Assembly: GCA_002245135.1 (NCBI GenBank)
Contig: NGBS01000292.1
Span: 496,001-560,000, forward strand
DNA: 64,000 bases
From: Proteromonas lacertae
Lineage: Eukaryota
Direction: 5' to 3'
A model generated the notes under the pieces. It ran no database searches, was not told the origin of the DNA, and saw only the letters and a list, made by a program, of their open reading frames with translations. A program made the position numbers and the translations under genes. Shown here piece after piece: positions 1-64,000 of the stretch (position 1 is its first letter; each line of letters begins with the position of its first letter).

Positions 1-89
1 GATTGATATTTCTGTACAAATGATGAATTAAGTTCAAAACTCAATTTCATTGTATGGATTGATCTTATCAAATGAAATTTCAAAATCAT
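1..89 (-). CDS. 5' end of a probable class II (adenosylcobalamin) ribonucleotide reductase paralog with a short presequence-like extension; runs off the window
   Basis: The reverse strand from ATG at 89 reads MILKFHLIRSIHTMKLSFELNSSFVQKYQ. LSFELNSSFVQKYQ aligns with LCFHLDDNFVEQYR at the start of the class II RNR at 63499. Only 29 codons are visible. Confidence 0.5.
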   Translation of the reverse strand, partial: MILKFHLIRSIHTMKLSFELNSSFVQKYQ

Positions 90-266
90 TTTTTAATTTG
101 GAGGGATTTCGCGGCATCTGATTAAGATAATGCAATGATTTTGCTTTTTGCTATGTTATTATTCTTGTAGGAGATTAGCCATACAATTAATTTTCTCAAG
201 ATGAAAGAGTAGTATCACAATTAAAGAAATTATTGAGAAAAAAACACTGTTATAAGAGAAAAAAGA

Positions 267-1880
267 TTATAATATGTATTTTTTAGGATCATCTGGATCA
301 ATCATATCTTTTAATTTCTCCTCTACCATCTTTTCATCAACTACATACTTTTTACCTTTATAATCAGGAGCATCAAAACTAATCTCGTCCATAAGTTTTT
401 CAATAATTGTATGCAATCTTCTAGCACCAATATTTTCAACAGTAGCATTCATTTGGAAAGATAAACTTGCAATCTTCTTAATAGCTTCTTTTGTATATTC
501 TAACTTCACACCTTCAGTAGATAATAAAGCTTCTTGTTGTTCTAGCAAGTTATATTTCGGTTCAGTGAGAATTTGATAATAATTCTCTTCTGTCAAGGGC
601 TGTAAGTCAACTCTGATAGGAAACCTTCCTTGTAATTCAGGTAACAAACTAGACACTTTAGTTGTATGAAATGCACCAGATGCTATAAAAAGTATATGAT
701 CTGTATGAATAGGTCCATATTTAGTAGTAATTGTTGTGCCTTCAACTAGTGGTAATAAATCACGTTGTACACCTTCCGCACTAGCATCTGCTGATTTATC
801 TTTATCACCACTAACAACTTTATCAATTTCATCAATAACCACTATTCCTTTTTCTTCTACAGCTTTGATAGCATCAGAAATTGCAGATTTATCATTCACA
901 AATTGTGAAAATAATGATTCAAATATATATGGTCTAGCATCTTTGACTGATAATGTTTTACTAACTGTTTTATTCTGATTGATTGCTTTACCTAGAATTT
1001 CACCTAATATTATTCCACTACCTGCATCTAATGAGACATTGGTAAAGGAGGGAAAATCTTTTTCAACAACATCGATTGTGATTTGTCGATCATCTAACGC
1101 ACCTTCTCGAAGGAGTTTTCTAAATACTTCACGATCCTTTTTATCATGTTCTATACCGATTAATGAGTCTAATATTTTATTCTATTCACAATAATAATTT
1201 GAAAATATTAAAAGATAAAATAATATTCATACTTCAACTTGTTCATCGATTTTCTTCTTCATTTCTTTTTCTTTTAGTTTTTTTAATAGATTTATTCCAT
1301 TATCTAATAGATCTCTATATATTAATTTATAGTTATTAATTAATAAAAATATATACGTTATTATTGAATCAACATCTTTACCATGAAAACCAACTTCAGT
1401 ATATTTTGTTGCTTCTACTTTCACAAATGGAGCATTACATAGAGTAGCAAGTCTTCGAGAGATTTCTGTCTTACCACATCCTGTTGGACCTACCATTAGT
1501 ATATTCTTTGGATATATTTCCTTTTGTAAATCACTTGATAATTGTAAACGTCTCCATCTATTTCGTAGTGCTATTGCAACGGCATGTTTTGCATCCTCTT
1601 GACCAACTATGTGTTTATTTAATCTATCTACTACCTATAAACAATATTTCATGAATGAAATACTTCTTTTGGTGTTAGAGGTGGTAAATCATGAGCAATG
1701 CTCTTTGATTGTGTAGTATCTGTATTTTCTTTACTACTAACAACATAAATAATATAAATACGCTGATTCAGCCATATATCGTGTTGAAATAGATATACCA
1801 CATGTTTTTATATTTGTGTGTAATATATAATTAGATCCAATCGATCTTTTTATTGAGAATAATGCAAATTTCTGAAACAT
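267..1880 (-). CDS. hslU: Mitochondrial-type HslU/ClpY AAA+ ATPase of the HslUV protease (about 5 exons)
   Basis: Motifs [10 protein letters not shown] (Walker A), [21 protein letters not shown] (Walker B), [22 protein letters not shown] and ENIGARRL are present. The N-terminus [15 protein letters not shown]...STRYMAES is presequence-like. Introns at about 1182-1232, 1314-1357, 1635-1663 and 1734-1761. Confidence 0.95.
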
Positions 1881-1921
1881 TTTATTTCTCAAACCAAGCT
1901 TGTTCTTTTAAATACATTTTG

Positions 1922-4900
1922 ATGAATTCAAGCAGAATAAAGAAATCGGGAAGGAAGAAAAATAGAAGCAATGTTGAAGAATCAGAACATGAATCTCCCG
2001 CGTATATTACTTGTATTATATCAATAGTAAAAGGTTGAAAATCGAATATATAGCCAAAATCTCATCAAATTTCACACATCAAATAAGTCAAATTGACCCG
2101 TTGCCAGAATCACTCAAAATTATATTGAATAACTCAGTTGAAAGAGATATTATACATACAAGACAAGCCAAAGTGTATTATGATGGTTGGACCGCTTTGT
2201 ATTTCAATAAATTCATATATGTTTGGAAATACAATGAGGGTGAAGTTTATATTTATAATGATGTATGTGTTTTCTTCTTATTCTTTTTACTAGTTGCCAA
2301 CTGATGAAGATCCATTAAACTCATCATTAATCCAAATATTTCCAGGCAGTGATTCAAGCCATCCAAGTCTATTAGTGGTTTACCCATCAGGAAATTGTTA
2401 TTTCAGAGAAAGTTTAAAAATTAACAGTTTATTTGGAAAAATATCACTTCACAAATACTCAAAATGTGTCAATTTACAGCGAATAAAAGATTCTCACTTT
2501 CTATTACTATCCTCAGATATGACATTATATCATATAACAACAAATCCAACAAAAGGATTTAGTTGGATTGAATTGAGTTTTACATACAGCTATTTACCTG
2601 TTATTACAAAGATGATTCCTTTATTTCCATATTATCCTTCATGTATTTATATATATATATAATATATATTTATAATAGATATAAATTGTTATAATTATCA
2701 CAATCTCTTCATCGAATCAAACCAAATAATCATTATCAACAATCAGTATATTACTCGTTTATTGATCAATGATGATAAAGAAATGAATAATATAACTTGT
2801 ACAGGTCAATATGATGTTATTAAGAAAGGAATTCCAACAATAACATCAATAGAAAATAATAATAATGAAAATACCCCAAATGAAGTTACAATTGTTGATA
2901 CAATTGTTGATAAAAGTATAATTATTTTATATTTTATAATTTATATATTCTTTTATATATAAATAGATTTATTATACATATTAATCGGATGTCAACAATA
3001 CAATACAATTCAAAAACAAGAAACTTTAGCCTATTTCTTAATGACATTTGATATATCAAAGAATAAAGATATTACATTAATTCAAACAGTTTGTGTTTGT
3101 GATAAATATAAATGGGATAATAACATTAATAATAGACTGATTAACTCTGAAATTGTTATTGATAGTTTTGATCAATTATATATTATGATCTATGATGTTG
3201 ATGATAATAATAATAACAACAATAAAGAGGTTGTAAATGCTTTTATTTGCAATAGAAATAAACTGAAAAATGAAAAATCATTTGATATGATAAAGTTAGA
3301 TTATTTCAAAGATATATATGGATATAGCAGTTTAACTAAAAATTCAAATACAATTATGATGATTTTAACTAAATGTTATGGTTATATTACAATCCGATTA
3401 CCCGTCCATATTCGTTCAGAGATTGGAATAGGTGATATGTCAAATATGTCAAGCTATAATAAATTAGATAATTGTTTTCAATCCTATTTAAAGAATGAAA
3501 TTGATATAATGACAAGTGAAGATAAAAATGATGAGACGGTTGAGTGGAATGATATAGTGATGAAATATAGTGATAATTTGGTAGATGCTGAACCAATTTT
3601 ACCATCATTACAATATAAAAACATATTAAGTGATAATAATAATAAATCTCAACAACAGCAACAACAACAACTGCAAGAGTTTTATACCAACCAGCAAGTA
3701 ATTGGAGAAGGAATTAAGAAAAAGCTTGACACCTATCAAGCCTATTTGAATTATTTGAAAAAGAGTGAGTTATATCCAAAGGATGCTGAAATTCAATTGA
3801 AATTATTAAGTAACTATGAGATTCTATTATTATCACGCAAATTCCATGAGAATTATTCCAAAATTTATTCTCAACAACAAGAATACTCCAAAACAATAGA
3901 AGTCATACAGCAAATGATGAAGATAGTAGTATCAGACAATAATAATAATAATAATAACAGCAATAATAACATAGAATTACAGTTTTACACCTCATTATCT
4001 CAATTTCCCAAACTAATTTCTTCTTTACTCAACCTACAAGATGAATATTATTATTTAGATGAAACTCCTACTAGTGCAACCACCACAAATAGATTTACTT
4101 ATTTCCCAATCACAGTTATTACAAAAATATTAGTTGATATGTTTAAATGTTTAATAGATATTAGAAAGAATGTATGCAATATGGAATATGATGTTATCTT
4201 TAAAGAATCACCATTTGATCGAAATTCTAAGTTGATTTGGACTAATTCTAATGAAATAAGAAATGCATTTAGTGAATATTTATATAATATAGAGAATGAA
4301 ATGAATCTACAAAAGTATTCCAAAGATTTAACTGATTTATATAGAGAGATAGGTAATATTATGTTATCATTATATGAAGATAATTCAGATAAATTAAAGG
4401 AACAATTATTCAAGTTTTTAATAGATTTTGGAGGTAATGACAATAATAAAACTATAAAATTTGCTGAAAGTATAAAATACTTCAAAGCTTTGATAAAAAT
4501 GATAGAAAATAATTACAGTAAAGAAAAAATAGTTAAATCTAAAATTGAGAAAGAAAAGTACAAAAGTATTATAAAGAATTACTTTGTAACTTTCGAAGAG
4601 CAAAATTTTGCTTATCATTATATTAACTACCATAAAAATGAACCTTATAAATATTTGACATTTGTAAATGAAATTCCTGTAGAAATAGAGAAATTTCTAA
4701 TTGATAATAATAACAATGACATTCTTCCATTATTCTATCAATTAAGAAAACAGTATGAAAAGTGTAGTGATGAATATCAATCATTAGCTTGTAGAATAAG
4801 TGATAATAATGATTTAAAACAGAGGTACTTGTGTTTATCAACTTTAAATCATTATATTGCAATGAAAAACAATAATAAAGAAGTTGTATCAGTCGAAGAA

Positions 4901-5446
4901 AATGAGGATGAAAATGACAATGATGTTAAATTGAATGAATTAAAGAATGATATTAGAATAACTGAATGTCAAAATGATTTTGAAGAAATACTTCATCTTG
5001 TAGATGATAGTGTTTTCAGTATTGAAGATTATATAGAAAAGATTAAACGATATATTCAAAATAATAGAAATGAGATTGAAAATATCAGAAAGTTGTTTAA
5101 AATTGTTGTTGTTGTTGTTTTTTCATGTAATGAAAGTGTAATGAAAAAGAAAGAGTATTTTGATGATATACTCATTTTTGTTGTGAAAAAAGAACAGAAT
5201 TTATATGACAAGTATGTGAAATTAATTAAAAAGAAATTTGGTGATGATAATTATGATAAGAATGTAATTAATAATTATATTCAAGATAATATAAGTGATA
5301 TTAAAGAATTATTGCTATTCCAAGTTATAAACGAATTAAAGAATAATTTGAAGAGAGATGTGTGTATTGAATCATTTGACAGGAATCTTACACCTGATCT
5401 TAAAGCATTATGTATGGAAATTGTGGATAAAGCATTACTGATATAG
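1922..5446 (+). CDS. NUP133: Nucleoporin Nup133-like (N-terminal beta-propeller, C-terminal helical domain), multi-exon
   Basis: DGWTALYFNKFIYVWKY resembles the Nup133 propeller GW...IWK segment. C-terminal KFAESIKYFKALIKM, NYFVTFEEQNFAYHYINYH, EIEKFL...KQYEKCSDEYQSLA and KQRYLCLSTL match Nup133 C-terminal motifs in order. Confidence 0.75.
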
Positions 5447-5576
5447 ATGAATTATCAATTCAAACATATTATCAATTTTTATTATTTTGTTTTTAATATT
5501 ATGTTTATTGAATGGTAAAATGTGTTAATAAGCGATAATAAAAAAACAATATTCAATATATATTTATTCATAATGA

Positions 5577-6025
5577 CTACTTTGTTTCAATTCTGAGTTT
5601 GTGAAGTGACACAAAATCATCAAAGGCTGAAGTGATTGTGAACTTTAAGAACAGCACATCAGTTGGATCAGATAAGGTTAGTATTTCATTTTGATAGCTG
5701 TCAGTATTATTTGCCATTTTTAATGTGCCTAATGTAGACCATTTACCTGGTGGTTCATCTGTTGCATAATCCAAATCAATTAATTTTGCCTTGTTAGCTA
5801 AAACGGTAATTCTTCCTATTTTTATGGGTGCAGCAAATTGTACTATTATTTCTTGTGGAAAGCATCCTGTAGTAACCCAAAATTTGTTAATATCTCTATA
5901 TATTATAACAATGACTATAAATACGGGTCTAACAAATTTGATGGTGGGTGATTGGGATCATAACATGATGCAGAGTATATTGTAGCTTTTGATAAGGGAT
6001 TATTTTCGTCGTCAATGAAGGGCAT
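5577..6025 (-). CDS. IFT25: Intraflagellar transport protein 25 (HSPB11)
   Basis: With a 29-nt intron (5896-5924) removed the product is MPFIDDENNPLSKATIYSASCYDPNHPPSNLLDPDINKFWVTTGCFPQEIIVQF...YQNE...FLKFTITSAFDDFVSLHKL. This matches the IFT25 motifs HPPxN, FWxTTGxFPQE and I.SAFDxF.S.H. Confidence 0.9.
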
Positions 6026-6346
6026 TGGTAAAACGTTTTTGATTTGAAAAATGAAACGCCTATATATTCAAAATAGAATTCAATTATTCAAAATATCTCA
6101 TTAAATGAGTTATGAAATAAAGAATATCTGGTATTAGAAGTTAAAAGAAGACAATGCAAAAAATAAAAACAAGATTAAGTATTGTCTAGTCTATATCTTG
6201 TTTTTGACTAATTTTATTATTTCAGTTATATATATATGATGCTCAATTTTGCATATAATAGAACAAAATTAGAACAATTAAATCACATCATCAATAAAAT
6301 AGTAAAAAAGTAATAACTTGGCTTGACTATTTCTAAAGTTTTTTGA

Positions 6347-8454
6347 ATGAATCAAAATTATCAAAAACTAATAGAAGAACTTCGAAAAAATAATTTGAAT
6401 TTTACTGTAAAAGCATTAGTGTGTGAATTGCATAGACATGTATATATTTAAATACGAATTTATAGGAAATGAGTGTAGAAGAAAGTGAGATCATTGTAAG
6501 AGAATATAAACAATTTTATAATTGGGTAAATGGATCAATTTCAGTAATTAAAGTATTAAAACTTGTTTTTAGTTTAGGATGAACTAACGCCAATGTTATT
6601 TCCATTATTTGCCAAGTGTTTATACCTTCTACTAAACTGTAAAGATTGTCAAACTAATCAAAACTCCGAAATACTCACAACAAGCAAAAATTTCATAGAA
6701 TCTTTTAAATCCAATTTTCTAGACTATTATGAAGATGAAATAATAGAATTACTAAAAATTACATCACCCTCTCATGTATAATGACTATTGAATAATAAAT
6801 TATAAATAGTTAAAAGAATGTGAATTATTACAAAATCTAAAATCAAAAAAATACAATATACACATAATAGATCCAATAAAAGAAATATTATACAATCATC
6901 TAATAGTTAATAAATATGTAAATTTATTTGAAATAATCAACGAAGTATCAAGATTTCATTCTATTTCTTTTGTAATTAGACATTTAATATTCATAATCAT
7001 GAAGAAAAGAAAGACGATATGAAAATACCTCATCTTTCACCTTGTCATTGTGTGCCTTACCCTGAGAATATGAATAATGAATTGGAATTATCCACCAAAA
7101 TACCATTGAGAAGAAAATATCCACCATATGAAGCTGCTAATTTATATATGAATACTATTATCAATAATGTATAGAATAATGATATATTTAAAATAATAGA
7201 AAAATGATATAAATACTAGTGGATATAAATTATATCTCAATACAATTAATGAAATTACTAAGAAAGAACCAGTGGAAGAGAAATCAGTAAATGACTATTA
7301 TAGTTTCACTAATAATAATATAGGAATAAGATATGAAAATGTATTTTTATTTTTATTTTTATTTATTTATATATAGATGTTGAATGATATTTGTAGGATG
7401 GTAGCATTAGATCATAATGAACCTCCAATTTGTTTTTATACATTTCTTAATAGTGGTGATAGTATTAATTCAATCAAAATAAGTGGTGATGGATCTCAAG
7501 TATAATATTATTATTTTCTTTATATATAGATTATTGTTGGAACTGTTTATGGTGAAATTAAAGTGTGGAGAAGTCGATATGGATTATTCGCATTAGAAAA
7601 AGAAAATATCAATAAGGCAACTACTGAAACAATAAAAGTATAAATAATTTCTATTATTTTATCATAAATAGTTCAATTTATATGGTCATAATTGTAGTGT
7701 TACTGCTTTAGATATTCATTACTCTTATTCTTACCTAATATCAGGAGATAGTAATGGAAATATTAAACTATGGTCGTTGGAACTTCAAAAGCAATTAGTG
7801 AACTATTTTGGTCATAATTCATCTTCTATTTGGGATTTGAAATTCAGTCCAGATGGTTCATTCTTTATATCTGCTTCTAGTGATAGAACTGTCAGATTAT
7901 ATTGTACACATAAAACAAACTGTTTGAGATTATTTATGGGTCATAATGATGATGTGAATTGTTGTGAATGGCATCCTAATTGTAGATTGATTGCAAGTGG
8001 TAGTGATGATAAAATCATTAGATTATGGGAAGTTAAATCAGGGTATATTATATATTCATATATATTCATATATTATTATTTAAATAGAAATACAGTGAGA
8101 TGTTGTATTGGTCATAAAAGCAGTGTTACTTGTTTAGCATTTTATCAGAATAATTTCCCGCTGTTAGTCTCAGGAAGTGTAGATGGTGAAATTATTATAT
8201 GGAATTTGAATCTTAAGACTGCTGATAAGATATTGAGAAGATTAAATGAACATAATAAGATGGTAAATAGTATTACTGTTTCTTATGATGGTGTTTATAT
8301 TGCTTCTTGTTCAATGGATGGAACAATAAAGTTGTGGAGTGGATTAGATAAGAATACAAGTGAAAATACATTTTATACAAAGAATAGTACTATTCAAAAT
8401 TGTTTTTTTAATATGAGAAATATTATTATTGGTTGTGGTTGTTATAATCTATAA
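6347..8454 (+). CDS. TAF5: TFIID subunit 5 (LisH, NTD2, WD40 repeats), multi-exon
   Basis: LisH-like LIEELRKNNLNFTVKALVCEL; NTD2-like YNWVNGSIS-FRDELTPMLFPLF; the TAF5 hallmark PPICFYTFLN; then WD40 repeats (GHNDDVNCCEWHPNCRLIASGSDDKIIRLW). Confidence 0.88.
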
Positions 8455-8528
8455 TTTTTATTATTTTAATATATATTTTTATTGTTGAATTTATAAAATA
8501 ATAAAAAAATATCAAAATAGAAAATGAT

Positions 8529-10062
8529 TTAGTTGCTAATGCTATATTCTTTTTTATAATAATTAGCAGTGCTTGGATCTTTTATTATCTCCATCACTAC
8601 ATCCACTGGATCAGTTCCATCTTGAATAATCTCTTCAATCAAATTCACTATTTTCAATTTCTCAAAGAAATTAACTACAGTCTGATTATTATGTTTATAA
8701 CCCAATATCAATCTTTCAGCTCTTATTCTTAACCCAGTATCATCTTCATCTTTCTCTTTACCTAAATGACAACATTCTTCAATTGAACATACAGTAGCAG
8801 GATACTATTAATAATATATTAATAATTATTATACTTTTATTGCTACAAGTGGTGGAACTGGTGATCTTTCTATATTATCTTTTGGATTCATTCTCTTTAG
8901 TGAAGGTGTAGTTTTAGGTGGTTTTGGATATATAAACTCATTATCATTACTACTGTCACTTTGATCATTATTATTATTATCATCATCATCTTCACTACTA
9001 CTCATCATCATCATCATCATCATCAATTGAACTAGATGGTGATATATCATTTGTATAGAACACTTTATCATTTTCTAATAACTCATAACTTTCTATTTAT
9101 AAAGTAAAAAATAATAATAATATAAAAAAATACCTAAAAAACTAATTCTATTTTCGTACAATACATCTAAATACTCCTTTTTTCTTCTGATTGCTTGTTT
9201 TTCTAATAAATCTAAATTTCTTCGTCTTTGTCTTATTTCTAGTAATGTAAATTCACATTCATTCTCTATTTGATTCAAGGAAGCCATGAAGTATATTTGA
9301 TATTTAATAATCTCTAGTATATAACTAATAATTTCATGTTGATAATATGCAATATCATATTCATCATATTTTAAGAAGAATTGGTTTAAAAAATCGAAAA
9401 ATTGCTCATCAAAGTATCCCTCTTTATTATTTGCATTTAATATTGATGTAACGGATGAATATAAAGACATTAGAAGCGATCGAGTGAATGTTTGCTTTTT
9501 ATTGGCTAATTTTGGAGTTAATGAGATTAATTCTTGTTTTAAGTAATTTTCTACTTCCTGTATTACTGGATGGTCTATTTCTTTAGGAGTTGTTATTCTA
9601 TTGTTTGTTGTAGAGGATGTATCTAAGAAATCATCTATTGATTTATGAGGTTTATGTGTAATTACTTCAAAGCATTGTCTTATGTATATTCCTAAATCTG
9701 GATCGTCAAGATCAACTGGAATTTAAATAGGAGAGCATTGTTTCTATTATTGTATGACTTTTGGGGTGTTTTTTGAGTAATCTACTTAATCCCTCTGTTA
9801 TTAATCTTTCTTCTCCTTCAATATCCACTTCATCTTCATCATCATCACTATCAACTTCATCTTTTTCTTTATTTACTTCCTAAGACATAATATTCTATGA
9901 AATACAAATTTTAATAGTTTTGTATTTATTTCTGATAGTTCTATGTTTATTAGAGCATTCAGTTTTTCAGCCAAATACTCCTTAGATACAAGCATAGGCA
10001 CAGATTCACTACCACTAAAAATATCTATTTAAATAAATCTTCAGTGCAATACGATCTTCCAT
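8529..10062 (-). CDS. Uncharacterised protein with a coiled-coil region, an acidic linker and a possible C-terminal PWWP-like module; apparent frameshifts
   Basis: Exons join ORFs 9093-9470, 8829-9071 and 8529-8711. The C-terminal PPLVAIK-YPATVC...VVNFFE loosely follows the PWWP pattern. Confidence 0.4.
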
Positions 10063-10217
10063 AGGAAATGTTTAAAAAGATAATGGCTTTAATTAAAATT
10101 ATATATCAAGCAAAAGTAACAATTTAAAATCAATTCAAAAATATGGGGTATGAAAATTGATCCAAAAAAGAGCAGTTAGATTAATTATTTTTGCCAATTT
10201 CTATTGTTTCTGAGAAG

Positions 10218-12983
10218 ATGTCGTTCAATAGTACACCAGGAAAAAGAATATCGAATAGTATTGATTGTAATATGATATAATTTCATAGCTCAAAACCAAG
10301 TTATTAGAAACAACTCTCCTCCTGTTAGAGGAAAAAGATTATCACAAACAGGAACTGCACAAGGAGATCAGCAACAGCCATTAATCATGGATATTGCTTC
10401 CATTAGACAAATGAGGTCATATGTAGGAAATGGAACACCTACTGGTAGTAAATACACTCCAGACTATCGTCCGCAATTCATACCAGCCCATTTAGATGAA
10501 ATGATCCAAGAAAAAATGTCAAGAAAAAATACACCAAGCAAACCACCACTTTCTTCTAACAAATCAACTCCATTTAAAAGTCCACAACAACCAGTCATAA
10601 TGCAAACACCCCAATCTCAAATAAGAACATCAGTTATCCAATATCCCGATAATAAATCCAATAAAAACACTCCAAGTAAATTTGATGATTCAAAACAAGC
10701 ATTAAGTCAATTATCGCAACACCTATCATCCATTAGAAAGGGGGAGAATAATCCTTATTATAAACCACCACCATCAGAACAATCTTCACCAAATAGAGAT
10801 CCAATATTACCTTATTACTCAACACAAATGAATACAAATACAACTATTGGTTCTACAACATACAATTCTTCAACTACTACAACACCTGGTGCTGCTACAA
10901 ATCGTAGACTGTCTAGTACATATTCTGGTAACAATTCCTCCAATAATACTCCAGTTTATTCATCAGGAATAGGTAGAAGAAATTCATTATTATATTATCC
11001 AACTTCTAACACAAAGAACCAAGATTTCGCTACAACTTTATTACAAAAAGATGAAGAACAATTTCAAATTGACAATAATATTAATAATAATAATAATACT
11101 GAAAAGAATCCAATAGTAATTGAAAGAAGAAGATTATCAGCAACTTCAGGTAGAAGATCAGCTTCAGCAACACCTGCAAAGAATAAACCAGTATCTGGTG
11201 TAATAAAGGAATTATCTGAATGTAGAAATAGAATAATAGAATTAACTGATCGAGTGAAAGAATTAGATGTTAGTAGAAATTATACACCAACGAAACCACA
11301 AGGATATTTAGCATCAAGTTATAATAATAATATTGATAATTCACAAGTAGAACAACAACAACAACAACAACAAGTTACTCAATATGTTGATTATAATGAT
11401 TGTCATAATGAATATAACGATATAACAAAGAATTTAAAAGATATAACTGATGCAATGAATGAAAATGGAGGAAATTCAATAGAAGAACCACCAATTATTC
11501 CATCAATAAGAAAGGAACTATTAAACGAATCAAATTCAACACCTTATAAGATGAGTAGAGTAGAGAATTATATGACTTCTGATAAATATTTTAAAAGTAC
11601 AAATTTCAAGAAGAATTCTATCGCTGAACAGTATGAACCTTATAAAAAAGTAAGTAATAACAGAATCAATTACAACGAGCCAAACCTTTATGAGAATGAT
11701 CCGTTAGAGACTGACAGTGTTGAAATATTAGAGACAAGAATAAGAGCAGAACGATCTCCAATATCAACACATAATAAATACTATCCACATAAGAAATCAA
11801 TTAGACAAATTAGAAAAGAACAAGAAGAGAGAGAAATGAGATTAAAACAATCATCCACATCAACATCAGCTTCTTCATCATCAATGTATTACCAACCACC
11901 AACTGTTAATACAACTACAACAAGTGATACACATATGTATGATACAAATGCAAATAATACAACATCATTACAATCATCCTTCAATTTGTCTGAGAGTTTA
12001 ATTACTCCTGAAAGTCCAACAATTCCTTCTTATATGTCCCATTTCCAACAGAATCCTATTGCTAGTCCTGTCAATCCAAATATATCATTAACTCCAATTC
12101 CTAAACCAATTAGACATATTGATGTGGATGATGACAATGATAATAATGATTCAAGAATGACATTAACTCCAACTGATGATCCTTCTATTGAGAATAGTGA
12201 AGAATTAGTGCAAAGTGGCTGATAATTTAGAATCAGTAACAGAACCACCACCAGCTGATGAGGAAAAACCTTCAGAAATACAACAACAACCAGCAACTGA
12301 AGAAACACCAGGTGAAGAAAAACCTGCTGAAGAAGAAAAGCCAGCTGAAGAAGAAGAAAAACCAGCAGAGGAAGAAAAACCAACAGAAGAACAACCAACA
12401 CCAGCTGATGAAGAAAAATCATCAACAGAAGAAGAAGAAAAACCAACAGAAGAAAACAACCAACAGAAGAAAACAACAACAGAAGAACAACAACCAACAG
12501 AAGAACAACAACCAACAACTGAAGAAACATCAGCTGAAGAACAACCAACAGAAGAAGGGAAACCAACAACTGAAGAAGAACAACAACAGAAGAAGAACAA
12601 CCAACAGCTGAAGAAGAAAAAAAACAGAAGAACAACAACAACAACTGAAGAAACATCAGTGAAGAACAACCAACAGAAGAAGGAAACCAACAACTGAAGA
12701 AGAACAACAACCAACAGAAGAAGAAAACCAACAGCTGAAGAAGAAGAAAAACCAACAGAAGAACAACCAACACCAGCTGATGAAGAAAATCATCAGCATG
12801 AAGAAGAACAAACCAACAGAAGAACAACAACCAACAGAAGAACAACAACAACTGAAGAAACATCAGCTGAAGAACAACCAACAGAAGAAGGAAACCAACA
12901 GAGAAGAACAACCAACAACAGAAGAACCACCTGCTGAACAAGCTCCAGTAGAAGAAAATACTGATGTAGCTTCTTCAGAATAA
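10218..12983 (+). CDS. Low-complexity S/T/P/N-rich protein with a C-terminal acidic EEKPT/EEQPT repeat tail (frameshifted in the assembly)
   Basis: A 611-aa ORF continues, after a frameshift near 12215, into tandem (E)EEKPAEE/EEQQPTEE repeats ending PVEENTDVASSE* at 12983. Confidence 0.6.
12240..12940 (+). repeat. Coding minisatellite of gaagaa/caacca/acagaa units
   Basis: Tandem degenerate 21-27 bp units, plus a longer block (aaaaccaacagaagaacaaccaacaccagctgatgaagaaaa) repeated at about 12376 and 12747. Confidence 0.85.
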
Positions 12984-13176
12984 TTTTAATTTATTAATTC
13001 TTTTTATTTTTTAAAATTTATGTAATGAACTGATGTTGTTTTTGTCGCTTATATATTATTTGTATATTTTAATTTGATTTCTGCAATTATCTAGTTGAAT
13101 AAAGGAAGGTTGAAAACAACAAACTGTTTGTTCAAAATAGTTTTAATTATTTTGTTTTTTTAATAAAATCATATAA

Positions 13177-14476
13177 ATGTCAGAAGGTATTTCATATTAT
13201 GATTATTATCTTAAAAGGAGACACAAAAGAGAAAGAAGCAGATACTAATCCATCTAGTGTTGAGTTTAAAGAGGATTCTAAGATACTAGCCGTATAAAAA
13301 GGATTATAATATTTAGCCACCTATGCAAGATGGAGGGATAAATGAAATAATGGATGCTCCATCTCCTATTGTTGGAAAAGAAGAAGTTGAGAAAATGAAG
13401 TTTGGTAAAAGGCCAGGTGAGGTTGATTTAGATGCAGATTCACCAAAAATTATAGAAGAGTGGAAAGGTATATTATCAGACTATGAAAAATATAAAAAGA
13501 AACATGAATCGAAATTGAAGAAACTTATAAGATTAGGAATACCAAATCTACTTCGAGGACGAGGATGGCTAGTATTTTCTGGAGTAGAGGACAAAATTAA
13601 CCCAAGTATGAAATATAGATTTTAATTATTAATTAATAGGTGAAATAGAAGAATTATTATCAAAACACAAATCACTATCACCATCAGCTCATACTCATTA
13701 TGGTGGTAGTATTGATAGAGACATTTCTAGAACTTTCCCAGATTATGCAATGTTCAAAAATGGTAATTATGGTGCTTGTGAATTGAAAAGAGTATTAATC
13801 GCTTATGCAATAAAACATCCAGAGATAGGTTATTGTCAAGGAATGAATTTTGTTGTTGGTATTCTATTGCAATATCTAAACGAAACTGAAGCATTTTTTA
13901 TGCTAGAAAATATAATTCACAATCCAAAATATGATATGCAGAGAATGTATAATGATTCATTATATAAATTACATTTGTGTGTTTATCAAGTATATATATA
14001 TATTATTATATATTATTATTATATTTAGTTTCATGGAATAATGGACAGATTCATTCCTCGTATAAAGAAACATTTTCAAAATCTTGGAATTGATCCATTG
14101 ATATTCATATCAGAAGTATAATAAATTATTATTTCTATATATTTCTATATATAGTGGTTTATTCCATTATATTCAAGAACTTTCCCATTAGGATTTGTAG
14201 TAAGAATATGGGATGCTTATTTTTATGAAGGTATAAAGATATTATTTAGAATTGGTATTGCTTTACTTAAAATAAATGAAAGTATATTATTATTATTATT
14301 ATATAGGTCAATTATTAACATATGATTTAGAAGGAGTGATGAATTTCTTCAAGACATTACCTCAAAGAGTAACTGTTGCTACTGTATTGGAATGTGCTTA
14401 TTCATTATCACTGAGTCATAGGCATTTAGATCATTATCAACGTGAATATGAAAAATTACATGCCGATCATAAATAA
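13177..14476 (+). CDS. TBC-domain Rab GTPase-activating protein, multi-exon
   Basis: LIRLGIPNLLRGRGW, IDRDISRTFP (arginine finger), IGYCQGMNFVVGILL (glutamine finger), WFIPLYSRTFP and RIWDAYFYEG. Confidence 0.93.
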
Positions 14477-14600
14477 TTGACGATTAGATTATATATATAC
14501 ATTTATTTATCTTATTGATTGACTTATTAACCAAAACATACAAAGACATATTAAAAAAAACATATACACAATAAATACAAGTAAATTAACACTCAAAAGA

Positions 14601-15400
14601 TTATATATTTAAACATTGAAAATTGACAACATCGAAATACATCTGAAAATGTGGATACAACAGCGGCAAATACACTGTATTATTTGAACAATAATCTAAG
14701 TGATTCTTATCCACAGTTTTCATATTCAAATAGATTAATGGCGAAGGAGGTCGAACTGTTAGTTTAAAATTGGGTATTGTTGATGATGTTAAAAACTCAT
14801 GCATTTTAGGAACTGTTATAGTAGATGGAGGAGGAAGGTGTAGTTTAATTGGTTTAATTAATAGATCTTTCAGTTCTTTTTCCAATTGGCTTGAAAATGT
14901 TGGTTTTAAGAACTGGTCCTCTTGTAATCTAATTGATCTATTGGTAGAATTATTAAGAAAATCATCTACAGAATTTTCTTCTTGTTTTTTACACTTCCTT
15001 GTTATTAATACAACAATAACTACTGCTATTCCTACTATTAACACTAAACCTAAAGGCAGTATTATGTCAAATGGAACAGCTGGTTCATTTTCTGTATCTG
15101 TTTCATTAGTTGAGGTATTAAAATTATCGCCATTGTCAACATTAATTCTGAGATGGTTATTTGATGTACTAAATCCAACAAATACTGATTGTACTGGAAT
15201 TTCGTAGGTGTTCTACGAACAACAATATATATTTCAAAGCAAAGGAAAATAAAGATGGGAATAGTCGATACAGTTTCTGTTTTACTTCTAAAAAAATAAA
15301 CTACCTAAATGATACTAGCAATTCCGTTAATAGGATCTTTAGACTGCACAAAAGATGAACACAAAAGCACAATTACTATCTCGAATGTCTTCAGCTTCAT
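14601..15400 (-). CDS. Small type I membrane protein (signal peptide, one TM helix, cytoplasmic tail)
   Basis: N-terminal MKLKTFEIVIVLLCSSFVQS signal; TM IILPLGLVLIVGIAVVIVVLIT followed by RKCKK. Confidence 0.6.
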
Positions 15401-15959
15401 TTGGAGAGAAAATAAATCTAACAAAAGCTTGAATCTCTACAAGCTTCTAAAAAAGTCATTTACAAATATACCATGTCAAATAATGCCAGAATTACCAAAA
15501 AATAGTGATTGAAATAAATATATAATTATCACATAATTCTAAATTAAATATAATTGTTGTTTTTAAAATCTTAGTTTGTTTTAAAAATAATATCTGTATT
15601 ATTAAAAAACAATTAAAACCCTTTAAACATATTATTCCTTTAATCACAACAACATGAATCCCATATTATAATAAAATAATATTTCATTTTATTAGAAAAT
15701 CTCTTTTTAAATATTTAACCAAAATACCAAAATTCTACCCCAAAATCAATCATTTTTTAAAAATCGTATTTAAAGAATATGAAGGGATTTAATTCACTTG
15801 TAATTATAATGTGTATAAATATTATAGTGTTATGAATTCATATAATTCCAATAGCATAAAAAATGGTAATAATAGAGTTATAAATTTTCACTAAGTATTG
15901 TATTGAAGAAAAATCACCAAAGGTTGGTATTAATTACAAATATTTGTATAAACATACTT

Positions 15960-16420
15960 TTATTATTTACATTATAAATAGAGAAGTGAAAATTGTTTGT
16001 TATTCAGCTATAGATGTATTTGAGATGAAAGAGATGAAAAAGGTGATTCAAAAGGTGTTTTCTCTATAATAGATTATTATTAGTATCACACGAATGAATT
16101 TCATTTTAATAAGTATAATATATATGGTGTTGTAGATAGAGGTATATATATAATAATTATAATTATATTGATATAGAAGAAGAGAGGCATTTAAAAACAA
16201 ATGAGGAAATGTTTATTGTTCTTTAAATAAGAATTTTGGTTATACAATTGCTAGAGGTGTGAAAAATTCTATTAATATGTGAAGAAATGATTAAATCATT
16301 TATTGATAGTTCATTCAATACACTAATTGATGAAATTAAAAGAATGAAATTAAAAGGAAATGAATATGAATATCAGAAAATAGTAATTAATATAAACTTA
16401 AACTAACAGAATTAAAAATT
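15960..16420 (+). pseudogene. Degenerate partial copy of the 17.3-17.7 kb segment of the downstream surface-protein gene
   Basis: GVFSIIDYY*YHTNEFHFNKYNIYGVVDR (in-frame TAG) aligns with SVLSIIGNYYYIFKNDELTLVKNEVNNVIDS. Both are followed by an intron at the same position and a related YCS...NF...I..G.K..IN exon. Confidence 0.55.
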
Positions 16421-16649
16421 ATATTGATGTTGTTTTAGGTAAATCTTATAATAGTTTCAGAAATAAATATTATACATAGAATATACATCTTAATAAATAT
16501 GTTAATACCCTATAATTGAAACTTATTAAGGAATATGACAGTTAAAAAGAAATATTCATTTTTCTATTATAAAATCTCTATTTAAAAAGAATATAAAAAT
16601 TTACCCCCTTCAGAATATTTCAAATTGGTAGTTATTACCTTTTTAGGTT

Positions 16650-19600
16650 ATGAAGAGATTCTATACACTTTTTGTTGTGTTATGTATGACTATTACGATA
16701 TTTTGAAATAGTAGTTGTGGTATTTGCCTCTTGTAATTCAATTAGAAGAGAAATTGACAATGACAACTCTACTGAAGCTGTAAAACAAGTCAGAAATCTT
16801 GAAGCTTGTTCTTCTAAATATTTCACTGAAAATGGTGTTTCTCTATCTAGGAATAATTTATTATTAGTTTTTAATAAGAATAAAATCTGTGAAATATCCA
16901 TTGCTATTAATGATGATGAAAAAGATCGTTTCAAATTTTGTTATGATAAACTCAGTAATGTGTTTGATAGATCAAATATTAACAGTGGTAGTGATAGTTA
17001 TCCTCAGATAATTTCTGTAAAATTTGACAATAAAACATCCATATACAGATTTGGTAAGGATAGTATTAAAAGCTTAACTAAGTTTTGCACTGAAGATAAT
17101 AAACCAAAGCCAAACACAGATTACAAAGAAAGTGATATGTCAAAGTTATGTGAAGAAGCTAAGACTAACTTTGACAATGCTATTAAAAAGCTATTTAAAT
17201 ATTCTGATATAGATGAAAGAGATGAATCAGAACTAAACAAATTAATGAATATGGGTTTGGATTTATACAAACCTGATATAAAGAATTTGATTGAAAAAAT
17301 ATGAAGAAGGAGAGATATCAGTTTTATCTATTATTGGTAATTATTATTATATATTTAAAAATGATGAATTAACTTTAGTTAAGAATGAGGTGAATAATGT
17401 TATTGATAGTGGTATAAATAATTAGATTATTATATTAATATAGAAGAAGCATAGATAATTGTTGTAACAGAGGAAGATGATGATTATTATTGTACAAAGA
17501 TACAAAGTGATGATGATGAATGTTATTGTTCTCGTAGTGATAATTTTGCTGGTATAATTGTAAATGGAATGAAACATCCAATTAATAGTATTCTATTTAT
17601 TATATATTGTTATTATAGGAAATGCCCAAGATGTTCAATATGAAGCAGAAGAGTTTATACAGAGGAATACAAAAAGAATTGTTGAAAGTTTAGATTTAAT
17701 TATTGATTTCGATGATATGTCTGAATGTAATAATCAAGAATTTGAGATGAATGAAGATGTATATCCACAAATGATAATTGGTACAATTAAAGGAACAGAT
17801 TATGGTGGATATTCTAAGAATGAAGGTATTTATATAACCAATGATTACTATGCAACTATTGATAAACAACAATCATCATATTATTATACTTATTTCAAAA
17901 GGATGATTTATAAGATTACAAAAATTACTGAGGTAAATAAATGTATTTTTATTATTATATTTATATAATTATTATAGGCTCAATAACAATTACTTTAGGT
18001 GATTTGGATTTAGAAAAGTCAATTGTTTATTTCTCAGATAATGTAAGAATTGATAACTACAAAGAATGTGGCTTAGAAGGAAAGTATTATAGTTGCATGT
18101 ATTAATAAATATATTATTTTACATATAGGGACATAAATGCAATGGGAAAAGAAGAATGTGGTGATATTAAAGATGTTTGTAGTTATGATAATATGAGAGG
18201 TCAATCTATTCCTGTCAGTGTAACAACAAAATCGATATTTGTTAATGGAAATCAGCTAGAAAGAGAAACATCAAAAGTAGTGAATGATTTATTAAATTCA
18301 GTGAATATTACATCGTTTGCTTTGCCATTTGGTAGTTCATTTATTTATAAGGATGAATATGAATATGGAGATATATATAAATATGTAGCAGGTAATATGG
18401 TTTTAGGATATATAGAAGAAGATGATTTAAGTGATTTCAGGCAAGATATAAGATGGTGAAAGTACATTCAAGACATAAATGTATTGAATTTTTTTCTATT
18501 ATTTTCTATTAATAGATTACTACTCTGAATATGATGGAGATAAATTCTTTAGACTTCTATCAAATAAAACAAAAGTATATAAATCATATTCAAACTATCC
18601 ATTTCTATTATCTGATGTAAGTGAAGTAGATATAAAGTTTATGAGTAGAGATTCTGTAATAAATGAATTTAGAAATAGAATCATATCAAATATGGAAAAA
18701 ATAATAAAAACTCCAATTCAAAAGAGATATATTACTGGTGTTTCTAAGAATATCATAAATTGTGGAGAGGATTGCGATTATTTATTCTTGATAGATAAGA
18801 AAAGATTTGCAGAAATATACTCTAAAAAGGCAAGTGATGATAGTTATGATACTTATAAAATTATTTATAACTATGAATTTGTTAATGACTATCCTTTTTA
18901 TATTAAAGTAGTAAGTATTGATGAAGAAAAATCCACATTTGTTTTATCCGAAAGAACATCAAATACCAAATATGGATGTATAGACACTTCAATTCATAAA
19001 TTAAATGAAAAAATATGTAACAAAGATATTAATAAAGAGATATTGTTAAATATCATACACCGTTCAATTTAACATATAGAAATAAAAAATTGTATTTTGA
19101 AGATGAAAATGGAGCGATCATACGATTATATGATTAGCTATCCTAGTAAAAAGGTAGAAAGAATGATTGATCAGCCATTAGAAACAAAACCAATATCATC
19201 TTTTTCATTTGAAAGATAGTGATTATTATGATTATGATTATCCTCAAATAATGAATATGGAAGGATTTACTCCAGCATTTCACTATTGACATTTTGACAA
19301 AAAGTGAAGGTAGTACAAAAATCATGCAAAGTAGATATAAAAGAAATCAAAGAATTCAAAGATGAAAAGAGTTATACAATACTGAAAACCACTGATGAAT
19401 CTACAATACTGAATTGTTTTATGGTTACATTTGATGATTATAATGTATATTGTGATGATAGAAAAGTGTATAATTGGCTGTTTGAAGTTTATAAATATGA
19501 CACTTCAATGAAAAAATATCCAAAAATTCGTATTGTTATAAATATATTTTATATTTGAATAGCAACTGATGATATCAATAAAAATATAACTGATTTTATA

Positions 19601-21334
19601 AGTGAATGTAAAAATTTCATACTAGAAGATGTTGAAGAATGTACAATTAATAAAATGAGAAATTTAGATGAAGTAATAAACAATAACAATGATAGTAAGA
19701 ATGTGAGAAAATTAGTTGATCCAGAAATTTCTGGTTATTATGAAGAACTAGATGGTGATTATAAGGGATATTTTATAACTCCTAATACATTTACTTATAT
19801 TTATAAAACTTTTAGCTGTTATAATCTTATCGATGGTAGCAGTTACAGTTATTGCGAAATTAAATTGGTATATGATATTACCATAGAACCAGAAACATAT
19901 GCTATTAAATGGGATAAGAGTGGAAGTGGATATAATGAAGCCAAGAGTTACATAAGAATAAAAGAAAATTATAGTCCAGAGATTACAAAAACATTAAATG
20001 ATTTTGAAGGAAGTTTAAATAATTTACCTAAGACTGATTTAATAACTATTTCAAAAGATTCAGAAAATAATATAAAAATCAAGATAGACGAGTCTAATGA
20101 ATATACTCTCTCACAAGAACCATCTTCCAAAGTAAATGAAATAGTAGAAATTATGTTTCCAATGAATAAAATAGAAGACTCTTTTAAGGATGATGAAATT
20201 ATTAGAGTTAATAACCAATATGTTAAAACAACCTACGAAAATAAATTAAAAATGAATATAGAATCAAAAAATATTAATTATGAAAGAGGTTACATAATTA
20301 TTGATATATATTATTATGTAGCTACTTCGCAAGGAATAAAAAGAATAACAACAAATCCTTCAAATTATTTCAAATATAGTGAGGTAAAAAATACGATAGT
20401 TGCTGCTGAAAAAATTACAAAAGATAAATTTGAAACATCATTAGAGGATTTAATAAAACCACTAAAAGATGAAAAAGATAAAATCAAATTAAAAAAGGGT
20501 AAAGATGATTATGCTAATTTACCACCAGAAGAGAGTGTTTATGAAGAAGTAGTTGAGTATTATCCTGGTAGTGTTGGAACAATAATAAATGAAAAAGATG
20601 ATGGTTTAAGTACAGGAGCATTAATAGGAATAATAGTAGCTTGTGTAGTAGTGTTTATCATAATAGTTGGAGTTATTGTCTACTTCACTTGTTGTAGAGG
20701 AAATAAAAGCAGTAGTGTAAAAGATAAAAAGAAGAAAGAAAAGAAGCAAAAGAAAGAAGATGTTGATGATGATAATGTTGTTGAAATTATTAGAACTCCA
20801 CAAAAGAGTGTAAATTCAAAGTCTAACATCACTCCAACCAGCAATAGAAATAAACCAAATCTAAATTTAACATCAAGTAACAATAGTAGCTTCAATTCAC
20901 ACAACAATAATAATAAGGATAGAATTACACCAAGTAGTAGAAGAACTCCAAGTAGTAGAAGAGTAATCCATACTCCAAATCAACAACCAGCATTAGCAAA
21001 TGAAACAAAGAAGGACAATGAAAGAAATATAGTTGAACCAACCTCTCCATTAAATTATGTTTCTGTTGATGAAAATGATAATAATAATGTGGCTAAGAAA
21101 GAAGAAGAAATACAACAACCAGAATCACCAACAAAACAAGAATTACCACAACAAACACAAGATGAAATACCAAAAGAAGAAGAAAAAATAGATGAGAAAG
21201 AAGAAAAGAAAGAAGAAGTAGAAGAACAACAAGCTGAAAAAGGAGAAGAGGTTGAGGGAGAAGCTATAGAAGAAGAAGATGAAGAAACTGCTAAAGAAGG
21301 TGGAGAAGAGAAAGGAGAGGTTGAACAACAATAA
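16650..21334 (+). CDS. Large type I cell-surface protein (signal peptide, roughly 1200-aa ectodomain, one TM, basic then acidic tail); several frameshifts
   Basis: Signal MKRFYTLFVVL(L)VVVFA; TM GLSTGALIGIIVACVVVFIIIVGVIVYFTCC followed by a KKKK stop-transfer. ORFs 16717-21334 are joined by short introns, with frame breaks near 17300 and 19060-19300. Confidence 0.65.
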
Positions 21335-21444
21335 TCTCATAATGTTATTTGCTTTTATATAGTCACTTCTATATCATTATCAATTCTTTTTTTTCAACAA
21401 AAACAATTAAAATTCAATAAATAAAAATTACAAATTCACATTAT

Positions 21445-21972
21445 TCATTGAGATTCTTCATCTACACTACTTCTCATAGCTCTAAGTTTCATAATATCTC
21501 TCATTTTACTACCAGCTCCAGCTGTTCTTGGTCTATGAGGTGAAATAACTTTAGTTGTAATATTATTATTATTATTATTATTACCTAATCCATCATCATC
21601 ATCTTCATTAACAATAGGTAAAGGTAAATCATTAAATATATTTGATTCAATCTTAAACGCTTTTAATTCAGCTAATAAAGAAGCACGATCAGTGTTGATT
21701 GTAGATGGAGCTGTAGGAATTACCTAAATAAATATAAATATAAATATAAAGATTATTTAATTATACTGATGGTGTTGTAGCTCTTCTTTTTCTAAGTCCC
21801 ATCACTGGATTTCCAACAATTGTACAATCCATTCCGTGTGTTAAATCACTACCAGTTGTTGGATCTCTATTGTGTTGATATTTACTATTATTATTATTAT
21901 TATTAGATATTGATTGTTGTTCTAAACCTAATGCAGTTCGTGGTCTTTCATAGATTTCTCTCATATGCTCCC

Positions 21973-22003
<31 letters not shown>

Positions 22004-22144
22004 TATATATACTCTTTATGTTGTGCTCTTTTAGTAGGTGATCCCATTATATGTTTACTTTTCATACTACTTGGCAAACATTGTTTGATCCCTTCAGCGA
22101 TCATTATTTCTTCTTCTACTTTCTCATCTAATTTACCATCTTTC

Positions 22145-22175
<31 letters not shown>

Positions 22176-22946
22176 CTGTTGGTATTATTATATCAGTTAT
22201 TACTGGTTGGTTTTCTCTTTCTTCACTAGTTATATCAATATCATCTAATACTTGTAATTGATTCACATAATTTACTATTAAACTACGGTAATTGGGAGTA
22301 GAAGCTACTGGATTTCCATCTAAATTAAGACATTGCAATGAATTGCATGATATTAATTGCAGCACTTCGTTTATATCTTTCACACCATTACTATCTAAAT
22401 CAATTAACTCTATTTTATCATGTAATGCTAATGGTGATAGTTCTATTATGTCATTAAATGATGCATATAACTCTCGTAGTTCTGGTATGGCTACTATTCC
22501 ATCTAATGACGTTAATCCACAACGATCAACCCATAATATGTGTAAATTGACTAAACCAATTCCTAAGTCTCGCAAAGAACCTATTACACTTCTTGATAGT
22601 TTTAGTTCTTTTAAATTGGGGAGTAATAATCCTATATTGTCTATGGCTTGTTCAAATGTGTCAAATTTTATTTCAAGTCTATCTATATTCATTAAATCAT
22701 TTTCATGAGTATAATCTCTCTATGCAATAAAGGAGTGACTAAATACTAGATTCTCTTCTGTTAAATTTAATTCAAACATTTCCTCTATTTCTCTCTCATC
22801 TGTTGGAATTGCTTCATCCGAATCCATTATAGGAGTGGGATTGCAATCATCGGGTATATCTCTTACTCTCACTGATACTAATGTAGGATCCTATAATATA
22901 AGCATGATGAAAAAATAAATATATGTACTTGTTCCTGATTAGACAT
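21445..22946 (-). CDS. LRRC56: LRRC56/ODA8-like leucine-rich repeat axonemal dynein maturation/transport factor
   Basis: LEIKFDTFEQAIDNIGLLLPNLKELKLSRSVIGSLRDLGIGLVNLHILWVDRCGLTSLDGIVAIPELRELYASFNDIIELSPL follows the LRRC56 signature (SLRDLG..L..L..LW..RCGL..LDG....L.ELYAS.N.I..LSPL). Confidence 0.85.
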
Positions 22947-23020
22947 CTGAGTATTTTTTAATTTAAAAAAACGATTTTGAAAATTCAAGCTTATTTCAAG
23001 CTCATTTTAAGAGAATCTTC

Positions 23021-25102
23021 ATGAAAATCGATAAAGAAATCATCAAGAACTACGATTTATTATCTTCGTATAATCTACTCTCCATTTTATACAATTATAG
23101 TTTATCAGAAGCTTATTCAAATCAACAATACTGTGATTGTGTTTTTATAATAGGCACTGAGAAGATCTATGGAATGAAAACTATCATGTCTTTACAGAGT
23201 GATTATTTTAAAGTGATGTTCAGAGATAATTTTTTAGAGAGTGGTTTATCAGAAATTCCAATAGAATGTAATGATATAAATGGTTTTAATTATATGATTC
23301 GATATATGCATGGCTTTAATGTATATATTATTATCTAATCAATCAATTATAGGTTGAATTAAATCAAGATTTAGCAATTAGTTTATATTTACTATCAGAC
23401 TTTTATGAAGTAAGGATGTTAACAAATATTTGTTTGGAATACATGAAAGAAAGAGTGAATAATGATTCCTGTTTAGGTTATTACTTATTTGCTGATCATT
23501 ATCATATCAATGATTTATTGGATATATGTATTGACTTTATACAGATAAACACAAAAGATTTCCTAATTAATAGTATTTATGTTATTATTATATTTATTTA
23601 TTTATGAATAGATTTAGTAGATATTCCATCCAGTTTATTAATAACAATTCTCAAATTTGATTATTTGTCAATTCCATCAGAATCTTATTTAATTAATATA
23701 ATATTAGATTGGTATGAAAAACACAATTGTCAATCTGAAGATAATATTGTACTTTATGAATTTTTGAATAATTTAAGATGGGATACAATTCCGTTGAAAA
23801 TAATCCAAAATCATACAAGACTTACACATATAGTAACAAAGAAATGGTTAAACGACTTAGTAAATTATAAGAATGGAGAAAATGATAATTTTTTAGTTGG
23901 ATATAATAAGACTGGAAGAAGATCGACTAAAACTACAGGATTATTAAGTAGTAATAGTATATCACAAGTGTTTAAAGTATTGGATGTAAAGAGTATATAA
24001 TATATATTATTATTATTATTATTATTAGATATATTTTCAAGTTCAATTGAAATGATTGATAGTGTAGATTGTCCAGAAGATAGTGATGTATATTTGAATA
24101 GGAATAGTACAACTGTCTATATGTATAAAAAAAATATATAATATATTTTTGGTGTTATAATTTTAATATAGAAGTGAAAATCATCAAGAAATTTATGTTC
24201 ATACTACAGATGATTATTTATTTGTATATTTCTATTATATTTATTTTTTTATCTATATATATAGTCTTTACCAACACCATTCACTGTTAGTAATTTACCA
24301 TCTTTATTTGATCAACATCGATTATATATAGTAGAAAATCCAGATCAAGGTTTACACTTCTCCTATTTGAATTTAGTAACAATGACATATATTGATTTGA
24401 AATCATTACCAGAAGGAGTAAGAATATTGGATAAAAGTAGATGTTGTATTCAAAATAACAATATTTACTATTTATCAACATCATCAGAAAGACAATTATT
24501 ACAATATAATATAAGTGAAAATGAATGGAAAGAAATCCCATTATCTACACATTTTAGTAATGGAGAGTTACTATCTGATCCAGTAAATCCAAATTTATTA
24601 TGGATTACTTCACGAAGAACAGTTGTTGAAGGTAAAGTTGGAGTAAGTTTACAACTGTCAATATGGAAATATGATATAAAACAGTATATTTAGAAATGTT
24701 TATTGTAGTAATGAATTAACCAAAATAAAGAATCATAAAACATCTGTAACAATTGATGATGATGATGATGAGAAAGTGATAGAAACATCTCCATTTTCCA
24801 TGATATTTGAAACGTATATATTTTTGAAACAATTGTGTGTATTTTTTGAATAGAAATAATAAGAAACAGAATATATGTGTAATTGCAACTAATTCATATG
24901 GTGAATTCTATTTGTTTGTACCTGAAGATGGTAAAGTAGAACAATTGGCTTGGCCAAAAATGGATCATTTAATAATGTATGACTATGATCAGAATACAAT
25001 AGTTTATATTAGCAGTGAAGTATATATTGATATTGATTATATCGTCTTTAGGGATCTTGTAGTGGATGGATGGCTGTTCAATTGCCAATGAAGGAATTGT
25101 AG
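23021..25102 (+). CDS. BTB/POZ-BACK protein with a C-terminal beta-rich (Kelch-like) region
   Basis: BTB: YCDCVFIIGTEKIYGMKTIMSLQSDYFKVMF...FLESG. BACK: CLGYYLFADHYHINDLLDICIDFI and SESYLINIILDW. Confidence 0.85.
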
Positions 25103-25285
25103 ATGTAATTTTGTTGATATTATTATTACTATTAGCTTTTTATTTGTCTCTATGTGTTTAGAATCTATAATAATACAAAATCTCAAAAATCAATTTTCTA
25201 ATCCTAAACAAACACAAAATAATGAATTAACTATATATTAAAAAAAAGCATATATAAAAAAATGGAAAAAAAAACTTGAAGTAAT

Positions 25286-27762
25286 CTAATATGGGTGTTT
25301 TGCAGTCATTTTCTTAATCTCCTTTCTTCTTTGTTGTGCTCTCTCTAAAGCAGTCATATTTCTATCATATGATTGTGATTCAGTGGTTGTAGCATATCTT
25401 CCTTCAGCATTATCCATCAACACTGGTTGAGTCCAAGCTTCACCAGTCTTTGGTTTTTGATTCTTAAAATCTCTGAAACATTCAACCCATTTCTTAGCAA
25501 CATGATCAACATTCTCACCTTCTACTTTGAAATGAACTCTTCTTTCAACTTCACCTGGTTCAAATGTCTTTAAGTTTGATTCATTGATCTTTAATATTAA
25601 TGTGAAATCATTAGCACCATCACTATATTCAATACCACTGTAACAACTTAATGGAATACTTTGTTTCTCATCAATATATACTTTACCATAATAACTAGGA
25701 ACCATTGAATCATAGATTCTCAAAACAGCTGGTTCAAAGTATAATACACAATATCTTCGTTGATATTTATCTACTATTCTATCTCTTCCTTCTTTGAGTA
25801 AATATCCTTCCATTATTACTTCATAACTAAATGGTTTGTAAATATCATCTTCAGTAATCTTATTCTCTTGTTTCACTTGTTCTATTGGAACTGTAGTTTC
25901 CATGATCTTTTCAGCTTTTTGTTGTTTGGATTGTTTCATTGATTTACTAATGTTCATATAGGCTACTACTCCTACTATTGCTAATATAATTACCACCACT
26001 AACACAATGATTAATATCACATACCAATACTCCTCTGCCCATGGCTTATCATCTTCTGTTGTTGTAATTGATGGAGTAGGAGCTACATCATTCATATCGA
26101 CAGTAAAATCACTTGAAATACCAACTGAATAATCAATAGTATTTCCACTTTCTACGGCAAGTTTAGCAGTTTCTGCAACTTTTGTTTTTAAATCAGCTTT
26201 TATTCCTGTAGTTTCAATTTGTTCCTTAATTTCTGGTGGAAGTAGTTTTATTTTTTCTTCTACTTCTGCTTCATTAGTAGCGTCTAATACAGATAATAAA
26301 CTCTTAGCAAAATCATAATCATTTAATTGAACTTTTGGAGGTTCTTGATTCTGTAATTGTCTAGATTTAGGTTGTGTGGATTGTTTAATATTCATTGGAA
26401 TATATATTTTCTTCTGATTTGTTGGTTCAAGAACAACACTGTAAATATAATTAGTATGTTGAAACATCAAATCAATAAGATTTTTATAAGATGTAAATAA
26501 TTGTGGTTCAACCTTATTAACAAATGTAACAACTGAAGTTAAATTCTTACACATTGCTCCTCCTTCAACATCCTTTCTTTCACAACACACGCCCATTCCA
26601 TCTCTTTGATTAATAGGACAAGCTGCTGCTTCTTTTTCACCTGCAATTTCTACACCACCATAATCAAACGTATGCAATGAATTTGAAAATTTAAAAGATA
26701 ATGTATTATTTTCTTCATTTTCAGTTGTTACATTCAAATTGGTATAAGGAAAATAAGTATCATTTTTAACTGATAATTCACTATCTTCATTAGCTAAATT
26801 ATATCCTGTAGTATTAACACTTATTGTCAATGTTAATTCATCTCTTACTAGATTATCTTCTCCCGTTATTAATGGATATTTTAATACTAATTTAGCATCA
26901 AACTCTTCATTTGGATATATTTTCATAGGAAATGATGTTAATGATTTATCAATTGTTGGTTTATATTCAGCAACTTGATATAAATAATAACCATTTGCAT
27001 TTTTATAACCATCTTTACTACATTGAACAACACATTTAACAACACCATCAGTTTCTTTTGAAATGTCAATAGTAATATTACCTTCATTATCAACCGTACA
27101 ATTACCTGATTGTATGTTATAAGATATACCAGTTTCATTATTATTGGTATTAATTGTCTTTCTACCTGAATCTTTTTTATATACTTTCTTTGGTGGATAT
27201 TTACATTGAACCGGTTGTAATGCAGGTGTTGTTCCTGTTGGAGCTGTTGATCCTTCTTCTGATGTAGCATCTGGATCTGTTGTTGCTAATGTTGTTGTTG
27301 CTGGAGTTGTTGTTGTTACAGGTGTGGTTGTTGTTTCTTCTACAGTTTCACCTGATTCTGGTGTTTCATTAGTGGTAGTAGTTGTAGCAGGGGTAGTTGT
27401 TGTTATTGGTGTTGTAGTTGTTTCTTCTGATGTAGAATCAGGATCTGGTGTATCATTATCTGTTGTTGGCTTTGCTGTTGTTGGTTTTGTAGTAATTACA
27501 TCTTCAGTTTCTTCATCAGGTGTAGGAGTATCATCATCAGATTCTTTTCTATAATTTACTATAAAATACAGTAAAATACAAATCAATCAAGTCTTGTCCA
27601 TCTCCTTCTTTCAATAAGTTGGGTTTGTATGCTTTTCTCAAGTGAATCTTTTCACTATCACCATTTGATGTGACGGCAAGACACAAATTTATAGTTATGA
27701 GTACTATAAGATAATACTAACAATATAATACAACTAATAAGAGCGATTAAAGTGATCTTCAT
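25286..27762 (-). CDS. Type I membrane protein: signal peptide, Thr-rich mucin-like stalk, Cys-containing ectodomain, TM, cytoplasmic PH domain
   Basis: Spliced N-terminus MKITLIALIILITINLCLA; TTTP repeats; TM YWYVILIIVLVVVIILAIVGVVAYM; PH domain VIMEGYLLKEG...YQRRYCVL...LRIYDS...HFKVE...AKKWVECF. Confidence 0.8.
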
Positions 27763-28240
27763 GCTTAATTTTCGAATTATTCGATCAGTTAAAAATGCCA
27801 ATCAAAAAGTTTCAGTTGGCATTTTATGTATTTTTTTGCTTTGTCAATCTCCTATAGATCTATATGAGATAATAATCATTATATAGTAATGCTATAATTT
27901 TGTTTTATCATTATAGAAGATAATATGAGTTAAAAGTTCAATATTTGGAGAAATAGCGGATTAGGAAATAATAGACTGATTAAAGTGTATATCTACTCGT
28001 AAAATTAAAAATTAATTTCATTAGACCTATAATATTCATTATGTAAAATTATTCAGTTTACATCTTCTCTATATCTTTAGTTTATACCTATTTATGGTGA
28101 TTATATATTTTATACTAACTAGAAAAGCAAAAATAAATGTTGTACACAGACATTTATCCATATGACGTGTTAATCATTTCGTTTAAACATAACATAATAA
28201 CATATAATAATAAAATATATAATAATTAAAAGCATCTAAA

Positions 28241-31200
28241 TTAAACATCACTGTTTTGTTTCACATTCTTATTATCAGAATAACCAAAACCAACAGAAAC
28301 AGAAGTAACATCACCATCACTTTGTTTCGCTGAATGATTATAATTACTCTTAGCTAATCCACTTCTATCCAAAGATGCTAACATTCCCGAAATACTTGAA
28401 TTAGAGCTTAGAAATGATGCTTGATAAGTCATTGTATTACCACTACTCTTTTCCACTTCCTCATTTCTTTCTTCCTTTCCCACTTGTTTCTGAGATTGTG
28501 AAGATGTTGTTGGTATTGATGAAGAAGCAGTAGAAGATGACATTACAGCATTAGAGGAGGATGAATTAATAATTGAAGGAATTGAATGACTATATGTAGT
28601 TGAAGAATAAGTTGATTGTTGTTGTGTTTGTAATGATGGATTTGGATTTTCATAACTCTTTCTATTAACTCCTACAACACTGCTATATGGAATATTCAAT
28701 TTTTCACATAAAAATTTCTTCACTCTGCTTGTTTGATAATTCAATGCTTGAGCTATTGCACTAATTTCACTGTTAGTGGGAAATGTAGCAATTGGATTGG
28801 ATTTATACCATCTATATATAAATAATAATAATAATAATTAACATACATTTCTAGCTTATTAATAATAGCTCTTTTCTTCTTTGGTTCAACCATATCAGTT
28901 TCATAATCAGCATATTGACTTGGCATTCTTCTTTTAGAACTTTCTAAAGAATAAAATAAATAATAACATATATATATACTTAACATTGGATTTGTTAATC
29001 TATCATTACAATCATGACATATATAATTATTTTCATCAATTTTCCTATTAATACCAATTATATTTCTCACACATTTCTTGTGATATGATTTTCTACATTT
29101 ACTACATCTTACCATATCATTAAATATTAATAATCCGTTACAGATACAATATCTTTTGTAATTATCATGTACAATATTCTCCAATACTTCAACTTGTTCA
29201 AAATTTACTGGTATTTTTGTCGAACCTGAGATTTGAGTGGAAATTTGAGCTGGTGTTGTTTGAGAATTGTATTTTAAAGGATCTAATAATTCTTCAGTTA
29301 AATCATTCCATTGATTAATTCTATCAATTAACTATTCATATTATAAATAATTAAATTCATAAAAAAATAAATAAAAATACATTATTCATAAATTGTATAA
29401 ATGCATTATCATAAACTGAATATTTCATATCAGCTGATTTTCTATATTCAATTAATTTCAACCATTCTTTATCACTCGTTTTATTGGATAAATAATTTTG
29501 ACATAATATAATATGAACCAAATAAAACTCGACTGTTAAACAATTCAAAATTGAAAGACTTCTTGAAAAATCAAGTTTTAATGAACTGACTAAGAATTTA
29601 TAAGTTGCAGAATTGAATTTTTCAATATCTTTACTCGTTATTTCATTCTTTATTCTCATAATATGTTCAATCCATACATCTAAATTACCAACTGTTGATT
29701 TCTGCTGAATTTCTAATACTTTACTAATTGATCCTTCTAATTCATGTAAATGAAACGGTAAACTTTCAGAAATCTATAAAAATAAAACGTTTAATATATA
29801 CCAAACAGTTTGGACAAATGAATATTTCTGGTTGATTCTTATTCTCTAAATCAAAACAATAATCATGAAACCATTTCTTACATATATCACAACATATCAT
29901 TCTACCATTCTCTTTCTCTTTACATACACAGTATACAATACTTTGTTTATTTAATATATCAATATAATCATCTTCTTTAATAGGTAATTCTGATAGTCTT
30001 TCTTTCATATTTATTACTTCTTCCACTGTCATTTTATCGATTTTTATAAAGTCTTTGATCCAATTGTTTATTAGTTTATTATAATATTTCAGTGGCTTTG
30101 TATAATCACTCATTAATATCAACACAGTTTGACAATCTGTAACTAAATTATTGAAATCAGAAACTGATAGTTTTAACTCTTTGGTTATGATTTTTTGAGC
30201 TGTTTCTGCATATTTGTGGTATCTTTCGATGTTATCTTTTAATATTTCCTCTTCAGCAATAGGTAGGTAGAAAGATTGAGTATCACTGTAAATTTCTTCA
30301 ATTGTTGAAATTGATTTTTTATTACCTTCTATATTCATATAACAATAATAAAGTATATACTAAAGTTAATTATGTTTGCATTGACTCTTTTCGACCAATC
30401 TAATAATCTACTGCTCATTAAAAACAAACAACGATAATAGCAGAAACAACCGTATATTCCATATCTATCTGGCTCTTTGTATATCAAAGATACTTTTTTC
30501 AATGTAAACTTCAATGTATTTATTGAAAATCCTTTTTGGCTGATTAGTGAATAAAGAAGATTGATGTTTTCAGAATACTATTAATATATATAAGTTATAT
30601 TATATATATACAAGCTTGACAGACTTGATTCTTTTGTCATTTGTTGATAAGATTTTAATCTCACTTTTAATCTCCTCCAATATATCCAATTCTTTCATAA
30701 ATTGTTCTATTAATTCTTTTTCTCTTGTCATTATTTCCATTATCTTATCATATGATAAAAATGGTAAATCATCAAAAGTTTTCTCGGTTTCCACGGTTTC
30801 CACGTTATTTTCAACTTCATTTTCATCTTCTTCCATTTTTCTATCATTTTCATTATTTTCTTCTTCTTCTTCTTCTTCTTCTTCTTCAATATCACTATCA
30901 AATCTATCATTAATAATATCACTATAATCTTCATAATAATCATTATTATTACTACTAAATCTATCATCTATATTATTATCATCATCATATTCATAATCAT
31001 CACTATAAACACTATTTCTATTATGATTTCTAGTCCTTCTCTCACTATTAGATAAATAAACAGAATTATTTCTATAATTCAATCTATTACTACTTGCACC
31101 ACCTTTTCCACCATTGTAATTAAAACCTCTCTTTCTGTTGTTTCTATTCTTATTTCTCATTAATGCTTTGGCTTTGTCAGATTCGATTTCTTCTTCTAGT

Positions 31201-34200
31201 TTTATTCTATCTAATTCAGCTATTTTATTTTCTTTTACTTTTCTTTCAATTATTTCCTGATAATCCTCTGGATATAGTTTCAATAATTCATTATACATAT
31301 ATGAGATATAATTGGATAAATAGTTTGTTACAACTCCTTTTGCTTTTGAATATGTTTTGAATATCTCTTTTATATATTTCCTTTCATTTTTGGCATTGAT
31401 TTTTAATTTTTTACTCTTTTCATACAGTAATCTTAATGAGTGATTACTCATCTGTGAATTTTTAGTCACTAAAACAGTTAAACTCTTACATTGTTCTAAG
31501 AATGTCTTTAATTGTGGTGAAATATCAATTTCACTATATTTCTCTATTAAATCCAATAAACTTTTGGTTTTGTTATTGTTTATCTTTGATTTATCTTCTT
31601 CTTTATTTTCTTTTTCTTTTTCTTTTTCTTTTTCTTTTTCTTTTTCTTCTTCTTCTTTTTCCACATTATTTTCATCTTTACTATCTTTATTATTATCCTC
31701 TTTAATCATTATTGCAGTATTAATAGTAGAATATGTAATAAATATTCTATTATATTCCTTAATCCAATTATCATATTCGGTTTTATAAGTTATTAATCTT
31801 TCACCTTCAGGAATAGTTATATTCAATTCATTATATTTATTAATCAACACTTCAACATCATTTATATAAGGTAAATTAGTGATTATTATATCTTCTTCTT
31901 CTTCTTTAAAGTTCTTTTTTCCTTTTTGTTTGGGATTAACTACTTTTTTATTAATTTGTTTTTCTTTTTTTACACTATTATTATTATTAAAACTTCTCAA
32001 ATTTCTATTGTTTTTTGGAGTTGATTTAGATCTTGGAGTAGCATTATTACTAATAGGTGTAGATGGTGATAATGGTGAATGTGTAACGGCTAGTGGAAAC
32101 TTTGGAGATTTTCCACTGTTATTATTATTATTACGGTTAATCGGTGATACAAGTGGAGTATTTAGTGGAGAAGTCACTGGTGTACTAGTAGATGGTGGTT
32201 CAGAGTTAATTATATCAGGTAAATCATTCATATCATCATTATCATCAATTATATTCCTCTCTTTTTCTTTTTCTTCATCATTCAATATAATAATTGGTTC
32301 TGTTGGCTTGAAGTGAGGATATATAACATATAATTCATCTAAAAACAATAAACACTCTTTTATTTTCACTCTTAACATCTCTAATTTATCATATACTAAG
32401 TTTGGATAATCTTTTCCTTCATTATATAATTCAACTAGTCTTGAAAAATCTAATTTTGTACCATTTGAATTTAAATATTTTTCTACACTTCCAACCCATT
32501 TTTCACTACCATTTAATGTATTTTTTAACTCTTTATATTCTTTAGTTATTATTTGTCTTCTCTTTTTATTCACCATTATTGATGTTTTTAACGATTGTCC
32601 TTCTTTAATTAATTCTACATACTCAGAATAAGTATGTTTTTCTCTATAATATTGATTGATTTTTTCTTTATATTTTCGATGAGTTATGAATAATTCTAAT
32701 AATGCCATTTCGTCTGTTTTTACTGGTATTTGTTTACCTCTATCTCTTAACTCTTCTAACTCTATTGAAGTGATTTTGGGAGAAATTACTGCTTCTTCTA
32801 CTTCATTTATCCAAGATTTACATTGAGTGTAAAGATTGTACATTTGTTGAAATTGATCTGTTGTGACATTGAATAAAGAACCCTAATCAAGATAGATAAT
32901 TGAAATATATTTATATATACTTTTTGAACAAGTGTATCCAATATATGGTATGTCAATTTATTCTTAGAATTATCATCAGATGGCAAGATACTATCAATCT
33001 CAGTCAAATACTTCAACGAGTTTTGAATATACTGTTTGGCTCGAATGTCCAAGCCATTCATTCCAAAACAAAACCCCTCTATTCCAATATCCAACAATTT
33101 ATTATTAACAGCTTCAGTATCTTGTTTTTGATTCAATAATTCTGTCATTTCTTCAATCCATGTTTCTGCTTTGGGAAGTAGTTTTCTTATATACTCTAAC
33201 TGAGGAAATGATATTTTTAATTCGTCAAACTAATACATTAGATAAATTATTAAATATACTTGTTTAACTATCTCTAGTAAATCATTACATGTTCCTTTAT
33301 AATTATCTTCATGATCCTTGCTGAAACAATACATAAACTTCGAATATAATTTCATTCCATCATTTAGTCTTTCTTCCAAGTATTTGTAGTTGTCATAGTG
33401 ATATACTAATAGCTTATATTCTTCAACTGCTCTATATAATGGTAATAAAGATGAACGATTGTGAAAACTATAATCATATAAAACTATTATATAAATATAC
33501 TATTGATCTAACTTTTTCTTGTTTTCTCTACATCTATATATCATGTTTTCACAATAAGTAAACTCTAATAAATTGATCTCTAATGCTTTTCCATTATCAT
33601 ATAAATTGCGTAGTTCAGAAATTGTACATCTTCTTGCTGGATTGAATAATTTTCTAAATTGAAGTACCCAGTCATAACCATAGTGTATTTTATCATATAA
33701 TTTCTTCAATATTTCATTCACTTCTAAGGATAAGTTGTGATTTTCACAATCGACACTTCTTGACACTAATCTATTACCTTCTTTTAATATTAACTCTATA
33801 TCCACTGAAGATGGTTCTGATGCTAATAATTTCTTTGCTTTTACATGAAATTTCTTCAATTTTCTACAATAAATTTGAATATTCTTCAATTTATATACTC
33901 TTCTAAAGTGACACTTGCGGTTTTGGCTGCTGGTCCCATGTTAGATGATACTTTAGGAGTTGCTACTCTTGATGGCTATTTAATTACAAAATTAATAATC
34001 AATATAATTCAAATACCTTTAATTTACTGATACTTTTCTTCAAAATCTTTGTAAATGAATCAATACTGTATGACGAATTACATGCTACTAGCATTTTAGC
34101 TATAGAAACGTTGTTATTTGCTCTAAAATACATGAGGCATAAAATTATATATAATTTCTATATAATAATAACATACTTATTTAAAATCTCTAAAGCAAAA

Positions 34201-34761
34201 TCATCTGTTGGATCTGGTACAAACTTATCACTCTGTTCAATAAAATATAAAATATTCATACCATCACTTTTGGAGGAGGACCAAAAGTCTTCATTGTTTG
34301 AATTCCCATTACTCTTCGGTAATAACTCAAAAATTCTTGAATCTATTACATAAAAATCTCACCATAAATCATACATCTTCATTTTTAGTTGGTATATGAG
34401 ATGTAGTTGGATACTTTACCTGAATAATCTCTCGTATATCCGGGAATAGCCTCTATAAAAATAATTAATTGGATAATAAAATCATAGTCTATACATAAAG
34501 CGAATTATTATCAGATATTGTTTCACTATCCGGCACCACAGCCTGATACCTAGAAACATGATTATTTTAAATAAAATACTGTGCTGCTCCTTCTCTGCAT
34601 GTTCTGCCTACTCCCTTTGATTTATCTATGTAGATTATAGGATAGGTTATTTAATGATATAATGCTGATAAGCTGACAAGACTATAGCTAAATATACTTT
34701 TGGCGTGAGTATCTGTTGCATTTGAGGTGATTGGCTCATTATCAGTCTTTTTAGATGACAT
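28241..34761 (-). CDS. Large chromatin protein: ELM2-like N-terminus, PLU-1-like helical repeats and PHD fingers (similar to the KDM5/Lid C-terminal half)
   Basis: N-terminal GRTCREGAAQYQAVVPD (ELM2-like); PLU-1-like repeats (CKSWINEVEEAV...LEELRDRGKQIPV); PHD fingers VYCVCKEKENGRMICCDICKKWFHDYC...FICPNC and RYCICNG...MVRCSKCRKSYHKKC...YICHDC. Confidence 0.7.
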
Positions 34762-35374
34762 AATCTCCTTTAATTGAAAAGTATAAAAATATAGATAGCA
34801 ATAATCTAGTTGAAAACAGGAGTTAGACTATGTGCTAACGAAGAGAGATAAAAAGAAGTAAATCTGAGTTTAAAATGTGTTGTATTTTCTTGCTTGTGTG
34901 GATAAAAAAACTCATCCATTAGAAAAGTGATGTTTATGAGTGGTAAAGAATATACTCAAAGAAATGATCACATCAAACAACTGTAAATAACACAAAACAA
35001 GAAAATTTACTGAAAGAAGAAGATATATCTATATTATTTTATCCGATTAGATGGATTAGAACAAAATAAACTCTATGAGATGCTTATTTCACTTCAAAAC
35101 AAGGTAATTAAGGAGCTGTTGTTAATAGTGAAGTAAGAATAGGTTAATTTCACTTCTATAAGAATTTTATGGCTTTCAATTCTACTATAACAGAAGAATT
35201 TATATCTTACAACGTCTAGATCACTTTATAATAAACAAATAAAACCTAGCTTGATTTGAGCAAATCAAACTTGTTTGAGAAGGGGTAACAGAATAACTGG
35301 ATTTTAAATAGCATTTTTCAATATTTTCATCTCAATTAACATTCATCTCTTTTTCTTTGAATTTTTGAGAAGAT

Positions 35375-35812
35375 ATGCCAGCCAAAACAGTATGATATTA
35401 TAAAAAATGAACTTTCTATTAATTTAATATTTTATCTATCTTTATGAATATTTATATTGTTTCTATAATCTAATCTCGACTAGAAAACCAATGAAGGTAT
35501 CAACAGCAGACTTCAATTAGTCATGAAATCTGGTAAAGTATTTTTAGGCAGAAACCAAACAATAAAGAGTTTAAGACAAGGAACTTGTATTATTTACTGT
35601 TTATATTTGTAGCCAAGTTAATTATTGTTTCAAACAATTGCCCAGCTTTACAAAAATCAAAAATTGAATATTATGCTCTTCTTTCAAAAGTCAATGTTCA
35701 TCACTACTCAGGAAACAACAGAGAATTAGGAACTGCTTGTGGTAAATTATTCCCCGTATCATGTTTAACAGTACTTGATGCTGGTGATTCAGATATTACA
35801 AAAGCCCAATAA
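35375..35812 (+). CDS. RPL30: 60S ribosomal protein eL30
   Basis: Spliced product [65 protein letters not shown]...[25 protein letters not shown]. Introns 35390-35483 (94 nt) and a 26-nt second intron. Confidence 0.98.
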
Positions 35813-35991
35813 AGAGAGTGATTTAAATATTAATGAGATGAATTGTTCCTTATATATTTGTGATTTATTGTTTATGCTATATCCATAAATAAAAATCAAT
35901 TACTATTATGCTTATCTATTCAATAGTTATGTTCAACATTCATAAAAGCTTGAATAAAAAACTTGAGAGAAATATTTTTATTTTTCTAAAA

Positions 35992-36990
35992 ATGAATGCT
36001 GCTGCTGAGGTAACCCCAAAATTTATTCCTAAAGATGATTATTCAAAAATGATAAAACAGACTCAACAGGATAATGCCTCAGATTGTATTGAAAGTATGA
36101 AATACTCGTTTTATTATGTTTAGTTCCTCCTGGAGTAGTGATGACTGGTATTGATATACATTTAATCAATTAATTAGAGCTTCCAATGATTGGCGTTGAT
36201 GCTTTGGATGAATTCTTTCTGAAGACTAGTTATAAGGTTAAAAAACTCAAATTTACAGGTATTTTCATTTTATTATTGATAATTATAGAAGATACATATG
36301 GATTAATAACAAAACTAACAGATGTTCAATTCTATAGATTTCTTCAAGCTTTAGTTTTTTATAAAAGAGTAAACCATTTAGATCTAAGTTGTATATTTCA
36401 TACAGAAATAATAAATCATTAGATTTGTCAATAGGAGGTCCTCAATTCACTTCAATTTGTCATTTACTACCTTGGCATTATAAAAATGTCAAAATATTGG
36501 ACTTTACAGGAAATAACTTGGATGATGATAATGCAGAGACACTTTGTGAAAATATAACAGATAATAAAACACTAGAGAAATTGATATTGACAAGTATTTT
36601 TAATAATGTAATTAATTAGGAAATGAAATATGTGATGTATCATTAGATTCTATAGCTGATTGTATTAAAGACAATACCTACACTAAAATCACTCTGTTTA
36701 CAATGTATTTTGGTGATTATTATATTTAAATAGCAAATAGATTTTCTGATCGAGGTGCTGATGTGATAGTTCAATCATTATTATTATGTCCATATATAAC
36801 TACATTTAAATTAGGAAGATTAAGAGATTCCGGTGAAGATACAATCACAGAAGATAAAATGAAAGATATGATGGGTAAATTAAGTGAAACAAGGAAATGG
36901 GTTAGTTTGGAATGTTGGATACTTTCATTTTATTACCAGACATACTTGTTGTACAATACAGTAGATATAATAATATACATAATTCAATGA
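35992..36990 (+). CDS. RNI-like leucine-rich repeat protein
   Basis: Repeats such as VKILDFTGNNLDDDNAETLCENI, LEKLILTRNEICD and NRFSDRGADVIVQSL across short exons. Confidence 0.7.
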
Positions 36991-37105
36991 ATTCATATTT
37001 AATTACTTTAATAACCTTTTGTTTTTGATTAATAGTGAGAATGGAATAAAGAATAACAATATAAAAACATAAAAATGGAAATAAATATAAAGATTATTAC
37101 TAATC

Positions 37106-39002
37106 TCAAGGTTTATTCCTTACTAGATTACTTCCATCATACCAATAATCTCCTAATTCATTTATATCTAAAGTTTCTGTCTGTGATCCTCCATTATTGT
37201 TAAATATAATCTGTATAGGAGGTTGTTGATCTGTTATACTAATAAATGTCCAATCATCTTCTGTTTTGTCTATGAATTGTGTTCCAGGCCATGTAGTAGT
37301 AAATCCTTCTTTCCAATAGTGTAAATGTGAATATCCTTTACAGTATAATCTTATACAGTCTGGTTTTACTTCTTCCTGTTCAACTGGTTTTATTTCCTCT
37401 GTTGGTTTTATTTCTTCATTTTCTACTTGTTTTGGTATTTCTTCTACTGGTTTAGATTCTTCTTCTTCTTCTAGATTTGATGGTTCTTCTACTGGCTGTT
37501 GTTCTTCAGATGGATTTTCACTTTCATTCTCTTCCTCTTGATTATTCTCTATTGTTGTTGTTTCTGGAGTTTCTTCTTCTTCATGTTCTGCTACTATCTG
37601 CTTTATTTCATCATATAATTGTTTCTCCTTTTCAGCTTCCTCTTCCTCCTCTCTCCTTTTCTTCTCTATTTCCTCCTTTATTCTCATTTCTTCTTCCTCT
37701 TTTCTCTTCCTTTCTTCTTCCATCATCTTTCTTTGTATTTCACTCTGCCTTACTGCTTCTTCAGATGCTAATTTCTTTGCTTCTACTTCTGATTGTAATA
37801 CTTTATTTAATATTTCTAACTGCTCTTTATTTGAATTAATAAATGATATGGCATTCTCTCTTTGTTTACTACACCAGTCATCATATTTCGCTTTCTCTGA
37901 TAAAGACATGACTTGGAGTATTTGATATTCGATTCTGTTGTATTCGAGAGAAAAATGAAGTGATTCCTTTTGGATCTGACAATATTTTATCCAGTCCTTT
38001 CTTTAGCATCTTTTAATTTTTCGATTGATTCATTGTAATTCTTCCATAATTGTTCCTATAAAAAATAAAAATAAAAATTATTAAATAAAAATAATATATA
38101 CTTCTTCACTTATTGATAATTGTACTGATTTCAATCTGTTCACTATCACTCCTTTATTCTGTGATATTCTAGTCCATACTTTCAGTTAATGATTTGTAGG
38201 TATTTGATATATTATTCAACATCTCTTTAGGAATATATTTTGAATTATCAATCATCATTTTGGGCTTGATGGTATAGTTGCTTGTTTCTGCTGCTGCTGT
38301 TGTTGTTGTTGTTTATTTGAATTTATTTTATTAAGACTATTAGTAGTAGTAGATCCTGATGATAAGGATGATAATGAGATGGATATAGTTGGAGGTGCTT
38401 TAATTTGTGAGATTGTTAGAGCTGGTGGTGGAGGTAGTGGGTTTGAAGAATGATCGGCTGGTGTTGGTAATGGGGGAAGGTTGATAAATCGTCAGGAGTA
38501 AAGGGTAAAGAGTATGGATCAGTTTTGTATTTTTCAGTTACAACATTCATTAATTCTATTTCTTGTCCTGCGTATTTGTGAAATAAACGGTCTACTACAT
38601 CTAATTTTTGGGAATTTATTGCTCTGTACAACAATACGACTTTTCTTTTCATATATTCAATTTCAACTATTTTATGATAGAAGTATTAAATTATACTTTC
38701 CCCATAATTATACAACGGACATCCATACAATCTTTTTAGTTGTTGATTCAACTGACTAAAGTCAGTCCTATAATGATCAACAAAATTTGAAACCTTCGGT
38801 ACCTATTATTGTAATCACGAATATATAAATACATTTTCTGGTTTGTATTTACCATAATACTTATTCAGTCGATCTGTCATAAAACTACACTCAAATGAAG
38901 AGAAGTCATGCAAGATATCGCTACATTATATAATATCATATGAAAATACTGGATTTCAATATCTGATCTTAACTTATTAGAATGCTGTCTATCAATATCC
39001 AT
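37106..39002 (-). CDS. Modular protein: N-terminal RL..YY.KY.PE helical repeats, coiled coil, acidic linker and a C-terminal CBM26-like starch/glycogen-binding module
   Basis: C-terminal IRLYCKGYSHLHYWKEGFTTTWPGTQF...DDWTFISI...IQIIFNNNGGSQTETL...GDYWYDG has the CBM26 pattern (Y.W...WPG...W...IFN.G..QT..L). N-terminal DRLNKYYGKYKPEN and LYRAINSQKLDVVDRLFHKYAGQEIEL repeats. Confidence 0.7.
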
Positions 39003-39057
39003 TAAAAATCAATCACATATAAATACTCATAATACAATTGTATTTTTGTATTAGAAA

Positions 39058-41404
39058 ATGAAATTAATTAAGCTGATCTGTTTGTTTTTGGTAGTTAATG
39101 TTACTCTTTGTTCAAAGGCATATAGATATTATAGCTATTCTGAGGTATAAAAACACTCCATAATTCTTAGATGGTTACTATCATGAAAGAAATGGCAAAT
39201 AGATATCCAAAGTATGTTAAATTAGAAACTACACAACAAAAGTATGGAATTTTCAGTCCAGGATCATGTGGTATTAAAATGTCCAATATTGTACTTTTTA
39301 TTTAGGTAATGGTCCTTGTGAACAGCATATGCTTACTATATCAAATTTTGAAATAAAGAGATACAAAGCTGAAGTCTATTTCAGTGGATGTTTACATGGA
39401 AATGAACGAATTGGTCCAAATGCTGTAATAGAAGCTGTATTCATAATAATTCAATTGTATTACCTATTTATAGGCAATGCTTCTAATAAGTAACAAAATG
39501 AAAGAAACAGGAGTTAATAATCTCTACGATTATGACGATATACCATACAACCCATGGTTAAGTCAATTATTAGATAAACGTGTGATAATAATGACACCAA
39601 TGACAAACCATCAAGGATATTATAAGAACCAAAGAGGAGAAAACGGTGTAGATCCAAATAGGGATTTTCCGTTTGGATTTTATCCACTAAGATTATTAGC
39701 AGGTAAATACAGTCATCATAAGACTAATAGAAGAAGTACAGTGAACAAATGTTTACAGTCAGCTACAGCTCAAGGTGTTCATGAGATATTTTTACATCAT
39801 AAAATACTATTGGCTTTAACATTTCATGGGGGTTGCAGAACTTTTGGCTATGAATGGGGTGCACCACAATATAGTATGAAATATATATATATATATTTAT
39901 TATTATATATTAATTTATATAGAAACAAATACGTATTGTCCTGATGATACAAGTCAAAAGTTAGTCAGTTCAAATATAGTAAAGATAGGTGGAAGTTATG
40001 ATGGTTATTACCCAGTTGGTCCAATTAATAAATTGGTTTATGCCGTACAAGGAGGTGCTGAAGATTGGGCTTATGGTGCTTCATGGGATAAAGAATATAC
40101 ACAATGTGAAAATATCATTTTTAAATATCTTATTATTTTCTTTAATATTATATAACTAATCCAAATTATCCCAGATCTAGATTACAGTATAATGATATGG
40201 ATTTAAGATCGAATTTCTTTTTAGTGGAAACTTCTGATGCAAAGATTCCTTCATCCAATACGTTGGGAAATAGCAGAGGATTAATGACGAGTAGTACAAC
40301 AGGTCATATAGCAAAGAATATACAGTATATTTTAATATTTTAATATTTATAGTGTTATTCTTGCAACAATTGATATAGCAGAACCTTATATCTTTTGGCC
40401 ATTTAAAAATAATATAATGAAAACAACATCAAATTCTGTTAATATTAATTTTGGTATTGGTGGAAGTCTTCTTCTTGATAGTATAGAGGTTTATTATACT
40501 GCTAATCTTAAATCAATTGATTTTCCAGAACCTTCTAAACTATCTCAAGATTCAATAGAATCATTCTATAAGAATTTTGAGTTTAATAAATTGGATGATA
40601 TTAAAATTGAACATAAACAAAGACCAAATCAATTTAATGCAGATCATAATTTATTGATGAATAATACAATTAAATATGAGATGAAGAATGAGTGTTGTAA
40701 TATGATATATATTAAATTTTCTGTTGATCAAAATTGGGCTACAAATGTATATATGTTAATAATTATAATAATTAATAGAGTATATCAGTTGCACCAAATC
40801 TCAAGCCTCAAACCCATTTTTCTAATTTAAGAACCAATCCAAATTGGAGGTTTAATTATAATGGTGAAACTATACATGGAAGAGTATATTGGTTTAGTGA
40901 TCCACTGATTGTAATGAAAAGTGATTGTGATATGAACAAGTGTATGAAAAAAACAACAAATAATGACAACAACAATGATAGAGATAATAATAACAATAAT
41001 AACCAAAACAGCAATAATAATAGCCAAAATAATAATAATAATAATCAAGTGAATGAAAACACTCCAAAACCAACTCATTTTTTTTGTCCAACTAACAACA
41101 ACAATAACAATAATAACTACAGCAATAATAATAACAATTCTAATAATAAAGTTAATCCACAACCGACTAATTCGAATAATAATAATCATAATTATAATAA
41201 TCATAATCAAAATACTTATAAACAAAACAAGTCAATTATCACTTTCTTATTTTCAACATGGACTGGTGTAATGTATATTTTACTTATTATTATTATTATG
41301 TTTATAGACTTGTAGCTTTTGCTAGTGTAGGTTTTTGCTGTTGTTTGTTTAAAGGATTTGGATTTTTAAGTGGTATTTGTAAAGGATATGAAAGAATAAA
41401 CTAA
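39058..41404 (+). CDS. M14 zinc carboxypeptidase with signal peptide, Asn-rich stalk, C-terminal TM and short tail
   Basis: Zinc ligands LHGNE and TFHGG; GVDPNRDFP; YAVQGGAEDWAYG; catalytic LVETS; the tail ends ...GYERIN*. Confidence 0.88.
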
Positions 41405-41453
41405 ATATTTTAAATTCAATTATAAAATTATTAAAATAATAAATTATTAAAGT

Positions 41454-42282
41454 TTATACACTATTATTTATATCATTACAACAACAATCTTCCTCATTCT
41501 TTCTTTTCTGTAGTAAATAGCACCTTTTACGTTTTAAAGAGCAATATTCACATCCAGACTTACCTTTGGTAAATCTATTTGTTGATTTCAACTTTTTACA
41601 TCTAAAACATATTCTTAATTTTAATTCATTCTTTTCATCTTCCCAATCACGCAATTTATGCCAATTATCTACATCTAATGAACATTTCAAACATATATAT
41701 TTTCTTGGTTCAAGTTCACTTTCCACAAAAGCAAATGTTTGTGATTTATTACACATCTTAAAACATTTAGAGCATTTAACTAATTCAGTGGTTGAGGGCT
41801 TTCTGATCATGTCATGATTATTTTTATATTTATTCTGCAATCTATTATGTTTCTTTTTAACTAGACACAATTTACAATATTTATTGTTTTCATTAAACTT
41901 AGATTGTGATTTAAATGTTTTACATCTTAGACACATTTTTTTAATATCATTTACATCATCTCCCTTCCAATCTCTCAATCTTTTTATATCTTCAACTTCT
42001 TTTGAACAAGCCATACAAACAGGTTGACAATTGGATGAATTCCTGTCGTCTTGATATGCAAAGACATTATTTGCGTCAAAAATGTCTTTGCATTTAAAAC
42101 ACGTAACTTGTATTGTATGTTCATTATTAAGGATAGGAATATTGACTTCTTTCTCCTCTATTAATTTTATATCCACTGTCATTTGAACAGGCTGTAAAGC
42201 TGGACAAATTAATTTCATTACACTTTGTTGGGTTTATTTTATGTTCTATAGTTATTAAAGAAGTATTCACAAACCCGGCCAT
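41454..42282 (-). CDS. Cys-rich zinc-finger repeat protein, paralog 1
   Basis: Two tandem units, each with four CxxC pairs and an L(R/K)DW motif. The 5' end needs a frameshift near 42215. Confidence 0.7.
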
Positions 42283-42465
42283 ATTTATATTATTTCTGTA
42301 TGTATACAGTAACACATAAAGAAATAAAAAGGTTTGATTATTGTTTGAATTTATTTTGTTCAACTTATTCTTAACCTATTTCCATTTATCGAAGAAAACA
42401 CATTTATATTCTACTACAAACAATTAATGGAAAATAAAACACATAAATTATTATATTTTAAATAT

Positions 42466-43516
42466 CTACACGTTATCAACATTCTCATCCTTATCAACAC
42501 TTTCTACACCATTAGAATTATCAATATTTTCCTTATTTTCAGAATTATCAACATTTTCAGTGTTTACACTAGCATCAACAAATTCAATTCTTTTTTTCTT
42601 CTTTTTTCCTCCATTATCTCTCTTTTCAATTAAATACAATCTTCTCCCTTTCAAAGAACAATAATCACATCCAGATTTACCATCCGAAAACCTATTAATC
42701 GACTTATATTTCTTACATCTATTACATAACTTTGTTATTGCTGGATCAGGATCATCTTCCCAATCTTTCAAAGTATAATAATTAAAAACATCTAAAGAAC
42801 ATTCCAAACATATATATTCCTTCTCTTGATACGTAGTTTCTACATACAGAAAGGTTTGAGATTTCTCAAACATCTTCAAACATTTACAACATTTTACTTC
42901 TTCTGTTGGTGCAAATACTCTTTGTATTGTATATCTTCTTTCTTCACTTTCTATCTTATTGGGTAATACTATTTCAGGATTTGTTTGATCTAATTTTCTC
43001 TTCATTTTCATTTCATTTATATAACTATTTCCATATTTACTTTTCATTAAACTTATTCTATTTTTTACAAGACATAAATTACAGGACTTTTTATTGTTTG
43101 CAAATCTGGATATAGGTTTAGTAGCTTTACATCTTGTACAATATTTTTTCTCTTCATTTATACCTACATCAACCCAATCTTTTAATCTTTTTAAATCATC
43201 AACTAGTTTTGAACATCTCATACATACAGGTTTAACATGAGATTTGTTTCTGTTATCTTGATAAGCAAATATGTCTTTTGATTGAAAACTTTCTTTACAT
43301 TTAAAACATATATAATTGTCTGACTCTTCACCATATGAATGATAATCCTCATTTACTTTCTCTTCCTCCTTGATTTACATTCACTGTCATTTGTATAGGC
43401 TGTAAAGCAGGACAAATTGACTGAATACTATCACATTCACTACTCTTCGGCTGTAAAAATGTATTAGAGTATTGTACCAATACATCCATATTTGCATTAT
43501 CGCTATATGGATACAT
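42466..43516 (-). CDS. Cys-rich zinc-finger repeat protein, paralog 2
   Basis: Same architecture as 41454-42282 (shared ICPALQP.QMTV, FAYQD.RN, KSQTF..VE, GKSGC.YCSLK). Frameshift near 43375. Confidence 0.7.
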
Positions 43517-43606
43517 CACACATAAAGAAAAATAAAAAAAGTTTGATTTCTGTTTGGTATTTGTTTTTTTCGTTTTTATTCCTTTTTAATAACTATATTA
43601 GTTACA

Positions 43607-45520
43607 ATGACAACAATAGAAAAATCGAAGAATAGAAAGACTAATCAGAATGGCCAAGAAGTATTTATTGACTTTTTATTCATAGATATTTGGAGTAGGT
43701 TATGATAATACAGGTCAAGCTGGATTTGGAGAAAGAATGATTTATGCAAATCCAATTCGTATAGAATTGCCAGGAAGAGCTCATATTGTATTATTTTAAT
43801 ATTTAATATAAATAAATAGAAAACATTAGCATGTAGTGATTATCACACTCTATTTTTATGTGATGATGGTAAAATATTTGTTTGTGGATCAAACAGATAC
43901 CATCAATGTTCAATGGGTGATAAAGATATAATTAAACCAAAACTATTAATGTCAAAAGAACAATATCAAAACACATTTGTAAGAGAAGAATTGAGAGAAC
44001 ATCAACCGCCTTTACCTAAAATGAAATATATTGCAGTTGGACCAAGATGTTCATTTGCAATTACATGTATTTATATTTAATATTTATTTAGATGATAATG
44101 TTGTATATCGATGGGGAAGGATATTAGGTGGAAAAAGTGATATTGAATTTCCGTATAATTTTAATTTTTTATTTATTAATTAAATAGTGAAGTATTTAAT
44201 GATTTTGAAGATATAGAAATAGATGAAATAAGTGTTGGTGAAAATCATGCAATTGTATTAACTTGTATATATATATATTATTTATTTGATTTTTATATAT
44301 AGCCAAAGGTACTGTATATTCATGGGGAGATAATACTTATGGTCAATTAGGTTTTATAACCAGTGAAAGTCAAATATCTCCATTATTGATTGAAGGAATG
44401 TTACTAGGTGTGAAAGTTATTAAAATATGTTCTGGAGATAATCATAATTTAATAATATGTGAAGCAAATTCAAGATCTTTGCTACCGCAAGAGAATGTAT
44501 CTAAGATTACAATCCATGATATACAAATAGCTAAAACTGAGCAAGAAAAGATGATTTTAAGACATATCTTATTTTTATTTAATATTTAAATAATTTTCAA
44601 TATTTTTCTTTAACAATAGTGCAAGTAAAATGAAAGAACAATTACATTCTGATAATCTACACAAAGATGGAGGTAGTTATCAATCAGTAATATTTGGTTG
44701 GGGTAAGAATAATTGTGGTCAAACTGGTGTAGATAATAACTTTGAAAATGTACCAGAACCTGTTTTATTAAAATCATTATGGAGTATGTGTCCAATAGAA
44801 ATAGCTTGTGGAATGGAACATAGTTTAGTATTAAATGGTATAGATATATATATATTATTTTGCTTATATATAGATGCTGGTTTAATCTATGCATTCGGAA
44901 GAGGTGATAATGGTGCTTTAGGAAATACATCATTCAATAATATATACAAACCTGAGCTGTTATTCCAATTAAAAGGTAAATATATGAAACATATCTATGC
45001 GTTTGGGAGAAATAGTTATTGTATTGAAGATAATGGAAGTGTATATGTTTGGGGAGATAATAAATATAAACAAAGTGGAATATCTTCAGCTAAGAAATTA
45101 ATAACACTTCCTAAAATAATAAGTGATCTTCCTTATTGTGAAATGATCAGTGGATGTAAATATTCAACTTACTTTGTTTGTAGTAGTAATAAAGTGAAAG
45201 AATATACAAATGTGAGTAAAATATATCAAAATAAAAATGGTGAAATGTATAGGCGATTTAATCATTTACATGCTTGGAACTATAATGTTGATGTGATGAG
45301 TGTAATTTGCAGTTCAATGAAAAAACCAATAGGTTATAAATGTGGATTATTATGTAATTATAAATGTATAAGTTGTAAGAAGACAATTTGTTATACTTGT
45401 GCATTTGTTTGTCATAAAGGTCATTGTATTGATAGTTATTGTAGCGATTGGGATGAGATTTGTGAATGTGAAGAAGAATGTAGTAGGAAAATTCCAACTT
45501 TGGAGGAAGATGAGCAATAA
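43607..45520 (+). CDS. RCC1-repeat protein with a C-terminal UBR-box-like zinc finger
   Basis: Multiple RCC1 blades (YSWGDNTYGQLG, FGWGKNNCGQTG, IACGMEHSL, FGRGDNGALG); C-terminal YKCISCKKTICYTCAFVCHKGH...ICEC. Confidence 0.85.
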
Positions 45521-45710
45521 ATATGAGTATTTATTTAATGAAATGTTTATTTATTTGTTAGTAATTTGTTGTTCTATTACAACCTCAATAAATATTATAT
45601 CTTCTGTAAACTTGAATAAAACAACAACAAATGAAAAATAAAAACTAATTCTTTTATCATTTATTACATGTTATATTATTTTATTCAATATCATCAACAA
45701 TCTATAAAAA

Positions 45711-46361
45711 CTATAATTTCTCTCCAAATGCTATATCTCCTGCATCTCCCATTCCAGGATCTATATAAAACTTATCAGTTAGTTTTTCATCAAGATCTCC
45801 AATCCATAAGGTATAAGGTTCTCCTTTTAATTGTTCATTAACATAATCTACTCCTTGTCTTGATGCTAAAATACAAGCAATATGTGTATGTTTTGGTTTT
45901 CCTCCTTGTTTTAGTAGTTCATAATAAGCTTTTACCATTGAACCACCTGTAGCTAACATAGGATCAACTAACATGAGTATTTTACCATCAAGCGATGGAG
46001 TATAAACTGAATCATATCTTATTCCAACTGTTTTGTCTGGGTTGTAGAATCTTCTTGCGGATACAAATGAATTTCCTGCCATATCGAAAAACTTCAGAAA
46101 TCCTTCATGAAATGGAAGACCAGCTCTTAGAACAGATCCAATAACAACTTGATCTTTCAAAGTCATCACTTTTGCCTTGTTTACAGGAGTTTCAATTTCT
46201 TTCTCTTCGTATTCAAGTGTTTTGCTTATTTCATACGACATAATTTCAGCAACTCTCTCAATATTGGTACGATATCTCATTCTGTCGGGCTGTATTTCTT
46301 TATTTCGTAGTTCGGCTAAAAACTGACTACAAATGGAATTAGTTTTTGCTATTATATTCAT
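45711..46361 (-). CDS. upp: Uracil phosphoribosyltransferase, intronless, Bacteroidota-type
   Basis: VLRAGLPFHEGF, PRPP-binding LVDPMLATGGS and YIDPGMGDAGDIAFGEK. The N-terminal NSICSQFLAELRNKEIQPDRMRYRTNIERVAEIMSYEISKTL is typical of Bacteroidota Upp. Confidence 0.95.
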   Translation of the reverse strand: MNIIAKTNSICSQFLAELRNKEIQPDRMRYRTNIERVAEIMSYEISKTLEYEEKEIETPVNKAKVMTLKDQVVIGSVLRAGLPFHEGFLKFFDMAGNSFVSARRFYNPDKTVGIRYDSVYTPSLDGKILMLVDPMLATGGSMVKAYYELLKQGGKPKHTHIACILASRQGVDYVNEQLKGEPYTLWIGDLDEKLTDKFYIDPGMGDAGDIAFGEKL

Positions 46362-46461
46362 TTAAAGCAAAGATAAAAAGTCGAGCTTATGCTTGAATAT
46401 TTTTCAATTCTATTTTAATTTTGCAAGACAAAAGTAATAAAACATTACATAATAATAACAT

Positions 46462-47482
46462 TTAATATTGTATACTTATCTTTCTACCTGGATATAATCC
46501 CTGTAAAGTCAAGTCATACTTTTCACGAATATAATTATCTAATTAAACAATATTAATTCAAATATTATACTCGTCACAAATATTTCGTCTAATTTAACAC
46601 ATTCACCAATACGTGTTAAGAATATCTGATAGCTTTCGTCAGTGATACCATTCTTTTCTGCTGCAATAGTTTTAATTAAAGGTATATAACTTAATTTTTG
46701 ACTGAAATATGAAAAACCTTTATCAGTAATATTATTTTCACCCATCCATAAGTATTCTAACTCTTGAATATACTTCAAAGCATCACAAAAATACACAAAC
46801 ATTTCATATCCTATTTTATTGCCTGTTATATCTAAATCTTTTAAGTTTCTAACTGTATAAAAGTGATCACTAAACCATTCCATTGCAAAATCACCTTCTA
46901 ATGTTTTTCTAACATCAAGCATACCATCATTGTGTTGTCTAAATTCGATAAACTTCTTGTTTACTGAATCTCCTATTATATAGATTATATATTTATATAT
47001 TATACTTGTATTATCTTCTATCTTATGGATTTTTGTGTAATAGAAATCAGTATCAATCACTAACTTCGACAGTTGAATGAAATTTTCTATATCAAATCCA
47101 CCTTCTTTTATAAGCTCTTCTTCATAGAGAGTGTTAGAGTCTTCCATTTGCATCGTTGTTAGTTTCAACTTCCATATCAGCGTTAGTATCACTCTCAATT
47201 ACTATCTTGGTGTACTGATCTATTTTGCCCTTTAAAATTGATTCATCATATCCCATCAAGTCACAATAAATTTTCTTGAAGTGAATTTTTGTATACACTG
47301 TTAATCCTGCAACTTCTTTTTTGATTATAACTTTTGATATATTGTTACTATCCGATATTAATCTTACAACCTTTTCCAACCCAAGTTTCGTTAAAATCTT
47401 TGAACATTCTGAAGTATATCAAGATATGCTTCCTTGGACAGGAAGAAATATCAATTATTTCATCTTTATCTTCTATTTCCAT
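46462..47482 (-). CDS. RNI-like LRR protein with apparent frameshifts
   Basis: LKDLDITGNKIGYEMF, LEYLWMGENNITDKGF and IKTIAAEKNGITDE repeats. Confidence 0.65.
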
Positions 47483-47631
47483 TTGTATTAGTTATAAAAA
47501 TTTAATTATGTAGTATATTCTGTTGAAATGGAATTTACACACAAAAACAGAAAAATTACATAAATATATCCGTTTCACCTTTTTTCTTTTTACATAGAGA
47601 TATGACAAACAAACAAAATAAATATAAATAT

Positions 47632-49267
47632 TTAAGCTGCCAATCGTTTAGATGCAAATGTAGACAAAGATAAACAAAAAGCAGGAAGAATTCCTATCTT
47701 TTGAGGATTATAGTCTAAACTAAACACTCCCTTCTCAACTTTACCAAATTGCATTATAATCTCTTCTTTCCCTGCTTTACTATCAATATCTCCACTTACT
47801 AATTGAAAATTCTTTTTCGATGATAATTTCACTCTACCATGAAAGTTCAACATAAAACTATTCATCTTTTCATCCCATCTCGGTTTAACTGTATAATAAG
47901 TCAAATAATCATTTTTATTAGGAATTACCATCGATATTCTATTTGGAATTTTACCAAACAAATTATATTCATAATTTATCACACCTAATGAATGTTCCAA
48001 AAATATATCCGGTAATATCTTCATTTTACTATTATTGTCATTATTATTATCATTCTCATTGATTCCATTATCATAAATATCGAATTTTGTACCGTTTTTA
48101 CTCATTTCCATATATCCAATATAATTCACTCCATGTTCAGTATAATCTTCAGTTGAAGTTGATAATAGGAATAACCCTTTCTTCATATCACCAATACTTG
48201 ATAATATAATATCTCCATTACCTTCATCATACAGTAAGAAACGGTCAAATTGATTGTCTTTCCATTTAACTAACCAAAAATAACAAAATAAATATATTTT
48301 AAAAATAATAAGAAAGAAAAAGTAAAAAAATAAAAATATTATCATTTATATATATACATTCATCTCTTATCATATTACACATATATAAATCAGTATCATC
48401 CACCAAATTCTCTTTTATAATAATTGAACTATCTTCAATTAATTTCATATATTGTTGATATATATTCATATTGTACTTCCTACAATCTTTAAAAACATTT
48501 ACAGATATTTCCTTTTTGTTTATATAAAAGTAATTGGTGGTTGAATTATAATATATTTCATTTCTTTCACTTAATTCTTCTGATGTAAATGGCAGAATTT
48601 CATTTCTATTAAAAAACAAAAATATAATAATTATTATTATACTGTAAAATGAATAAATAACAAACATATAAAATATCAAAATTACTGGTAGATACACTGT
48701 ATTCTATTGATTGTACTAGTGTATTAATGTTAATATTATTTATCATAAATTTTTCACACTCTTTTATTAAACTAACGACATTCATTTCATAGGCGGTTAT
48801 TAATAACTGAAAACAATTATCTGTTGTTATATTTTGATCGTTTGCAAAACAGCCAAATGTTAGACACTCTGTATTATGTTCATGTTCTCCTAATAATAAA
48901 TAGTTTAAGCATATTAGTCGATTATTTATTTCTCTATTCTTAGATATAGAAAATATACTTTAGATCATTACAACTTATAATAATAGAGTTGTTGTCAACC
49001 TTAGAACTATCTCAAAATAATAATATAGTGAATATACTTATAAAACTTAGTATTTGGTATTATTTCAATTGGAAGTACAATATGCTTCTCATAAAAGAAT
49101 ACATCAGTAGGTATTCTATTCATAATAGTTGAGAATAGACAATACCCACCACTAGAAACATATATTTGAGACATTATTGGATTTTTTGGATTGCATCTCA
49201 ATATAAATATAATTTCATCATCATTATTTACACTTTCATTGTCTAGATCACTCACAAATTCATTCAT
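47632..49267 (-). CDS. Tubby-domain protein (upstream exons may be one gene or a separate gene)
   Basis: KPRWDEKMNSFMLNFHGRVKLSSKKNFQLV...MQFGKV..GVFSLDY...AFCLSLSTFASK is the Tubby C-terminal signature. Confidence 0.85.
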
Positions 49268-49359
49268 TATAAATTACAGTAAATTACATGTAATTTTATA
49301 AGTTGATACATTTAACATTTGTTGGACGTAAACTCTATTTTGTGTAAATATTACATTAC

Positions 49360-52300
49360 ATGCTGAATTCATATCTACATAAATCTGAAAGTAATCCAAT
49401 ATTGATGTTATTTTTATAGGTTTACCACCACTGGAAGTATTTTTAGGCTATGTAAATTCAGAAGATGAAGAGATAATGCTTGCATATGTAGAAATCTTGA
49501 TTGAAAATTGTGAAAAATATAGATAGTGTTGAATTATTTAATGAATATGCTGTAGCAGTTACAAAGTATTTGTATCGTAGAATACACGACATTCAAAATG
49601 AGGAAACATTAAATATAGAGTCAACTAAAAAATACTATGAAGTTATAGCGTTTATAATGAAATCACCCTTCCCATTCCCTTATTGTCAGTTGAAACAATT
49701 AGTTACTCTGTTAGTTAATTTGTATATTGCCTATATTAACTGTTATTTAGAATAGATAAGTCTAAACAGTCAATTACATTCAGTGATGGTTTTAAAGAAT
49801 TGTATTTCATCCATAGTTTTACATTTGTCTTTCTATTTATGTGATACAGAATACAATAAACTGGTTGAATATTGTGGAAACTGTTGTAAACAAAAATGAT
49901 GATTTACATTTTCGTAGTATTGATATGAAAAATGATATTGGTGGTAGTTATTACAATGGTAATGACAAAATTGATGTCAAATATTATAGGAATAGTGGTA
50001 GAATAAGAACAATAAAAATTCGAGAAGATAATACAGCTTTTCTTCAGAATGATCATTACTTTTTTATAGTATATTAAATAATTGTTTATATATTTAGAAA
50101 GAGAAAGAAAAGGACATAGGGAAAAAAGTTAACGTTTTGTTTCATAATAATGAAGAATGTTATTGGAAGAACCGTTTTTTGTTGGTTTATAAACCTGAAA
50201 TTAAATGGGATTTAAAACGTGATTCAATGACTGAATGTTTATTGTTTAGTATATATATTATTGTTTCATTTTATAGATAATTCTTTTTATCTTAAAACAT
50301 CCAAAACAATAGACTTTTCAGGTGGAATATCAATGTCATTTTATATCATACCAGAAAATATAAATGAAGAATCTATATTATTCCATACTCGCGATTGGGA
50401 ATTGGCATTTCAAAGTGGTAATTTAAGTTGTGAATCAAAGGAGAATAATGCAACATCTGAAATAGTATCAAACAAATCGATGGAAGGAAATTTATATTAT
50501 TAGTGAAGTTAAAATAACAGCAAAATGTAAAGGAAAAAAGTTATCAATAGGATATAAATATAATGGATTAATGTTTATGGTAAAAATAGACAATTCATCA
50601 GAATATCCACTTATACGTTCTTGTTTATTAACAAATATTGATGATGCTAAGAATTATTTAAGAATAGAATTCACAAAAGATCATACAATATTAAAACCAT
50701 TAGAATTTGAAAGAATTGATCTGAAAAATATTGACGCTAATAAAGTTACAAGAGGATATGATAGAGTAATTAAACATGACGGTTATTTTATTATACCTCA
50801 GATTGATGGATCACAAACGATAGATTTAGAATTGATCACTTACTGAAGGATGGAGCTTTTTTGACAATCAAACTGGATGTATAAATATTGTCTTTTATAT
50901 TTATATAGAAAGAATTAAATGATGGAGATAAACAGCAAATGGGTATTTCTTTATCAAAGAAAGAAAATAGGCTTACAATCCGTAATAATGAAAAAGTATT
51001 GTTTAAAATATCTAAATATATGACAAATAAAACAAATCATGTATAAATATGAATTCTATTTACATTTTAGTTTCATTTTGTCATAAATTCTGATAGTATA
51101 GAATGGTTTTATGAAGATAGTGAAAAAGAAAATGGAAATAATAAAATAACATATCCATTTGAATTAAAGGAAGTTACTAATATAAAGATTCACTCTGTTG
51201 CTGTTGATTGTGTTGAATGTATTAACATCAAAAACCAACATTCCGAATACAAAGCAGATGATGTTTCAACTATTTATTATTGTGATTATAATGAAATGAA
51301 AATAATTCCTGTAATGATTATATCCTTTTTTGAATGATATTGTTTTGATTGGATCTTTAATTATCTTTACGAGGATATAGATGGTGTTAATACAATCAGT
51401 ATAAAAGATTCAGATAATCAATTACCTCTAATTGAAAATGAGAATGAGAATGAGTATTATAATGTGTGATGAAGAAACGTTATATATTGTGGATAAAAAC
51501 GGAATATATATAAAATGTAATGGATATTTGTGAAGAATATGAAATAGAATATAAAAAAATCATTCCATATATACCAATAGAGAAAAATTATGATAATTAC
51601 AAATCATTTAAATTAACTATGAAAATAATTGGATTATATTTGAGGGATATAATTAAACAAAGTGAAAATCCATGTATATATTTTATTAATCTCATTTATA
51701 GCTGGTAAAATACTTTATTATACTTGTGGAATTAGTCAAAATGGTTATGCAAACTTCTCAAAGGATTTTGTATCACAATATATTACAGATTATAAATCAA
51801 ATGTATTTAGTTATTTTTCTACTATTATCTAATAGAATAATCCATTATTTTCATTAACAAAATTTAACCAGATTAGAAATGTATTTGGTGATGAAGAGAT
51901 AATTATTGATATTAATGAATCATCACTACATTTTGATCCAATATATGAAATACTGACAATTCCTTATGAGGAATATAATGGAGAGTATGAAATTGTGTTT
52001 AATGATAATATATCATTTTTTATACAAACAATTTTTATATGTTTTCTTTAATTCCATTTTAAGGAAATTATATTTGTGTAAGTCGTGATTCAAAGAATGG
52101 AACATTATTTCCAATAACAAATATAAACAAGCATGGATATAGGGAAAAATAAGACGAAAATTCGATATTTCAAATGTATATAATCATTTTTATATTTATT
52201 AGCAAACTTTCTATTATTGTTGTGATGATAATGCAATAGTGACAAATATGATTGTATTACCAACAAGTATTAATCCAAAGGAATATGGTTTAAAAGAGAG

Positions 52301-55300
52301 TTTCTATTCAGATATTGGTGAATGTGGAATAGGATTAAAACTCTATGTTACTTATGATTATCCAAGTCAATTAGATGAAAATTTGGTTTTCTTAACATTT
52401 CAGTTAGAATATCCTTGTGATTCACTTGTTTGTTTTAAGGATTACGAAGATATGAAGAAGGGGAAATTATTATCTTATCCAATGTTTGTGTTAAATAATA
52501 AATATAAAATTGCATGTAATGATGTAGAATATAAAGTGAATGTTATTAGTTTTGATAATAATTCAAGTCAATATAAGTGTTATGCAAATTCCAGTTTTGG
52601 TGAATTAGTAGGTTATATTTGTAGATATGAGAATAAAACTCATTTATTTTTTCATACAAAGAACAATCGAATTGAAGGATATCATTTTACTCAAGCAAAG
52701 CATAAAAGAATAGAAAATGAATTAAACAATTATAAATTAAAGCATAATAAAGAAGAGGAAGATGTTTTTTTAATGCCATATGATTTATCTACTAAGTATG
52801 AATCTGACGATGATAAAGGTATTTTTATTGAAATTACATCAATAAAAGAAACTGATGATTTTCAGGTTTTGATTTCAAAAAGAAGTCAAAAGGAAGTAAC
52901 CATGTTTGTTTATATTATATCTTTTTTTAGTATTTCTTTGACAGTTTATTAGTTATTTTAATAATGAAGCTTATGGTGAATGTTTATTTGCTGAAAAATA
53001 TTACAGTAATAACAAAAATAAAGTGTTTGGTGTTGATATTATAGAAAAGACATGTATATTCGGAGATCATAGCTATAAAGACTATGTATATATATCATTT
53101 ACATTTGGATATAGGATTTATTTAAGAATATAAAAGGAGAAATGGGTAATAAAGTAAAGAGTTTTGTTTATCATTTAGATAATAGAATTAATAAAAATGA
53201 AGGTGGAAATATGATAGAAACAGTATATATATTATTAATAATGTTATGTGAATAGTATAAAAGATATAAACACTTTTCAATTAAAGAATATTTAGAATTT
53301 TATGAAGGTAAAGTAGGTAATAGTTTCATTATTCAATCAAAATATAAAGTATGAATATTTTGATTTTTAATTATAAATAGTTTATAATTCCTGAAGAAAG
53401 AATTAATTATTATGGTGATAAATCTTCCATTTTAGTTGCTATATCCTTTGAATATAATAATACATCAAAATCTTACATTCGAGATTCTTCAGAGAAATGG
53501 AGATGTGATGGTGTTGGTAAATTGATTGACTTTAATGAAGTAATAAATGAATCATTCAATGAAATGTCTTCTCATTTTAAAACTTTAAAGAATAAATATT
53601 ATTTATATATTGATGAGAGTGTAATTCCTAAATGTTGCTGTAATTTACCTGAAATTCATATGATTCCATTTACAGAATCAATGAAATTAGAAGATTATAT
53701 TTCTCCTGATTATGATTCGTTGAAGATATATATTCAATCTGATGAATTTAAATATCAAAGTGAAGAATTAGAAAAGTTTAAAAATGATAAACAATACAAA
53801 CAAATTCAAGAAATTCCTGATAATAAAGAAAAATGTGGTTATTTAGGATGTGAAGTTGTGAAATTAAACAAACAAAATACTTTTGTTAATAGAAACAACA
53901 GTAATACAAATGTTATAACAAACTATCATAATTATACTACTAATAATAATATTCAGTCAAACAATAATACTAACACTAATGATAATACAAATTGTTTGAA
54001 TAAAATCAATGGTTTACTTACAGCTACAGGGTTTAATACCAACAATAATAACATGAATAATATATCACCAACACAAGGAAATCCTGGCGAAACAAGTAGT
54101 GGCGTTGTAGATAATAAGTTATATTATCATACTCAAGATGGTAAATATTATGAATATACAGGTAGTACATATGGAATTCTTCAAGATGATTATATTTATA
54201 AAAGAATTGGAGAAAATCAATACGAAAAATTACAAAAAATGTCAGAATATACATCACCATCCTCATCATCATCATCATCAAAGGATATAGTTTTATTACC
54301 ACCACAACAACCACAACCACAACAACAACAACAAACAAACAACCACAACAACAACAACAACAACAACAACACAACAACAAACAACAACCACAACAACCAA
54401 CAAACAACAACAACCAACAACAACAACAGTTTCAATCACAACAATTTCAACCAAGGTATAAACCCAACAACATCAAAATGCAATCACCCTCAACCACAAC
54501 AACAACAATCACAACAACCACAACCACAACCAACAACAACAATCACAACAACAATCACAACCACAAACAACAACCACAAACAACAACCACAACAACAACA
54601 ACAACAACCAACAACAACACAACAAACCAACAATCACAACAACAATCACAATCAACCAACCAACCAACAACCAACAACAACAATCACAACAACCAACAAT
54701 CAAATCAACAACAATCAAATCAAAGACCAATAATCTTGATAAAGCCTAATCAAAATAGAAATAAAATAACCTCAAATTCATCATCGGAATCATCAACTAC
54801 AGTATCTCAACCACAGTATCAACCACAACAAGTTAAAACAGATGTATATGATGATCAACCAAATTACAATTTCAGCTATAATGGATAAACTTTCTATTCA
54901 TATACTAAAGAGAATCTTAAGCTATTACTGTAATAATACTTCTTGACAAATATTTATATAAATATATAAATGGAAAATATGAACTACTATATTTTTATTC
55001 AACAGTTGAAGGAAAAATGCATCGATATTCTTATGGATCAATTACAGAACATCCTACAAAAAATTATGACATATATTATTATGAGAACAACTGTAGTAAC
55101 CTTCCTATCAAATGTGGTAGAGTTGCTGAATTTGATCAGAATGTTAATCCATCAAACAACCCACCAGTTAATTATCCACAACAACAACAACAACAACAGT
55201 TTCAATCACAACAATTTCAACAAGGTATAAACCAACAACATCAAATGCAATCACCTCAACCACCACCACCACCACCTCCTCCTCCTCCTGCTGCACCTCC

Positions 55301-55748
55301 ATCACTTCCTCCTCTGCAACAACATCAACAACAGCAAATACAACAACAACAAAAATTCTTACCACCAATCAATACTACTTCAACGAATTATAACACTCCT
55401 CTTTCAAATCCTGTTGTTTATCCAAATCAAGTGTTATATTATGTTGGAAAAAGTGGTAATATTTGTCAGTATAATAATCTATTAACAGAACAGCCATTAG
55501 GTTATGAGTTGTATTCAATAGATAATAATGGATATTATCATTTGAATTCTTATTTACCAAACACAGATTCTAGAACAACATATAATGAATACCACCTGGT
55601 TATCAATTCGTATATTTAGGAGTAGATGGTAAGACGTTTAATTGGTGGAATGAAGAAAATATAAAAAGATTCCCCCCAGCTGGTAGAGATATATATGGAT
55701 ATAATGAAAAATATGGATATATATTCACTAATTATTATTTTTGAATGA
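49360..55748 (+). CDS. Very large uncharacterised multi-exon gene (possibly more than one) ending in Tyr-rich modules separated by polyQ/polyP linkers
   Basis: A continuous chain of + strand ORFs joined by short GT-AG introns; no family motif recognised. Confidence 0.45.
54300..54730 (+). repeat. (CAA)n-rich coding microsatellite (polyQ), poorly resolved
   Basis: Degenerate caa/cca/aca run. A roughly 75-bp block at about 54420 recurs at about 55190. Confidence 0.8.
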
Positions 55749-55886
55749 CTGCATTAGATTATTTGTTTGAAAATAACATCCCATCACAAAAACAATACAT
55801 AAATAAACAATTATAAATTACTTAATACCACATCTTAACTAATTTACAAATCTAATTATCTATATACAATATATAAACATAATTCT

Positions 55887-55911
<25 letters not shown>

Positions 55912-55917
<6 letters not shown>

Positions 55918-55985
55918 AGAGAATTAACTGTTTGTTCTTCAACTTTTATTTAGTCAGAACAGGTCTGTTAGTATCATCATTTTAA
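55912..55985 (-). ncRNA. Box C/D snoRNA, SNORD25/snR56-like (left-arm copy)
   Basis: Reverse complement of the 57786-57858 copy. Confidence 0.85.
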
Positions 55986-56025
55986 ATATATATTATTATT
56001 ATTATTCATTTTATTTATTTATTAT

Positions 56026-56090
56026 TATATCAGAGACTTAAGTAAAATTATCATTAATTCATTTTCATCTCTTTCTTTAGCATCATTTAT
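56026..56090 (-). ncRNA. Box C/D snoRNA (left-arm copy of 57677-57741)
   Basis: Reverse complement of the right-arm copy. Confidence 0.65.
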
Positions 56091-56155
56091 TTCTCATAAT
56101 AAATAAATAAATATCTTAAAATGATGATGAAGAGGTTTATTATTATTATTATTAT

Positions 56156-56241
56156 TGTATCAGATAAGTACACACTATATACCAATCATTATAAATCAGA
56201 ATGAGCTGGGTTAATAGCAAAAGTGCAAATCATCAGAACAA
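56156..56241 (-). ncRNA. Box C/D snoRNA, snR71/SNORD29-like (left-arm copy)
   Basis: Reverse complement of 57526-57612. Confidence 0.85.
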
Positions 56242-56262
56242 TTATAATAATATTAGTAAGTA

Positions 56263-56349
56263 ATTGAATCAGATTTAAAAACGTTAAGTTCTCTTTCATA
56301 ATATTTCAGAGAGCTGGGTTAATAGCTAAACGCAAATCATCATTTCAAT
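56263..56349 (-). ncRNA. Box C/D snoRNA, snR69-like (LSU Cm2948 equivalent), unique to the left arm
   Basis: The minus strand reads AUGAUGA...AACCCAGCUCU-CUGA...AUGAAAG...CUGA with terminal stem AAUUGAA/UUCAAUU. The guide pairs with LSU GAGCUGGGUU and the +5 rule gives the C of GAGC. Confidence 0.85.
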
Positions 56350-56438
56350 TAATTAAGATAAGACATATATAATACATACTCTTAATTCTAGAAGATCTAT
56401 CTCGACATGTAGTTAATTCTTTTCTATAAAAATAAAAT

Positions 56439-56674
56439 AAATATGATATTTCTATGGTATTTCTCAACTCATTAATGCTACATAGTAACTTGAGAGAGAT
56501 TAGGAATATAGAAAACAAAAAGAGGAGCAACCAAATAAATGATGCTCACTGATTTAGTTTTTATAGGATTTATTAATGTTGACGCCCTTTACCTCATTGA
56601 AATATAAGGCGGCATCAACGACAGTTCAATGACTATTCCCGAAGAAACAACCATATAAACCATCACAAATCCAG
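56439..56674 (-). ncRNA. snR30/U17 H/ACA processing snoRNA (left copy)
   Basis: Reverse complement of 57011-57246. Confidence 0.8.
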
Positions 56675-56892
56675 ATTGAGAAGTGTTCAGATTTAGAATT
56701 TAAATTAAAACAATATGAAAGAAGAAAAGCAACAACAATAAGATAATAGAGAATGATATATACCTTCTAAAAAAGAAAAAAGAAAAAAAGAAGAAATGAT
56801 TTAGAAATGCAAAAAACTATTCGTTACAAATTGCATTATCATTTCAATTTAGAAAAATGTCATTTTTGGTATGTATATTGTCTTGATTCTAT

Positions 56893-56989
56893 AAGAGAGT
56901 AATGAAATTAAACTGTGACCACTCCTACTATCCCAACTAAATGGTGTGAGGACCAGCTATACGTCACCACCCAAATACGAACTCTCCTT
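56893..56989 (+). ncRNA. Structured, relatively GC-rich small RNA with 18S helix-34-flanking complementarity (snR4-like candidate)
   Basis: Terminal stem GAGAGU/ACUCUC with kink-turn-like AAU-GA/GA geometry; internal GUGAC/GUCAC and UCCU/AGGA stems; C'-like GUGAGGA; segments antisense to conserved 18S sequences. Boxes C and D are non-canonical. Confidence 0.5.
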
Positions 56990-57010
56990 TTATATATATA
57001 CTTTATTAAC

Positions 57011-57246
57011 CTGGATTTGTGATGGTTTATATGGTTGTTTCTTCGGGAATAGTCATTGAACTGTCGTTGATGCCGCCTTATATTTCAATGAGGTAAAGGG
57101 CGTCAACATTAATAAATCCTATAAAAACTAAATCAGTGAGCATCATTTATTTGGTTGCTCCTCTTTTTGTTTTCTATATTCCTAATCTCTCTCAAGTTAC
57201 TATGTAGCATTAATGAGTTGAGAAATACCATAGAAATATCATATTT
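57011..57246 (+). ncRNA. snR30/U17 H/ACA processing snoRNA (right copy)
   Basis: A 5' hairpin closed by GGAUUU/AAAUCC is followed by H box AUAAAA (57121-57126). The 3' hairpin closed by UUUCU/AGAAA carries exact motif m1 AUAUUCCUA (57176-57184) and m2-like AAUACCAU (57224-57231). It ends in an AUA variant of the ACA box. Confidence 0.8.
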
Positions 57247-57344
57247 ATTTTATTTTTATAGAAGAGAATGCATAATGATATGACTAATCATTGAATTTTG
57301 AGAATGAATGAAAGGTATATTATAATATTACGATCTTTACTTAT

Positions 57345-57405
57345 TGCTCTGAGGAAAATATCGCAAGTATTACTTAATCGTGATTCAATTCTGCAATTCT
57401 GAGCA
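57345..57405 (+). ncRNA. Box C/D snoRNA guiding the 5.8S Gm75 equivalent (SNORD96-like), unique to the right arm
   Basis: Terminal stem UGCUC/GAGCA; box C UGAGGA; guide AAUUCUGCAAUU-CUGA antisense to 5.8S AAUUGCAGAAUU, +5 = G. An extra UAUCGCA matches 5.8S UGCGAUA. Confidence 0.85.
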
Positions 57406-57436
57406 TTTTCTTTCTAAATGTCTAATAACTGTAAAA

Positions 57437-57503
57437 TAATGGGATGTATTTGAGTATTGGGCTATGAATAATATAAATGATTCTACCATACAATACTGAT
57501 TAT
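57437..57503 (+). ncRNA. Possible box C/D snoRNA with a degenerate box C and no recognised target
   Basis: UAAU/AUUA ends, D' AUGA, C' AUGAUUC, D CUGA (57496-57499); lies inside the cluster. Confidence 0.4.
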
Positions 57504-57525
57504 TATTTTATAACTAATATTATAA

Positions 57526-57612
57526 TTGTTCTGATGATTTGCACTTTTGCTATTAACCCAGCTCATTCTGATTTATAATGATTGGTATATAGTGTGTACT
57601 TATCTGATACAA
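57526..57612 (+). ncRNA. Box C/D snoRNA, snR71/SNORD29-like (LSU Am2946 equivalent)
   Basis: C UGAUGA at 57532, D' CUGA at 57568, C' AUGAUUG, D CUGA at 57604. Guide AACCCAGCUCA pairs with LSU UGAGCUGGGUU; +5 = A. Confidence 0.85.
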
Positions 57613-57676
57613 TAATAATAATAATAATAAACCTCTTCATCATCATTTTAAGATATTTATTTATTTATTATGAGAA

Positions 57677-57741
57677 ATAAATGATGCTAAAGAAAGAGAT
57701 GAAAATGAATTAATGATAATTTTACTTAAGTCTCTGATATA
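57677..57741 (+). ncRNA. Box C/D snoRNA with a D' guide antisense to 18S CUCUUUCUU
   Basis: C AUGAUGC at 57681, guide AAGAAAGAG-AUGA, C' AUGAUAA, D CUGA at 57734. Conserved in both arms. Confidence 0.65.
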
Positions 57742-57785
57742 ATAATAAATAAATAAAATGAATATAATAATAATAATAATATATT

Positions 57786-57858
57786 TAAAATGATGATACT
57801 AACAGACCTGTTCTGACTAAATAAAAGTTGAAGAACAAACAGTTAATTCTCTGACTAT
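57786..57858 (+). ncRNA. Box C/D snoRNA, SNORD25/snR56-like (18S Gm in AACAG*GUCUGU)
   Basis: C AUGAUGA at 57790; guide ACAGACCUGUU-CUGA antisense to conserved 18S AACAGGUCUGU; C' UUGAAGA; D CUGA at 57851. Confidence 0.88.
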
Positions 57859-57889
<31 letters not shown>

Positions 57890-57996
57890 AGAATTATGTT
57901 TATATATTGTATATAGATAATTAGATTTGTAAATAAATTAAGATGTAGAATATAGAGAGATGTTTATAATAAAGGTATATATATATATATTATAAA

Positions 57997-58068
57997 TATA
58001 AATGATGATAAATCCATGCGCGTCGTTTGATATTCAGATGATAATAGATTGGTTATAATCTGATATAT
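57997..58068 (+). ncRNA. Box C/D snoRNA, snR64/SNORD74-like (LSU Cm2337 equivalent)
   Basis: C AUGAUGA at 58002; guide CAUGCGCGUCG then D' UUGA, antisense to LSU UGACGCGCAUG; C' AUGAUAA; D CUGA at 58060. Confidence 0.85.
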
Positions 58069-58080
58069 ATATATATATAT

Positions 58081-58153
58081 AATTATTATGATGAGAAAAA
58101 AGCGCTTGAAATATAACACCCATGTAAGTACTTTTGTGAAATCCTGAATAATT
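58081..58153 (+). ncRNA. Box C/D snoRNA, predicted LSU helix-91 target
   Basis: Terminal stem AAUUAU/AUAAUU; C AUGAUGA at 58088; guide UUUGUGAAAUC-CUGA at 58144. Confidence 0.75.
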
Positions 58154-58309
58154 ATATATATATAATATCTTAAATATATATGAGAATATAATATATATTA
58201 TTTATAGATTTAAAAAGGTTAAATAATAGCAAAAGAATTTAATTTTTACAAAAGTTAATGTATGTATATATTTATTGACTTATCTATTTATAACTATGTT
58301 ATTATTATT

Positions 58310-58383
58310 ATTGAGGTGAAGATATCTTCATAAGCGCTAATTTGATATTGAAATGAAACAGATTTGTGAAATCTCTGATCAAT
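58310..58383 (+). ncRNA. Box C/D snoRNA, paralog of 58081-58153 with the guide shifted by 1 nt
   Basis: Stem AUUGA/UCAAU; C GUGAAGA; shared AAGCGCU; guide UUUGUGAAAUCU-CUGA at 58375. Confidence 0.75.
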
Positions 58384-58397
58384 TAATAATAACAACT

Positions 58398-58542
58398 ACA
58401 AAACATAATTTATATCTCTCTATTGTTGATTTATTATATAGCAGAGATTTATATATGTTTTTGTTATATAAAATACTACTCCTCTGCTTCAAACAATAGA
58501 ATCTTAATTAATGATTTTCTTGTGATCAACTCTGGAACATTA
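58398..58542 (+). ncRNA. Box H/ACA snoRNA; the 3' pocket is predicted to pseudouridylate LSU AUCAU[U]GUGAAGCAGA
   Basis: Hairpin 1 closed by ACAAAACAUA/UAUGUUUUUGU; H box AUAUAA at 58466; hairpin 2 closed by UCC/GGA with pocket strands UCUGCUUCA and GUGAU. The 3' pocket strand starts 15 nt before ACA (58537-58539). Confidence 0.75.
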
Positions 58543-58718
58543 TATTTAATAAATTATTTAATAGATAATGATTAGAAGAAAAAACAACCAAGTAAATAAG
58601 GAATAAGAAACTAATTAATTGTTAATTAAACTAAGCATTTTTGTGTGGATATATATAACTAACATTTAATAAGATATAAACGATGATAAGTTTATTTTTA
58701 CATACATATATATAAAAT

Positions 58719-60320
58719 CTATTGACATGATTGAATTGGTGGTAATCTAGTAGAATTATTAGGCAATAAATAAGGTTCTATTTTAGAAGGAAGTCTACTA
58801 ATTGGATTAGTTACAATATCATCACTATTTGAACTATCTTGTTCAACATCAATTTTAGATGATTTTTTCTTTACTAAATTTGTAGTTGTCATAATTCTTG
58901 TAGATTTTGCTTTTAATATTGATGATCCATTTCCATTATTATTAATAATATTTGTATTATTATTATAATTTACACCATTTAAATACATTATAGATGCTTC
59001 AGGAGAAATAGATTTTAATTTATTGTAATTGTTCCATCGATTATAATCAGTAGAAGTACAATAAGATACAGAATGTTTAACAAATTCATCATCTAATATT
59101 CCACTATTTGCTCTACTCACACTATTTACATTAGCATCTCTTCTAGTCATACTATTCTCACAACTGCTGCTTCCATTGTTATTATTACTATTACTGGTGG
59201 TGGTAGTACTATTTGCATTTGTATTAATGATAGCTGGATTTAGATTGTTATTATATAAATTATTAATTGCAGAGATGGCTAATTTGGATGATTTCTTTTT
59301 CACTAATGGATATTTTTCTTGTGTATAAGATTCTCCTTGTTCTTTAACCAATGATAATCGTCGATCACATACTCTATATTTTCTCCTTTGATAATCCAAT
59401 AATAAACCACCAACTAAATAGTCCATATCTTGTTTGGGCATTGGTTGAAAATCATAAACATTTCTATTATAACTACCATTAACAACGATTTTAATTACAT
59501 CACAACAGGAAAGTGGGAATTTGTTATTATGCTGAACTCTATAATATTGTATTTCTTCTATTTTAGAATTTCTATAAGTTATATTTTCATATATCTGTTT
59601 AGGGAAAAAATCATGTTGTACGAATGTAATAAAATTGATAAATGGAATGAATTGATTGGGGCAATTGTACACTAATTTTTGTATTGTACTAACTGGTTGT
59701 ACTGCATTAATATTTCCATAGGTTTTCTTATATTCATTAGCTAATGTGACATGATCGTAATAACTGGGATTTACCATCTTTATTATCATAGCAATGTGTT
59801 CATGTTTAATAACATTTACGGGTAGACCACATGCTGCTAGATATACTATTGAAAATTATAAAATTAAAATTAATACTTTTGAAAACTTTATCAAAAGGAG
59901 CTAAACCAAAAAATAAAGTTAATTGAAAAAAATTATCCCATGTAAGATGGTTATTTTCTATATATTATTAGTTCAATATGATTATATACTATATCTTGCC
60001 AAAATCTTTTCTGCAAGCTTAATTATATGGCCTGATGCTCTTTTCATAATATCTTCTACTTTAAGATACTCATCAGAGCTTCTAAATATAAGACATAAAC
60101 AAATATACGACTTCAAAGTATTAAACGTCCTATTAATCTCTGTAACTTCTCGGTTATTTACTATAAAAAATTAATAGTATAGCTTATACAATAAAACACC
60201 TGTGCATACTCTCTTGATACCGAATCAAGCTTCACTGGTTCATTAGTCAACGATGATCGATTAGAATGATGCGAATGTGTGTTTTTCTACTCATATTAGA
60301 AAAGATATTTATACTGGCAT
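58719..60320 (-). CDS. Uncharacterised multi-exon protein with an N/S-rich C-terminus
   Basis: A 356-aa terminal exon plus upstream short exons bounded by GT-AG introns; no motif recognised. Confidence 0.5.
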
Positions 60321-60500
60321 TTATATTTTAGAAAAAACGAATATAAAAAATAAAATAAAACGACTAGAATATTGAAAATTCAAAATCTTAAATGAAAGTC
60401 TTTTTACCGAATTTGGAAATATATTCCTCTAAGTAACTAATAAACATTCTTATTTATATAAAATAAAACGATTTTCATAAAAATTATATTTACAATATAT

Positions 60501-61783
60501 CTAGTTCAATCACTACTACCAGAATTAGTGTATAATAATCTTTTCTTTGGTGGTAAATGATCAATTAAATCAGCTTCATTTTCCACTATTAATTAAATAT
60601 ATCAATATATATAATAAAATACATGTTGTACTCATCGGCAATGGAGTTCCAATTTTATTTTTATTAGGTGTTGTAAATACTAAGTCTATTTACACAAAAT
60701 TAATTATAAATTCATACTTAGTGTATCTTCCTGTTCTTGTGTCCATTTATTCCCAACTACAACTAATTCAGAAGGTGTTGAAGAGGTAGGAGATCTGAAA
60801 TAAGGTGATAATTGTGAAGGAGATGATAAAAATGGAGTAAATGAAGTTGTTATATTGGCACGCGGTGATCTTGGACTAATAGATGGTGAAATAACTATAA
60901 AATATTAAGTTTATAATATATATATATATACTATTTCTATCAAAATCATCAATAGATAAATCTGAATGTGGTGTATTGGATAGTCTTGGATGCCTAAATG
61001 GAGTCATATAATCACCTTGATTAGTTGTACTACCAACAGTTGTATTTCTGTTCAATGGAGATATAATACTATCAGAAAATAATGAAGTTCTTGGTGAATT
61101 AGATGGAAAAGAATGAATCTTTCAGTGGAGAGAATAACTTAGTAGAATCAATGTGGTTAGAAGGTGATAAAAATGAATTTGTATTGATATGTAACTCAGG
61201 TCTTTGAGGCTGTGAAGATGTATTTAAAGATTGAGGTGAATGGAGTGAAGGTGGTGATGTAGATGAAGGTAGTGGGATTTGTTGCTGTTGTTGTGTAGTT
61301 TGTATGTTAATATGAGGTGTAGATCTTTTCAGTCTTGTTGATGATTCTAATTATTATAAATTAATGAGTAAATAATATACTTTTAGTTGTTTCACCTGAA
61401 TCTGATTTATCACTATCATGACCTGTTCGACTTATTCTTCGTAATGTGCTATTATAATGATTCTTTATAGCATTATCAGTTCTTCCTGGTAATTCTTTTG
61501 CTATTTTTGACCAGCATGTTCCATATTTATTAAATGCATTTCTGAATAATTCTTCTTCCTCTGCAGACCATTGCCCCTTTTTTATGTTTGGATCAAGTTG
61601 GTTGTGCCATCTGTAAAATTAAAATAAAGAGTAAAAATACCTCTCTCGACATTGCTTACCACTTCTACCTGGTAGTAGTTCCGCTATTGTACACCATTTC
61701 TTAAGACCATACTGTCTAACGAATTCTATCATTTTATCATCTTCTTCTTTTGTCCATTTCTTTGTAGCTTTACTAGCAGGCAT
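60501..61783 (-). CDS. R2R3-type Myb transcription factor
   Basis: [96 protein letters not shown], then an SP/TP-rich tail. The 3' end is approximate. The Myb exons are missing from the ORF track. Confidence 0.95.
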
Positions 61784-61877
61784 ATTTTAGTTATTGTATC
61801 ACTAAAAAACTAGAAAAAATAAATAAATAAAATGATGAAAAACTGACAAGCCTATTTCAAACTTACTTTTTTAAAAA

Positions 61878-62152
61878 ATGTCTTCTAACTCAACACCTGT
61901 TTTATCTTCTGAAGTAACAAAAGCTTTAATCAATGCACAATCCATTACAGAGTTTATCAAAGAGTATAATGATGTTTCTAGTTATTGTTTAGAATGAATA
62001 CAACTTGCTTTAACAAATGTGTTACAGTTTTTGATATTAATATGATATCTGGGGAAGAAGCATTGTGTGTTGATCATTGCACGAAGAAGTATATTGAAGT
62101 GAATAAGCTAATTATTGAAAACCAGCTCAAAAAAGCAAAGTCAACTCATTAA
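61878..62152 (+). CDS. Small Tim (Tim9/Tim10-family) intermembrane-space chaperone
   Basis: With a 29-nt intron (61964-61992) removed the product is ...EFIKEMNTTCFNKCVTVFDINMISGEEALCVDHCTKKYIEVNKLI..., a twin CX3C motif with E..C.D.C..KY. Confidence 0.88.
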
Positions 62153-62238
62153 TTATTACTATTTAAATACATATAAATCTTTTTAAAATGTGTACGTATG
62201 TATATATATGATTAGGTTGGGGATTTGTTATACAATCA

Positions 62239-63186
62239 TCACGCCTTTGTTACAATGAAAGTACATCCAAATCCAACTGCTGTAGAGATCATTACAACAA
62301 TCACAAACACATAAATAACATTAGGGCTTCCAAAATTACAAGTATAACCATTCTCTTCTTCAACAAAGAAATGTGTATCATCTGTATTGATATATAACAA
62401 TCCTAACAAATAAAACTCTCTTACTGGTACATTCTCACTAGTACTACCGTTACCTTCTTCTTCTTCTAGTGATATTAATATATCATGTGGGATTAAATAG
62501 AATCTAATCACTGATAATATTGATATAACTCCTAATGCAAATATAAGGACAACTATTATAGGTATTAAATAAATTCTTTTATTACAAGGTACTGGATGCT
62601 CTTCGTTTATTGTGCATGTTAAATTATATGAAAAAATCATTTGAAGTAATATCAAAATAAAAGCATTTAATACTGATGCTAAAAATAGAAAAATGTTTAT
62701 TATAAATGCGATTGTTGATAGTCTTCTTACAGGGGCAAACCAATAGTTACGATTTGGTAAGCCAATACCACTTTGACAGGATGGAATTACCACTATAAAG
62801 AATATTTCTTAATGAATTATACAACAAATTATTGTGATTATAAATGAAAATCCAAAAACTACCCCTATGTATAGAGCAACTAATCCCGCCTATTATATGC
62901 CATAAAATCTTGTTAATACTCTATTACAATAACTCAGCGGTTCTTCTGAAGCTGTAAAATGGCACACACACGTTTCTGGTAATTGTTTATAAGTTACGCC
63001 GACATGAATTCCTACAAACACTAAAGATCCTATAAGAAGAATCCAACCACTATAGTAACAAAACAAAAAAGCTAAGATACACAATAGTTTTATAGATCAA
63101 ATTCCATCTAGGTAAATACTCTCTATTATTACTAGAAAAACACATTTAAAAACTATTTGAAACGATAATATTTTTTGAAACATCAT
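62239..63186 (-). CDS. Multi-pass membrane protein with DUF1648-like and DUF5808-like motifs (bacterial SdpI/YhfL-related family)
   Basis: TYKQLPETCVCHFTASEEPLSY (DUF1648-like), GIGLPNRNYWFAPVRR, and GLLYINTDDTHFFVEEENGYTCNFGSP (DUF5808-like), with several hydrophobic helices. The 5' structure is uncertain. Confidence 0.7.
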
Positions 63187-63391
63187 TTTTTTAATTTTTA
63201 GTAGATTGTAGTTTAAATTATGATAATCTAACAACACTTTCACTGTTTAGAAATTACAACAACTAGAAGCAATAATTTTACTTCACAATTATAATTAATT
63301 AATTAGATGAAGGTGATTTATGATATATAATCGGATCAAATATAATATTAACATATATATTGTATGGGTTGTTATTTTATAAGATTAAATT

Positions 63392-63490
63392 AGCTTGACA
63401 ATTGCTTGTGCGTGTTTGAATTCCAACCAATAACATTCACTGTGCCGCCAAACAATATCATTGGTTGATTTCATTAATTCGCCGCCATTC
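63392..63490 (+). promoter_or_regulatory. Putative RNR promoter with a GCTTG motif, inverted CCAAT boxes and E2F-like GCCGCCA sites
   Basis: agcttga at 63392; ccaat at 63427 and attgg at 63460; gccgccaaa at 63444 (TTTGGCGGC on the minus strand); gccgcca at 63481. A GC-rich patch in AT-rich DNA. Confidence 0.4.
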
Positions 63491-63498
63491 TCTTTTAA

Positions 63499-64000
63499 AT
63501 GCTTTGCTTTCATCTAGACGATAACTTTGTTGAACAGTACCGTACAAAAGTTCCACCATTTGGATTTAATGGCTTAGGTGAGTTGGTTTACAGAAGAACT
63601 TACTCAAGAATTCAACCAGATGGTACAAATGAAGATTGGTACCAAACAGTCAGACGTACAGTAGAAGGAACATACTCTATTCAGAAGGAACATATTCAGT
63701 CTTTTCATTTAGGTTGGAATGAGGAACAAGGACAGAAATCAGCTCAAGAGATGTATGATTTAATCTACAACATGAAATTCTTACCCCCAGGCAGAGGCTT
63801 ATGGGCAATGGGAACATCAATAGTTCACGAGAAGAAATTAGCAGCAGCACTCAACAATTGTGCATTTGTATCAACAGAGAATCTCGATAAAAACCCATCA
63901 AAACCATTTGAATTCTTAATGGATGCTTCAATGTTAGGAGTTGGTGTAGGGTTTGATACAAAAGGTGCAAACAAAGTAACAATCATCGGACCATCTGAAG
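63499..64000 (+). CDS. nrdJ: Class II adenosylcobalamin-dependent ribonucleoside-triphosphate reductase (monomeric NrdJ/RTPR), 5' part
   Basis: Open frame from ATG 63499 to the window end: MLCFHLDDNFVEQYRTKVPPFGFNGLGELVYRRTYSR...EDWYQTVRRTVEG...MKFLPPGRGLWAMGT...AALNNCAFVST...PFEFLMDASMLGVGVGFDTKG. Absent from the ORF track because no stop lies in the window. Confidence 0.95.
   Translation, partial: MLCFHLDDNFVEQYRTKVPPFGFNGLGELVYRRTYSRIQPDGTNEDWYQTVRRTVEGTYSIQKEHIQSFHLGWNEEQGQKSAQEMYDLIYNMKFLPPGRGLWAMGTSIVHEKKLAAALNNCAFVSTENLDKNPSKPFEFLMDASMLGVGVGFDTKGANKVTIIGPSE

Follow-up and report, generated by a model that had tools for sequence, protein, structure and literature searches.

A 97-nt element on the plus strand of the window (the whole stretch of DNA analyzed, 64 kb in length) is a real feature, probably a box C/D-type RNA antisense to helix 34 of 18S rRNA. 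Its best reading, held tentatively, is a snoR32-like 2'-O-methylation guide in which the pairing is extended and the terminal boxes are degenerate, and for which U1262 or G1263 (yeast numbering) is the methylation site predicted from the sequence. An earlier note on this DNA had proposed an analog of yeast snR4, the guide for acetylation of C1280; of this proposal, a snoRNA-like RNA that is antisense to helix 34 and covers both snR4 sites stands, whereas the layout that defines snR4 is absent. Acetylation is possible but less economical as a reading. Judged strictly, the element falls into neither snoR32 nor snR4, and it works most plausibly like snoR32. Under the methylation reading the find is a modest one: a helix-34 methylation guide of the plant type, here in a distant protist, which stands out for its degenerate boxes and for pairing that extends across about 54 nt of 18S rRNA. 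Under either reading it offers a single locus at which methylation and acetylation jobs can be told apart by mapping the two marks.

Structural Features of the Candidate RNA

The motifs C, D', C', and D follow each other along the element in the normal order (Table 1), and the motifs named in the earlier note (CACTCC, CCAACTAA, GTGAGGA, CACCACCCA, and both stem arms) lie where it had placed them. The terminal stem GAGAGU/ACUCUC that it described is strongly predicted, and the kink-turn-like closure was likewise found, with an AAU bulge and tandem GA/GA pairs on the 6-bp terminal stem, as in the closing stem of a box C/D RNA; the pairs past GA/GA are poor. Its caution regarding noncanonical boxes C and D was well placed. 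In the case of box C, the GUAAUGA register (56899-905), which is the one used in the Rfam alignment, agrees with RUGAUGA at 6 of 7 positions and has the first sheared G replaced by A, and the AUGAAAU register (56902-08) agrees at 4 of 7 and sets a 3-nt bulge and the tandem GA flush with the 6-bp stem. Folding supports the register with intact stem, bulge, and tandem GA, features which under the kink-turn rules are the ground for expecting Snu13 to bind. On this model, Snu13 binding to the element is plausible, while full assembly is doubtful. At the position of box D, ACGA or CGAA takes the place of CUGA, and CUGA does not occur 40-130 nt downstream of GUGAGGA. The main guide terminates 3-4 nt 5' of this position, at the closing stem. 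Internally, CUAA and GUGAGGA read naturally as the D' and C' motifs of a C/D RNA, but such short motifs weigh little.

Table 1. Coordinates of the candidate RNA, its motifs, and adjacent features (18S positions in yeast numbering, pairing with the proxy 18S)
Feature	Position	Strand	Remarks
Candidate box C/D-like snoRNA gene	56893..56989	+	Ends set from the terminal stem; weak Rfam match to snoZ43 at 56894-56985
Terminal stem, 5' arm	56895..56900	+	Partner 56981-56986; pair probabilities 0.93-1.0
Terminal stem, 3' arm	56981..56986	+	Pair probabilities 0.93-1.0
Box C position	56899..56908	+	Two registers, GUAAUGA 56899-905 or AUGAAAU 56902-08
Fourth antisense block	56906..56919	+	Pairs with 18S 1304-1315, two wobbles; AAUUAA 56906-11 exact to 1310-1315
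Antisense block CACUCC	56920..56925	+	Pairs with 18S 1294-1299
Antisense block CCAACTAA	56933..56940	+	Pairs with 18S 1285-1292; holds AACUA (= snR4 5' guide)
D'-like CUAA	56937-40	+	3' end of the CCAACTAA block
C'-like GUGAGGA	56946..56952	+	5 nt past the D'-like CUAA; UGAGGA variant as in box C of snR4 and in the neighbor's box C at 57349
Wobble extension of main guide	56956..56964	+	Faces 18S 1271-1279: 5 Watson-Crick pairs, 3 G-U pairs, mismatch at C1274
Main guide, including CACCACCCA	56965..56973	+	Exact to 18S 1262-1270; 56960-73 agrees at 12/14 with the Z43 consensus D guide
Box D position, noncanonical	56977..56981	+	ACGA 56977-80 (kink-turn register, D+5 opposite G1263) or CGAA 56978-81 (Rfam register, D+5 opposite U1262)
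Right inner arm of inverted repeat, with U17/snR30-like H/ACA RNA	57003..57269	+	99% copy at 56416-56682, minus strand; partial SNORA73 match, E 0.013, below gathering
5' splice-site-like GTATGT	56869..56874	+	Motif scan

The description of the element as unusually GC-rich is borne out by a GC content of 0.42, compared with 0.22 in the rest of the spacer and 0.28-0.35 in five neighboring snoRNA-like pieces. Its fold z-score is only -1.15. The earlier note also listed an internal hairpin; one around GUGAGG has a predicted probability of 0.01 when the RNA is free and of 0.30-0.37 within the complex, as against 0.8 for GUGAC/GUCAC. As to copy number, CACCACCCA was found once in the window with one mismatch allowed.

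Complementarity to 18S rRNA Helix 34

The target was the 18S fragment on a contig of an unrelated eukaryote (L001), which served as a proxy for the organism's own 18S rRNA and closely resembles the Rfam consensus across the paired stretch. Yeast 18S numbering was transferred by means of the S1 Table of PMC5464676, in which the 23-mer ending in the CCG loop corresponds to 1262-1284. On this proxy, the plus strand of the element pairs exactly with 1262-1270 and at 8 of 9 positions with 1271-1279, places an A facing C1280, and continues with 1285-1292, 1294-1299, and 1304-1315; about 45 of the 54 positions of 1262-1315 are able to pair. At the other end of the main guide, A56974 stands opposite A1261, resulting in an A-A mismatch on the proxy and leaving U1262 at the helix end. 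The wobble extension stops one base short of C1280. In the predicted complex, C1279 is paired with a probability of 0.99 and C1280 with one of 0.01 (unpaired 0.99), the latter lying in a bulge of 1 nt (62%) or 5 nt (about 37%) that would grow to 14 nt if the wobble extension does not form.

The antiparallel order of the blocks on 18S rRNA claimed in the earlier note is therefore seen on the proxy, and the pairing is longer than it had supposed, by the fourth block and the wobble extension. The overlap with the snR4 sites is also tighter than stated there, with AACUA equal to the 5' guide, UCACCACC in the second-guide region, and a UGAGGA variant serving as box C of snR4 as well. On the other hand, the stretch between the guides pairs as well, and the wide loop around C1280 that the proposal had envisaged is not predicted. 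What had been missed is that the strongest match immediately precedes box D, placed and spaced as in plant snoR32/Z43, a mapped methylation guide, along with the D' and C' reading of CUAA and GUGAGGA and the frequency of extra pairing among methylation guides.

Several controls were applied to this complementarity. The local alignment to 601 nt of 18S rRNA was matched by 3 of 5000 dinucleotide shuffles, the duplex energy against the 61-nt target was reached in 2 of 1000 shuffles, and the chain of exact blocks was reached in 5 of 5000 mononucleotide shuffles. Given the main guide, shuffles equaled the extra blocks in 11 of 5000 cases, a figure that rises to 33 of 5000 when D' and C' are kept constant; for the wobble extension the figure is 204 of 100,000. 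In contrast, the longest single extra block is not unusual (368 of 5000), the duplex energy against the full 601 nt is weaker (24 of 300), and the net cofold energy falls short of significance (44 of 500); a cofold that imposes the terminal stem yields no information, since nested folding cannot pair within a closed loop. Ranked among 12,782 tiles of the window, the element shares the top alignment score (51 vs 51) and leads in chain score by a single point (29 vs 28). All match scores were selected after the element had been seen. Considering that the controls speak both for and against and that the scores are post hoc, the match exceeds chance for an element taken from a snoRNA cluster and would be unremarkable in a blind 64-kb scan. 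In the comparison with shuffled sequences that the earlier note had suggested, made here on the proxy, the match stands out by alignment, 61-nt duplex, and block chain, and less so by full-length duplex and cofold.

Proposed Placement as a snoR32/Z43-Type Methylation Guide

A low-stringency Rfam scan of the spacer returned three matches, one of which is snoZ43 (RF00330), with model positions 1-100 of 100 on 56894-56985. At an E-value of 4.5 and 14.3 bits against a gathering score of 43, this match is at chance level, and its alignment puts the terminal stem, box C, CUAA, GUGAGGA, guide, and box D in register. Within the 14 nt of the guide, the Z43 consensus and the element differ at two positions, both of which still pair, and an A stands opposite C1274 in both. 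Z43's second guide, the D' guide for A1327 (old Arabidopsis numbering), is absent from the alignment. The snoZ43 match owes much to the common target, and it does not demonstrate homology with Z43.

Z43 is SnoR32, whose target in Arabidopsis 18S rRNA, U1266 (U1263 in the old numbering), carries a mapped methylation with a level of about 0.97 (PMC8053127). In this region the old Arabidopsis numbering exceeds that of yeast by one (U1270 = Um1269 and Gm1272 = Gm1271 in PMC8351944 Supplementary Table 3), and therefore old U1263 is yeast U1262. The RNA is reported across land plants (PMC5122169). Similar to plant snoR32/snoZ43 (RF00330; Arabidopsis 18S Um1266, old 1263, and Am1330, old 1327), the element has a length near 100 nt, the same box order and spacing, a D guide alike at 12 of 14 positions, a D+5 position that in one of its registers falls on this uridine too, and an AUGGU...ACCA pair around C'. 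It differs in that its Rfam score is far below gathering, its boxes C and D are noncanonical, a second-site guide is lacking, and three extra blocks to 1285-1315 are present that are absent from the Z43 consensus.

For box C/D methylation guides, the D+5 rule is established. The placement of the element as a methylation guide draws on this geometry: a methylation guide must sit at D+5, whereas an acetylation guide need not. Its mode of action may be pictured as follows. The element would be cut from an intron along with the U17-like RNA, as splice-like motifs suggest, and the bulge and tandem GA pairs of its closing stem may bind Snu13 despite the poor boxes. The guide 5' of box D would then pair with 18S 1262-1273, judging from complementarity on the proxy, and fibrillarin would methylate the base opposite D+5. 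The blocks to 1285-1299 and 1304-1315 could act as extra grips that keep the neighboring strand open for guide entry, by analogy with published extra pairing; extra pairs of 7-15 bp are described at 45 of 104 Arabidopsis sites, more than half of them adjoining the primary duplex, with three such pairs in each of two snoRNAs (PMC8053127). Against the methylation reading, U1262 would end the helix owing to the A-A mismatch at 1261 on the proxy, compared with 100 of 104 Arabidopsis guide duplexes that the same source gives as mismatch-free.

Other C/D guides act on the same helix-34 strand, including snR55/U33, snR40/U32, and Dictyostelium CD20, the last with a noncanonical box D. Their targets are 1269, 1271, and about 1260, respectively, and D+5 of the element is 1262 or 1263. 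According to PMC8817022, Dictyostelium methylates U1255 in the same neighborhood via a snoRNA with a noncanonical AUGA box D, which guides a site about two bases away. In the same source, all 48 tabulated Dictyostelium C/D RNAs, a set selected by a box-scoring program, keep UGA at box D positions 2-4 (41 CUGA, 7 AUGA).

Comparison with Acetylation Guides

Yeast snR4 guides Kre33 to ac4C1280, with nt 1-5 on 18S 1286-1290 and nt 142-149 on 1264-1271, as described in PMC5464676. In that description, the first guide lies 5' of box C, both boxes follow the consensus, and the target lies in a 9-11 nt bulge; the RNA starts with AACUA, AUGAGGA follows across a spacer of 9 nt, and UCACCACC is found near nt 143-150. 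A pseudoknot that joins the two guides is a further feature of snR4. A yeast cofactor is added in PMC12848939, and snR4 is given as present in three fungal lineages in PMC5824354. No snR4 homolog is known in humans according to PMC9670809, and guide dependence of helix-34 acetylation is shown only in S. cerevisiae, the question being called open (PMC9226516). A literature search, with most subscription papers outside its reach, found no non-fungal helix-34 acetylation guide.

That the element is an snR4-like guide bringing NAT10 to C1280, either alone or besides methylation, is unlikely. In this account, an RNA of intronic origin could not retain a guide 5' of box C; AACUA would instead have been relocated to the interior, leaving C1280 at a junction with one guide on either side. 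The proposal draws on coverage of both snR4 sites (1286-1290 and 1264-1271) on the proxy 18S and on C1280, which is predicted to be unpaired at 0.99 in the complex as it is in the snR4 pairing. It further draws on the words AACUA, UGAGGA, and UCACCACC, which occur in the same order in yeast snR4 and in the element, with the second guide between C' and D in both. With gaps fitted to the element, where the first two words are 6 nt apart (9 nt in snR4), the window contains a single instance of this three-word pattern, and none of 100 shuffles has it. However, the same pattern arises by chance at 11 phage and 29 bacterial loci. Two of the three words are partly box motifs (CUAA, UGAGGA), UGAGGA is also a neighbor's box C, and UCACCACC is the Z43 guide as well. 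The Z43 layout accounts for all three, because one is the methylation guide, one is C', and one ends in D'. A match at the second-guide site of snR4 is likewise not diagnostic, since this site overlaps ordinary methylation-guide sites.

The architecture also departs from that of known acetylation guides. Both snR4 and snR45 carry their first guide at the very 5' end, ahead of box C, and have canonical boxes and a long D'-C' helix, whereas in the element the first guide is located 40 nt in from the terminal stem, GUGAGGA is not closed by a stem as a box C would be, and the D'-C' helix is missing. At 97 nt, compared with 155-242 nt among snR4 models, it has about half the length of yeast snR4. 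Its pairing runs on to C1279 and beyond 1294, and C1280 would lie in a bulge of 1 or 5 nt rather than 9-11 nt, with C1279 of the CCG paired. A precedent for acetylation guides that resemble ordinary intronic C/D RNAs is provided by snR45/SNORD13 (U13), including the one-guide form in Diptera (PMC9226516); these target helix 45, unlike the element, and Rfam reported no sequence likeness. The poor C/D boxes may in turn signal that methylation is no longer the job. An intron-encoded non-fungal helix-34 acetylation guide of 97 nt, having a snoR32-type frame, an internalized 5' guide, relaxed boxes, and C1280 at a three-way junction, is likewise unlikely. Were it true, it would bear on the open question of a helix-34 guide beyond S. 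cerevisiae, with humans lacking a known snR4 homolog. It would also imply that snR4 itself descends from a methylation guide, because one octamer serves as both the snoR32 D guide and the second guide of snR4, and helix-34 methylation guides with extra pairing would be the place to look in other eukaryotes.

Other Explanations

Degenerate boxes could also mark a decayed or misassembled snoR32-like copy, in which the boxes are nonfunctional or bases have been dropped while the working gene is canonical or lies elsewhere. In favor, neither terminal box conforms to the consensus, with box D lacking one base of CUGA at the exact Z43 spacing, and the cluster has been duplicated and rearranged; the arms of the inverted repeat are distinguished by small indels in AT repeats, and an upstream glutamine-repeat gene changes frame. 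However, the element is the most GC-rich of seven pieces and keeps an intact stem as well as all four antisense blocks, which is not what neutral decay would leave in DNA of 26% GC, while long open frames nearby (801, 747, and 559 aa) speak against a high indel rate in unique DNA, and errors would be needed in both boxes. This explanation is improbable and is ranked after that of an acetylation guide. Ranked next is the view that the matches have no guide function and reflect either chance in a C-rich stretch or an old inverted rDNA scrap. The narrow lead of the element over other tiles of the window (51 vs 51; 29 vs 28) and the lack of an Rfam match at gathering score speak for this view, and the minus strand is colinear with 18S 1241-1320, with a sense 12-mer of 18S 1251-1262 just upstream. 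Against it stand the location in a snoRNA cluster and on the cluster's strand, the snoRNA-like size and stem, shuffle rates of 0.06-0.7% across several tests, and a match that falls on a known snoRNA target site at D+5 spacing.

The U3, U14, and snR190 RNAs act as holding RNAs in ribosome assembly. A comparable folding chaperone for the 18S 3' major domain, which makes no modification and holds 1262-1315 open during early assembly, perhaps together with its U17-like neighbor, would explain why about 45 of 54 positions can pair, far beyond the need of a methylation guide; the noncanonical boxes and the adjacent processing-type U17-like RNA also suit such a role. Nevertheless, the literature search found no helix-34 chaperone of this kind, the guide obeys D+5 geometry, and simultaneous pairing of all blocks within a closed loop appears topologically doubtful; a chaperone is the least probable of the explanations considered.

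Database Searches and Rejected Assignments

No Rfam match at gathering score was found in the 64-kb window. The region 55600-58400 gave 30 weak matches, none on the element, and neither snR45 nor U13 was among the weak matches of the region or the spacer; the Rfam comparison that the earlier note had named as a check left plant snoZ43 as the weak match aligned along the whole element. A scan with the snR4-type pattern yielded 11 viral and 29 metagenome loci, and inspection of all 40 revealed none that is homolog-like. One 23-nt AT-rich blastn match links these loci with the cluster, and 20 of the 29 metagenome loci, when scanned with Rfam, gave no match. The three-block pattern returned eight bacterial loci (judged by titles) and no viral ones, with no homolog among them; exact-match patterns of this type would miss diverged homologs.

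In addition, three other assignments were considered and rejected. A telomerase RNA was dismissed on the ground that the Blastocystis repeat in PMC8287931 is not templated by the element. Inspection by eye showed no H or ACA box and no upper stem between the blocks, which disposes of H/ACA and tRNA-like readings.

Genomic Context

The window consists of AT-rich eukaryotic DNA (GC 0.21-0.37 per kb) that encodes eukaryotic protein domains and contains short GT-AG introns, one of them 45 nt, with a length distribution mildly peaked at 25-34 nt. A low-GC gut protist such as Blastocystis or a related organism would suit this DNA, given the 21-23% GC and the longer, variable introns of some isolates described in PMC12129017; a gut ciliate is a further possibility, and a non-fungal source is probable. 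An inverted repeat at 55825-57951, with arms 94-100% alike, carries C/D-like RNAs and a U17-like H/ACA RNA. The two innermost arms are separated by a spacer of 320 nt that is not duplicated. The element sits at the right edge of this spacer rather than at the center of the palindrome where the earlier note had placed it, and lies 13 nt upstream of the right-arm U17-like RNA on the same strand. The top Rfam matches of the cluster neighbors are mostly box C/D families, all below gathering. If the GTATGT at 56869 is joined to an AG located at about 57261, the element and the U17-like RNA would share a single intron.

The cluster as a whole appears as a snoRNA cluster duplicated in inverted form, with four arm pairs, and the gaps that escaped duplication hold different snoRNAs. 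The start of the inner arm coincides precisely with the 5' end of the U17-like RNA, and the U17/snR30-like H/ACA RNAs at 57003-57250 (+) and 56682-56435 (-) are near-identical to each other. Three snR69-like C/D copies with one guide in common are found at 56267-56347 (-), 56153-56230 (-), and 57537-57614 (+), two of them adjacent on the left arm. A further C/D RNA at 57343-57405 (+) has CUGAGGA as box C, a canonical box D, and U54 as its top Rfam match (E 0.11); its guides appear complementary to 5.8S rRNA. At about 56763-56770 (-), TAG-AAG-GTATAT following a pyrimidine run resembles a 3-nt micro-exon in a non-coding host transcript. The sense 12-mer at 56881-56892, identical to 18S 1251-1262, lies directly 5' of the element and next to the element's target on 18S rRNA; it is one of three matches of 12 nt in the window and may be due to chance.

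Farther from the element, a CAA-repeat tract at 54280-54750 (+) has a reading frame that shifts among Q, N, and T runs, which could reflect either assembly indels or a genuine frameshifted repeat. An intronless uracil phosphoribosyltransferase gene at 45711-46361 (-) has as its few named relatives proteins of gut Bacteroidota at 58-64% identity, groups in a clade of three with two other proteins in a quick tree, and is likely a transfer from bacteria.
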